55,865 bases of DNA from Candidatus Heimdallarchaeota archaeon (GTDB lineage Archaea; Asgardarchaeota; Heimdallarchaeia; Heimdallarchaeales; Heimdallarchaeaceae), in contig JAEOTE010000146.1 of the NCBI GenBank assembly GCA_016839945.1, forward strand, positions 1 through 55,865. The letters run 5' to 3'. Below the pieces are notes generated by a model. The model had not been told where the DNA came from. It ran no database searches and was given only the letters and a program-made list of their open reading frames with translations. Shown here piece by piece: positions 1 to 55,865 of the stretch. The number at the start of each line of letters is the position of its first letter. Position 1 is the stretch's first letter. A program made the translations under genes and the position numbers.

Positions 1-93
1 ATAATAAATGTTTGAGTAAATTTGTATCAAACAGAAAGGTTCAAAAGATAGAAACAACATATAAGAAAAAAATTACAGATATGAGTGAGGAAA

Positions 94-354
94 ATGGAAT
101 TCTGCCCCGAATGTGGAAAACTACTGATTCCTAAGAAAAAAGGTAAATCAAAGCTGTTGGTTTGCGCTAAATGTGGGTATGAAAGAAAATTAAGTACTAA
201 GACCTCTTATGAAGTATCAGATGAAGTTGAACACAAAGCTCATGAAATAACAGAAGTTATTACAATTGAAGGAGAAGAAGGTTTATCAGAAGCAGAGCTA
301 GAAGAAAGACGTGAGAGATTCATAGAAGGTATAGATTTCTTTGAAACAGAGTAA
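94..354 (+). CDS. Truncated TFS/RpoM paralog (N-terminal Zn ribbon plus acidic tail, no C-terminal ribbon)
   Basis: MEFCPECGKLLIP...LVCAKCGY is the TFS/Rpb9 N-terminal ribbon. The C-terminal CxxC/QTRxxDE ribbon is absent. ATG at 94 follows GAGG (ORF track starts at 85). Confidence 0.8.
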   Translation: MEFCPECGKLLIPKKKGKSKLLVCAKCGYERKLSTKTSYEVSDEVEHKAHEITEVITIEGEEGLSEAELEERRERFIEGIDFFETE

Positions 355-1306
355 TAAAATACAGACTATCAGAACCAAAAGCATTTTACCAATGGTTATG
401 ATTAGATTTTCAGAGATAGCTATTAAAAGTTCAAAAACTAGAAGATGGCTTACAAATCAGTTAATTGACCACATTAAATATGTTCTAGATAACCATAGTT
501 TTGATGACTTTCAAATAATCAAAGAATATAGTCGTATTTTTATTATCACAGAGAAACCTGAGAAGGTTTGTAAAATAATTTCATCTTTAGTTCCAGGTGT
601 TGCGAGTACGAGTATTGTTTTTCATTCAACCACAAATTTGGATAAAATCCAACAAGTTATACAACTTCACTTCTCTCAAGATATCAGAAGAAGTAAAACT
701 TTTGCTGTTAAAGTTAAGAGAACTGGAAAGCATAGCTTTACGAGTATTGAACTTGCTGCAAAATTAGGAGAGTATATATTAGAAAGTAGTTCTGACATCC
801 AACTTAAGGTGGACTTATCAAATCCAGAATATGTTTTAAGTGTTGAAGTCAGAGATGAGGACACTTATATTTTCGATAAGATTGTGAAAGGTTTGGGTGG
901 TTTACCTACAGGATGTCAAGGGAGAGCACTTGTAATAGTGGAAGGAACAACGGAAGATGTTTCAAACATTATTCAATTATATAAAAGAGGAGTAAGCACG
1001 ATAATTTATTCACTAGAAAGTAAAAATAATCTTACTAGTGATTTTAGAAATAAAGTGGAGGGGATTTTAGCATTACAAAATAGATTGAAAATTAAAGAAA
1101 GAGAAATAAATTATAATGGTGAAGAAGACGAGATAATAACATTTTATACAAAATGCAAATGCTTAGCGATAGGTATCTCTAAAACTCTTTTTAAGAGAGT
1201 ATCAAAAATAGTCCCATTGACTATTCCTCTTCTTGTTCCACATTTGGTTACTGAAATTAACAATGAAGAGATAATGAAAATTTTACATCATCTAGTGATT
1301 AAATGA
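341..1306 (+). CDS. THUMP-domain, ThiI-like protein with degenerate PP-loop domain
   Basis: IRFSEIAIKS, TFAVKVKRTGKH, VDLSNPE..VEVR and GLGGLP match the ThiI N-terminal/THUMP region. The expected SGGxDS reads VEGTTED. Confidence 0.8.
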   Translation: MKQSNKIQTIRTKSILPMVMIRFSEIAIKSSKTRRWLTNQLIDHIKYVLDNHSFDDFQIIKEYSRIFIITEKPEKVCKIISSLVPGVASTSIVFHSTTNLDKIQQVIQLHFSQDIRRSKTFAVKVKRTGKHSFTSIELAAKLGEYILESSSDIQLKVDLSNPEYVLSVEVRDEDTYIFDKIVKGLGGLPTGCQGRALVIVEGTTEDVSNIIQLYKRGVSTIIYSLESKNNLTSDFRNKVEGILALQNRLKIKEREINYNGEEDEIITFYTKCKCLAIGISKTLFKRVSKIVPLTIPLLVPHLVTEINNEEIMKILHHLVIK

Positions 1307-1909
1307 AAGACGTTTTATCTCTCCTTTTGGAGTTGACTCCGAAAAAACGACACCTTGGAATTTTTCAACTGTTATCTTTTCATTCCTCCAAATATCTACT
1401 GGAAGGAATGCTTTTCTACAAGTATATGATATAAATTCCTCTTTATTCCATCCTTGTTCTATTGGAACTTGTGGTAGTAAAAGACCTTGAGACCTCCCAA
1501 GTTTAACAATAAGTCCATCTCCTGGGACTTCTATATTAACCAACAATTCATCTGGAGTGTTATACTGAATTTCTACTGGGGGGGTTAAAACTGTAACTTC
1601 AAAGATTAAATTTTGCAATTCATTTTCATTAACGGGGGGGAAACGTGGATCATGTAACGTGGATTCCTTCGCTAAATCAATGACTTCTTCGTATAATGAT
1701 TTAATTCCTATAGGATAACCAATACAACCTCTAAGAGTATGACCATCTTCAAAAGTACTTTTAACTGTTACAAATGCTCCAGTTGTTACTTTTGCTTGTT
1801 CAGGAATAGGTTCTATTGGGATTGGCAATTCATTTTTAATAATCCAACATTCTGCTGCATATCTAGCTAGTTTTACTAAATAAAACCCAGTATCATCAAT
1901 TACTTGCAT
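1292..1909 (-). CDS. AMMECR1-family protein
   Basis: GAFVT, LRGCIG, DPRFPPV, EVTVLTPP, GLLLPQVP..QGW, C.KA signature motifs. Confidence 0.93.
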   Translation of the reverse strand: MQVIDDTGFYLVKLARYAAECWIIKNELPIPIEPIPEQAKVTTGAFVTVKSTFEDGHTLRGCIGYPIGIKSLYEEVIDLAKESTLHDPRFPPVNENELQNLIFEVTVLTPPVEIQYNTPDELLVNIEVPGDGLIVKLGRSQGLLLPQVPIEQGWNKEEFISYTCRKAFLPVDIWRNEKITVEKFQGVVFSESTPKGEIKRLSFNH

Positions 1910-1914
1910 TTTGA

Positions 1915-2382
1915 TTACCTTGATTCAACTTCAGTTATTGTTCTTTTAATATCTTCCCAATGTCTACCTAACCAGAATATTTTACCACATTCTTTGCATT
2001 CCCAGAAAGTATCATAATACTCGAATGTACCTTTAGGAATTTTGTTTGCGATTTCATTTTTGTTTCTTTCTTGTAATTCACCATTACACATACTACATCT
2101 CATTTCTTTAGGAGGTATTTCTAAATTCAAGTCTATCTCTTTTTTTAAAACACGCAGTTGATCTACAATATTAGAAGTAGGCATCATAATAGAAGTTATT
2201 TCATTTTTATTGCTTAACTGTATAACTTTTCTAGCTTGTGACAGAATAATTCTGTTATTATTTTTTGCATTTTTCAGCATTGTTTCGATATCTTCTTCTA
2301 TACGATAAAGTGTATCATATCCTAAAAACCTTAGAAAACGAGAAAGCTTTCCTAGCATTGAATCTGCATAAAACTTACTCAT
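1915..2382 (-). CDS. Mut7-C RNase-like (PIN-related) protein with C-terminal Zn ribbon
   Basis: ADSMLGKLSRFLRFLGYDT, RCSMCNGEL, FWECKECGKIFWLGRHW. Confidence 0.88.
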   Translation of the reverse strand: MSKFYADSMLGKLSRFLRFLGYDTLYRIEEDIETMLKNAKNNNRIILSQARKVIQLSNKNEITSIMMPTSNIVDQLRVLKKEIDLNLEIPPKEMRCSMCNGELQERNKNEIANKIPKGTFEYYDTFWECKECGKIFWLGRHWEDIKRTITEVESR

Positions 2383-2968
2383 TACTTTCTATCAACTCTT
2401 GTGGTCCAGCACAATTGGGACACATATATAATCCTTTATTGAAGATAAGTTTGTCAGAATATTCTCTACAGTCATCACAATATCCTGCAAAATCTTCTTT
2501 CATTTCTGAATCTTGACCTTCACTAAGAAATCTAAGATATTCTTGTTCAAGAAGGATTAATTGTGGTACGACTTTGAAGATGTCAGTATCAGTACAGATA
2601 CCTACAACTTTTCCATCGATTCCTGTAATAACCAAGTGACGGATACTTTCCTTAAACATTGTTTGCATTGCTTGAATAATAGTTAATGATGGTGATGCAG
2701 TGATTAGAGGACTTGACATAGCATCTTCAGCTGTTACAGCTTCTCCAGATTTATTCTTTGCAATGACATTTCTTATTAGATTTTCTTTTGTAATGATGCC
2801 TTTAGTCTTTCCTGAATTATCTATAACAACAACTGAACCTATCTTGTTCTCAATCATTAATTTAGCACAAACTAAAGTTGATGTTTCAGGAGTAACGGTT
2901 ATGACATTTGTAGACATTATTTCTTTTATAGCCATCTCAAATTTTTGTCTGTCAAAGATTGATTTCAT
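2375..2968 (-). CDS. Tandem CBS-domain protein with C-terminal Zn ribbon
   Basis: Two CBS repeats (IGSVVV..GIIT; IRHLVI..GICT) followed by CDDC...CPNC. Confidence 0.9.
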   Translation of the reverse strand: MKSIFDRQKFEMAIKEIMSTNVITVTPETSTLVCAKLMIENKIGSVVVIDNSGKTKGIITKENLIRNVIAKNKSGEAVTAEDAMSSPLITASPSLTIIQAMQTMFKESIRHLVITGIDGKVVGICTDTDIFKVVPQLILLEQEYLRFLSEGQDSEMKEDFAGYCDDCREYSDKLIFNKGLYMCPNCAGPQELIESNE

Positions 2969-3062
2969 CTTGCTTAATACCTCATTATGCTATTGTAAAC
3001 AGATAATCTTAGTACTTTTAAAGGTTTTACATTTACTGTTTATTTTTAAATTTTCTATTTAA

Positions 3063-5075
3063 CTATTTTAGAATTTTAGAGTCACCTGGGATGAAAGGTA
3101 GAAAATCATTAACGGTCAGTGATTCCACTTTATATTTCTCATCTTCTGGGCATTTTTTAAGCAATATTTCTCTTATTTCCTTAGCTAGTTTTCCTTTAGG
3201 AACATCTCCTGGTTTAATTTGAATAGTTATTGAAGTTCGTTCTTCTACACTCTTTAAAGGTCCGCCAATAACTTGTGCATGTTCATCAAAAATCACTATC
3301 CCTACTGCATGGCTTATTTCAACATTTTTTTGATAATTCTTTGTTCCATAAATCATTACGCTTCCTTTTGATAGATACTGACCAGAAGGAGCAGTAAGGC
3401 TTACTTGATCGGGAAGAACACTGTAAACATCACCGACTAATTTCTTTCCCTTCCATATGCTAGAATAATTAAGCGCAAAAGTTGCTATTTCGTTTATACA
3501 ATCTTCTGAAAGATTTGTTTGACCTTCCTTTACAACAACATAGGGAGCACCATGTACATCAGCATGAAAGAATAAATCGTTATCATCTAGATAGGTTTTC
3601 AGGATTCTTTCATTTGTTTTTGCATCAGTTCCACCAATCACTATATGATCTTTACAAATAAACCAGTGAAACTTTTCATACCATCTTTTTGTTCTTTTTA
3701 TAACCATAGGTTTTGTTTCTATTTCCTTTTCAATCTCTTCTTTTTTCATACTAGCTTCTTCGATTTGCTTCTTTGATCTACCTATAGCTGCTTCTGCACC
3801 AGGCACCTTTCTTCTAGCTTTCTTCGATTTTTCATAGAAGCTATTAGCACTTTCTACTAATGGAAGCGTAAAATCTAGTTCAATTTTTTCTTCTTCACTT
3901 TTTTCATCAAAAAGTTTGAGAACTATTAACTTATTTTTAGGCTTTATTTCTTCAAAAAGCATAGCAGAAGCAATACCTTTTTCTTTTCCTATTACCAGCT
4001 TTTCTTCAATTTCTGTCCAAGAAACACCATTTCTTCTAGTCTTTAAGATAGTAGTAAGAAGTTCATCTACATCAATAAAATTAGCATAGAGTAAATCTCC
4101 TTTCTTCTTTTCTTTTTCTTCTTGATCTATTAATGATTTAAGATGCTTTTCTTGATTATTGAGTATCTTTTGAAATTTTGTTAATTTACCAGTTGTCTCA
4201 GTTTTATCTTCTGTAAATTCAGGCTCTTCTTCTTGTGTTGAGAAAAAGTCATCTAGCTCATCATTAAATGAATCTACTTCATTAACCTCCAAATCATCAT
4301 ACCTATTCATAGCAATTGGAGTAATATCTACAATCTCTTCCTCGTCTGTATATTTGTGATATACATAAGCCTTGTTAGTTATCGTTTTCTGTAAATTAGT
4401 AAGATTCTCAAAAATCTTATCTTTTTCGGCATCTTGAAGTTCTTCTACAGTTTTTGTAGAGACTTCTGCTTTGAGAAGTATATCTTTTGAATAAAGAGGA
4501 CCTAGACCCATTATCTCATTTAGAAAATTAACCACTTTACCACTTGATTTTGAAAGTTTATCAAAGAAAATTTCTTTGGTTATTGATGCAATGTTTAACT
4601 CGGAGGAGGGTGGAAAATTGAATTCTCTTCCTGGATGAACATCTCTATCTCTCATTCTCCTATAAACATAAGCTAGAATTATCTTGTTGTTAGGTCCAAC
4701 AAGTATAATATTCCCCTCACCAAATAGTTCAAGAATTAATTTGTAAAATCCATCTTTGTATGAAATCTCAAAAACAACAACTCTATCTAAATCTTTCTGA
4801 TAGAAGTCTTTTACTGGTAAATCCCTTATGTGTTTTCGCAAAGAAAGAATTTTGTTGTTTGGTGTTGTAGGTTTTTTACGAAAATACTTAGTGACATGAA
4901 ATCTTTTCCCAAGCTCAAAAACCATTTCAGAAGGACTTTCTGTTGTCTTACGAAACCTTAATATAACTCGATTTTTCCCGATTGAATAAATATTGTTAAT
5001 CCAGCTATTAACAATCTGCGGGCGTAATTCTGCTACTAAAGCAGCAATATCTAAACTGGATAATGACGTCTTCAT
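3063..5075 (-). CDS. rqcH: Ribosome rescue factor RqcH (NFACT/NEMF homolog)
   Basis: SSLDIAALVAEL, DRVV, ELFGEGNIIL, WYEKFHWF, GGTDAKTNE, FFHADVHGAP, APSGQYLSKGS. Confidence 0.95.
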   Translation of the reverse strand: MKTSLSSLDIAALVAELRPQIVNSWINNIYSIGKNRVILRFRKTTESPSEMVFELGKRFHVTKYFRKKPTTPNNKILSLRKHIRDLPVKDFYQKDLDRVVVFEISYKDGFYKLILELFGEGNIILVGPNNKIILAYVYRRMRDRDVHPGREFNFPPSSELNIASITKEIFFDKLSKSSGKVVNFLNEIMGLGPLYSKDILLKAEVSTKTVEELQDAEKDKIFENLTNLQKTITNKAYVYHKYTDEEEIVDITPIAMNRYDDLEVNEVDSFNDELDDFFSTQEEEPEFTEDKTETTGKLTKFQKILNNQEKHLKSLIDQEEKEKKKGDLLYANFIDVDELLTTILKTRRNGVSWTEIEEKLVIGKEKGIASAMLFEEIKPKNKLIVLKLFDEKSEEEKIELDFTLPLVESANSFYEKSKKARRKVPGAEAAIGRSKKQIEEASMKKEEIEKEIETKPMVIKRTKRWYEKFHWFICKDHIVIGGTDAKTNERILKTYLDDNDLFFHADVHGAPYVVVKEGQTNLSEDCINEIATFALNYSSIWKGKKLVGDVYSVLPDQVSLTAPSGQYLSKGSVMIYGTKNYQKNVEISHAVGIVIFDEHAQVIGGPLKSVEERTSITIQIKPGDVPKGKLAKEIREILLKKCPEDEKYKVESLTVNDFLPFIPGDSKILK

Positions 5076-5079
5076 GTAT

Positions 5080-5091
5080 ATCACTGGTGAT
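5080..5091. promoter_or_regulatory. Near-palindromic bidirectional RBS-like element (ATCACTGGTGAT)
   Basis: GGTGA lies 6 nt before TTG 5097 on +. AGTGA lies 5 nt before ATG 5075 on -. Confidence 0.4.
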
Positions 5092-5096
5092 TAAAT

Positions 5097-5462
5097 TTGA
5101 ATATTAACATGAGTAAAATATTTGATCGTATTAAAAATAATTTGAATCCGAAGAATATTTGGGAAAGAATTAAGGAAATGCCTAAAATGGATCATGTTTA
5201 TTGGTCCAAAGTTATTGTAGGGTTCATTATTGGTATAATTTTTGGAGCCACAAATTTCACTTCATGGCCAGCAGTACTAACTATGTTTCTAGTTTTCTTA
5301 GCAATTTCTGCATCATGGTTTCTTTATCTAAGAAACAAAGAACTTGGAATAAAAGTTCGATCTTATTTTACTTCAGCAATGTTTCAATACTTCTTAACAA
5401 CTATAGCAGTTTGGACATTAATCTGGGCAGCTTCTGGATATTTACCTTTTTATGATTGGTAA
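5097..5462 (+). CDS. EMC6/Rab5ip (OPTI/C20orf24)-like three-TM membrane protein
   Basis: D.VYW.K...G.I.G.I.G first TM, a second TM, then F...MFQYF...I.VWTL.W. This pattern and size recall the EMC6/Rab5ip family. Confidence 0.65.
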   Translation: MNINMSKIFDRIKNNLNPKNIWERIKEMPKMDHVYWSKVIVGFIIGIIFGATNFTSWPAVLTMFLVFLAISASWFLYLRNKELGIKVRSYFTSAMFQYFLTTIAVWTLIWAASGYLPFYDW

Positions 5463-5505
5463 TATATCCTTATTGTTTATTTTGTATGAATAGATGTGAT
5501 AAATA

Positions 5506-5820
5506 ATGAGCTCAAAAAAAACAAACTCTAAGAAACCAGAAGAAGAGTTTGAAAGAAAACCATCTTTAATGGAAAGACCAAGATTTAAGATTATATACAC
5601 AATAGTTGTGTTTCTCTTCATTGGTGCTGGTGTTATTCTCGTTATCTTATCATATACTGCTTTAAGCGGTAATGGATACATACTTTTTGTTGCGTTAGGT
5701 GTTCTTGGTATTGGCATCATCATGTTAACAATGAGATCTACCTACAAACATTCTGCTCCTTCAACATCAGAAGAAGAAGAGGAAGATAAGGACGAAGGTC
5801 TCAAAATGAGAGATAGATGA
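5506..5820 (+). CDS. Small two-TM membrane protein with charged termini
   Basis: Two hydrophobic stretches, basic N-terminus, acidic C-terminus. Confidence 0.75.
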   Translation: MSSKKTNSKKPEEEFERKPSLMERPRFKIIYTIVVFLFIGAGVILVILSYTALSGNGYILFVALGVLGIGIIMLTMRSTYKHSAPSTSEEEEEDKDEGLKMRDR

Positions 5821-5906
5821 TTCAATTTATCTATTTGGGAGTGTTTACATATTAGCGTAATACTTTAGACTTACCAATAATCAAATATTCCGACAATAAA
5901 TCTCTT

Positions 5907-6278
5907 ATGAAGAAGATGGAGAATTTAGTGTTTCAAGATAAAGTAGGGAAGTTTTTAGGAAGATATGGTGAAGTAAAGAAATTGGGAAGTTTAAAATTAG
6001 AATCCAATACACGAATTTTACCATTCATTGTTGAAAATGAAGATCAGAAATTTGCAGTTTTTGCTTTTCATTGGAAGAAAAGCATAGGAACAAACACCAT
6101 AATCAGGACAGAACATCAAATAAGTGAAATGCAGTGTGATGGTGCTATAATTATTGGAAATAGATTTTCTCAAAATTCCTATGACATGGTTAGTGATACT
6201 AACAAAAGAAGGAGTAAAAGAATCATTCTAATAAAAATGGAGGAAATGGAGGAAATTCTTTCATCGAATGTTTCTTGA
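5907..6278 (+). CDS. Mrr-like restriction-endonuclease-fold protein, probably inactive
   Basis: W...IG...I and DGAIIIG..FS..S pattern of Mrr_cat. The PD-(D/E)xK positions read LPF and FAF. Confidence 0.55.
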   Translation: MKKMENLVFQDKVGKFLGRYGEVKKLGSLKLESNTRILPFIVENEDQKFAVFAFHWKKSIGTNTIIRTEHQISEMQCDGAIIIGNRFSQNSYDMVSDTNKRRSKRIILIKMEEMEEILSSNVS

Positions 6279-6279
6279 T

Positions 6280-6330
6280 TTCAGAATTTTTTTTATTTTT
6301 TCCAAGTGATTTTTTACTTTCTTTTCTTCT
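6280..6330 (+). terminator. T-rich archaeal terminator
   Basis: Several oligo-T runs directly after the stop at 6278. Confidence 0.55.
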
Positions 6331-6430
6331 GAATAAAATATTAAGCTACTTTTTATATAAAACAATATTTTTCTAGGGAAAAACGCATAGAAAGCTTAAA
6401 AAACTCATTCAATTACCATTACTTGAAAGA

Positions 6431-7087
6431 ATGATTTCCCAGATACGAGAACCCTTAACGAAGATTGCACAACCAATAATAATCTTCTTTGCAAGATTAG
6501 GTATACATCCTACAGTTTTTACAGTAATTGGATTGTTACTCTCAATTGCTGCAGGTGTTTTTCTTGCTTTAGATAATTTTCTAGTTGCTTTTGTTCTTCT
6601 TTGGATTGGCGGAGCAATGGATTTTGTTGATGGGGGAGTAGCTCGATATTTGAAAGTTGATTCAAAGAAAGGATCATTTTTTGATAGTGTAATAGATCGT
6701 GTAAGTGATATTGCAGTATTTGTAGGAATCATTTGGAGTGAACCAGTAGATGGTGTCACAGGAACAATAATGGTAGCTTCAGCTCTTATGGTTAGTTATG
6801 TTCGTGCTAAAGGAGAAAGTATGGGCATCCAGAGGATGGCAGTAGGCATTATGGAAAGAGCAGAAAGATGGTTGGGATTAATCATTTTAATTTTCATCTC
6901 TCTTCTAGTACCCAATCAAGGTTTTGTAGCTCCTATTTACTACATAGCTGGTGAAGGTATTTCTTATTTCTCAATAGGTTATATGGTTTTAACTGGACTT
7001 TGTGTAATCACAGTAATTCAAAGATTCATCTATGCTTCAATCCAATTAACAAAGTCAGAAGAAGTTGAAGAACCACAACAATCATGA
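6431..7087 (+). CDS. CDP-alcohol phosphatidyltransferase (archaetidylinositol-phosphate synthase-like)
   Basis: DFVDGGVAR...GSFFDSVIDRVSD signature; SYVRAKGE; GIMERAER. Confidence 0.93.
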   Translation: MISQIREPLTKIAQPIIIFFARLGIHPTVFTVIGLLLSIAAGVFLALDNFLVAFVLLWIGGAMDFVDGGVARYLKVDSKKGSFFDSVIDRVSDIAVFVGIIWSEPVDGVTGTIMVASALMVSYVRAKGESMGIQRMAVGIMERAERWLGLIILIFISLLVPNQGFVAPIYYIAGEGISYFSIGYMVLTGLCVITVIQRFIYASIQLTKSEEVEEPQQS

Positions 7088-7180
7088 TTCAATAAAAACA
7101 ATTATTTTCGGTATACAACCTTTATTTCCTCAATTTGTGAGTAGATAGCCCAAAGGGGAAACGTTTTAAACACTCTAAGT

Positions 7181-7531
7181 ATGTTACAAATTAGATATGG
7201 TGGTTTTGTGTCTAATAGTAACTATAGCAGTAAGAAGAGTAAGAAACACATTAATGACACTGCAGTAAATAATCAAAAAGAATCAATCAAGGATTTATCG
7301 CGTACGAAGGAAATTGTAAAGGCACTATCTTCTGAAATAGGGACTCTTGTTGAACAATTCCTTGGGGCAATATATAATGTAGACGTAGCAGAAACTTTTG
7401 CAGATTCAATTATTAGGATATACAAAAAATTGAGAGATGAAGGCATATCAAAGAATGCTGCAGAGAAGATATTATGCGAGTATTCTGCTAATGTGGATAA
7501 GTTTGCTTCTATGCTTAAGAAGACAGATTAG
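7181..7531 (+). CDS. Hypothetical helical protein (first of an archaeal gene pair)
   Basis: ORF with YKKLRDEGISKNAAEKILCEY motif, related to the next gene. Confidence 0.65.
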   Translation: MLQIRYGGFVSNSNYSSKKSKKHINDTAVNNQKESIKDLSRTKEIVKALSSEIGTLVEQFLGAIYNVDVAETFADSIIRIYKKLRDEGISKNAAEKILCEYSANVDKFASMLKKTD

Positions 7532-7558
7532 AGACACATCTTCGAAGAAGGTGACTAA

Positions 7559-7843
7559 ATGGGAATATTTTCAATATTTAATCCTGTTTTAACTCTATAT
7601 TATAGGTTAGTGGTTAAAATAAAATTCTACTGGTACTCAAGAAAGAAACGGAAAAGAAAGAAGACCGCTAATGCCTTTCTAAAAGAGAAATTGAGTAATA
7701 AAGGAATAAAGGAAAAAACAGTAGATAAAATCATCGAAAATTATTTGAAATTTGGTGAAACGATTTTTGATAGAAAATTGATGCAAGGAGCTTTAAGTCT
7801 CGACAAGAAGATTCTCCCCAAACCTTTGAGAAGTAAAAAATAA
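7559..7843 (+). CDS. Hypothetical basic protein (second of the pair)
   Basis: GGTGA RBS upstream; Lys/Arg-rich patch; KLSNKGIKEKTVDKIIENY motif. Confidence 0.7.
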   Translation: MGIFSIFNPVLTLYYRLVVKIKFYWYSRKKRKRKKTANAFLKEKLSNKGIKEKTVDKIIENYLKFGETIFDRKLMQGALSLDKKILPKPLRSKK

Positions 7844-7920
7844 TTGGTTTACATCCTTGAGATTTTATCCTTTTTCGTAATCTTTATCTTTGGATGCTTT
7901 TTTCTATCTTTGGTGAATCA

Positions 7921-8598
7921 ATGTCTAAACCAAAAAAATACAAAGGAGAAACAATTTTTGACCATCTTCCAGAATATCTACCTACAACAAATATAGAGAA
8001 TCCTGTTTTTGTCAAATTACCTCCAGATAAGAAAGATTCGCGATTGAAAGATATTGAAAGAGAAATAGTGCATTATTGGGAGATTATACACCCAATGATG
8101 AAAGAATATATGATAATGCTATCTCGCTATGTCAATGAATTTGGCGAAGGCACTGATGATTTGGTTCATCTTCGAAGATCTTTGGATATAGAGTTAAGCA
8201 ATTCAGCTCAATTGTCTGATGAAAATCGAAAATTAAAAACTCAAATCTCTGATTTAGTTGTTGATAAGAAAGTTCTGAATGAAAAAGTAGAAGATTTAAT
8301 GAAACAAAGACCTACTCTTACTGCTGAAGAAATTCAAGCAATGAAACTTATGGTTTCTTCGAAATATGATATTTCTTCTGAAAGTTTAGAAGAAATGATG
8401 AAAAAAGCTGTTCAAGAAACAAGGGAAAGTGAAGAGATAACAAAAACAAGAGAAGAAAGAGCCAAAATGGAAAAAGAACTAGAAGACGCAAAAAAACACT
8501 TTGAGAAGACTCAAACTGAAGTGGGAGAAACATTTCAGAAAAAAATCTTAGAGTTACAATCTAAAATTGATGACCTAGAAGAAGAATTATCCAAATAA
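7921..8598 (+). CDS. Coiled-coil protein upstream of the Rab-like GTPase
   Basis: ATG 7921 follows GGTGA; two long heptad-rich E/K segments. Confidence 0.8.
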   Translation: MSKPKKYKGETIFDHLPEYLPTTNIENPVFVKLPPDKKDSRLKDIEREIVHYWEIIHPMMKEYMIMLSRYVNEFGEGTDDLVHLRRSLDIELSNSAQLSDENRKLKTQISDLVVDKKVLNEKVEDLMKQRPTLTAEEIQAMKLMVSSKYDISSESLEEMMKKAVQETRESEEITKTREERAKMEKELEDAKKHFEKTQTEVGETFQKKILELQSKIDDLEEELSK

Positions 8599-8623
8599 AA
8601 AAGTGCATAAATGGTGAATTACA

Positions 8624-9355
8624 TTGGCAAAGTGGAATTTTAAAGTTGTTTTGGCGGGGGATGGAGCTGTTGGAAAAACATCTATTAGAGAACAATATAT
8701 GGGGAAAGGGTTCTCATCTGATTATCTTAAAACAATAGGTGCAGATTTTGCATCAAAGAAAATAGATGCAGGTGAAAATCAGATTAGTCATCAGATTTGG
8801 GATTTGGCTGGTCAAGAAAGCTATCAAGCAGTAAGAAGTACTTTTTACAAAGGAGCAATTGCTGGCTTAATGGTATTTGATTGTCAAGATCCCAAAACAA
8901 TGACCAATCTAAAGGATTGGATAGATGAAGCAATTAAAGGATCTGATAATGGTATTCTTGTTTATTTTATTATAGCAAATAAAATAGACCTAGTAGATGA
9001 GAGAAGAGTATCAAGAGAGATGGCGCTTGATTTTTGCAACCGTTTAAGCACTGAAACAGGTATTCGTTTCTATTATTGTGAAACAAGTGCTAAGACAGGT
9101 CAAAACATACAAGAAACGTTTGAATTTCTATCTTTCAAGTTACTAGAATCTAATAATGTAAAAGATTTAGTTAAACCTGAAACACCAGAAGGCATAATTG
9201 ACACAAAAGAAACAGAGAAAATATTAGAAGATGTAAGTGGGGATTTAGTTTCTAAAGAAGAATTCAATGAATTATTAACAAAGGTTGAGAGGATAGAAAA
9301 TAAATTAGAAACTATACAGAAAATTATTAAAAAAATAGTTGAAAAATTGGAGTAA
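8624..9355 (+). CDS. Rab-like small GTPase with C-terminal coiled-coil extension
   Basis: G1 GDGAVGKT, G2 YLKTIGADF, G3 WDLAGQ, G4 NKID, G5 ETSAK. TTG start after GGTGA. No C-terminal prenylation cysteines. Confidence 0.95.
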   Translation: MAKWNFKVVLAGDGAVGKTSIREQYMGKGFSSDYLKTIGADFASKKIDAGENQISHQIWDLAGQESYQAVRSTFYKGAIAGLMVFDCQDPKTMTNLKDWIDEAIKGSDNGILVYFIIANKIDLVDERRVSREMALDFCNRLSTETGIRFYYCETSAKTGQNIQETFEFLSFKLLESNNVKDLVKPETPEGIIDTKETEKILEDVSGDLVSKEEFNELLTKVERIENKLETIQKIIKKIVEKLE

Positions 9356-9361
9356 TCTATT

Positions 9362-10636
9362 TCAAATTATTACTTTTTTTCCACAATCTGTACAAAATTC
9401 CGCTCCTTCAACTATAATAGCTGAACATGTAGGACATCTTCTTTCTCTATTTGACAATGATGTCTCTTGAAAGTCATCATTAGGATGTCGTGATTGAATT
9501 CTATAATCAGAGTCTAAATCATCTTGATTACTATTTATCCATTCCAGACTTGGGGGATCAATGTACTGCTGGATAATTTTTTCATAATGAAGAGTTGCTT
9601 TAATATCATTTAGACTGAAGAAAGCAAAACTAACTGCTGTAATCAATAATACTGAAACAAAGATGAAAATATCAATGCCGGTTAGAGGATTGTGGCTTGA
9701 GGAATTAAAGATATTTCCTACAAAATTTAGTAGAGGATTTAAACTGGCAAGTATTATTGATAGAGGTATAAGAAATGTAAGAACAGAAATTTCTAGATTT
9801 CTTTTTATGCTAATTTTAGGAAATTGAATTGAATCATATAAAGTCTGAAAGACACCTGAATCTCTTATTGATATAAGAATTTTAGCAATTCGGAAAGTTG
9901 GAGATATAAAGGACAGAATCAGTATTAAAAGAAAAGCAAATGCATAGATAGAAGGAGGAAGTGTTTCACTTAATATAGAACTCCTTACCATGAAAAATAT
10001 AATACCAGATACTAGTCCAACCACGATTAAGTGTAATCCATGAATAAATAGAAAAGGTAGCAGGTTTTTTTTAGTGCTGCTCAAATTTATCTCTTTCTTT
10101 TCCGCAATTATTTTCGCAATTTTCTGATTTAATATGAAAAGAGCTAGAGAGGATATTGCTAAAGAAACTAATAGCAATGATAAAGAAACCAGAAATGAGA
10201 TAGAATCATAAAAAATCATTAAACTAATAGTACCTATTTGAAATAATAACAAGAAGGCAGCAATAAGGCTAAGGGAACTGATTATAGCTAAATCAGATAT
10301 TTTCATTTGTTTCATAAAACGTAATTTGAAACGTGAGAGAGAAAAATCATCATTATATTTAACTTGACCTTTCATTTGAAATGGAATCATAGCATCGGAA
10401 ACTTTCCAAGCATATTGTGTACTATCTACTATAACATCAGTCTTGTTCATAGCTGTTTCTATTGGTTCATCTCCAAAGAAAGGTTTTCTTACAGTATTAC
10501 TAACTGGAGTATGGACCACATTTGCAGACTCACTGACTTGTGTTTGTAGCTCTGTACCGCACACTGGACAAAATACCACTTTTGGAGGTAAAATAGAGTA
10601 ACAAATAGGACACTTCTTCATAGAAATAATACTCAC
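9362..10636 (-). CDS. Polytopic membrane protein with N- and C-terminal Zn ribbons
   Basis: CPIC..CPVCG at the N-terminus, CPTC..CTDCG at the C-terminus, about 6 hydrophobic segments between them. Confidence 0.8.
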   Translation of the reverse strand: MSIISMKKCPICYSILPPKVVFCPVCGTELQTQVSESANVVHTPVSNTVRKPFFGDEPIETAMNKTDVIVDSTQYAWKVSDAMIPFQMKGQVKYNDDFSLSRFKLRFMKQMKISDLAIISSLSLIAAFLLLFQIGTISLMIFYDSISFLVSLSLLLVSLAISSLALFILNQKIAKIIAEKKEINLSSTKKNLLPFLFIHGLHLIVVGLVSGIIFFMVRSSILSETLPPSIYAFAFLLILILSFISPTFRIAKILISIRDSGVFQTLYDSIQFPKISIKRNLEISVLTFLIPLSIILASLNPLLNFVGNIFNSSSHNPLTGIDIFIFVSVLLITAVSFAFFSLNDIKATLHYEKIIQQYIDPPSLEWINSNQDDLDSDYRIQSRHPNDDFQETSLSNRERRCPTCSAIIVEGAEFCTDCGKKVII

Positions 10637-10808
10637 CTAGTTTTTCTCTGTATTATTCTTTATATAATTCGGCAATACCTAGATATTTTTAAGAGAAGAA
10701 AGATCCTTTCAAAAATCTACTAAGTTATACTAAATTCTAGTCGAATCAAGAACTTTGTTTCGAGCAGTTTAAATAATAAGAATAGAGATTGTACTATGGT
10801 TACTATAA

Positions 10809-12272
10809 ATGACTGATGACACTCCTGATGAACCTCAATCGTTTACAAGTTTTCTTGATCTAGTTAAGAGACTAGAGAAAATTGTGGAAGAAACTCCAGA
10901 CACAGCTAAACAGAAAATTGATGAAGAGGATACAAAGATTACAGAACCTCAGGAGGAATTAGAAACTATTTCAGAGAAGAAAGAAAGCGAACTTGAAGGT
11001 GTTCAAAAACAAGCACAAGATTTAGAAATACAAACAACAGAAACTGAAAAAGAAATAAAAACAAAACAGAAAAAAAAGAAAATTCAGAGTATTCTAACAA
11101 TTGAAGAAGAATTAATTAAATACTACTCTGATGCTGATGTTCAAATTTCAGATTTTTACTATTTATTCAAAGAATTATCTGCCGAAAAGGTAGAAGATGT
11201 TGTAAAAACAAAGTTTCATTCTCTAGAGAATATAAAAGTCGAAAAATCAAAGATTATAGGTGTTCCATTTGTTTTATGTAAACTAAATGGAAAGTATGAT
11301 GCTTCTTTACAACTTGAAATAGATGGAATTAACCTTCCCTTTTCCCTAATTGGAAATCTTAAGCAATTAAAATTATTATCAGCTAGTGCTAATAATGATA
11401 CAAGTTTATCTCCAGAAGAGACAACAATTTGGAATCAAACTTTTAATAAATTTCAATTGAAGCTTGTTCAACTTCTAAACGAGAAAGCAAAAGAGAATTT
11501 GTCTAAACAGCAGACTGCAGAATATGGTTTACTCGAATTAGATCATACTATAATTCAAGAATTTATAGGGGAATATGAAAAGAAAATAAAAGATCTGAAT
11601 TATTATAATATCGAAATATCAGAACAATTAAAAAAACTTGAAAAGGAGATAGACGAAAAAATAATATTTTGGAAAGACAAACGCCAATATCTAGAAGCAG
11701 CAGAAAAACTGAAAATTCAAGTAAAGGATTTACAAGAAAAACAAATTGCCATTAATAAAGAGACACAGATTCAATATTTGAAATTAAAGAAGAACCAAAA
11801 ATCTATTGATGCAAAAACTAAAAGATATAAAATTGAAGAAAAGAGAGGGAAGGAAGTATCTAGGGAGGATAAAGAAAAACTAGTGAAGCAATTAAGAGAA
11901 TTTCAGAGAGAAAAAGACACACTTCAGAAGAGAATCGATGGGATAAAGAAACTAGAAGAAACTTATGAAACATGGTTGGGAATAGTTTCATGCGAAAATG
12001 AGAGACAAGCAAATGAAATCCTTATAGAAAAATTCAGCTCAAGAATTAAAGAAAAATTAAAGGAGATTATAGGGGATTTAGATGAAGAAGATTTTCTAGA
12101 GGTTCTTCAAGCTGTTACAACCGAATTAGAAACTATTACTATAAATGTTATTTACATTCCTACTTTAATCTATTATTTCACAGCTAAACAAGAAGGTAAA
12201 AAAATGGAAGGAAAAATACTCTACATCAGTCCAACTGATGAAATAGCTTTCCTTAAACCTTCATTATTTTGA
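10809..12272 (+). CDS. Large coiled-coil protein
   Basis: Acidic N-terminus; a long central heptad region flanked by beta-rich segments (VPFVLCKL; VIYIPTLIYYF). Confidence 0.8.
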   Translation: MTDDTPDEPQSFTSFLDLVKRLEKIVEETPDTAKQKIDEEDTKITEPQEELETISEKKESELEGVQKQAQDLEIQTTETEKEIKTKQKKKKIQSILTIEEELIKYYSDADVQISDFYYLFKELSAEKVEDVVKTKFHSLENIKVEKSKIIGVPFVLCKLNGKYDASLQLEIDGINLPFSLIGNLKQLKLLSASANNDTSLSPEETTIWNQTFNKFQLKLVQLLNEKAKENLSKQQTAEYGLLELDHTIIQEFIGEYEKKIKDLNYYNIEISEQLKKLEKEIDEKIIFWKDKRQYLEAAEKLKIQVKDLQEKQIAINKETQIQYLKLKKNQKSIDAKTKRYKIEEKRGKEVSREDKEKLVKQLREFQREKDTLQKRIDGIKKLEETYETWLGIVSCENERQANEILIEKFSSRIKEKLKEIIGDLDEEDFLEVLQAVTTELETITINVIYIPTLIYYFTAKQEGKKMEGKILYISPTDEIAFLKPSLF

Positions 12273-12348
12273 GAAGGATTAATCTGTTTTAAAGAAAATA
12301 CTTATCCTTTAAACACATTTATTAGTGCTTTATTTTTTAATGATTTAG

Positions 12349-13065
12349 ATGAAAGAGGAACTAGTTAGGTGTAAGGGTCTCTCAAAAACATTCACGGTTG
12401 GAAGTAGTCAAGTTCTTGCAGTGAATGATGTGTCTGTTAGTTTTCACAAAAGAGAATTTACATCAGTAGTTGGACCTAGTGGTTCAGGGAAAACAACATT
12501 ACTAAATCTAATTGGCACTTTGGAAGTTCCAACTGAAGGAAAAATCGTTATAAATGGAACAGACTTGAGTGCTTTCTCTACAGAGGAATTAACAAATTTT
12601 AGAAGAAAAAACCTAGGTTTTGTATTTCAATTTTTCAATCTAGTTGAAGGTCTTACTGGTTTCGAAAATGTTGAGCTTCCCTTAATTTTTGATTCGATTC
12701 CATATGAAACCAGACAAAAAAGAGTTGATGAAATCTTTAAAGAATTCAATATTGAATATTTGAAAGGTAAATTTCCGGAAGAATTGAGTTCAGGAGAGAG
12801 ACAAAGAGTGTCAATAATGAGAGCTTTGGTTAATGAGCCTATTTTACTTCTAGCGGATGAACCCACTGGAAACTTAGATACAAAAACTGGACAAACAGTA
12901 CTTGATTTGTTCAAAGATCTTAACGAAGAAAAGGGAACCTCAATAATACTTGTTACACATGATCTTTCTGCAGCTAAAAGAGCTCTTCGAACGCTTCATA
13001 TGCATGATGGGAAGATTACTTTTGATCAAATAAATGAAGAACCCATTTTAGATAAAGAAAAATAG
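12349..13065 (+). CDS. ABC transporter ATPase, LolD/MacB type
   Basis: GPSGSGKTT, LGFVFQFFNL, LSSGERQR, LADEPTGNLD, VTHD. Confidence 0.95.
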   Translation: MKEELVRCKGLSKTFTVGSSQVLAVNDVSVSFHKREFTSVVGPSGSGKTTLLNLIGTLEVPTEGKIVINGTDLSAFSTEELTNFRRKNLGFVFQFFNLVEGLTGFENVELPLIFDSIPYETRQKRVDEIFKEFNIEYLKGKFPEELSSGERQRVSIMRALVNEPILLLADEPTGNLDTKTGQTVLDLFKDLNEEKGTSIILVTHDLSAAKRALRTLHMHDGKITFDQINEEPILDKEK

Positions 13066-13086
13066 AGATAATAGTAAAAAACCTTC

Positions 13087-13108
13087 ATTCTGTAGAATTC
13101 TGCAGAAT
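13087..13108. repeat. 22-bp near-perfect palindrome ATTCTGTAGAATTCTGCAGAAT
   Basis: 11-bp arms with a single T/G wobble, in the spacer before oppB. Confidence 0.65.
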
Positions 13109-13211
13109 CAAGCAAAAATGAAGAAATACCAAATTTTATGTCCTATATATATTTACCGTCTGAAAAGACGATAAGTCTTATAAAGGCATACATAATCGAA
13201 TGGTATAACTA

Positions 13212-13233
13212 TATTGTGCCCTTAGGCATAATA
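13212..13233. promoter_or_regulatory. Inverted repeat (operator or 5'-UTR hairpin) upstream of oppB
   Basis: TATTGTGCC-CTTA-GGCATAATA, downstream of a TATA-like CTTATAAA near 13177. Confidence 0.45.
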
Positions 13234-13254
13234 AAGCTTCGCGGAGTTTAAAAT

Positions 13255-14262
13255 ATGTCTCTTAGAGGATTCATAGTAAGAAGAACCATTTATATTATTC
13301 CTGTTATGCTTGGTATTACATTAATGAACTTCACCCTTATTAACATCAGTCCAGGTGATCCTGTTATTGTAAGAATAGGATTGATTCAGTGTAATACGGT
13401 TGAATGTTACAATAATGCGTATAACAAAGAAGCAATAGAAATGGGTCTGTTAAGCAAAGATCTATACACAGTTCCTTGGTTTGAAAGATACGTAGAGTTT
13501 GTTAACAATTTACTACATTTTGACTTTGGAAGAAGCTGGTATTATGAACAAGCTGGGCAAGGAATGCCAATATCGCAGATAATAGGGGAGAGAGCAGTAT
13601 ATACAATAACTCTTAACATATTATCGTTTATTTTCTCGTTATTACTTGCTACAGCTATAGGAGTTGTATCAGCAACAAGACAAAACTCTTTCTGGGACAG
13701 AAGTCTAACAGTAGCGATGTTACTTGGATATTCGATGCCTCTTTTCTGGCTAGCCAAGTTGCTAATGTTAATGTCCTATTATATGTTCAAATTCACAGGA
13801 GTAGCAAATAAGGATGCATTTGAAACACCTCTAATTATTAATGGTAGTTTCTACAAATATCTTATCCTACCAACGCTTGCATTGACATTAGGAGGGTTAG
13901 TATTTATGGCAAGATTAGTAAGATCACAATTGCTAGAAATACTGCGTCAAGATTATGTGGTTACTGCAAAAGCTAAAGGATTAGATAGAAGAGCAGTTAT
14001 TTACAAACATGCATTCAGAAACGGATTGTTACCAATTGTAACAATTATAGGAAACTCACTACCAGGATTACTAGCTGGTTCAGTAATGGTTGAACGAGTC
14101 TTCGGGTGGCCAGGTTTGGGAACAGTCTTCTTGGAAGGCGCACTTTTCAGAGACTACCCTCTTATGATGGCTACGAACACGATCTTCCCATTCTTATTCT
14201 TAGTGGCGCGTCTGCTTACGGACATCACGTATGTGTTTATAGACCCAAGAATCAAATATTAA
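13255..14262 (+). CDS. oppB: Oligopeptide/dipeptide ABC permease
   Basis: PGDP, DFGRS, EAA loop (QDYVVTAKAKGL), KHAFRN, VERVFGWPGLG, RDYP, DPRI. Confidence 0.93.
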   Translation: MSLRGFIVRRTIYIIPVMLGITLMNFTLINISPGDPVIVRIGLIQCNTVECYNNAYNKEAIEMGLLSKDLYTVPWFERYVEFVNNLLHFDFGRSWYYEQAGQGMPISQIIGERAVYTITLNILSFIFSLLLATAIGVVSATRQNSFWDRSLTVAMLLGYSMPLFWLAKLLMLMSYYMFKFTGVANKDAFETPLIINGSFYKYLILPTLALTLGGLVFMARLVRSQLLEILRQDYVVTAKAKGLDRRAVIYKHAFRNGLLPIVTIIGNSLPGLLAGSVMVERVFGWPGLGTVFLEGALFRDYPLMMATNTIFPFLFLVARLLTDITYVFIDPRIKY

Positions 14263-14274
14263 TGAGGTATTTAC

Positions 14275-15351
14275 ATGGCAACAATAGATAAAGAAGAATT
14301 ACCTGTCAAAGAAGAATTTCTTCTGGACGAGAAAACACTTAGAGAAATTGAAACAATGAAAGGTGCCGGACAATGGAGTATTGTCTGGCGTCGTATCAAG
14401 AAGGATAAAATGGGTATGTTAGGATTCTATATCGTTTTATTCCTTATCGCAATGGCTTTTGTTTCTTGGCTCTTACTCTCTTTCGACAATTGGTTAACCA
14501 CACAGGGATATATGTATGGTAATCCACACCCTGGTTTTGAAGGAAGTCGTAATAATCTATATATTGAGCTATGGTTCCCAGGAATGGACATAGAAAATCC
14601 CATAATTCTGTTCCAACACCCAAGATATATGGACCATGCAAACGCTAAATTACCACCATCATTCCAGTACCCATTTGGTACAGATGCAAATGGTCAAGAC
14701 ATGTTATCCAGAGTATTCTTTGGTGCAACAGTTTCCTTAGCTCTAGGATTTATTGGCCAAATGACTACGGTGATTATAGGTACGGTTTTAGGGTCAATTG
14801 CGGGTTTCTATGGTGGAATTGTTGATGACATACTGCAAAGAGTTATTGAATTACTCTATTCAATGCCTGGTTTTATTTTGATGATCTTCATCATCGTATT
14901 GTTTGAGGATGTCAATATACCGGGTGGGAAGTACGCGGTTGTAGTAATATTCTTCTCCCTGATAGGCTGGGGAGGTACTGCGCTTATCGTTCGTTCAAAC
15001 TTCTTCTCACTGAAAGAACAAGATTTCGTAGAAGCGGAACGGGCGCTGGGGGCGAGTGATATGAGGATTATATTTAGACATATCCTACCGAACTCGCTAG
15101 CTCCAATTATCATTATAGTAACACTGGGAATTGCTACAACAATCTTTACATTCGCAGCACTTGCATTCTTTGGTTTCGGTGACCCAACTGCAATATCTTG
15201 GGGCGATGATCTGAATCGGTGGCAAGACTTTTTAATCGAGTACCCTTGGATGCCGATGTTTCCTGCGTTGTTTATTTTCTTTACCGTACTAGGCTTTAAC
15301 CTACTCGGAGACTCACTTAGAGATGCTTTAGATCCAAGATTGAAGGATTAA
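14275..15351 (+). CDS. oppC: Oligopeptide/dipeptide ABC permease
   Basis: PFGTDANGQDMLSR, DFVEAERALGAS, RHILPN, FNLLGDSLRDALDP. Confidence 0.93.
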   Translation: MATIDKEELPVKEEFLLDEKTLREIETMKGAGQWSIVWRRIKKDKMGMLGFYIVLFLIAMAFVSWLLLSFDNWLTTQGYMYGNPHPGFEGSRNNLYIELWFPGMDIENPIILFQHPRYMDHANAKLPPSFQYPFGTDANGQDMLSRVFFGATVSLALGFIGQMTTVIIGTVLGSIAGFYGGIVDDILQRVIELLYSMPGFILMIFIIVLFEDVNIPGGKYAVVVIFFSLIGWGGTALIVRSNFFSLKEQDFVEAERALGASDMRIIFRHILPNSLAPIIIIVTLGIATTIFTFAALAFFGFGDPTAISWGDDLNRWQDFLIEYPWMPMFPALFIFFTVLGFNLLGDSLRDALDPRLKD

Positions 15352-15394
15352 ACCTTCTCTCAAACTCTTTTTTTTATTGTTTTATTCTCTTCTA

Positions 15395-15553
15395 TTGATA
15401 GTAGATATTTTCACTCCATACCACAATTGTTTACTTATTGGTTTTGGAGAGCTGTTACTAACATCATTGATTATCGTTTTTATTATACTTGGAATTAAAT
15501 ATGGGGAGAAACTGGTTCTGTATCTCAGAGAGAAACGTTCACTTTCACTATAA
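15395..15553 (+). CDS. Possible small single-TM protein (52 aa; alternative TTG at 15377)
   Basis: Hand-translated: LIVDIFTPYHNCLLIGFGELLLTSLIIVFIILGIKYGEKLVLYLREKRSLSL*. Below the ORF-track size cutoff. Confidence 0.3.
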   Translation: MIVDIFTPYHNCLLIGFGELLLTSLIIVFIILGIKYGEKLVLYLREKRSLSL

Positions 15554-15771
15554 TTTTGTTATTACTGGTTTTTTCCCTCCTTTTTTAATTAAATTACTTA
15601 TTAGATATTGATAAGCTATCTACTGCTTATCATAGTCTATATTCTTAGGCTATCCAAAATCGGGTGTAGACCATTCTAAGGGAGGGAGTTACACCAGATT
15701 CTTGTTCGATTTTCTTCCTTTAAAAACTTTTGAGTATTTAAAGCAATTTAGCTATTATATTATTGGGAAAG

Positions 15772-16545
15772 ATGACCACTGTCATTAAGAAACTTGAATT
15801 AGAACCACTTCAAAAAAAATACCAAGAATCAGAGCATCCTTTCGTTCTTACCAATGGGAAACTCAAACAAATAGACTTTCGAAAAGAAACCACACACTTC
15901 TTTCGATTTCTTGAGATAACTTCCAATCTTCTTTGGAAAGATATTCCTTCTGCAGTTTTTACAGAAGCGTTTCTTCACTATCAACGGTTGTTTGAACTTA
16001 TGATTGAAAGTCACTTAAATGACAAATATTTCAACAATGAAGATCTATTAGCCTATTTTTTGGCATTATTAGATCATCATGTTACATTACAAGGAAAGGA
16101 GATACAGGAAAAAACCTTGCAAAGAATCTTACGATTCTGGGGGTTTGATAAGAAGTACGATCTGTTCTATCGAAAAATTTCCTATGCTAAACAAATCCTT
16201 GAAAAATCCGAGTTGTTGAAACACAATTGTGATACAAGTCACACTGAATTATTCTTAAAAGTTGAACAACTCATCTCATACTTTAGAGAAAAAGTCTCTG
16301 AAGACAATGATTTTCTGGACTTAATCAGAGATGACGTGTTGAGGTTAGTAGAAAAGAGAATTATCCCATTTGCGAGCTTAAGAGATGCAGCATTAACAAT
16401 GATCGTGGCATTTTTCCCACAACATATAGAAGTTCCAGCAATGAAACTATACTTGCTTCTTAATGCAAGATCTGATTTCCAGATTGATTTAACACTCCTA
16501 CAAAAACGAGTAAAGAGATATCAATCAAAAATTAGCCTCAAATGA
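15772..16545 (+). CDS. Hypothetical protein, possibly divergent TFB/cyclin fold
   Basis: All-helical. F.EITSNL...IPSAVFTEAF..Y.R and IRDDVLRLV...SLRDAALTMI recall the two TFIIB cyclin repeats; no Zn ribbon. Confidence 0.55.
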   Translation: MTTVIKKLELEPLQKKYQESEHPFVLTNGKLKQIDFRKETTHFFRFLEITSNLLWKDIPSAVFTEAFLHYQRLFELMIESHLNDKYFNNEDLLAYFLALLDHHVTLQGKEIQEKTLQRILRFWGFDKKYDLFYRKISYAKQILEKSELLKHNCDTSHTELFLKVEQLISYFREKVSEDNDFLDLIRDDVLRLVEKRIIPFASLRDAALTMIVAFFPQHIEVPAMKLYLLLNARSDFQIDLTLLQKRVKRYQSKISLK

Positions 16546-16726
16546 AGAATTTTGTTGCTTTTTCTTCCTATCAAGTTTGCATCCATCAAGCATATATTTT
16601 AGATGGAATAATTATATAGGCTACTCTGATTCTTGGGATAGTGAGAGTAAGATAAATACATTTATAAAAGTGTAACAAGAGGAAAAAGTAAGCGTGTCCA
16701 GAAAAAATTAATGTAAGTGGTATGAG

Positions 16727-17788
16727 ATGAATAGACCACCAGAAGATATTCTATTAGAAATTAATGGATTAAGAACTTATTTTTTTACAGAAGAAGGTGT
16801 AGTAAAAGCAATTGAAAGCATCGATTTGGTTGTTTACAAATCAGAAACTTTGGGGCTCGTAGGTGAATCTGGTTCTGGAAAATCAGTTACAGCATTATCC
16901 ATCTTAGGAATCGTTCCTGATCCTCCAGGTAAAATCCTTCAAGGTGAAGTAATATTCCACGGGCAAGATCTTCGCAAACTTAGTGATTCTGATATGCGTA
17001 AAATCCGTGGAAATCAAATTGCTATGATATTTCAGGATCCAATGACATCATTGAATCCAGTTTTTACAGTTGGTGATCAAATTAGTGAAGCTATTATGCT
17101 TCATCAAAAAGTCACAAAGAAGGAAGCTCGAGAGAAATCCATCAAAATTATGAGCTTAGTTGGTATACCTTCAGCTGATGAAAGAGTTGATAATTATCCG
17201 TTTGAATTCAGCGGTGGGATGAGACAAAGAGTTATGATTGCAATGGCATTAAGTTGTAATCCTGAACTTCTAATAGCAGATGAACCATCAACATCCCTAG
17301 ACGTAACTATTCAAGCACAGATTCTAGAACTTCTTAAAGCGACTTCAGAAGAGTTTGATATGAGTATCATTTTGATTACTCATGATATGGGTGTAATTGC
17401 AGAGATGTGTGATCGTGTTGCAGTTATGTATGCAGGTTACATCTGTGAATCTGGAGACATTATGATTATATTCAAATCCCCCTATCACCCTTATACGCGA
17501 GGTTTATTAGGAGCTATTCCTCGACCTGATGCTGAGCGTGAGGATTTGACGATTATTAGAGGAGCTATTCCAAATCTCATTAATCCTCCTTCTGCTTGTA
17601 GATTTCATCCTCGTTGTGATTATTGGATGGAAGGCCTTTGTGAATCTGTTTTACCAGAAGTTCTAGAAATAGAATCTGGTCACAAGGTTCGATGTCATAT
17701 ATATTCAGATGCAGGGAAAGCGTGGATGCAGAAACATGGTGAAGCAAGAGAGATTGGAAAAATACCAAAAAGTGCAGTAGGTAAGTGA
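16727..17788 (+). CDS. oppD: Oligopeptide ABC ATPase
   Basis: GESGSGKS, IFQDPMTSLNP, FSGGMRQR, DEP, HPYT, CRFHPRC..C..C C-terminal domain. Confidence 0.95.
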   Translation: MNRPPEDILLEINGLRTYFFTEEGVVKAIESIDLVVYKSETLGLVGESGSGKSVTALSILGIVPDPPGKILQGEVIFHGQDLRKLSDSDMRKIRGNQIAMIFQDPMTSLNPVFTVGDQISEAIMLHQKVTKKEAREKSIKIMSLVGIPSADERVDNYPFEFSGGMRQRVMIAMALSCNPELLIADEPSTSLDVTIQAQILELLKATSEEFDMSIILITHDMGVIAEMCDRVAVMYAGYICESGDIMIIFKSPYHPYTRGLLGAIPRPDAEREDLTIIRGAIPNLINPPSACRFHPRCDYWMEGLCESVLPEVLEIESGHKVRCHIYSDAGKAWMQKHGEAREIGKIPKSAVGK

Positions 17789-19020
17789 AAAAGATGAGTG
17801 GCAGTTCAGAATCATTTTTTGATAAAATAGCAGCTAAACAAGAAGAAAAAGGTATAGCAGCAAGTCGTATTAGAACAAAAGAAATGAAAGAGGACGTTGT
17901 TCTAGAGGTTAACAATCTTAGAAAGTTTTTCGACATTCCAATTCCTTTTGAAACAACATGGTTTATGATAGCATTCGTTGGAGCTATCGTGGTTTTCGCA
18001 TTTCGACAATTAATAGGTTTAATTCTAATAGCTGCAATTATTGTTTTATATTTCGCATTACCTTATATTCCACCATTTAATAAACGACCTAAAGTTGCTC
18101 ATCTAAAAGCAGTTGATGGCATAGATTTGCAGATCAAGAAAGGAAAAATTGTTGGCCTTGTTGGAGAATCAGGATGTGGAAAAAGCACTGCTGCAAAAAC
18201 CATTATTCGATTACTTGAGCCTACTGCTGGTTCAGTTTATTTCAAAGGAATTGATATTAATCGTTTAACAATGGATGAAATGAAAGAAATCAGAAGGCAT
18301 CTTCAAATTGTATTTCAGGATCCTTACGCTTCGCTAAATCCTCGAGCTACGGCGCATGATATCATAGCAGAGCCTTTTGACATACACGGGGTTGCTTCAG
18401 GAGATGAAGCTAGCTATAAAGTATTAACTCTTCTAAAAGATGTAGGACTTGCACCACATCATGCTTATCGATATCCTCACGAGTTTAGTGGTGGACAACG
18501 ACAAAGATTAGGGATTGCAAGAGCTTTAGCATTAGAACCGGATTTCATCGTTATGGACGAACCAGTTTCAAATCTTGATGTTTCAGTTCGAGCTGCAATT
18601 ATCCAATTGATTCTAGAGCTACAAAATAAAATGGGTCTCACTTACCTCTTTATTGCTCATGACCTTTCTTTGGTAAAAATCCTTTGTGACGAAGTCAACG
18701 TTATGTATCTTGGAAAAATAATGGAAGCTGGAACAAGCGATGAGATTTTTGAATCAATGATGCATCCTTACACTAAAGCATTAATTTCAGCAGTACCAAT
18801 AGCAGATCCAACTAAAAGGTCAAAGAAAATATTCTTAACAGGAGATATTCCAACACCAATCAATCCACCACCAGGATGCAAATTTCAAACAAGATGCCCT
18901 CTTGTATCTGATGTCTGTCGTGTTGAGGACCCTCCAGCTAGATGGTATACAGCCTCTCATGTGGCTTACTGTCACAATATAGAAGGTGGAGAAGAAAATC
19001 CAGATTTTTTTGCTAAATAA
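17785..19020 (+). CDS. oppF: Oligopeptide ABC ATPase with N-terminal two-TM insertion
   Basis: GESGCGKS, FQDPYASLNP, FSGGQRQR, HPYT, GCKFQTRCP; a hydrophobic insertion lies before KAVDG. Confidence 0.92.
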   Translation: MKKMSGSSESFFDKIAAKQEEKGIAASRIRTKEMKEDVVLEVNNLRKFFDIPIPFETTWFMIAFVGAIVVFAFRQLIGLILIAAIIVLYFALPYIPPFNKRPKVAHLKAVDGIDLQIKKGKIVGLVGESGCGKSTAAKTIIRLLEPTAGSVYFKGIDINRLTMDEMKEIRRHLQIVFQDPYASLNPRATAHDIIAEPFDIHGVASGDEASYKVLTLLKDVGLAPHHAYRYPHEFSGGQRQRLGIARALALEPDFIVMDEPVSNLDVSVRAAIIQLILELQNKMGLTYLFIAHDLSLVKILCDEVNVMYLGKIMEAGTSDEIFESMMHPYTKALISAVPIADPTKRSKKIFLTGDIPTPINPPPGCKFQTRCPLVSDVCRVEDPPARWYTASHVAYCHNIEGGEENPDFFAK

Positions 19021-19050
19021 TCTTTTTCTTTTTATAACTTCTTATTTTTT
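19021..19050 (+). terminator. T-rich terminator after oppF
   Basis: TCTTTTTCTTTTTATAACTTCTTATTTTTT. Confidence 0.55.
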
Positions 19051-19139
19051 CATTGCCAGAATGTAAGAATATTTATTAGTCATACAATAGAGTATAATCT
19101 GTTATAAGTAAAAATTTAGCTTTCTATGAGGAGAGTTAT

Positions 19140-19892
19140 ATGAGTAAAGTAAACCTTGAATCCGCTAAGAATAATATAGAAAGAGTATCATCGAATTTGA
19201 ATGAGCTACAACAGCTTCTTTTGAGTAAGAAAGAAGAGATAAGTAACAAAGTCAAAGACTTTAATGATTTGTTATCTAATTTCTTTAAACATGCTGATGA
19301 AAAGAATCAAGCGATTAGTCAAGAAGAAGAAAGAAAATCCAATAACACATCTAAACTAAATCAATTGAATCAACAATTACAAGAATTAACTCATCAAAAA
19401 GACATTTTGTCATCCGAAATTTCTAACAAACAGAGGGATATTGAACAGTTATCCAATGTTACTCTAGAGAGAGAAAAGACAAATACAGAACTCACATTAC
19501 AAGTTGATTCAAACACAGAAAGAATTTCTGATTTTAAAAGAAAAATTGAGGAATTAGATGTTTTAAGTCAAGCTACACGAGATGAAACTAAAGAAGAAAT
19601 GAGAAGAAGAGAAATTAAGAATGCAGAACTCAATGAGCAATATAATAGATTAATTTCTCGATCTAGAGCCTTGATATATCTTGTGAAGAATGATATTGTG
19701 AATCTACCTGAAATTCAGGTTTTAAGAAGCTTAAATGTCCCTGGTATTGACTCCGAATTAAACCTTAGAAAGACTTCAGGAGTATCAGAAAATTTGATTA
19801 GAAACGTTTTGGTTGATTTGGATCGTAGAGAGATAATTTCTTTTGACCCTCATACAGGACGTATCCAAATTCTAACTAACATAGATATATAG
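19140..19892 (+). CDS. Coiled-coil protein with C-terminal winged helix (paralog A)
   Basis: About 175 aa of heptads, then PEIQVL...LRKTSGVSENLIRNVLVDLDRREIISFD...IQI. Confidence 0.8.
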   Translation: MSKVNLESAKNNIERVSSNLNELQQLLLSKKEEISNKVKDFNDLLSNFFKHADEKNQAISQEEERKSNNTSKLNQLNQQLQELTHQKDILSSEISNKQRDIEQLSNVTLEREKTNTELTLQVDSNTERISDFKRKIEELDVLSQATRDETKEEMRRREIKNAELNEQYNRLISRSRALIYLVKNDIVNLPEIQVLRSLNVPGIDSELNLRKTSGVSENLIRNVLVDLDRREIISFDPHTGRIQILTNIDI

Positions 19893-19901
19893 GTGATGAT
19901 G

Positions 19902-20657
19902 ATGTCAGAAGAAGAAAGAATGATTGGAATCCTTGAAGATATTAAACGTGATATAGAAGAGTTATCATCTCGTAAATCAAATGTCATTTCAACCACAAAT
20001 ATGACTATTGAATCTACTACAGATGATGTAAGAGCAATTCCAGCTTATATTGAATCATTAAAACGAATTCTAGATGAGATTCAGCAAGCCAATAAAGAGC
20101 TCGAAGAGAAAATAATGCAAACTCAACAAGCTGTTGAAACGGTACAAACCGAAATTGAAATTCAACAATCAAATAAAAGCGACCTTAATGAAGCTGAAAT
20201 TAAAAAACGAGAATATAAGGAGAATTTAGAGAGACAAATTACAGATTTACAGGAGAAAAAAACTACCCTTGAAACAGAACTCGAATCTTTAAGTGCTACA
20301 ACTCAGCATAAGGAGACTGAATATAATCAGCTGCAAGGAAGTGCCAGAAGCGATATAGAAAATATGGACCAGAAAATTAGGGAAGCAGAAATGAGATTGC
20401 AGCAAATAAAAGAGGATAACAAACTAATTGTTTATCTAATGGAGGCAGGATTATTAGATGTACCAGAAGCAGAAATTGTGTCAGTAATTGCCTCTTATCC
20501 AAATGGATTAAAATTGGATGAAATCAAAGAAAAGGTAAGTATGCCTCCCGTAAGAGTACAACCCACTATTAACACTTTATTGGAAAAAGTAGTAGAACAC
20601 GATAGTTATTCAGATTCCTACAAAATACTCGAGTCTATCAAAAAAGAGTTTGTCTAA
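19902..20657 (+). CDS. Coiled-coil protein with C-terminal winged helix (paralog B)
   Basis: About 175 aa of heptads, then PEAEIV...GLKLDEIKEKVSMPPVRVQPTINTLLEKVVEHD...YKI. The GGTGA RBS overlaps the upstream stop; the start is one of 19893-19902. Confidence 0.8.
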   Translation: MSEEERMIGILEDIKRDIEELSSRKSNVISTTNMTIESTTDDVRAIPAYIESLKRILDEIQQANKELEEKIMQTQQAVETVQTEIEIQQSNKSDLNEAEIKKREYKENLERQITDLQEKKTTLETELESLSATTQHKETEYNQLQGSARSDIENMDQKIREAEMRLQQIKEDNKLIVYLMEAGLLDVPEAEIVSVIASYPNGLKLDEIKEKVSMPPVRVQPTINTLLEKVVEHDSYSDSYKILESIKKEFV

Positions 20658-20664
20658 GAAGATA

Positions 20665-20720
20665 ATTTCTTCTTTCACTTTTCTTTTTATTTACTAATCA
20701 ATTTCTTAGTTTATTTTTCC
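20665..20720 (+). terminator. T-rich terminator
   Basis: Oligo-T tracts after the stop at 20657. Confidence 0.5.
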
Positions 20721-20812
20721 ATATGAAATCTATTTTGTAATACATATTTTTCGGAGTGATAGCGTAATTGTTTTAAATCAAATCTGAATTGGCAAATTAA
20801 GCCGTATAATAA

Positions 20813-22174
<1,362 letters not shown>

Positions 22175-22221
22175 AATATAATCAATTTCGATGGAAATGA
22201 GTCCTATCGTTCTCTCTTTTT

Positions 22222-25200
22222 TTACTTATTTTTCGTATCAGTAGGTTCAATAATCATACCTTCATTCTTCTGAGCATCAATTCTAACAACTAAAGGTTTC
22301 TTTGTTCGTACGTGTCTAACAAATTCCAAATCAGTAATTACATCTTGCTTTTCAAGCCATTCCCAATTAATGAATTGCTCTTCAATATTGTGTTTGATAT
22401 GTAAGTATCCAATATTAGAAGTGACTATGTTGTGGAAGAAATGACTACCTTGAGAGAAGTCTATTTGGAAGCCTGGAAGTCCAGCTTCAATAATAATCTT
22501 TGCACTACTTATATTATTCCACTTCGCAGGAATGCCTAGAAAACGATCTGATGTTCCCCACCTTCCAAAACCAACCAGAATAGATGGCCTCCTTTCATTA
22601 AAAAGTGTAGAGTTTAGTTGGTCTATTTCTTCAACCATTTTCTCTGTTTCAGTTTTGTCAAAATTATCTGGTTTTACATATATTATGTCACTAATATCTT
22701 TTCGAATTAGGTTTCCAGAAACTTGAGTAGAATATGCCAAAACTTGTTTTATATCAACTGGATCTATATCTTCAACCATCAATAATTCTTGATACAAATA
22801 AGGTCTGATTTGTAATATAACAAACTTGTTCTTTTCACCTTTATTTTGTTTAAAATTTCCAGCAAACTCAATTTCTATTGAACTTCCCATTGCTCTTTCT
22901 CCTATAGAAAGGATTCTTGAGATAATTTTCGCCAAAGGAAAAGTTTCTAATTTAAGTTGATTACTAAAAGTAATAATAGGAGAACCCTCATCAAAATACC
23001 CCATATTCAAGCTTTGTGAAGTGAAATCATAAGTATCAGCAATCGGAGTTAAGGTTTTATCTTTTATAGCATCCCCAAGATCATATTTTTGTGTAAAAGG
23101 ATCATCTTCGAAGATATCAAATGCTCTATAATTCAAATCAATAGCGTAGAAGCTCTTCTGACTTTGATCAAGCAACTCGTCTGGAGTTGAATAATAATTA
23201 AGTTCAGGGTATTTAGGGCAAAATCTCACAGATATTCCTCCATCAAGAATTGTTTTTCCTAAACCTAAAGCTACATGTGAAATTCTATCTTCTGGTTTCA
23301 TATACGAACCAAATGGATAGAAATTATAAGATGCAGCAGTACCTGAGAAATCTGGATAAAAACGTTCGTTATGTTCTCTTCCAACTACTTCTTGGATAAC
23401 CACTGCCATTTTTGATTCTTCAACTGTCTGACTTATTGTTTCTGCATATGTTCTTGCAAGCTCGAGGAATGGAGAAACGAGTACCAGCTTAATTGCAGTG
23501 CAAAGTTGTTCTAATCTATCTTTAATATTGAGACTGTTGTTAGGAATCATATAAGTATTAAAAATGCCTGCAAAAGGCTGGTATGCTGAATCTTCAAGAA
23601 GACTAGATGAACGAACTGCTAAAGGTTTGTTTAAATCACGCAAAAGGAATTCTAAATCATTTCGAATACTCTTTGATAATTTTGCTTTTACGAATTTTTC
23701 TTTAATTTCTTGATCAGATTTTCTTAATAAAGCGAATTCATAGAGGTTATTTTCTTCCATGAATTTGTCAAATTCGTCAGTCCCTATTACCACAGTCTTT
23801 GGAATCTCAAGAGAAACATTTTCAAATTCATCTTCTATCATAAAGGAATTTAAAAGGAACATTAAGAATGCAAGACCTCGTCCTTTTCCACCTAGTGATC
23901 CAGGTCTTAATCTGATAAAAAGAATCTCCGGGTGGTAGTTTTCTCGTGAAAAATCATTAACAATACCTCGAGTTTTTTCTATCACAATTTCTTTAAGTGA
24001 TTTTAACAAGAAATCTCTTAATTCCTCTTGTGTAAACTCTGACACTTTACGTGGTTTTAGTTTTCGAGCAACATCAAACTCTCCTCTCGCACCCAACCAA
24101 TTTGAAAAATGATCACTTTGTCCATGATATATAATTGAATCAATTGGTATTTCGGATAATTGTTCATAGAAACTTATGACATCTTTAGCTTTGCCAAGTG
24201 GTTTACCACTTCTATCTTTAAAGATAAAATCCCCAAAACCGACGCTTTCCAATAACCACTTACGGAAATCCCACATCATACCATGTGATCTTTTATGAAC
24301 AAAATGACAACCTAATTCTTCTGATTTGTCTCTATTTTCCTCTTTACTTGATTGTAAGACAATGGGAAGAGTTGGTTTCTCTTCTTTAATTTTTTCAACA
24401 AAAGAAAAACCTGCATGTTTATCCAAGGATCCCTTTTTGGGGAATTCTATATCAGAAATTATTCCCATAACGTTCTGTTTATATTTTTCATAATATGCTA
24501 AAGCTTCTTCATATGTTTCAGCTAAGAGAATTTTAGGTCTGATTCTCATTTTTAGCAAATCTTGAAAATCATTTGTCCCCTCAGTAATTAGTCTATGAGT
24601 TTGACGCATTAATTCTCCATATAACTCCGGTAGAAGTAGAGAATAAAAACGAATTGAGTCATCAACGAAAATAAAAACTCTAACTTGACCTTTATCGGTA
24701 TCAAAATCAGCATTCAACCTATCTTCAAGATGTTTAATGATAGCCACAAAAATCTTCGAGTCTCCATTCCATGTAAAAATTCTATCTATTCCATCACGTT
24801 TATCATGATCAGGTAAGTAGTTTATTTCTACAACATTGTTCAGTAAGAGAATAACAGGTATTTCTCTTATTTCTTTTACTTTTTTTCCAAATGAAAAAGC
24901 ATCAATATCACCTAACCGTCGCATAGTAATAACAAGATCAAAATCACCCTCCTTTAGAGCTTCAAGGGCTTCCTCTGCAGAAGAAACTCTAGTAATTCTT
25001 GGGAGAGTTCGAAGGTTTAAATTTCTAAATTCCTCATATATCTGATCAGAAAGACGTCCATCTTCTTCTATCATAAAACTGTCATAGATACTTGAAACAA
25101 GAAGAACATTACTCATTCTTTTAGACATTAATTCATGGAAAACTTTGTATTTAGGCTTATATTCAAAATAGAATTTTTCTTCATCTATATCGAGTGTCAT

Positions 25201-25245
25201 GAAACTACTTCCTTGTTCTAGATACCCTATTTTCTCAACCTCCAT
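22222..25245 (-). CDS. Receiver-domain + PPDK/PEP-synthase-type ATP-grasp + phospho-His domain protein
   Basis: REC motifs (VDDS, ISD, QSS, HK); GGKGRGL, PLAVRSSSLLED, FAG, MAVVIQEVVG, ALGLG, EIEFA, LQIRP; C-terminal GRWG and SQGSHFFHN. Confidence 0.88.
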   Translation of the reverse strand: MEVEKIGYLEQGSSFMTLDIDEEKFYFEYKPKYKVFHELMSKRMSNVLLVSSIYDSFMIEEDGRLSDQIYEEFRNLNLRTLPRITRVSSAEEALEALKEGDFDLVITMRRLGDIDAFSFGKKVKEIREIPVILLLNNVVEINYLPDHDKRDGIDRIFTWNGDSKIFVAIIKHLEDRLNADFDTDKGQVRVFIFVDDSIRFYSLLLPELYGELMRQTHRLITEGTNDFQDLLKMRIRPKILLAETYEEALAYYEKYKQNVMGIISDIEFPKKGSLDKHAGFSFVEKIKEEKPTLPIVLQSSKEENRDKSEELGCHFVHKRSHGMMWDFRKWLLESVGFGDFIFKDRSGKPLGKAKDVISFYEQLSEIPIDSIIYHGQSDHFSNWLGARGEFDVARKLKPRKVSEFTQEELRDFLLKSLKEIVIEKTRGIVNDFSRENYHPEILFIRLRPGSLGGKGRGLAFLMFLLNSFMIEDEFENVSLEIPKTVVIGTDEFDKFMEENNLYEFALLRKSDQEIKEKFVKAKLSKSIRNDLEFLLRDLNKPLAVRSSSLLEDSAYQPFAGIFNTYMIPNNSLNIKDRLEQLCTAIKLVLVSPFLELARTYAETISQTVEESKMAVVIQEVVGREHNERFYPDFSGTAASYNFYPFGSYMKPEDRISHVALGLGKTILDGGISVRFCPKYPELNYYSTPDELLDQSQKSFYAIDLNYRAFDIFEDDPFTQKYDLGDAIKDKTLTPIADTYDFTSQSLNMGYFDEGSPIITFSNQLKLETFPLAKIISRILSIGERAMGSSIEIEFAGNFKQNKGEKNKFVILQIRPYLYQELLMVEDIDPVDIKQVLAYSTQVSGNLIRKDISDIIYVKPDNFDKTETEKMVEEIDQLNSTLFNERRPSILVGFGRWGTSDRFLGIPAKWNNISSAKIIIEAGLPGFQIDFSQGSHFFHNIVTSNIGYLHIKHNIEEQFINWEWLEKQDVITDLEFVRHVRTKKPLVVRIDAQKNEGMIIEPTDTKNK

Positions 25246-25422
25246 TCAAGATTAATAGTTTTTTGTAGTTGATACATTAAGAAAAAGCACATTTTTGTAC
25301 AATTTTCATTCAAAAAGAACACTTGGTTAGCTCAAAAAAACTTTTAATGGTCTGTGCGTTCATATATTAGCAGAAAGTATCATAACTTTGTACGGATTAA
25401 TAAGACAAAGGTCGAGTTAATA

Positions 25423-26082
25423 ATGAGTCCAAGAGAAAATCATAGTGATGAGGCAACATTAGATGGTATAATGTACCCTGGATTCACTGATTATAGACCT
25501 TTGTCTGAGAGGGATGCTCTAATTATTGAGATGTATGATGAAGGTCTTTCTACGTATGAAATAGCTGAAGCACTAGAAATAAACAGACATACTATTTCAA
25601 AGGTTCTAAAAGAAAACGAAGTAGAAACTCGAACCATTGCTGATTATCATAAACTGAAACATGATGATATAACTGAGTTATTTAAGCAAGGAAAAACAAA
25701 ACACGAAATAGCAAAGGATTTAGGTTTTACATACTATACAGTTAGAAAAGTTCTAGAAGACAAAGGACTTGTCCTTAACAAGAAAGACAGAGAAACTATG
25801 TCAATAGCTAGATATGTACAGATGAAGAACAAAGGATATGACAATGAATCCATAGCATCTTTTCTTAATATTTCCAGGAAACAGCTAAACAAACTTATAC
25901 GAAACTGTGGAGTAAATGTTACCGCCGTAAGGAACAAAACGAGTGAAATTGAAAACCTATCTGATATAATTCTATCTCGATTAAAAGGCATGAAAATAGC
26001 TAATATCTCACTAAAATATAGGATTGATCTTGTTTTATTAAGACAGATTCTCTATGATTTTGGTTTGAGTAAATCAAAGTAA
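25423..26082 (+). CDS. Multi-HTH DNA-binding protein
   Basis: About four HTH units (GLSTYEIAEAL; GKTKHEIAKDLG; GYDNESIASFL; GMKIANISLKY). Confidence 0.8.
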   Translation: MSPRENHSDEATLDGIMYPGFTDYRPLSERDALIIEMYDEGLSTYEIAEALEINRHTISKVLKENEVETRTIADYHKLKHDDITELFKQGKTKHEIAKDLGFTYYTVRKVLEDKGLVLNKKDRETMSIARYVQMKNKGYDNESIASFLNISRKQLNKLIRNCGVNVTAVRNKTSEIENLSDIILSRLKGMKIANISLKYRIDLVLLRQILYDFGLSKSK

Positions 26083-26204
26083 TTGAAAGATTTTGGAATT
26101 GTATTTTCACATTTTTGAGCTTACTTATTGACGCTTTGTTGCATCTAATATTTAATAAATAACCAGAAAATACTAGATGAGATAAGAATTAATAGTTATA
26201 TTGG

Positions 26205-27389
26205 ATGATAGTAATGAAAAAGAGAGATTGGTTAATTGTTCACGAAGAACCAATGGCAGGTTATTCACTTACCAATATACTAAGAGTATTAATACAAAAT
26301 AGATTTAGAATGCACCCAAAATATTGGCCTAGATTTATATATGCATTAACTGTAAGTTTTGCTCTTACACCTCTAAGAATTATTGAAAGAATTATTTATA
26401 CTAGAAAAATAAATAGAACGAAAATACAAACAGATCCATTGTTTGTAATAGGCCATTATAGAACAGGGTCAACCTACCTAATCTCTTTACTATCACGCGA
26501 TAAAAGTAAAGGTTATGTTTCAAATATTGAAGCTTATGCACCTCTGTTTTTCATTGCGTTCCCCAAAATAGCAAAATGGATACTTGATTTTTCTTTACCC
26601 GAAAAAAGACCAATGGATAACGTACTATTATTTAGCACTGAACCAACTGAAGAAGAGTATTCTATAGGAGCTGCTTCTAAATATGCTTATTTTAATGGTA
26701 TTATTTTTCCAAGAAATTTTGAATTATATTCTAGATACAACTCTTTTGATGAATGTCCTCCCAAAGATCTTAAAAAGTGGAAAAAGAAATATCTCTATTT
26801 TGTAAAGAAAATGACATTAAAACACAAAGGTAAAATGATTTACTTTAAAAATCCAGCAAATACATATCGAATTCCAGCATTATTAGAGATGTTTCCAAAA
26901 GCAAAATTCATTCATATATACAGAAACCCATATGAGGTTTGGTCTTCTGTTTTAAAATGGTATAAATCAATTTTGTCAATTTATGCACTTCAGACTTGGA
27001 ATGATGAAGAGATTCAAACAGGTCTTTTAGGCAATTATAGAGAAATGTATCATAAATTACATCAAGATCGTCAACTTATACCTGAAGGCAATATTGTAGA
27101 TGTTCAATATGAAGATTTCATAAAAGAACCAATGCAGACTGTTGAAAGAATTTATTCTGAATTAAAACTTGGTAATTTTGAAAAATACAAAGAAAACCTT
27201 CAAAAGTTTGCAGATGCTCAAGTTGATTTTCAAGTAAATAAACACACAATTTCAAATGAAATCATAAACAGAGTAAATGAACATTGGAGTTTTATGTTAG
27301 AAGAATACGGGTACGAAAAACTTGAGCCAAGGAGAAAAGAAGAAGAAGAAGCTATTGTAGTTCCTGTTAAAGAACAAGAAAAAATATAG
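26205..27389 (+). CDS. PAPS-dependent sulfotransferase (Stf3/Sulfotransfer_3-like)
   Basis: 5'-PSB loop GHYRTGSTYL, RPMDN..PTEEE, KNP.NT.RI, 3'-PB IYRNPY.V..S, YEDF..EP. Confidence 0.9.
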   Translation: MIVMKKRDWLIVHEEPMAGYSLTNILRVLIQNRFRMHPKYWPRFIYALTVSFALTPLRIIERIIYTRKINRTKIQTDPLFVIGHYRTGSTYLISLLSRDKSKGYVSNIEAYAPLFFIAFPKIAKWILDFSLPEKRPMDNVLLFSTEPTEEEYSIGAASKYAYFNGIIFPRNFELYSRYNSFDECPPKDLKKWKKKYLYFVKKMTLKHKGKMIYFKNPANTYRIPALLEMFPKAKFIHIYRNPYEVWSSVLKWYKSILSIYALQTWNDEEIQTGLLGNYREMYHKLHQDRQLIPEGNIVDVQYEDFIKEPMQTVERIYSELKLGNFEKYKENLQKFADAQVDFQVNKHTISNEIINRVNEHWSFMLEEYGYEKLEPRRKEEEEAIVVPVKEQEKI

Positions 27390-27465
27390 TTTATTATAGA
27401 AATTATTCGTTTTTTTAGGAAATTTTAAATATGTAGTGCTAATTGCTTGAACCTAGGTGAAATAA

Positions 27466-27846
27466 ATGAGTAAAGCAGGAAAATCATTCCTTAGATTATT
27501 GATTTTTGCAGGTTTTGGAGCTTGGTTTACATTTGCCATTTGGGGAATTGTAACTTGGGGAGTAGAACCCACTCTTGTGAGTGAAAAAACAACTATAATT
27601 CTACTTAGTCTTCTAACTTTCATTGGATCATTTATACTCTTCGTAATTGCCATGGCTTTAGGAGCAATTGGTACAGGAAAGAAGAAAGAGAAAGAAAAGA
27701 AGTTTGAATTCACATCGAAAGATGGTGATAAAATGGAATTTAAAATGGGAGAAGATTTCGATTTCGACAAGATTCCAGCTCCATTCAGAGAGATAGCTAA
27801 AAAGATTAAGGAAGAGATTCAAAAAGAACAGAATAAAAAGAAATAA
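27466..27846 (+). CDS. Two-TM membrane protein
   Basis: GGTGA RBS; two hydrophobic segments and a charged C-terminal tail. Confidence 0.75.
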   Translation: MSKAGKSFLRLLIFAGFGAWFTFAIWGIVTWGVEPTLVSEKTTIILLSLLTFIGSFILFVIAMALGAIGTGKKKEKEKKFEFTSKDGDKMEFKMGEDFDFDKIPAPFREIAKKIKEEIQKEQNKKK

Positions 27847-27919
27847 TCTTTTTCATTTTTTCTTTTTTAATAAAACTTAAAAACAAAAGAATAAGTAAAA
27901 GGTCTCAAAAACATTTGAT

Positions 27920-29500
27920 TTGAATACAATGGAGTTACCTTCTGATTTTGAAAAGCATTTAGATGGATTGGAAATAGAGAAAAGAGATTATCAATTAGCA
28001 GCTGTAAAGGAAATTATTGAAAGCTATCCTGAAAGCTCTATATTGCTCAATTATCCCTATGGTACTGGTAAAACAATAATCACTCTACTAATATTTCTAG
28101 CAATAAAAAATGAAAATCCTTCAGCTAAGTTTGTTTTTACATCCGCAAGAGAAGCAGCGGGTTTAAGATGCCGTCAAGCATTGGAAATGGCTAAAAAATT
28201 CGGTTTCATAGAGAAAATAGGTTACTTGTATGATCCTACAGGCAAAGGATTAAGTCTCCGCCAAAAGAGTAAGATGTACGAAGCTTCGACTGTAATTTTT
28301 TCTCCCATAACTGCATTGATGAATGATTATATCGAAATTAAGAGTAAATTGAGAATAAATATTCTTGAAAACATAAATATGTATGTTATTGACGAAGCAA
28401 CGGATATTCTAGCTAGAGATATGTCTGGTTTTCGTTTAAGTAAGTATTTTGATGCTATTTTTAAAATGAGGGAAAAGGGAATCAAATTCCCCATTCTAGT
28501 TTTAACAGGAACTCGTGATAAACAGAAGGCGAATGCAATTATTAGACTCCTTGGGAAAGACACAACAAAATTCATGCAGAGACTTGATTTATCACCATAT
28601 GAAACAATAACCAAGATTCAGAAAATTAAACGCGAGGATTACATTAAAATCGACCAATTGATTTCAACACAACTAACAATACCCATTGAAACCATTCAGA
28701 AAAACCTTGATAAAAATCTTTCAAGATTAGAAATCATCAAACTTTCATATGGAGGGATTCTAGATAGATTACAATCTGAACATAAGGAGTACCCATTCAA
28801 AATCAGTAAATATACAATCAAGGATAAAGAGACTAAAGAAGAACTAACTACTGCTTTCTTACGTTTGTTTAAACTCACTCATTCAAGATTATTATTATTG
28901 GAATCAACACCAGGTGAATTTCTAAAATATATTGAAAGCGAAGAAAATAAAGAATTTTTTAAGACCATTATCGAAGCAAGTAAAGAGATGATATCATATC
29001 GTGTAGATCTACCAAGATATGATGAACCAGAAGAAAAAACTACAAGAGGATTAGTACAACCTAAAGTTAGTACAGCTCTAGATTTGATTCACGAGCACTT
29101 GATAAGAGGGGCTCAAATACTTCTTTTTACTAGATATTTAGCTTTGGGAGAACAGATCTATAGATTACTACAAGTTCTCAAGTATCCAGATGTTAAGTAT
29201 CTTTCAGGAAAATCTACTGAAGATATGAGACGTATAGCTTTAAAGGAATTTGAAGAAGGAAATGTAAATGTTTTAGTATTTACTCCCCTTGGAGGTAGAG
29301 GGTTAAATCTTGATGCAGCTGATGTTGTTATTCATTTAGACATAACCACTAATGTGGATGACATGATACAAAGACGAGAAAGAGCAAGAGGATGCTTAGA
29401 ATATGTTCTCGTTTTAGAGGGAACAAGTGAAGAAAAGAAAGTAAAAGAGTATGAAGAATTAATAAATAATGAAGAAAAAAAGGAGCAACCACCTGAGTAA
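27920..29500 (+). CDS. Divergent SF2 helicase, Hef/FANCM-like, no nuclease domain
   Basis: Q motif RDYQ, YGTGKT, IDEAT, LTGT, helical insertion, PKV, LLFTRY, GRGLNL, QRRERAR. Confidence 0.8.
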   Translation: MNTMELPSDFEKHLDGLEIEKRDYQLAAVKEIIESYPESSILLNYPYGTGKTIITLLIFLAIKNENPSAKFVFTSAREAAGLRCRQALEMAKKFGFIEKIGYLYDPTGKGLSLRQKSKMYEASTVIFSPITALMNDYIEIKSKLRINILENINMYVIDEATDILARDMSGFRLSKYFDAIFKMREKGIKFPILVLTGTRDKQKANAIIRLLGKDTTKFMQRLDLSPYETITKIQKIKREDYIKIDQLISTQLTIPIETIQKNLDKNLSRLEIIKLSYGGILDRLQSEHKEYPFKISKYTIKDKETKEELTTAFLRLFKLTHSRLLLLESTPGEFLKYIESEENKEFFKTIIEASKEMISYRVDLPRYDEPEEKTTRGLVQPKVSTALDLIHEHLIRGAQILLFTRYLALGEQIYRLLQVLKYPDVKYLSGKSTEDMRRIALKEFEEGNVNVLVFTPLGGRGLNLDAADVVIHLDITTNVDDMIQRRERARGCLEYVLVLEGTSEEKKVKEYEELINNEEKKEQPPE

Positions 29501-29576
29501 AAAAGGTGATCTTCTCCCTCCCTTGGGTCTCTTTAAGAAGAATCTCAGCATTTATCAGCTCTAAGGCTGATCATTA

Positions 29577-30467
29577 CTAGATTTTTTTCTCAAACAAGGA
29601 TGTGCTTGGTTGAGCGTAATTTACATTTAACTGTTCGAAATCTTTCTTGAGAGAAAGACGTTTTCCGAAAAGCCAAATGAGGAAATATTCTATATTCTCT
29701 TTCTTTGCGATTTTTGCAGCTTTTGTTGTAAGCTGTTTTAGGTATTTAACATCAGTAAAATATGTATGCGCAAGATTAGCAGAACTAGTATTAATTGGAT
29801 TTCTCCAGACTAGAGTAGTACCAACAAGTTCCTCATCCTCTTCAATAACTAAATGAGCGATACTGTTTTCTTCCTCACCAAGTTCTTCTACTATTCTTTT
29901 GATTCTTTCATCATCAGCTTCATCATATTTCTTAACTAATTTAACCCAAGCTTCTAAGTCTTTTTCTTTATCAAATTTCCTGATTTTACTTGTATCTTCT
30001 TTTTCGTCTATGTTGCTTACTTTAAGTGTGAAAAGTAGGTTATCAACATCTTTTACATATTTGAAACCATATTTGTTTGCCAAGTCTACTTGGTTTCCAC
30101 ATAAAGCAGAAGCATAGGTTTCAACTACTTCTACTCCCTTGTTTTTTAGAGTCTCTATCGCTTTCTCATAAAGCAATTCAGTAGCTTCTTCATGTTCAGG
30201 TAAAACTGAAGGGAATACTAAACTTGCTTTCTTTGGTTTACCTTCTTCTTCCTCTAATATACGAGTAGTAAGGAAACCAACCATCTCTTTTCCTTTGAAA
30301 CAATAATGTCTAGTCTCAGGATCGAAATTAGGTTGACCATATACTTCTTTCAACCTTTCAGCAGGAGTCTGATGAGCAAAAATCCATTTACTAGCAACCT
30401 TTATGCCGACTTTTGCCTGTTCTTCCTCGAAACCCTTCTGGAAATTCTTCAGTTCATAAGCTGACAT
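29577..30467 (-). CDS. Tandem GNAT-fold acetyltransferase-like protein
   Basis: Two repeats with MVGF/LVGT strands, LYEKAIETLK.KG and KYGF. Confidence 0.65.
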   Translation of the reverse strand: MSAYELKNFQKGFEEEQAKVGIKVASKWIFAHQTPAERLKEVYGQPNFDPETRHYCFKGKEMVGFLTTRILEEEEGKPKKASLVFPSVLPEHEEATELLYEKAIETLKNKGVEVVETYASALCGNQVDLANKYGFKYVKDVDNLLFTLKVSNIDEKEDTSKIRKFDKEKDLEAWVKLVKKYDEADDERIKRIVEELGEEENSIAHLVIEEDEELVGTTLVWRNPINTSSANLAHTYFTDVKYLKQLTTKAAKIAKKENIEYFLIWLFGKRLSLKKDFEQLNVNYAQPSTSLFEKKI

Positions 30468-30696
30468 ACATTGTCGGTTCTCTCATACCTTTATAAATTT
30501 TTCTTATATTGTGAGAATGTCGTCGCAGACACTAAAACATACGTCCGTTAGCATGAGAAAGAGAAACTAAAGAAACTTAGTGAACAATTTCAACAAATGG
30601 TTCTCAGAAAAGGAGCATTAATGCTTTGAACTTGATTCTTATTGTATTATCCGCGTAATTTTCTTTTAAAAATATAGAAGTAAAGGAAATACGTTT

Positions 30697-32328
30697 TTAC
30701 TCCATAACAAACATATTACCTCTATTGAATAACATTTGAGGATCCAGAGCTTGTTTAATAATACGCATTTGATCTACTCCTTCTTCTCCATACATAACAA
30801 CAAGATATTCAGTTTTGATTTTCCCAATACCGTGTTCTGCAGAAACTGATCCCCCAAATTCAACAGCTTTTTCCGCAAACTTTTTGTAAAGTTTCTTACC
30901 TAATTCCAACTCTTCCATGTTTCTAGGTAAGATATTTACATGGATATGTGAATCACCTATGTGTCCCCACATAACATATTCTAGACCATTTTCTTTCACT
31001 GTTTCATGGTAAATCTTCATCATTTCTCTAAAATGATTGTGTTCAACAGACATATCAGTGCCTAATTTGTGTATTCCAGGATGTTCACTCTTTCTTCTTG
31101 CTATAGTGCTATTTACAATTTCAGGGACAGCATGTCGCATAGCTCTAAAATTCTCTTTCTCTACTTCATCAAAAGCTGACCAACATGAGTCTATTGAAGA
31201 GTTGCATTCCATAGCCATATCATCTAATTTCATTATGATTTCTTCGAGTTTGTCTTCTGTATAAGGTATTTCAAAGAAAATTGCTGTTTTTGCATCCTCT
31301 GGAATTGTTGCTAAGTTTGCTAAAGCAGGATTTGTGTCTTTTTTGCTTTTTAGTAACTCAAAGGAATTTTCATCAAAAAATTCCATATACTCAACTGCAA
31401 GTTCTTTGTCTTCTCGAAGCTTTTCAACAAAATTAATTGAATCTTCTTCTGACTGGAAAAACATAACATTAGGAAGACCATCTATTCTTTTGGTAAGCCA
31501 TAAATCTACTTCAGTAATCATTCCAAATAATCCTTCAGAACCTATGAAGAGATCTATCAAATCCATTCCTTTCTCTGCCCACAAACCTGCAGCGTTTTTT
31601 GCTTTAGGCATTTGATACGTAGGAATTTCTATCTCTATTTCTTGATTTGATTTTTTTATAATGAACTTACCATTTTCTTCCTTGTATTGTCCTCTTAAAA
31701 CATCTAATACTTCACCTGTATCAATTACAATTCTGAGTTGTCTAATCCAAGGTCTCATAGCCCCATACTTGAATGATCGAGCACCTGATGCATTTGCAGC
31801 TATGGAACCTCCAACTGCTGCTGTCATTTCTGTTGGATCTACAGGAAAAATATAAGAATCTTTATCATTTTTGAATTCTGCTACCCAATTTTTATCTTCA
31901 AATAGATTGTGTTCTTCTGTAAGCTCTTTATGCTTAAGCACATCTTCTAATTTTTCTAGAGTAATCCCAGGTTGAACTCTAACAAAATATTTCTGAGCTT
32001 CTTCATCAAAACCTAATCCAAGAACTTCAGTCATTTGGTCAGTAGAAATAACTGCACCATTGAAAGGCACTGCACTACCTACTATTCCTGTTCTTCCTCC
32101 TGAAATTGTAATAGGAATATTCTCTTCACGCATTTTTTTAACAATTGAAACAACATCTGCTTCCTTCTCTGGGAAGAATAACCAATTTGCTGAACCTCCA
32201 GCCAATTTAGATTCATCTATAAGATAATCAGAATGAGAAGTAGATATAACATCTGATCCTTTCACTTGTTGAACATCTTCAAATAAAGAGCCCGGTATTT
32301 CCTTTGCTTCGATTAAATTAGCAACCAT
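30697..32328 (-). CDS. FAD-linked oxidase/dehydrogenase (GlcD/D-lactate dehydrogenase family)
   Basis: SGGRTG, PVDPT, GGSIAANASG, FIGSEG, GHIGDSHIH, SAEHGIGK, DP..FNRG. Confidence 0.92.
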   Translation of the reverse strand: MVANLIEAKEIPGSLFEDVQQVKGSDVISTSHSDYLIDESKLAGGSANWLFFPEKEADVVSIVKKMREENIPITISGGRTGIVGSAVPFNGAVISTDQMTEVLGLGFDEEAQKYFVRVQPGITLEKLEDVLKHKELTEEHNLFEDKNWVAEFKNDKDSYIFPVDPTEMTAAVGGSIAANASGARSFKYGAMRPWIRQLRIVIDTGEVLDVLRGQYKEENGKFIIKKSNQEIEIEIPTYQMPKAKNAAGLWAEKGMDLIDLFIGSEGLFGMITEVDLWLTKRIDGLPNVMFFQSEEDSINFVEKLREDKELAVEYMEFFDENSFELLKSKKDTNPALANLATIPEDAKTAIFFEIPYTEDKLEEIIMKLDDMAMECNSSIDSCWSAFDEVEKENFRAMRHAVPEIVNSTIARRKSEHPGIHKLGTDMSVEHNHFREMMKIYHETVKENGLEYVMWGHIGDSHIHVNILPRNMEELELGKKLYKKFAEKAVEFGGSVSAEHGIGKIKTEYLVVMYGEEGVDQMRIIKQALDPQMLFNRGNMFVME

Positions 32329-32464
32329 CATAATCACAAACTTAACTGTTTATCTCTTAATCTGTTGAATTTTGGGAAGAATAAAAATCTTCAGTTTTAT
32401 CAAACATTCCATTTTATACAAGAAAAGAATAAAAGCAACAAATTACTCTATTAGATGAAACACA

Positions 32465-33580
32465 ATGGTCATCAAAGAAATTTCAAAACAAGAAGCTTAT
32501 GATCTTGTAACTGGGGCAAAAATTCTAGCCTGTGGGGGAGGAGGAAGTGAAAAAAACGCTATAAGAAATATAAACCAAATCTACGAAAAAGGAGATTATT
32601 TTTCCATAGCAGATTTATCTGATTTTAAGGAAGAGGACCACATTTGTATAATTGGCATGGTTGGAGGGGGAATTACAACAGAAGAGAAGAAGATAGTTGA
32701 GAATCTTTCTGTTGTACAAAAAAAACCCATGATGGAAGCAGTCAAACAGCTCGAAAACTTTCTAGACATTAATTTTAGCGCTTTTGTTGCCACAGAACTG
32801 GGACCAAACAATAGCATCATACCCCTGATGGTAGCAGCACAAATGGGAAAGACAGGAATAAATGGAGATTGTTGTGGTCGAAGCAAACCAAAAATATCTA
32901 TTAGCACAACTAGAGTTGCTGGAATTCCAATTACTCCATTTTCCATTGTAAATCATTACGGTGATGTTCAAATTGTCAAAAAAACAGTTAATGATATTCG
33001 AGGAGAGATAATTGCTAGAGAAGCTTCTAAGATATCTGGAGGATCCGTTAGTGTAGCTAGATGTCCGATGACTATTAAGCAAGCACAAACTGCTGTTATT
33101 CCAAATACCTTTTCTCTTGCAATTCAAGTAGGTCAGAAAATCAGGGAGGTAAATGAAAAAGGTGATAGTCCTCTCGATGTGATTAAAGAAGTTCTTCCTG
33201 ATTCTAGATTGGTCTTTTCAGGTAAAGTAAAAGATTTTTCTCGAATTGAAAAAAGTGGTTTTACATCAGGTGAGATAATACTTGAATCTACTGAAAAAAC
33301 GAAACAGCATTTGAAAATTTGGTATCAAAATGAATATCTGCTCTCTTGGTTGAATGATAAACATTATATCACATGTCCTGATGGTTTTTATATTATAGAT
33401 TCTCAAACTGGATTTGGATTAACTCCATGGGAAGAAGATTTCAATGAAGGGAGAGAAATTACTGTTTTTACCAGAGATGCTCCTGAAATTTGGCAATCAA
33501 AGCAAGGCTTAGAGGTTTTTGGTCCAAAGGCTTTTGACAAAAATTGGTCAGATTATAGAAAATCTAGCTCCTTTGATTGA
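32465..33580 (+). CDS. DUF917-family protein
   Basis: GA.ILACGGGG, ELGP.NS, GDCCGR..P, WYQNEYL, TCPD, FGP. Confidence 0.85.
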   Translation: MVIKEISKQEAYDLVTGAKILACGGGGSEKNAIRNINQIYEKGDYFSIADLSDFKEEDHICIIGMVGGGITTEEKKIVENLSVVQKKPMMEAVKQLENFLDINFSAFVATELGPNNSIIPLMVAAQMGKTGINGDCCGRSKPKISISTTRVAGIPITPFSIVNHYGDVQIVKKTVNDIRGEIIAREASKISGGSVSVARCPMTIKQAQTAVIPNTFSLAIQVGQKIREVNEKGDSPLDVIKEVLPDSRLVFSGKVKDFSRIEKSGFTSGEIILESTEKTKQHLKIWYQNEYLLSWLNDKHYITCPDGFYIIDSQTGFGLTPWEEDFNEGREITVFTRDAPEIWQSKQGLEVFGPKAFDKNWSDYRKSSSFD

Positions 33581-33590
33581 AAACATCTAT

Positions 33591-36725
<3,135 letters not shown>

Positions 36726-36745
36726 TTAGAACTTATACTAAACTT

Positions 36746-37729
36746 TTATGTTCTATTTGCTGTAATACTTCCAGTTGTAACTGTTATGTCAAATTCTAAT
36801 TGACCCATTCCACCTTGACTTATAGTGTTAGAAGGTACATCAGTATCTCCAGTTACTATGGAAGTAGTGAAACTAGTACCAATATTTGTATCTAGATCTA
36901 GTTGTAAATCGACATTTCCTGTTGTAATACCAATATCAAAGGTATGGTTAGTTAATATGCTGGTCTGTTCCCAGAATAAACTAAAAGGTCCTGTAGTTAT
37001 CTGAATCCCAAAATCTAGATTTGATGTAATATCTAGCTCATAAAAATCGAAAACTGCTTCTCCAGTTATTACTGTAACTTGGAATGTATCTACATCTAAT
37101 ATAATGCTTGCATCAAAACCAAGATAAATGTCTCCTGTAGTTACTGATACCAATAAATCTCCTGTAACAACATTATCCTCAGCTAAATCCAATTCCAAAT
37201 CACCTGTTGTAACATGTAGGTTTACAATTTCAGTTTCAACATCAGGTTGTAATGAGTCAACATATATACCTCCTGTTATAGAGCTCATATCTAAAATGAG
37301 TTTTGCTTTATAATCTACTCTTATTTCTATTTCATGGGAAAAACGATAAATAATTCGAGTTGGGTCTGCTTCAATAAACTCTAATGTGTAATTCCCTTCT
37401 CCATCATCAGTTATTGTCCAATAATCAGCTTTTTCAGGATAATCGTCTTCTAGTTCTTTTGGTCCACTGACAAGATTATCAATCTCTATTATATTTCCAC
37501 TTGACATAGTATCAGAAATAACATTTATACTTGCAGTTGTTGCATCACAATTGATATAGATATTAGGATTTAAAACTCCACTAGGATAAGTCTCATTATC
37601 GCTTAAAGTTCCATAATCAACATATTTTATTCCTTCTCCATCCCAAACAAAGTAAACAATAGCTCCAGTTATTCCACCGATAACAATAAGACTGCCTATT
37701 ATAATTCCTATAGTATTACTTAATCGCAT
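36746..37729 (-). CDS. Membrane-anchored beta-solenoid protein (DUF4097/adhesin-like)
   Basis: N-terminal TM; repeated (V/I)TTG(D/S) units about every 25 aa. Confidence 0.7.
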   Translation of the reverse strand: MRLSNTIGIIIGSLIVIGGITGAIVYFVWDGEGIKYVDYGTLSDNETYPSGVLNPNIYINCDATTASINVISDTMSSGNIIEIDNLVSGPKELEDDYPEKADYWTITDDGEGNYTLEFIEADPTRIIYRFSHEIEIRVDYKAKLILDMSSITGGIYVDSLQPDVETEIVNLHVTTGDLELDLAEDNVVTGDLLVSVTTGDIYLGFDASIILDVDTFQVTVITGEAVFDFYELDITSNLDFGIQITTGPFSLFWEQTSILTNHTFDIGITTGNVDLQLDLDTNIGTSFTTSIVTGDTDVPSNTISQGGMGQLEFDITVTTGSITANRT

Positions 37730-37813
37730 GCATATTTTTTGTTAAAAGCAATAAATAAACCTAGCCATTTCAAAAAATGGATAATAGAATTAAATCAATT
37801 CATTTCTTTCTTT

Positions 37814-38680
37814 TTATTCCTTAGGTGTAGGGCACACTGTTGCCATTACTGCACCTTTTCCTGAAGATAGGGCCATCACAGGTGACATTTCCCAGTAGTG
37901 TGTTTCATTGATTTTTATAACTTTCTTAATTTCTTCTTCATATTCTTTTACTAAGTCAGGATTTAATGCATCACACATGAAAAGATCATATGTAACCTTA
38001 GAATCTGTTCTTTTTTGAATTTCTGCAATCATTTTCTTAATTGCACTATTATAACTAAGTCCAGCTCCGATACCTATCACACCATCTTCTATTGTAAAAT
38101 GAGCTATAGGCTTCATATTAAGCAGAGAAACTAATATTCCTTTAGCGGAACCTCTTCTTACTTTTCCAGATTTGAAGAGAGACTCGACATCAATTGTCAC
38201 ACCGATGGAATAAATATCATCTCTAATACTATCACAGAATGAAGTGATTTCTTCTATGGATTTTCCTTTTTTCAACAATTTTAGAGCATTATAGACCATT
38301 GCCCCTTGTGGACCAACAGCTAGTTCTGTTGGATAGTGGGTTATCTTTATTTTTTTCTCAAAACGCTTAGCAGCTAGTCTTACTACATTCATTTGGTTAG
38401 AAATTACAGGAGTAAGCCCCAAGTACAAAACTTCGTCATATCCTTCATTTATTACTTGATTAAAAACTTCTATGGCGTCTTCAGGAAGTACTTGACTAGA
38501 TGTAGGATAAGGATCTCTGTCATGAAGACTTTCAATAAACTCTTTTCTATCTAGTCCAGTGAGTTCTCTATATTCTTCGCCTTCTATCAATAGAACTGAT
38601 TCAAAAAATCCAATATTTTCTTCCTTCATTAATTTTAAAGGAAGAAGAGAAGAAGCATCAGTTAAAAGTTTAATTTTCAT
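37814..38680 (-). CDS. DegV/FakB fatty-acid-binding protein
   Basis: LLTDASS, PTSSQ, L.KSGKV, LLNMKPI, MSPVM...G.GA. Start refined to MKIKLL. Confidence 0.85.
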   Translation of the reverse strand: MKIKLLTDASSLLPLKLMKEENIGFFESVLLIEGEEYRELTGLDRKEFIESLHDRDPYPTSSQVLPEDAIEVFNQVINEGYDEVLYLGLTPVISNQMNVVRLAAKRFEKKIKITHYPTELAVGPQGAMVYNALKLLKKGKSIEEITSFCDSIRDDIYSIGVTIDVESLFKSGKVRRGSAKGILVSLLNMKPIAHFTIEDGVIGIGAGLSYNSAIKKMIAEIQKRTDSKVTYDLFMCDALNPDLVKEYEEEIKKVIKINETHYWEMSPVMALSSGKGAVMATVCPTPKE

Positions 38681-38793
38681 AATGTTGGTAAATTTATATG
38701 GTACTATAAAAATAATTGTTTCTTCATTTCCTAAGCGTATAGAAAACATAAATATTTAGTTCTACTGGTAAATTATTTCCGATTACTAATTAC

Positions 38794-39108
38794 TTAATCA
38801 GAAACATTCACATTCTTTTCTTCTTTTCTGTAGATAAATCCTAAAATAGAAATTACAATTCCAGGAATTGGACCAAATATTAGACCAATAATAAATGGTG
38901 TGTGAACTGCGGGGGCTACACCTGCAAGTATTAATCCTGTCATAGATCCTACAAATAGCACTCCAAAAAATATTGATAAGAACAGGAGAAGACGTGCGTT
39001 GCTTTTTGCATAGCATCTGAAAGAACAATAAGCACTTTTTTGGAAAGTCCAGTATGCACTGATTTTATTTGCACCACATGATGAACATTTCCTGTTCTCT
39101 GAATCCAT
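38794..39108 (-). CDS. Small Zn-finger plus two-TM protein
   Basis: CSSCG...YCSFRC followed by two hydrophobic helices. Confidence 0.7.
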   Translation of the reverse strand: MDSENRKCSSCGANKISAYWTFQKSAYCSFRCYAKSNARLLLFLSIFFGVLFVGSMTGLILAGVAPAVHTPFIIGLIFGPIPGIVISILGFIYRKEEKNVNVSD

Positions 39109-39176
39109 AAGAACATGAAAATTAAAGGTATTTAAACTTAAGTGATGTATGCAATAAAATCAAGTTTTTATGGATT

Positions 39177-40058
39177 TTAATTAACTTGATTCTCTTCTTC
39201 CTCTGAAGATGTGATTGTCTTTGATTCTTCTTTTTCTCCTTTAACTATCATTGTTTTTAGATTCATTATTATTATTCCAATTACAATGCATACTATTCCA
39301 ATTATCTGGATAGTTACTATTGTTTCATTAACTATTATTAATCCAAATACAATTGTAAATATTATACTCATTGATGCAAAACTTGGAACTACAATATTCG
39401 CTCTAGCCATAGTAAAAGCAAATTGTGTATATCCAAGTGTGAGAATAGCAAAAGCAAAGGTTACAAATGTGAATATTAATGCTAGTTCATTGATATCTGA
39501 AACTCTTTTAGCAAGAGTTTGAAGTGCCATGAAACTTCCAGCAATCAAACCTAATAGAACACCCTTAATAAAAGAAGGTTTTCGGAAAGCAAAAATACTG
39601 ACAATTATTGAAAGAATTATTATTACACCTAGGGCGATTAAGAAATTTAATAGCACAAATTCTTCTCGCTGTAATTCTTCAGGCGCTCTCGCTACTACGT
39701 TTATTAAAACAGTTCCCGCAATAATGATTACACTCCCCAAAATTTCATATTTTGAAAATGGTTCTTTTAACACTATAAAAGAGAAAACGAATAGACTAAT
39801 CATCCCAATGCCTTCCAAAGGCGCAATTAAATTCATGGGAGTATGAAAAACAGCAAGTGGAATCCATTGTATGAACATGAATGAAGCTGTTAATACTGTA
39901 CCAAAGATCCACACTCCAGAGTGTTTACTTTTTACTGTTTTGTCTACCTTAAATCCTTCAATCGCATATTTTTGTATTCCCTTTCCAATATAGAGCATGA
40001 TGTATGCAATAAAACCAATTAGCAATCCAAAAAACAAGTCTGTGTTGAAGGACGACAT
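39177..40058 (-). CDS. DMT/NIPA-like transporter
   Basis: About 9 TMs; G.GIQK, W..G, P..LIAPL, LKE motifs. Confidence 0.8.
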   Translation of the reverse strand: MSSFNTDLFFGLLIGFIAYIMLYIGKGIQKYAIEGFKVDKTVKSKHSGVWIFGTVLTASFMFIQWIPLAVFHTPMNLIAPLEGIGMISLFVFSFIVLKEPFSKYEILGSVIIIAGTVLINVVARAPEELQREEFVLLNFLIALGVIIILSIIVSIFAFRKPSFIKGVLLGLIAGSFMALQTLAKRVSDINELALIFTFVTFAFAILTLGYTQFAFTMARANIVVPSFASMSIIFTIVFGLIIVNETIVTIQIIGIVCIVIGIIIMNLKTMIVKGEKEESKTITSSEEEENQVN

Positions 40059-40068
40059 AACATTCAGC

Positions 40069-40096
40069 TTATGAATTTTTCATAACAATTTGTTAT
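40069..40096. promoter_or_regulatory. Two overlapping palindromes at the DMT promoter
   Basis: TTATGAA-TTT-TTCATAA (40069-40085) and ATAACAA-T-TTGTTAT (40082-40096), next to a minus-strand TTTTATAA. Confidence 0.35.
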
Positions 40097-40169
40097 AAAA
40101 ATTCTTTCTAGGTATAATGTTGTAATCAATTATAACAAACGAAGATTTGAAAAAAAAAGAAAAAGGAAA

Positions 40170-41051
40170 TTATATTAATAGAAAGAATTCGTCTAAATTA
40201 CCATCGTATTCCTCAGGAATCATAACTCCATTTTGAAATTTGAAATTTGCAGAGGCATAATCAAAAGCTTCTTCCATTGTTGTTCTAGGATTTGAGTTAA
40301 AATAGTTTATCAAAGTAAATTCAAGAAAATAGTATGTCCATAAACCATTATTAAATTCAGGTGCATCCCAGCCCAAACCTTTATCTGTGCAAGCTGCTCC
40401 AAAATAGATTTTTTCACTATTAGATATGTTAAGTAATTCAGGCCCAAAACCTCCAGCGAAACAGTGATCTATAAAAACAAAAATCTGTTCTGCAATTGCT
40501 AATTCGAGTATTGATGCTAGTTCAAAGTCCCAAAAACGTCCATCTTCACCTCTCTCAGGCATACCATAATCCCACATGCAGAGAAGACTTGCTCCTTTGC
40601 CCGCTGTAGACCCATGTCCAGAAGTAATAAATGAGATAGAGTCTTTTATGCCAGCATTAGATATAACATAGTAGAGGGCTTGTTTTACATTGTATTCAGT
40701 AGCTAAACCATCATATTGATAATAATAACTAGAATTATCACCAAGAACTAGAATATGCTCGTATCCAAGTCCTGTTAGATATAAATACCAATCATTTGCA
40801 TCATCATCGCAGAAATTAAGATCTCCAATTGCTTTGTAATCACTTATACCAATTATTATTGCCCAGTGTTCTCCTTTGCCATAAGCAGGAGGGTCTATAG
40901 GACAAGATAATTCTGCTGTAGTTTCAGGAGCATAGTCTAGTGATAAATCAATAAATCTTGTAGAATAAACAGAATTTGGTGGAATAAGAAAACCTAGAAA
41001 AAGACTTAGAAGAATAACTGAAGTAATTGTTGCGGTTTTTATATATTTCAT
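40170..41051 (-). CDS. Exported caspase-like (clan CD) cysteine peptidase
   Basis: Signal/TM; WAIIIGISDY, LNFCDDDA, TSGHG (His), FIDHCFAGG (Cys). Confidence 0.85.
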   Translation of the reverse strand: MKYIKTATITSVILLSLFLGFLIPPNSVYSTRFIDLSLDYAPETTAELSCPIDPPAYGKGEHWAIIIGISDYKAIGDLNFCDDDANDWYLYLTGLGYEHILVLGDNSSYYYQYDGLATEYNVKQALYYVISNAGIKDSISFITSGHGSTAGKGASLLCMWDYGMPERGEDGRFWDFELASILELAIAEQIFVFIDHCFAGGFGPELLNISNSEKIYFGAACTDKGLGWDAPEFNNGLWTYYFLEFTLINYFNSNPRTTMEEAFDYASANFKFQNGVMIPEEYDGNLDEFFLLI

Positions 41052-41226
41052 TATATTCACCAATATTTGATGATACAGTAACAAAAAGAAGCTAAAATAT
41101 CATTATTTTTCTTTAAAAAATTAAAGTGCCTTATCTTAATCTTATTAATCACTATCCTTAAGACTTTTAATTGAATCATGCTAATTCAAAGAAAATAGAA
41201 TTTTGCTAATAAAATAGCCTTTTTAA

Positions 41227-41967
41227 ATGCATATCAAAGCTATCACAACGATGAATGCCTTTCAGAACATAGACACTTTGTTATTCGACATGGATGGAAC
41301 CCTTACTAATCTTGGTAAACGTTATTGGGAACCATTCTTCAGAGCTATTGAAAAACTTAAGCCTGATCATGACAGAGAGAAAAGGCAAGAGGTTTTTGAA
41401 AGAACACTCATGACAGTTGTTCAGAATTCATTCGGCAGTTCGAGAATAATAAAAATAAAGACTTTCCTAAAGGCATTCAAAGATTCAGATTTATCATTAA
41501 TAGATGTATATAGAGGAATGAAGTTAGTAAGAAAAGATCCTTTAGCTTTTAGATAAGTTGAACCACTTGATGGAGTAGAAGAAATTTTGGACTTGCTTCA
41601 TTCTCGGGGATACAAACTAGCATTAGTTACTAACGCAAGCGATGATACATTAAAAATAGCCAAAAAGGAATTGAAAGCTTTGAAGAAATTTGATGCTATT
41701 ATAACAAGAAATATGGTAAAGAGAATTAAGCCATATCCTGAATCTGTTCTAAAAGCAATTAAAAAATTAAAGAAAGATCCAAAAACATGTGTTATGATTG
41801 GAGATTTTCCACAAGATGTCAAAGCGGGGAAAGCTGCAGGAATAAAAACTATTGCGATTTTAGGAGATAATGGAAAATATACAGAAAATACTATCAGACA
41901 ATTGAATCCAGATATTATTCTGAAATCTATTCATGAACTAGTAGAAATATTTCCGAGTCTTAATTAA
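41227..41967 (+). pseudogene. HAD phosphatase (Gph-like) interrupted by an in-frame TAA at 41554-41556
   Basis: FDMDGTL in the first ORF; LVTN, KP.P and MIGD..D.AG in the second; both in the same frame across AGA-TAA-GTT. Confidence 0.8.
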
Positions 41968-42058
41968 TATAAACTGTAAAACATGAGATTTTAAGGGATT
42001 AAAAAAAGAAAAAAGAAAATTTTGTGATATTTTGTTTGTGTCTGGAATAACTAGTTTT

Positions 42059-43267
42059 TTATGATTTGAGTATTCTTAATTTCTTTGGTTTCTTAAGTAA
42101 CAAAGCAGCAATAATCAAGACAGGTAGAATGAATGCAAATGGAAAACTAGCTTCTTCTTCTCCAAAGGGTTCCATAGTGGGTTCGCTTAGAGGATAAGGA
42201 TCAGTAGAATTTGCTTCACCTAGTATCTCATACTCGCCTTCGTTATCATGGTCATCCCAATGATTCCCTTCGTTAGATGTGGTATCGTACCAAATATTGC
42301 CATCACCCCAATCAGTAGCTTGATGTGAATCTTCTCCTAGGAGGTGAAAATGGTTATTTATAAGAGTATTATGATGAAAAACATTGTTTTCAGATTCCAT
42401 TGCCATATGTATTCCACCCTCACATTCCTGTATCAGGTTATATGAAAAGAGACAGTTAGCACTATCAGAAACGAGAATACCTTCCCATTTAGTACTGTTG
42501 TAAAGTCGATTATATTTGCTTACAATATAATTTGAATTACGGAGATAAATGAACCAGTTATCAGAGTGCATACAGGTATTATTGAGAATATCACTATCAT
42601 TTGACCAATGAGAATAAATGGATATCATGCTGTTTGATGTAAGGGTATTATTATAGACTGTAATATAACTAGATTCCCGGAAATAAACTCCATATTCTAT
42701 ATTATTACTACATACATTGTTTTCAATTTTTGAGTAATCACTTTTTTCTATATGTATAGCAGAGCCCATATTATAACTGCAATTATTATTAGTCACTGTA
42801 ATTTTGGGAGAATTCTCTACCTTAATACCATGAACACTATTTATACAGACATTATTTTCTATAGTTACAGTATTTTCACTTGTATTTTTAATCACTATTG
42901 CATGAGATAAGGCTTCAATGTAACAGTTACGAATGACAAAATTTACTGTTGTTCCGTTAATACGAATACCTATACCTGCTGTTGCATCAATCTTCAAATT
43001 CTCTATTCTATAAGGATCACCAGGTGTTCCAGCACCTGGGAAACTATAGTCTGTAAAATTCTGATCACAAGTTATACAAATAGCTTCATGAATAGTTAAA
43101 GTAAGAGGAGAAATTTGGTTTAGTGATATTGTATTAAGTGCAGGTGTTGTGTAAGAGGTATAAATAACGCTAAAAAAAATCACACTGCATACCAGTATTC
43201 CAAACATATTTTTTTTCACTATTGATTTTTTTATTTTCATTTTAATCACGTTTATGTTTTGTAGCAT
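42059..43267 (-). CDS. Surface protein with parallel beta-helix (NosD-like) and C-terminal anchor
   Basis: Signal peptide, GT..DPY.IEN, Asn-ladder repeats, GNHW.D, DPYPL, TM plus basic tail. Confidence 0.85.
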   Translation of the reverse strand: MLQNINVIKMKIKKSIVKKNMFGILVCSVIFFSVIYTSYTTPALNTISLNQISPLTLTIHEAICITCDQNFTDYSFPGAGTPGDPYRIENLKIDATAGIGIRINGTTVNFVIRNCYIEALSHAIVIKNTSENTVTIENNVCINSVHGIKVENSPKITVTNNNCSYNMGSAIHIEKSDYSKIENNVCSNNIEYGVYFRESSYITVYNNTLTSNSMISIYSHWSNDSDILNNTCMHSDNWFIYLRNSNYIVSKYNRLYNSTKWEGILVSDSANCLFSYNLIQECEGGIHMAMESENNVFHHNTLINNHFHLLGEDSHQATDWGDGNIWYDTTSNEGNHWDDHDNEGEYEILGEANSTDPYPLSEPTMEPFGEEEASFPFAFILPVLIIAALLLKKPKKLRILKS

Positions 43268-43374
43268 TACAAAACCATTATACTATACTATGAGGTGAAA
43301 GGTATATAAAGGTTTTGTATAATTACGAAAATGTTTTTAAATCTCTATATCTAATTGTTCTATGTGTCGGTATA

Positions 43375-43956
43375 ATGCCTGAAACAAAAAGTAAGGGTGG
43401 AAGACCTAGGAAATACCCGAAAGAGGATAAGTATGCTAGACAAAAAGCATATTATGAACGAAAAAAACAGAAAATGAGGGAACTGGAAGAGAGAGTTAAA
43501 AAACTTCAGAGTGGAAAGGATCTTTCTCCTGAACAAAAAAAAATCCTTAAAGAATTAGATTTACCAAAATATGATACTTATTTTTGGTCTAAAATAACTC
43601 CAAATGAAATAGCTTTGAAGGGAACTCAAGAACTAGAACAATTAGCGGGTAACTTACGAGAAAAAACAGATATTAACACTTTATTAAAAATCCAAATTCT
43701 TAATCTAATTGTAAAAACCATTAATCTTGATTATTTACATTCTCCAGAAGAATTATCTTCGAAGGATTTGCTTAATGTGTTAAATGATGATGTAGAAAGC
43801 ATTGTAAACTTATCTCAAGAATCCAATCAACAGCAGACAATGCTTTACTTATTGGAAGCTGAACTAGATAGCAGAGGGAGATTAGAGAAGAGAGAGACGA
43901 CTATAGATCTTTTCGAAGCTAAAGTTGAAGAATTAGAAAAACAAATTCAAGAATGA
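43375..43956 (+). CDS. Protein with AT-hook-like GRPRK and basic-zipper-like N-terminus
   Basis: KGGRPRKY...ARQKAYYERKKQKMRELEERVKKLQ; C-terminal coiled coil. Confidence 0.7.
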   Translation: MPETKSKGGRPRKYPKEDKYARQKAYYERKKQKMRELEERVKKLQSGKDLSPEQKKILKELDLPKYDTYFWSKITPNEIALKGTQELEQLAGNLREKTDINTLLKIQILNLIVKTINLDYLHSPEELSSKDLLNVLNDDVESIVNLSQESNQQQTMLYLLEAELDSRGRLEKRETTIDLFEAKVEELEKQIQE

Positions 43957-44045
43957 AAAATGAAAGTCACTCCAAAAGAGAAGAAGTAAAAAAGAAATAT
44001 TAGATTATTTAGATAAGACTTAAGTGTTGGCAAAGTAAACTATTT

Positions 44046-45881
44046 TTGTACGACTATTTGGATGTTAATCCTTTGTTTGGTGGCAATAATAAGGATCTTC
44101 TAGAGATTGAAAAACTATACCATTTTCAAAGACATCAAGAGGCATATCTTAAGCTTGAGGAGTTTGAAAAAAAAGGTGAGTTATCAAAGGAAGAAGAATT
44201 AAGATCAAACATACTTCGAGCAGGCATAGTAAGACATATGGATAAATGGAAAGAGGGTTTGGAGTTATTAGAACAAACCATTGAAGAAAGCAAACTTCTT
44301 GAAGAGAAGCTTGTTTTACTTGATGCCTTAATTATGAAAGCAGATTACTTGACAATGATTGAAAGATATGACGATATACTAACTATCACAGAAAGAGGAT
44401 TAGAGATTATTGAGAAAGAAGACACCACCAATCAGGATTTTATTTTACGAAAGGCTTGGTTTTTAGCTTATAAGGGGCTACAGGAAAATTTCAAGGGCAA
44501 CTATAATCTTGCCCAAGAAACATTAGAACAAGGTTTGATATTAACAAAACAGATTGATAGTGATAATCTGCTTAGAGTTCTGAATATATTTATTGCAAGA
44601 AATGAAGCTTCAAGAGGGAATTACATTGAAGCCTATGAGTATAATACTCAAGCAGTAGAAATATCGATAAGAATGAAGAATGATTTGGTTACAGCCATGA
44701 TGTATGGTGATCTTGCAGAAGCTGCTATTGGGTTATTGAAATTTAGGAAATCTCAAGAGCATCTTAGTGAAGCTATTAAAATCTATCAAGAATATGGATT
44801 ACCAATCGAATATTTTGAGTTCATTCTAGGTATGAATTACACTGGCTGTGGATTAAGTATTGAAGCGGTTAGGATTTACAAAAGAATATTACCTCAACTT
44901 GAGAAACAAATTGGGCAAAATCCCCGTGATTTAAGCTTCATTATCTGGGGAAAAGCAATGATTGAATGGTATGAAGGTAATCTCGATAAGGCCTTAGAGT
45001 TTCAAGAGGAAGTATACAATATTAATGTAGAATTGGGAAATAGATGGCTTATTGCAACTCATGCAGGCTTTCTAGCTGGGATTTTGATAGATGCCAGCCA
45101 AATTGACAAGTCTTTGGAGCTTAGCTTAGCTGCACTAGAAGATTATGAAGAATATAATCACTATTTCATTAACTCTTTTAACTATGAAAATTTAGGAAAG
45201 ATATGTCAAATCAAAGGAGAATATGATCTTGCTTTAGATTATCTTGAAAAATGCTTGAAGATAAGATCACAATCAGACCACTACTATCAGCTAATTAGAA
45301 CTCTTTTTCTTATGATAGATATTGCAATAGATAAAGATGATGAAGTTTTATATAACAAATATCTGGCGCAAATGGAGGAAGCAGCATTCAAGGATCCTCT
45401 AGAAATACATGACCAGTATTATAGAATAGCAAATGCTTTAGTTCTGAAAGCTAGCTCTAGTCCTGAAAACTGGATAGGCGCAATAGATAGCCTTGTAGAT
45501 GCTGTTGAAGAAGAAATCTATTACTACAATATCAAAGTAATTGCTTTAATCAATTTATGCGAACTGCTTATGAATGAATTCAGTATATCGGGAAATGTTG
45601 AGATATTGGAAAAACTTGAAAATTATTCAAACAAATTAGAAGAGATAGCTAACAACCAAAAACAAACATCATACAGCTTACGCATAGAATCCAAAAATAT
45701 CCGTCTTTTAACTATATGGCTTAGAGCTCAAAATTCAATGCAAGAAGCAGATCTAATACAGGCAGAAGATTTACTCGAGGAAGCTAGAGAGATAGCAAAG
45801 AGTGAAGGTTTGATTAGATTAGTTGAGAAATTAACTAACCAGCAAGAAAAATTGTATACCCAAATACTACGATGGAGTTAA
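44046..45881 (+). CDS. TPR-repeat protein (MalT-like repeats)
   Basis: Repeated G.Y..A...L..AL.I units. Confidence 0.85.
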   Translation: MYDYLDVNPLFGGNNKDLLEIEKLYHFQRHQEAYLKLEEFEKKGELSKEEELRSNILRAGIVRHMDKWKEGLELLEQTIEESKLLEEKLVLLDALIMKADYLTMIERYDDILTITERGLEIIEKEDTTNQDFILRKAWFLAYKGLQENFKGNYNLAQETLEQGLILTKQIDSDNLLRVLNIFIARNEASRGNYIEAYEYNTQAVEISIRMKNDLVTAMMYGDLAEAAIGLLKFRKSQEHLSEAIKIYQEYGLPIEYFEFILGMNYTGCGLSIEAVRIYKRILPQLEKQIGQNPRDLSFIIWGKAMIEWYEGNLDKALEFQEEVYNINVELGNRWLIATHAGFLAGILIDASQIDKSLELSLAALEDYEEYNHYFINSFNYENLGKICQIKGEYDLALDYLEKCLKIRSQSDHYYQLIRTLFLMIDIAIDKDDEVLYNKYLAQMEEAAFKDPLEIHDQYYRIANALVLKASSSPENWIGAIDSLVDAVEEEIYYYNIKVIALINLCELLMNEFSISGNVEILEKLENYSNKLEEIANNQKQTSYSLRIESKNIRLLTIWLRAQNSMQEADLIQAEDLLEEAREIAKSEGLIRLVEKLTNQQEKLYTQILRWS

Positions 45882-45950
45882 TTGTTTTAGAAGCTAGAAT
45901 CAAAAGAACAAAGGATATAAGGATTCTAATTGTTGTAAACAGGAATAGAG

Positions 45951-46823
45951 ATGTCTAAATTAGAAGAGATATCAGAGCATGTTGCTGTTGACATAAAAAC
46001 ACAATATGGGAGCAGATCGTGCGTTTTGGGAGGGATTTCTCTTGGTAAATATTCAATTGCTATAGACAGTGGTGATTCATTAGAAGTGGGAACAGCTCTG
46101 CATAAGGAATTGGAAAAACACTTTAAGATTCCGGTTCAATATTTATTCTTAACTCATACACATAATGATCATAGAAATGGACGAGAGGCTTTCAAAGATC
46201 TCACACTCATAGCAAGTCAGAAGTGTATACATAACATGCCAAAAAGTATTAGTTTTAGCAAATGGAAGAAAGAACTATTTGAGAGGGAATTGATAATTAA
46301 GGAAGAAGGATTAAGTTTAGAACTTCATCATGTAGGGGGGCATAGTATAGGTTTCAGTGTTGCATATTTTCCACTTGAAAAGGTTCTTTTTGCAGGAGAT
46401 CTTTTTATTACTGAACCAACTAACTTTGGTCTCCCCTTTATGGGATTTTATCAGAATAAACCTAAAAGAACTGGTAATCCTGAAGAATATCTTGCTGCTT
46501 TTGAGAAATTTAAGTCAATGAAAATTGATGTTATTGTTCCTGGACATGGAGAACTTATTTTGAATCCAAAGGAATATTTAGATGAACAAAACTCCTTTTA
46601 CTACTCCTTAAAGACCTTTTTTATTGCTGAGATTGAGGATGGCAAAGGTCTAGAAGAAATTAAAATACCTACTCTGAAACCTATTGAGAGAGCACATGAA
46701 ATTATTGAAAGCAAACCTAAAAAAAGTCAAGCTACCCGATTTTTGGATAATTATCTTAATTGGATTAAGAAGAGTTTTTACAACTATTATAGCGGGGAAT
46801 TTGAAAAACTTGGAACTAGTTAG
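45951..46823 (+). CDS. Metallo-beta-lactamase-fold hydrolase
   Basis: THTHNDH, GGHS, FAGD, VPGHG. Confidence 0.9.
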   Translation: MSKLEEISEHVAVDIKTQYGSRSCVLGGISLGKYSIAIDSGDSLEVGTALHKELEKHFKIPVQYLFLTHTHNDHRNGREAFKDLTLIASQKCIHNMPKSISFSKWKKELFERELIIKEEGLSLELHHVGGHSIGFSVAYFPLEKVLFAGDLFITEPTNFGLPFMGFYQNKPKRTGNPEEYLAAFEKFKSMKIDVIVPGHGELILNPKEYLDEQNSFYYSLKTFFIAEIEDGKGLEEIKIPTLKPIERAHEIIESKPKKSQATRFLDNYLNWIKKSFYNYYSGEFEKLGTS

Positions 46824-46914
46824 AAGCAACATATTCAACCCTCAAAGTCTCTTTGTAATATGACCATCACAAATTGTGATGTTTCCTTATAAATGCTTTA
46901 ATTACGATATGTGT

Positions 46915-49017
46915 ATGAAAAAATCTGAAATATCAAAAGAAACCAAGTACAAACCAACAATCAGAGATATGCTTACAATTCCTTATGTAGGATATTCAAC
47001 AATAAATCCTTCAGGTAACAAAGTTGCTTATCTTATGGGGGAGCTAAATCTAAAAGACAATAATTGGGGTGTGCAATGCTATATTTATGATGTAGATAAG
47101 AAAGTTAATAAAAAAATTACAAAAGATTCAAATTCATCAAATATTAGATGGTTGGATAATGATTCTTTAGCGATGATTAAATATAATCCTTCAGATGGTA
47201 ATAGGCAGATATTCATTTATGACAATCTCTTAGGAGATGGATTTCAAGTAACTAATCATTCCTCACCAATTACTAATTTTGAAATCTTTCAAGATGGATT
47301 TATATTTCTTTCATCAGGATCCCCAAAACAAAATAATATAGGGAATTTTAAACATGTGGAGGAAGAAATAGGTTCATCCAAATTATTTTTCATTAACAAA
47401 GAGACAGCAAAAAAGAATAGAGAGGAAGAATCTCGTTTTTTTAAGGAAGAGAATAAGGAATTACCAGAATCATATTTTGAAATAACAGAAATCTTCCAAG
47501 ACTCATTCCTAATAGAATCCTATGTGGTATCTCCGAAAAATGATTCCATATTTTTAACCTGTAGAAGTAAATCTGATTTATATTTTGAAAATACTAAGTT
47601 TCACTATGGAATAAAGCTAGATGCACAAAAGGCCCTTGATGAAATCAACCATTACAAAAAAAGCAATCAAAAGACCAAAGATTTCTCATTTATTGGAGAA
47701 GTTACAAAGATTGCTTTACCAATCGATTCTACTATCTTGGCTGTTTCACCAGATGAAACTAAGATTCTTATTAAACATAAAGGAAGAGATCTTAAAGATT
47801 ATACACAATCTGATTTATGGATCCTTGATTTAATTGAAAACGCAGAAAAACTCCAAAATGAAGCAAAAACTAAAGAAGCAATCTTTTGTTTAACTAAAAA
47901 TCTTGATCAAGAACCTGGTGAAGTTCGCTGGACAAAGAAAGGTTTATTCTTGACATATTGGAATGAAAGTAAATGTGAATTTGCTAGATTTGATGAAACT
48001 GGGAAATTCGATATTATTGATCTTCAAGGTTTATCAATGAAGAATTTCTTCTATTCTAATGATAAAGGAGATTTTAGTTTTGCAGCTTTCTCAAACAACC
48101 TATTAGAAGAAATCTATTTTGCCAAAAAAATAGAAGAGGAATTAGTTATTGATAGGATCACAAATATTAACGATTTTTACTCAAACTGGGATTTTGGAAA
48201 AGTGGAATCTATAAGATGGAAAAGCAAAGATGGAGTAGAAATTGAAGGTATTCTGAGAAAACCTAGTGATTTTGATCCCACAAAGAAATATCCACTATTA
48301 TTCTTCATACATGGAGGTCCTGCTGCAGTATCACCTATGGCTTTATTAACTAACCAAGAAATGACTTTTCACCCAACTGTCCAAATGTGTAATAAAGGAG
48401 TTATTATCTTTTCACCCAATTACAGAGGTTCTACTGGAAGAGGACAATGGTTTAGAGAGTTGAACTTTGATAATTTAGGTGTTGGGGATCTGTGGGATAT
48501 TGAATCAGGGATTGATTTTTTAGTTGAGCAAGGATTTATTGATGAATCTAGAATTGGAAGCATGGGTGGAAGTCAAGGCGGGTATATTAGCGCTTTTGCA
48601 GGAATGCATTCTGATAGATTTAGAGCTGTGAGTGTAGGAAGTTGTGCAGCTAGCTGGTATACATACTACATAACTTCAGATCTTAGAGATTCAATACTTC
48701 TTTCAGGAGAGCCATTCAGTAAAGAAAGAGAAGAAAGCACCAAGAAAACTGCCCCAATATCAGCTATAGAAAAAGCAAAAACTCCAATGTTACTTCAACA
48801 CGGTGCAAATGATCAAAGAACAGGAGTTGCAAATGCGAACGAATTATTCAGAGCTCTAAAACACAAAGGAATACACACTGAATTCTTCAAGTATAATGAT
48901 GCAGGACACGGTTATAATACTCCAAGAAACTTTTATGCTCTTATGCTTCAGAATTTTAGATGGTTTAGTCATTATCTTCTAGATGAAGAATTAGATTTTT
49001 TCAAGGATGATTTTTGA
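46915..49017 (+). CDS. S9 prolyl oligopeptidase/acylaminoacyl-peptidase family
   Basis: Propeller-type N-terminus; IHGGP, PNYRGS, GGSQGG (Ser), HGAND.R (Asp), AGHG (His). Confidence 0.92.
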   Translation: MKKSEISKETKYKPTIRDMLTIPYVGYSTINPSGNKVAYLMGELNLKDNNWGVQCYIYDVDKKVNKKITKDSNSSNIRWLDNDSLAMIKYNPSDGNRQIFIYDNLLGDGFQVTNHSSPITNFEIFQDGFIFLSSGSPKQNNIGNFKHVEEEIGSSKLFFINKETAKKNREEESRFFKEENKELPESYFEITEIFQDSFLIESYVVSPKNDSIFLTCRSKSDLYFENTKFHYGIKLDAQKALDEINHYKKSNQKTKDFSFIGEVTKIALPIDSTILAVSPDETKILIKHKGRDLKDYTQSDLWILDLIENAEKLQNEAKTKEAIFCLTKNLDQEPGEVRWTKKGLFLTYWNESKCEFARFDETGKFDIIDLQGLSMKNFFYSNDKGDFSFAAFSNNLLEEIYFAKKIEEELVIDRITNINDFYSNWDFGKVESIRWKSKDGVEIEGILRKPSDFDPTKKYPLLFFIHGGPAAVSPMALLTNQEMTFHPTVQMCNKGVIIFSPNYRGSTGRGQWFRELNFDNLGVGDLWDIESGIDFLVEQGFIDESRIGSMGGSQGGYISAFAGMHSDRFRAVSVGSCAASWYTYYITSDLRDSILLSGEPFSKEREESTKKTAPISAIEKAKTPMLLQHGANDQRTGVANANELFRALKHKGIHTEFFKYNDAGHGYNTPRNFYALMLQNFRWFSHYLLDEELDFFKDDF

Positions 49018-49105
49018 GAAAAATTATCAAAAAAAGAGATTTTCTAATTCATTTTGTCTTTTAGGTAATTAAATAAATTTGAGTAAGAAAGAAACACATT
49101 TCAAC

Positions 49106-50017
49106 CTAATCATAAAGTAATTCCTCTTTCCAAGAGTCGAAGAAAGCAGCTTTGTGAATAATATCTGATTGAATTGATTCTATTTCTTTTTTCCTGATAT
49201 CTTTAATAATATCATTCAGTAGCTTCATATTGTTACACCACACCCAACATTGCATGAAATTAGGCATATTACTAAAGACCCAAATGAAGAAAATATGAGG
49301 AGAGAACTCGTTCATAAGTTCTTTAGCTAATTCATCTCTATTCACAGATGGATTCATTTTAATTCGAAAAACAGAAAAAATATCATTTGAAGCTTCAGGA
49401 TAGAAATTTATAGATAATTCAAGAAGACCATCCTCATACATTTTTGAAATTCTACGACTGACTGTGTTTGGAGTACTTCTTACTTCTTCAGCTATCTCAG
49501 ATACTGGCTTTCTTGAATCTTTATGTAAAGAGCGAATTATTGCTTTGTCTAAATTGCTATATTTTACAGGTGTTTTTTCAGGTGTAATATATGGAATTTG
49601 CGATGCTGAATGAACACCTGAAAGAAAACCAATTTTTGGTGATTTCATTTTAGCAGTTTGAGAAACAAAGGACGAGTACTTATCGAGTTCGTCAATATTC
49701 TTTAAGTAGGAACCGATATACAAATAATTTCGACTAGAAAACATTAGGAGAGCAGTGTTTGGATGTTTCCCTAAATCCTCAGACAATTGATCACTATCTT
49801 CAATTTCACTTTCTCCAAAAAAATAAGCATAAATTGCATTAATTGCATATGATTTAATTCTTGCAGTAAATTCTTGAATTACACCTAAATTTACTAAAGT
49901 GTTCATTCTCTTATAAACAGCATTTACTGATAATCCCATATAATCAGCAATTTCTCTATATGTTAATCTTGAATTAATCATTAGAAGAAGAACTATCTTA
50001 AGATCTTCTTTATCCAT
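49106..50017 (-). CDS. Tandem (double) Lrp/AsnC regulator
   Basis: Two HTH-RAM units (NSRLTYREIA..GLS; DSRKPVSEIA..ST.NTV). Confidence 0.88.
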   Translation of the reverse strand: MDKEDLKIVLLLMINSRLTYREIADYMGLSVNAVYKRMNTLVNLGVIQEFTARIKSYAINAIYAYFFGESEIEDSDQLSEDLGKHPNTALLMFSSRNYLYIGSYLKNIDELDKYSSFVSQTAKMKSPKIGFLSGVHSASQIPYITPEKTPVKYSNLDKAIIRSLHKDSRKPVSEIAEEVRSTPNTVSRRISKMYEDGLLELSINFYPEASNDIFSVFRIKMNPSVNRDELAKELMNEFSPHIFFIWVFSNMPNFMQCWVWCNNMKLLNDIIKDIRKKEIESIQSDIIHKAAFFDSWKEELLYD

Positions 50018-50051
50018 AAAGAAAAAAAAGAGAAGGGAGTAATATATCTTT

Positions 50052-50537
50052 CTAGTTTTTAGTATCTGCTTCTGTTACCAATTTCTCCTTAAACCTAGGT
50101 TTGAAATAATTTATAAGATAAATCAGAAGATAAACTCCAACTAGAAAGAGTACAAAGGGGAAACAAGTACTTACGAATACAAGTACACCAAAAGCTATTG
50201 CATACATTTTCATTAAGTCAACAAAAGAGATGTTATTTGTTTTTAGGTATTTTATTAGTCTTACAAGAAAGAATATCCCTAAACCAGTTAATGCTAAAGA
50301 GATTAGTGTGCTCCAAGGAGTGAATGAACAGTGTGCAACATACCCTAAGATACTGAGTTTTTGTGATCCAAATCCTACAACATCTGCAGGGAGTATTGTA
50401 ATAACAGCTGAAAATAGGTTTCCAATAATCATCGCAATAATCATTGTTGTGTAAAAGATTATTTTTGTTGATTTCATTATTTCTTTAGGTTGTAAATTTA
50501 ATTTCATTTTTATCGAGATTTTTGCTTGTATGAACAT
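50052..50537 (-). CDS. Small membrane protein with LGY.AHCSF.P.ST motif
   Basis: Three to four hydrophobic segments. The true start is probably 50507 or 50477. Confidence 0.7.
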   Translation of the reverse strand: MFIQAKISIKMKLNLQPKEIMKSTKIIFYTTMIIAMIIGNLFSAVITILPADVVGFGSQKLSILGYVAHCSFTPWSTLISLALTGLGIFFLVRLIKYLKTNNISFVDLMKMYAIAFGVLVFVSTCFPFVLFLVGVYLLIYLINYFKPRFKEKLVTEADTKN

Positions 50538-50549
50538 TTATATTCGTAA

Positions 50550-50621
50550 GTTTAACATGTGGTTGAAGAATAAGCAATTTTAACTAATAAAGTTGGTAGT
50601 TTTATTCCACAAGTGTTAAAC
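50550..50621. promoter_or_regulatory. Inverted repeat flanking a divergent promoter region
   Basis: GTTTAACA-TGTGG (50550-50562) and CCACA-AG-TGTTAAAC (50607-50621). Confidence 0.45.
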
Positions 50622-50653
50622 AAGAGTATAAAATAGTCTGAAATAGCTAATTT

Positions 50654-51451
50654 TTGAAAATGAAAGTTCTTGTAATAGTTGGTAGCGGTAGAAAAAATGG
50701 GAACACATCCACAATAGCTTCTATGTTACTTAAGAGAATAAGTAAGTTAGCTATTTCTGAAGACAAAAAGCTTCAAGTTGAAAAACTCTTCTTAGTAGAT
50801 TATGAATTGAAGCACTGTATAGGATGCAGAGCTTGTATGGATAGAGGAGAAGAAAAATGTCCTCAAAAAGATAATCTAACAAAAATAAAAACAAAAATAG
50901 ATGAAGCAGATGCAGTGATATTTGGAAGTCCTGTTTATATTGATAATGTAAGTTCAATGATGAAGGCTTTGATTGATAGATTGGCATATATTTGTCATAG
51001 ACAAGAGTTTTACAAGAAAATGGCATTAGTTTATTCAACAAGTGGTGGATCGGCAAATAAGCATACTAACAGAACCATGGCTGGAGCTCTTCTAAGTTGG
51101 GGATTTAATCTTATAGGAACAGCAGGATTCATAATAAAGCACCATGATTCAGATTTAGAAATAGAATCAAAATACTCTAAAAGTCTTAATAGATTAGCAA
51201 AAAAAGTTTATACCAGTGTAATTGATAAACGATATCTAACTCCATCTATTCTTTCACTTGCTATGTTTAGATTACAACAAAGAGAAAGAGCTAATCCTGT
51301 AAAAGCACACCCTCTGGATTACAAATATTGGAAAGAAAAAGGATGGCAGAAATCAGAAGCTAATTACTATATCAATCACCGTAGTTCTAGAATTAGAATC
51401 TTTCTTTCCATAATACTGTATAAAACAATCTCAATGATATTTGTAGATTAG
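50654..51451 (+). CDS. Iron-sulfur flavoprotein / NADPH-dependent FMN reductase family
   Basis: GSGRKNGNT, CIGCRAC...C, GSPVY, K.LIDR. Confidence 0.9.
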   Translation: MKMKVLVIVGSGRKNGNTSTIASMLLKRISKLAISEDKKLQVEKLFLVDYELKHCIGCRACMDRGEEKCPQKDNLTKIKTKIDEADAVIFGSPVYIDNVSSMMKALIDRLAYICHRQEFYKKMALVYSTSGGSANKHTNRTMAGALLSWGFNLIGTAGFIIKHHDSDLEIESKYSKSLNRLAKKVYTSVIDKRYLTPSILSLAMFRLQQRERANPVKAHPLDYKYWKEKGWQKSEANYYINHRSSRIRIFLSIILYKTISMIFVD

Positions 51452-51525
51452 ATAAAAAAATGATTTTCCCCAGAGTTATGTTGTCTTTTAGTTAATTAAA
51501 TAAATGTAAAAAAGTATGTATATTC

Positions 51526-51981
51526 ATGTCGAAAGAAAATGCTCGAACTGGATGGTTTTTTAGAAATGGAGAGCCACCTGATGATAATGCGTATTTTGAA
51601 AATATGTCTAGAGCTGTTTTTCAAGCGGGTTTAAGTTGGCAAATGATTGCAGATAAATGGCCAGCATTCAAAGAAGCTTTCAAGAATTTCAATATAGAAG
51701 AAGTTAGTAATTTTGACGAAGAGGATATTGAAAAATTACTAAGTGACAAGAGTATAATTCGAAATAGAGCTAAAATAGAAGCTGTTATTGTTAATGCTAT
51801 GGGATTCATGAAAATTAAAGAAGAATTTGAGTCTTTTCGAAACTTCATAGATAATTTGGATAAATCTGAGAATTATAAATATGTCAAAAAAGAATTGGGC
51901 AAAAGATTTTCTAGAATGGGTCCTAAATCCGCTATGATTTATTTGTATAGTATTGGTGAAAACATAAAGCATGAGGAATAA
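51526..51981 (+). CDS. tag: DNA-3-methyladenine glycosylase I (short form)
   Basis: DD..YFE, FQAGLSW, F..AF.NF, IIRNRAKIEA...NA, F...GP. Confidence 0.85.
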   Translation: MSKENARTGWFFRNGEPPDDNAYFENMSRAVFQAGLSWQMIADKWPAFKEAFKNFNIEEVSNFDEEDIEKLLSDKSIIRNRAKIEAVIVNAMGFMKIKEEFESFRNFIDNLDKSENYKYVKKELGKRFSRMGPKSAMIYLYSIGENIKHEE

Positions 51982-51998
51982 AAAAGAATTCAGAAGTT

Positions 51999-52178
51999 CT
52001 ATGCGTCATCTAATTCATTGAAATTAAGTTTGAAATGACTTGATGCAAGGAAAGCTTCTGGATCTTGCATAAATTCATTTAAACAATCTCTTTGACAAAA
52101 GTATAGTTTTTTACCTTTGTATTCAGTCTTAATAATATTCTTTGGTAGATGTGAACCACAGCATGTTTTTGTAGCCAT
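51999..52178 (-). CDS. YHS/TRASH-domain small protein
   Basis: TCCG...EYKGKKLYFCQRDCL.EF..DPE. Start refined to MATK. Confidence 0.8.
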   Translation of the reverse strand: MATKTCCGSHLPKNIIKTEYKGKKLYFCQRDCLNEFMQDPEAFLASSHFKLNFNELDDA

Positions 52179-52288
52179 GAGTTTCTTTACTAATATTTGT
52201 AATTTAAAATTATGTTTCTTCCAAATTTTTACTTTGAAAAATTTGAAGTAAAGGTTTAAGAAAAGAAAAACATTATAGTAGTAGGAAA

Positions 52289-54214
52289 ATGACATTTAAT
52301 AAAGAACAAAAATTAACATTAAAAACATGTTTTACAATCTTTTTGATTACTATCTTATTACTTCAATTTTCAAGTAATAGGATTCAAGGAATTCAAAATG
52401 AAACATATGAATATTCGAAATTAGCTTTGGTTTCGACTGTTGGGATAGTTATTAATGATGCAAACATATCATCATATAGCTCTTCAGGAACAGGTTCATC
52501 AGACAATCCATATATTATTGAAGACATTATAGTTGATACTACAGACTCAATAGGTATAAGATTTAATTCTGTGACTTCTTATTTTATACTTCGTGATTCT
52601 TATGCAAAGGGAAATACCTATGGTGTTTATTTGAGTGGTGTTTCTGAAGGTAGATCTCAAATAATCAATTGTACAATTGAAGGAGGGCTTTCGCTTGGAG
52701 GGATAAATTCTCATTATATGACTGTCTACAATTGTACTCTTAGAGCTGGACAAGGTTCTTCATTTAGTCGAGGACTTAATTTTACGAAAAATATAATGGA
52801 AATAAAGGGAACAGCTAGTTACTCAATAATGCGTGTCGCAGACGAGAACAATATAATAGAGGATAACGTTTTTTATGGAGATTCTTCAGTAGTAAGGTTT
52901 AGTCACATAACCAATTCATCAGTAAGGGACAATATTCTAAATGATGCAGGGTTTTATTTCTACCAAGATGAAATTACAGATATTTTGAACAATACTTATG
53001 AAAATAACGTTATTAATGGAAAACCATTTGGATTCTTTTATAATCGTACTGATGAAACAATTACTGGCAATCAATACGGACAGATATACGTAGTAAATTC
53101 TGAAAATATGGATTTCACTGGTTATGATTTTGGCAAAATAGGTTTAGGAATGCAGGTTCATAACTGCACAAATATTTTGATTAACAATGTAAATGTAATT
53201 GGTAGAGATGGATTTGAAGCAAGAAAAGTTGATGGCTTAACAATAGAAAATTGTAATTTTCAAGGGCTTTGGCAAGACACTGGATTGGATTTTGAGTATG
53301 TAAATGACACAGTTATTCAAAATAATCACTTTGAAGGATTTAAATGGGGTTTTGATTTTGATTATATGGACGAGGTTCAAATTCATAACAATACAATATT
53401 CAATGCAACAGAAGAAAGTATAGGTATTGAGGAGAGTTCGAACATATTTATGACTTTCAACATAGTAAGCTGTTATATAGAATCAGAGGGCAGTGATTTA
53501 GCGCTAGTTTTCGCTTCATGTGAAAATGTAACTATATACTACAACATCTTCATTAGTTTAGGAAATCTAGGGGCATATCCTGTTGCAGAATATAGTGTAA
53601 CTAACATTGTATGGTACAGTGGTGTCTTAGAAGTTGGAAATCACTACTCAGATTGGAACGGTATGGGTACATATTCATTGGAAGGAGATGTGGGGAGCGT
53701 AGATCTTTATCCTTTCATAGACATAGATGAGGATACTTTGACTGAATTTGAAGAAGTAATTTTATACTTTACAGACCCTTTCAATGCTGACAGCGATTCT
53801 GACGGTTTGGATGATGGGGAAGAGGTAGATACTTATGAAACAAATCCTCTCTCAGATGATAGCGATTCTGATGGTATGGATGATTTGTGGGAAGTTACTT
53901 ATGGTACAGACCCTAATGTAAATGATTCAACAGAGGATCCTGATGAAGATGGATTGACAAATATTGAGGAATTCAATCATAGTACTCTACCATTAAATAA
54001 TGATACAGATGGAGACAGCTTTTTGGATGGTGAAGAAGTTGATGCAGGAACCGACCCATTGAATAGTTCTAGTTTTCCTATAATAGGTGGTACTCCTTAT
54101 TTGGGACTCATACTTGGACTATCTGGAGGTTTTGGAGTAGCTGCTGGTATAGGAACTTATGTTCTCATCAGGAAAAGGAAAGCTAAACCATCAACCAAAA
54201 AAGGAAAGAAATAA
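52289..54214 (+). CDS. Surface protein: beta-helix, Asp-rich Ca-binding (TSP3-like) repeats and C-terminal TM
   Basis: Signal peptide, GTGS..NPYIIE, beta-helix repeats, DSDSDG..D..E repeats, TM followed by RKRK. Confidence 0.88.
   Translation: MTFNKEQKLTLKTCFTIFLITILLLQFSSNRIQGIQNETYEYSKLALVSTVGIVINDANISSYSSSGTGSSDNPYIIEDIIVDTTDSIGIRFNSVTSYFILRDSYAKGNTYGVYLSGVSEGRSQIINCTIEGGLSLGGINSHYMTVYNCTLRAGQGSSFSRGLNFTKNIMEIKGTASYSIMRVADENNIIEDNVFYGDSSVVRFSHITNSSVRDNILNDAGFYFYQDEITDILNNTYENNVINGKPFGFFYNRTDETITGNQYGQIYVVNSENMDFTGYDFGKIGLGMQVHNCTNILINNVNVIGRDGFEARKVDGLTIENCNFQGLWQDTGLDFEYVNDTVIQNNHFEGFKWGFDFDYMDEVQIHNNTIFNATEESIGIEESSNIFMTFNIVSCYIESEGSDLALVFASCENVTIYYNIFISLGNLGAYPVAEYSVTNIVWYSGVLEVGNHYSDWNGMGTYSLEGDVGSVDLYPFIDIDEDTLTEFEEVILYFTDPFNADSDSDGLDDGEEVDTYETNPLSDDSDSDGMDDLWEVTYGTDPNVNDSTEDPDEDGLTNIEEFNHSTLPLNNDTDGDSFLDGEEVDAGTDPLNSSSFPIIGGTPYLGLILGLSGGFGVAAGIGTYVLIRKRKAKPSTKKGKK
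53720..54063 (+). repeat. Intragenic TDP..DxDxDG repeats
   Basis: About five TSP3-like units; GACAGCGATTCTGACGGT and GATAGCGATTCTGATGGT are near-duplicates at the DNA level. Confidence 0.75.
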
Positions 54215-54324
54215 TTTTCTTCATTTTCCATTTTTTTTAGTTGCATTAGAATTCTGTTTAAATTTCATCAAAGTTGATTACAACATTTTATTAGTCTCTC
54301 TGGCTTTATCAATGTGTGGACTTT

Positions 54325-55865
54325 ATGAAGAGAAAGAAAGCATTAGCGATTTTTATTCCTGTATCAGCTGTTGTTCTAACGATTTTGATTTTAGGCTCAA
54401 TGTATTTATCTATAGAGGTTATTAAATGTCCTTTTGAACAAAATCTAAATTCAATTATTCCTACTGAAATGGGAGTAGATGAATACAAGGAAGATTTTGA
54501 ATATTTCTACAATATGATTAGGGATAATTACCCTTACATTACAATAAGAGAAAGGCAGTTGGGATACAATTGGTTGGATTTTAAAGACTACTATATGGAA
54601 AGGCTGGACAATTGTTCTTCAAATGCAGAATTTCTAGAAATTCTGACAGATGCAATACAAGCTTTACAGAATAGACATGGAGAAATAATAAATCCAGCTA
54701 TGGTTCCAGATTATAGAAATTCTAGCCTTAAATACGATAAATATCCGCAATATATGGTTTTTAGTGAAGAAGTTGTAGAAGCTAATGCATACTGGGTGGA
54801 TGATTACAATTATGTGATGAATAAAAGAAACTTAGGTCATTATGAGATCTTAATGGTCTACGATAGGGGAGAGTACATTGTTTATGATGGATGGGGAGAT
54901 TGGCAAACAGAATATAATTTCACACTTAGGTCTGAAGTTCTCTCTGTGAATGGAATTTCAATTCACGATGCAGTTCTCAACAGTATCGAAAGCAGCTATC
55001 TTGTTCGTGATTATGCAAGAAATATAAGCTATTTTCCATATCTTGCCCCCAGAGATTTTGGAACAACTGCACTCTTTACAATTCAAAATACTACAGGAGA
55101 ATTAATTGATGCTCAAATTAATTCTAGCACAGATATCACTTATTCCTGCATTTCTTGGCAAGGTGATATTTATCCAACACAACAATTGATGCATTATCAA
55201 TATTACCTTTCAGAAAATACTGGTTATTTATATGTTGGTCACATGAAATATGATCCACAAGAGGATTATGCAAATCTCATGTCGTTTTACAGGAACATTG
55301 AAGATTTTGATTATCTTATCATTGACATAAGAGGGAATCCTGGAGGGAACGATTATTACTGGCTGGAAAATATTGCTGGACCGCTACTCAAAGAAAAGGT
55401 CAAATCAACAATGTATCATGCATACAAAAAAGACGGTAAATACTTAAATTGTTGGAGAAAAAAATTCGGAGTTATTAATAGACATCCAAAGAGGAATTTA
55501 GAAAATTTACCTCCAGAAGTATTAAGTGATGAGTATAAACTATACAAACTGGTGAACCATTATGAACCTACAACACAAGTTGATTTTAATGGACAAATAA
55601 TATTGTTAACCGATTGGTATGTTTGTTCTTCAGCTGAATCATTCACCGTTTTCTGCAAACAAACAGATTTTGCAACAATTTATGGTACTAACACTGGAGG
55701 TGATGGAATTGGGCACCAGGTATATTTCGCATTACCCAACAGTAAGCTTGTGATTGAAATGTCTGCAGCAATAGGATTGAATGAGGATGGCTATTCAAAT
55801 GAAGAATTCCACACAGTGCCACATGTTTATTATGAAAGTGCAAAAGGGAATTGGACAGAGTTAAT
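54325..55865 (+). CDS. S41-family peptidase (partial, runs off the window)
   Basis: Hand-translated from ATG 54325: MKRKKALAIF plus TM, EDFEYFY...NYPY, IIDIRGNPGG, CSSAESF, G..TGGDG, LPNSKL. Missing from the ORF track because there is no stop. Confidence 0.88.
   Translation, partial: MKRKKALAIFIPVSAVVLTILILGSMYLSIEVIKCPFEQNLNSIIPTEMGVDEYKEDFEYFYNMIRDNYPYITIRERQLGYNWLDFKDYYMERLDNCSSNAEFLEILTDAIQALQNRHGEIINPAMVPDYRNSSLKYDKYPQYMVFSEEVVEANAYWVDDYNYVMNKRNLGHYEILMVYDRGEYIVYDGWGDWQTEYNFTLRSEVLSVNGISIHDAVLNSIESSYLVRDYARNISYFPYLAPRDFGTTALFTIQNTTGELIDAQINSSTDITYSCISWQGDIYPTQQLMHYQYYLSENTGYLYVGHMKYDPQEDYANLMSFYRNIEDFDYLIIDIRGNPGGNDYYWLENIAGPLLKEKVKSTMYHAYKKDGKYLNCWRKKFGVINRHPKRNLENLPPEVLSDEYKLYKLVNHYEPTTQVDFNGQIILLTDWYVCSSAESFTVFCKQTDFATIYGTNTGGDGIGHQVYFALPNSKLVIEMSAAIGLNEDGYSNEEFHTVPHVYYESAKGNWTEL

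Follow-up and report, generated by a model that had tools for sequence, protein, structure and literature searches.

Response regulators that combine a receiver (REC) with a pyruvate phosphate dikinase (PPDK) module have been catalogued by Galperin et al. (2018, J Bacteriol 200:e00681-17, PMC5847659), and the architecture listed there is identical to that of the 1007-residue protein described here; it is a catalogue entry alone, which assigns no function, mentions no linkage to glutamate dehydrogenase (GDH) and does not describe the pseudo-receiver or the end domain. A protein that is similar in concept, when compared at the superfamily level, is VadK (Rv1127c) of Mycobacterium tuberculosis, a barrel-less PPDK derivative that autophosphorylates on a histidine and interacts with metabolic enzymes, so that flux is tuned (PMC13400623). 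Unlike our protein, VadK has a canonical His domain and no receivers, and it is tied to the methylcitrate cycle and not to GDH. Rifampin phosphotransferase (RPH; PDB 5hv1, 5hv6, 5fbs) provides the top sequence and Foldseek match for the ATP-grasp domain, and its swivel His domain is also C-terminal; however, the 1007-residue protein has no rifampin-binding domain, begins with two receivers and a DUF5752-like module, and ends in a domain without the GGxTSH motif and the PF00391 signal. PPDK and PEP synthase have the PPDK_N ATP-grasp in common with it, and the PPDK carrier domain 2fm4 is the top structural match of its end domain, but their PEP/pyruvate TIM barrel is missing. PleD-type regulators, chains of which are among the Foldseek matches of our full model, likewise place tandem receiver-like domains ahead of an enzymatic output; here the order is reversed, with the pseudo-receiver first, and the output is an ATP-grasp and His module in place of GGDEF.

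The gene lies in a window of 55,865 nucleotides, the whole stretch of DNA that was analysed, from a Candidatus Heimdallarchaeota archaeon (contig JAEOTE010000146.1). It converges on gdhA, with 47 bp (22175-22221) between the two stops, and the gdhA product matches NADP-GDH PRK09414 (E 1e-223). No tRNA and no Rfam feature was found in the window. The features of the locus are as follows.

22222..25245, reverse strand: whole gene for the pseudo-receiver, receiver, small module, PPDK_N ATP-grasp and His domain protein (P0001; open reading frame of 1007 aa)
24766..25116, reverse strand: pseudo-receiver, residues ~44-160 (weak Response_reg matches; (beta-alpha)5 pattern in the model)
24271..24684, reverse strand: complete receiver, residues ~188-325 (Pfam PF00072, E 4e-9; conservation; model)
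23911..24240, reverse strand: small conserved module, residues 336-445, GFGDFxF ... NHFSxWL (conserved columns; weak DUF5752 similarity)
22798..23910, reverse strand: PPDK/PEP-synthase-type ATP-grasp nucleotide-binding domain, residues 446-816 (Pfam PPDK_N, E 5e-32; Foldseek; conservation)
22237..22758, reverse strand: C-terminal domain, residues 830-1003, candidate phospho-His carrier (model; structural matches; H935 conservation)
20819..22174, forward strand: gdhA, NADP-type hexameric glutamate dehydrogenase (P0002, 451 aa), convergent with the 1007-aa gene

A preliminary description of this DNA, made from the letters alone, had proposed a five-part architecture without a PEP/pyruvate barrel, and both Pfam and the AlphaFold model (mean pLDDT 86.5) agree with it. 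Pfam assigns PPDK_N to residues 450-816 (PF01326, E 5e-32) and Response_reg to residues 230-311 (PF00072, E 4e-9), and gives no match in the protein to PEP-utilizers (PF00391) or to the PEP/pyruvate TIM barrel (PF02896). The chain stops at residue 1007, immediately past the 175-residue end domain. The motifs named in that description are all present: FDLVITM (102-108), VDDS (194-197), ISD (263-265), QSS (297-299), HK (317-318), FSNWL (380-384) and SQGSHFF (931-937). A genuine PEP synthase or PPDK is ruled out by the missing barrel and by the true PPDK encoded elsewhere in the genome (TIGR01828, 1239 bits), which has no BLAST similarity to the 1007-residue protein.

The model shows two (beta-alpha)5 receiver-like domains in the N-terminal part. 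In the first, for which the weaker receiver match spans residues 77-134, SS takes the place of the acidic pair and Met108 occupies the acceptor position, where none of 321 family members has Asp, 220 have Met and 45 have Thr. The second carries the full CheY-like set (D195/D196, D265, S299 and K318), kept in 93-98% of the same members: D265, encoded at 24451-24453, in 306, Ser or Thr at 299 in 314, and K318 in 313. Between its beta1 and beta2 the model inserts a helix that is either additional or elongated (H198-220, H226-235). The small module that follows is modelled as a beta-hairpin with helices and has conserved columns at G336, F337, G338, F342 and W383. It matches DUF5752 (PF19027) weakly, at E 3.5e-4 here and 1e-5 in the homologue P0140, and a literature search on DUF5752 returned nothing relevant.

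The ATP-grasp domain is intact and contains the conserved motifs GGK454, VR545SS..ED and E791/E793 ... Q812/R814. Its Foldseek matches are RPH 5hv6 (E 5e-11), PEPS 2ols and PPDK 1kbl, and a profile comparison matches it to RPH at E 2e-13. R545 is present in all 321 members and K454, E793 and Q812 in 320 each, so that the ATP-grasp catalytic-type residues, together with His935 of the end domain (317 of 321; codon 22441-22443), are kept in at least 98% of the family. Conservation of this degree over the 321 members is far beyond chance. The conservation of a receiver Asp and a C-terminal His, as anticipated in the preliminary description, is therefore seen across the family.

The end domain is marked by GRWGTS (894-899), E920 and SQGSH935FF, and its model (pLDDT 89.1) is an alpha/beta structure with a swivelling beta/beta/alpha-type fold. 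In two structure searches every one of the best matches is a phosphohistidine swivel domain, namely PPDK 383-512, RPH 756-867, the C-domain of pyruvate kinase (PK) and enzyme I. With VIA-align the best are the PPDK phosphoryl carrier domains 2fm4 (Z 7.4) and 1vbg (Z 7.0), alongside RPH 756-867 (Z 6.2-6.5) and the PK C-domain (Z 6.5-7.0); the swivel matches run from Z 5.4 to 7.4 over 103-119 aligned residues, and a Z of about 7 falls in the range that the tool gives as typical for the best matches of unrelated models. The order of secondary structure is collinear with canonical swivel domains, and His935, in its GSH motif, stands at the start of the helix after the third main strand, the place of TSH in those domains. 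Pfam finds no similarity of the end domain to PF00391, and hhalign against 14 canonical swivel domains returned a probability of 0.3%, aligning the final 'v.idG..G' hairpin alone; a profile search of PDB sequences yielded spurious matches only (E > 0.09). Foldseek found nothing at E <= 0.001, its weak matches being PPDK, aconitase and chaperonin apical domains, all of swivelling beta/beta/alpha fold, and a search of the ESM Atlas recovered fragments of the same REC-PPDK_N family only. The swivel-like fold suggested earlier thus has support from structure only, at Z ~7. In the best reading, which as a whole we put at a little under an even chance, the model would represent a strongly diverged swivel domain and a candidate phospho-His carrier.

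Glutamate dehydrogenase stands at the junction of carbon and nitrogen metabolism, and to our knowledge little is understood of how the common hexameric NADP-type enzyme is controlled after translation in prokaryotes. The preliminary description had mentioned such genes next to gdh in bacteria, and the linkage is conserved across phyla: in 25 of 30 Heimdall loci gdhA is the direct neighbour, and 46 of 80 loci from elsewhere, which represent about 20 phyla, have a GDH gene at a distance of 6 kb or less, with four orientations among them. The Heimdall genera g1 and g2 have the pair in convergent and g11 in divergent arrangement, and a second GDH class (~30% identity) also adjoins family genes. 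All-against-all clustering of 2087 flanking ORFs left gdh as the sole recurrent neighbour; other conserved neighbours were sought in the same clustering, which yielded gdh and antisense shadow ORFs only. The linkage is missing in about one third of well-covered loci: in 24 loci whose fetched flanks extend at least 1.5 kb to either side, neither class of GDH gene is present in those flanks. In two closed Heimdall genomes gdh lies ~115 kb from the family gene. Within the Asgard genomes, GdhA is present in nearly every carrier of the family, and it also occurs without the family protein in many genomes (30 of 43 in family f10, for example), which implies that GDH does not need the 1007-residue protein. 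Since its relatives adjoin gdh in many bacterial and archaeal phyla, the protein probably controls GDH and does not itself make PEP. Literature searches on gdhA with a REC/PEP-synthase neighbour in Bacteroides and on GDH phosphohistidine returned nothing relevant.

The REC-PPDK_N family is present in at least 597 species genomes, mostly bacterial; its carriers come from about 20 bacterial phyla, from Thermoplasmatota and from almost all of the sampled Heimdallarchaeia. Full-length homologues share 32-94% identity, and more than 150 clusters of ~1000 aa are collinear end to end with our protein. In both trees, that of the family and that of GdhA, the Heimdall clade is nested within bacterial sequences, and the two trees agree on several sister pairs that cross phyla, in keeping with the bacterial affinity that had been supposed for the gene pair. 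A paralogue of ~885 aa retains the ATP-grasp and a GRWGTS / SLGTHFF end domain and has no recognisable receivers; its N-terminal 300 residues have no Pfam match, and it adjoins gdhA in 4 of 9 loci.

We propose, tentatively and at somewhat less than an even chance, that the protein is a phosphotransfer enzyme of the PEP-utilising dikinase type which phosphorylates itself, is gated by its receiver and acts on the adjacent GDH or together with it. The domains, their conserved residues, the similarity in fold, the linkage to gdh and the distribution are observed; from them we infer that His935 is autophosphorylated, that GDH is the target and what part each receiver plays. The ATP-grasp domain would bind Mg-ATP, and the mobile C-terminal domain would present His935 and become phosphorylated, as in PPDK, PEP synthase, rifampin phosphotransferase and VadK. 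Since the protein has neither a PEP/pyruvate barrel nor another known substrate domain, its phosphoryl group, or its phosphorylated state as such, would be used in trans, most likely to control GdhA through covalent phosphorylation or phosphorylation-dependent binding. The second receiver would serve as the input, D265 being phosphorylated by an ordinary cellular histidine kinase, and the first, acceptor-less receiver may be a dimerisation or adaptor domain. Counting against this proposal, the characterised enzymes known to us that pair an ATP-grasp with a swivel domain, VadK excepted, all phosphorylate small molecules. The family is very widespread and genetically tied to GDH, and it is predicted to join two-component input to a dikinase-type phospho-His engine. 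Should it indeed control GDH, a textbook enzyme would prove to be regulated on a new principle, PPDK machinery would provide a second example, next to VadK, of conversion into a regulator, and the archaeal lineage closest to eukaryotes would have fixed a bacterial signalling module early on. A stronger form, which we regard as unlikely but worth stating, is a GHKL-independent protein kinase in which the ATP-grasp loads a remodelled swivel His that then phosphorylates GDH or the protein's own receiver Asp; if true, many anaerobic bacteria would share a hitherto unknown covalent switch, gated by a receiver, at the carbon/nitrogen junction, and Heimdallarchaeia would have acquired it.

The nearest sequence and structure relatives (RPH, PigC/RedH, PEP synthase and HpeI) all phosphorylate small molecules, and the 110-residue module is strongly conserved and unexplained; both would suit a small-molecule dikinase or phosphotransferase, in which the His935 phosphate would end up on a metabolite from the glutamate / 2-oxoglutarate / ammonium junction or on a different hydroxyl compound, bound by the DUF5752-like module or in an inter-domain cleft. 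Adjacency to gdh would then reflect a pathway common to both enzymes. However, no further pathway genes are conserved nearby, nothing in the protein resembles a known substrate domain, be it the rifampin-binding domain, the PEP/pyruvate barrel or another, and the tight pairing with two different GDH classes is a better fit to a protein partner, so we consider this rather unlikely, with perhaps one chance in four. We give still less weight to the possibility that gdh adjacency reflects hitch-hiking, or that the ATP-grasp is a non-catalytic sensor of adenylate charge which regulates GDH by binding alone. The loci without linkage favour such an account, but the near-invariance of the ATP-grasp residues and His935 counts against it, as does a linkage that survives when orientation, GDH class, paralogue or phylum changes; we judge it very unlikely.

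The preliminary description had placed the receiver Asp, or a partner protein, as phosphate acceptor in a His-Asp relay without a GHKL kinase. In this self-contained scheme the ATP-grasp would load His935, which would pass its phosphate to Asp265 of its own or a partner receiver, and the receiver would signal to GDH. Conservation of both residues in one polypeptide is consistent with it, as is the lack of a conserved histidine kinase gene in the neighbourhood and of a fused histidine kinase domain in the long family members examined. It is not borne out by the family: the receiver-less paralogue, with the same ATP-grasp and His core beside gdhA, argues against an obligatory His-to-Asp relay, and 13 of the 15 members without D265 still have His935. 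In addition, the genome encodes five canonical receivers and up to seven HATPase_c proteins over the Pfam cut-off, some of them probably histidine kinases, and we know of no case in which a swivel His hands its phosphate to a receiver Asp. A relay is thus neither needed nor favoured, and we hold it improbable.

Relatives of the protein are annotated as 'PEP/pyruvate-binding domain-containing protein'. Fusions to histidine kinases were considered for the long homologues (1130-1640 aa) and rejected, their N-terminal extensions being without such domains; Pfam gave no match to HisKA/DHp and HATPase_c (GHKL) in the 1007-residue protein or in the longer homologues examined. One long homologue is a tandem of two PPDK_N cores.

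The family gene and gdhA are convergent, and their stop codons lie 47 bp apart.

22222-25245, minus strand: family gene, an ORF encoding 1007 residues (P0001)
20819-22174, plus strand: gdhA, matching NADP-specific GDH PRK09414 (E 1e-223)

The window, with a G+C content of 32%, belongs to a Heimdall-type Asgard archaeon; the closest homologues are annotated as Candidatus Heimdallarchaeota or Heimdallarchaeaceae. The segment that precedes gdhA in the same orientation (13255-20657, plus strand) encodes an Opp/Dpp-type peptide ABC transporter (two permeases and two ATPases with oligo_HPY) and, after it, two 250-aa coiled-coil ORFs; a peptide transporter in this position fits a catabolic, peptide-fed role for the GDH. 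Divergently from the family gene, 108 bp from its start, runs a gene for a 242-aa helix-turn-helix protein (25354-26082, plus strand) that matches HTH_23, GerE and, weakly, TnsD. This gene is retained in 10 close-relative loci, and its product could be a local regulator. Elsewhere in the window are a full LacZ-type GH2 beta-galactosidase of 1040 aa (33591-36713, minus strand) and a 673-aa NFACT-family protein (3063-5084, minus strand).

In P0001, Pfam assigns residues 450-816 to a PPDK_N ATP-grasp (E 5e-32) and residues 230-311 to a receiver (E 4e-9), and detects neither a PEP-utilizers domain nor a PEP/pyruvate barrel; weaker receiver matches span 77-141. A full-length AlphaFold model, for which 54 full-length homologues served as input (mean pLDDT 86.5, pTM 0.77), has five parts.

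Residues ~44-160: first receiver-like domain
Residues ~188-325: second receiver, its beta1 followed by a long or additional helix
Residues 336-445: beta-hairpin and helical module
Residues 446-816: ATP-grasp
Residues 830-1003: alpha/beta end domain

The 336-445 module has weak similarity to DUF5752 (E 3.5e-4 in P0001, 1e-5 in the homologue P0140). The preliminary description had proposed this five-part architecture, which the Pfam matches and the model bear out, and the lack of a PEP/pyruvate TIM-barrel, with which the Pfam search agrees. The possibility that P0001 is a genuine PEP synthase or PPDK was rejected: it lacks the barrel, and a true PPDK is encoded on another contig (TIGR01828, 1239 bits) and has no BLAST similarity to P0001. 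Some bacterial relatives are far longer than P0001; P0261 (1639 aa) carries two PPDK_N cores in a single chain, and P0140 (1557 aa) and P0199 (1524 aa) have N-terminal extensions of ~550 residues without Pfam matches.

By sequence the end domain is an orphan, with no match in Pfam at E 10 or in a PDB profile search, and a probability of 0.3% in hhalign comparison with an alignment of 14 canonical swivel domains encoded by Heimdall PPDK/PEPS-like genes. Modelled by itself it reached a pLDDT of 89.1; Foldseek returned no significant match to this model. When 48,161 chains were searched exhaustively with VIA-align, the phosphoryl carrier domain of PPDK came out on top (2fm4; Z 7.4, 119 residues, rmsd 3.8); next were maize PPDK 385-511 (Z 7.0), then rifampin phosphotransferase 756-867 and the PEP-utilizer-like C-domain of pyruvate kinase (both Z 6.5), and enzyme I at Z 5.4-5.8. 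Repeat inspection gave the same ranking: seven phosphohistidine-type domains come first, and PA, LdcA and chaperonin apical domains, which also have a swivelling beta/beta/alpha fold, rank below them. A Z of about 7 would not by itself prove kinship with swivel domains. Because a single superfamily tops the list, the domain directly follows a PPDK_N ATP-grasp, and its elements are collinear with those of swivel domains (hairpin, helix, strand, loop, strand, Ser-His loop, strand and final hairpin, with the Ser-His at a helix start and the final hairpin reading 'v.idG..G.i'), we interpret the modelled end domain as a swivel domain that has been strongly remodelled and in which His935 would occupy the position of the catalytic His. 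Structural comparison, not sequence, supports the swivel-like fold suggested earlier.

In an alignment of 321 family members, the acceptor position of the first receiver is never Asp (0/321; Met in 220, Thr in 45) and its acidic pair is replaced by SS, AS or ST; judged from the alignment, this domain is a pseudo-receiver across the whole family. The second receiver retains E/D195 (320/321), D196 (299), D265 (306), S/T299 (314) and K318 (313). Within the GGK, VRSS..ED and E.E...Q.R motifs of the ATP-grasp, K454, E793 and Q812 are each conserved in 320 members, R545 in all 321 and R814 in 308. In the end domain R895 is present in 318, E920 in 319, S931 in 315 and His935 in 317, so the refuting test named in the preliminary description, non-conservation of the His or the receiver Asp in homologues, does not count against it.

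The family is large, with 4567 representative clusters (E <= 1e-3) and more than 150 full-length clusters at 32-43% identity, and at least 597 GTDB species genomes carry a relative. Carriers are mostly Bacteroidota, Ignavibacteriota, Desulfobacterales, Acidobacteriota, Gemmatimonadota, Cloacimonadota, Planctomycetota, Zixibacteria and 'Eisenbacteria', and include Thermoplasmatota. Among Asgard archaea, 44 genomes from the Heimdallarchaeia families f1-f6 were sampled and all but one carry a member; in most other families none was detected. When 2087 flanking ORFs from 110 loci (30 Heimdall and 80 other) were clustered, gdh was the sole recurrent neighbour. GdhA is adjacent in 25 of the 30 Heimdall loci; the two genes converge in genera g1 and g2 and diverge, with gdhA at the 5' side, in g11. 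Of the 80 other loci, 46 have a GDH gene no more than 6 kb away and ~35 have one directly adjacent, in all four orientations. The proposed gdh linkage is therefore conserved, and not universal: 24 well-covered loci have a GDH gene of neither class within the flanks fetched, and gdh is ~115 kb from the family gene in two closed Heimdall genomes. A second GDH class (~30% identity; 27-32% to GdhA) lies immediately downstream in seven bacterial loci.

L045: 5095-6252
L053: 7204-8364
L068: 9240-10319
L079: 8294-9517
L081: 9213-10292 and 3004-4119
L090: 9284-10441
L104: 9036-10271

At L081 three GDH-like genes surround a single family gene, and in L068 (1-8934; Ignavibacteriales) the module is apparently doubled in tandem (gdh, family gene, gdh, family gene), with a second end-domain match at 3635-4171. 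In Asgard family f10, GdhA occurs without the family in 30/43 genomes; the P0001 family is therefore an accessory partner, not required for GDH.

Weak matches in other Asgard lineages proved to be a paralogous family of ~885 aa, 28% identical over the module end, ATP-grasp and end domain, which retains GPGRWGTS and SLGTHFF; over the N-terminal 300 residues it shows neither a Pfam match nor a recognisable receiver. Four of nine paralogue loci have an adjacent gdhA; the paralogue loci include L142/L151, L146, L148 and the following.

L141: 1234-3885, plus strand, paralogue gene
L141: 3985-5325, gdh

Since this receiver-less paralogue is also gdhA-linked, the GDH-linked core consists of the ATP-grasp and the His domain, to which the receivers add regulation. 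The paralogue, the retention of His935 in 13 of 15 members lacking D265, and the presence in the genome of five canonical receivers and up to seven proteins with HATPase_c above the Pfam cut-off, some of them probably histidine kinases, together make it less likely that His935 must pass its phosphate to D265. Of the catalytic models, the His-to-Asp relay put forward in the preliminary description is favoured least. The observation made there is confirmed, and its interpretation is partly supported: architecture, conserved residues, swivel-like fold, GDH linkage and bacterial affinity hold.

The nearest functional analogue of P0001 is VadK of M. tuberculosis, a barrel-less PPDK derivative that autophosphorylates on its His and regulates metabolic enzymes by interaction (PMC13400623). 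The reading we favour, tentatively, is that P0001 is a receiver-gated enzyme, autophosphorylating on His935 and controlling GdhA; the main rival reading, a small-molecule phosphotransferase, seems to us less likely. Galperin et al. name Heimdallarchaeota for this architecture and assign no function (PMC5847659), and we found no literature on GDH linkage or any family member.

In a FastTree phylogeny of 90 members the Heimdall sequences group together in a single clade (support 94-100), which under midpoint rooting is nested among bacteria, beside a Bacteroidota/Cloacimonadota clade and then Thermoplasmatota. The tree of linked GdhA proteins gives a similar picture, and both trees contain the cross-phylum sister pairs L058/L078 and L086/L087. 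This fits joint transfer of the two genes and a single early acquisition by Heimdallarchaeia, with the direction hinging on the root position, and agrees with the horizontal transfer suggested earlier. One sequence binned as Anaerolineales (L033, on a 3355-bp contig), with 52% identity, branches as sister to the entire Heimdall clade; either the contig was misbinned or the gene passed between Heimdallarchaeia and Chloroflexota.
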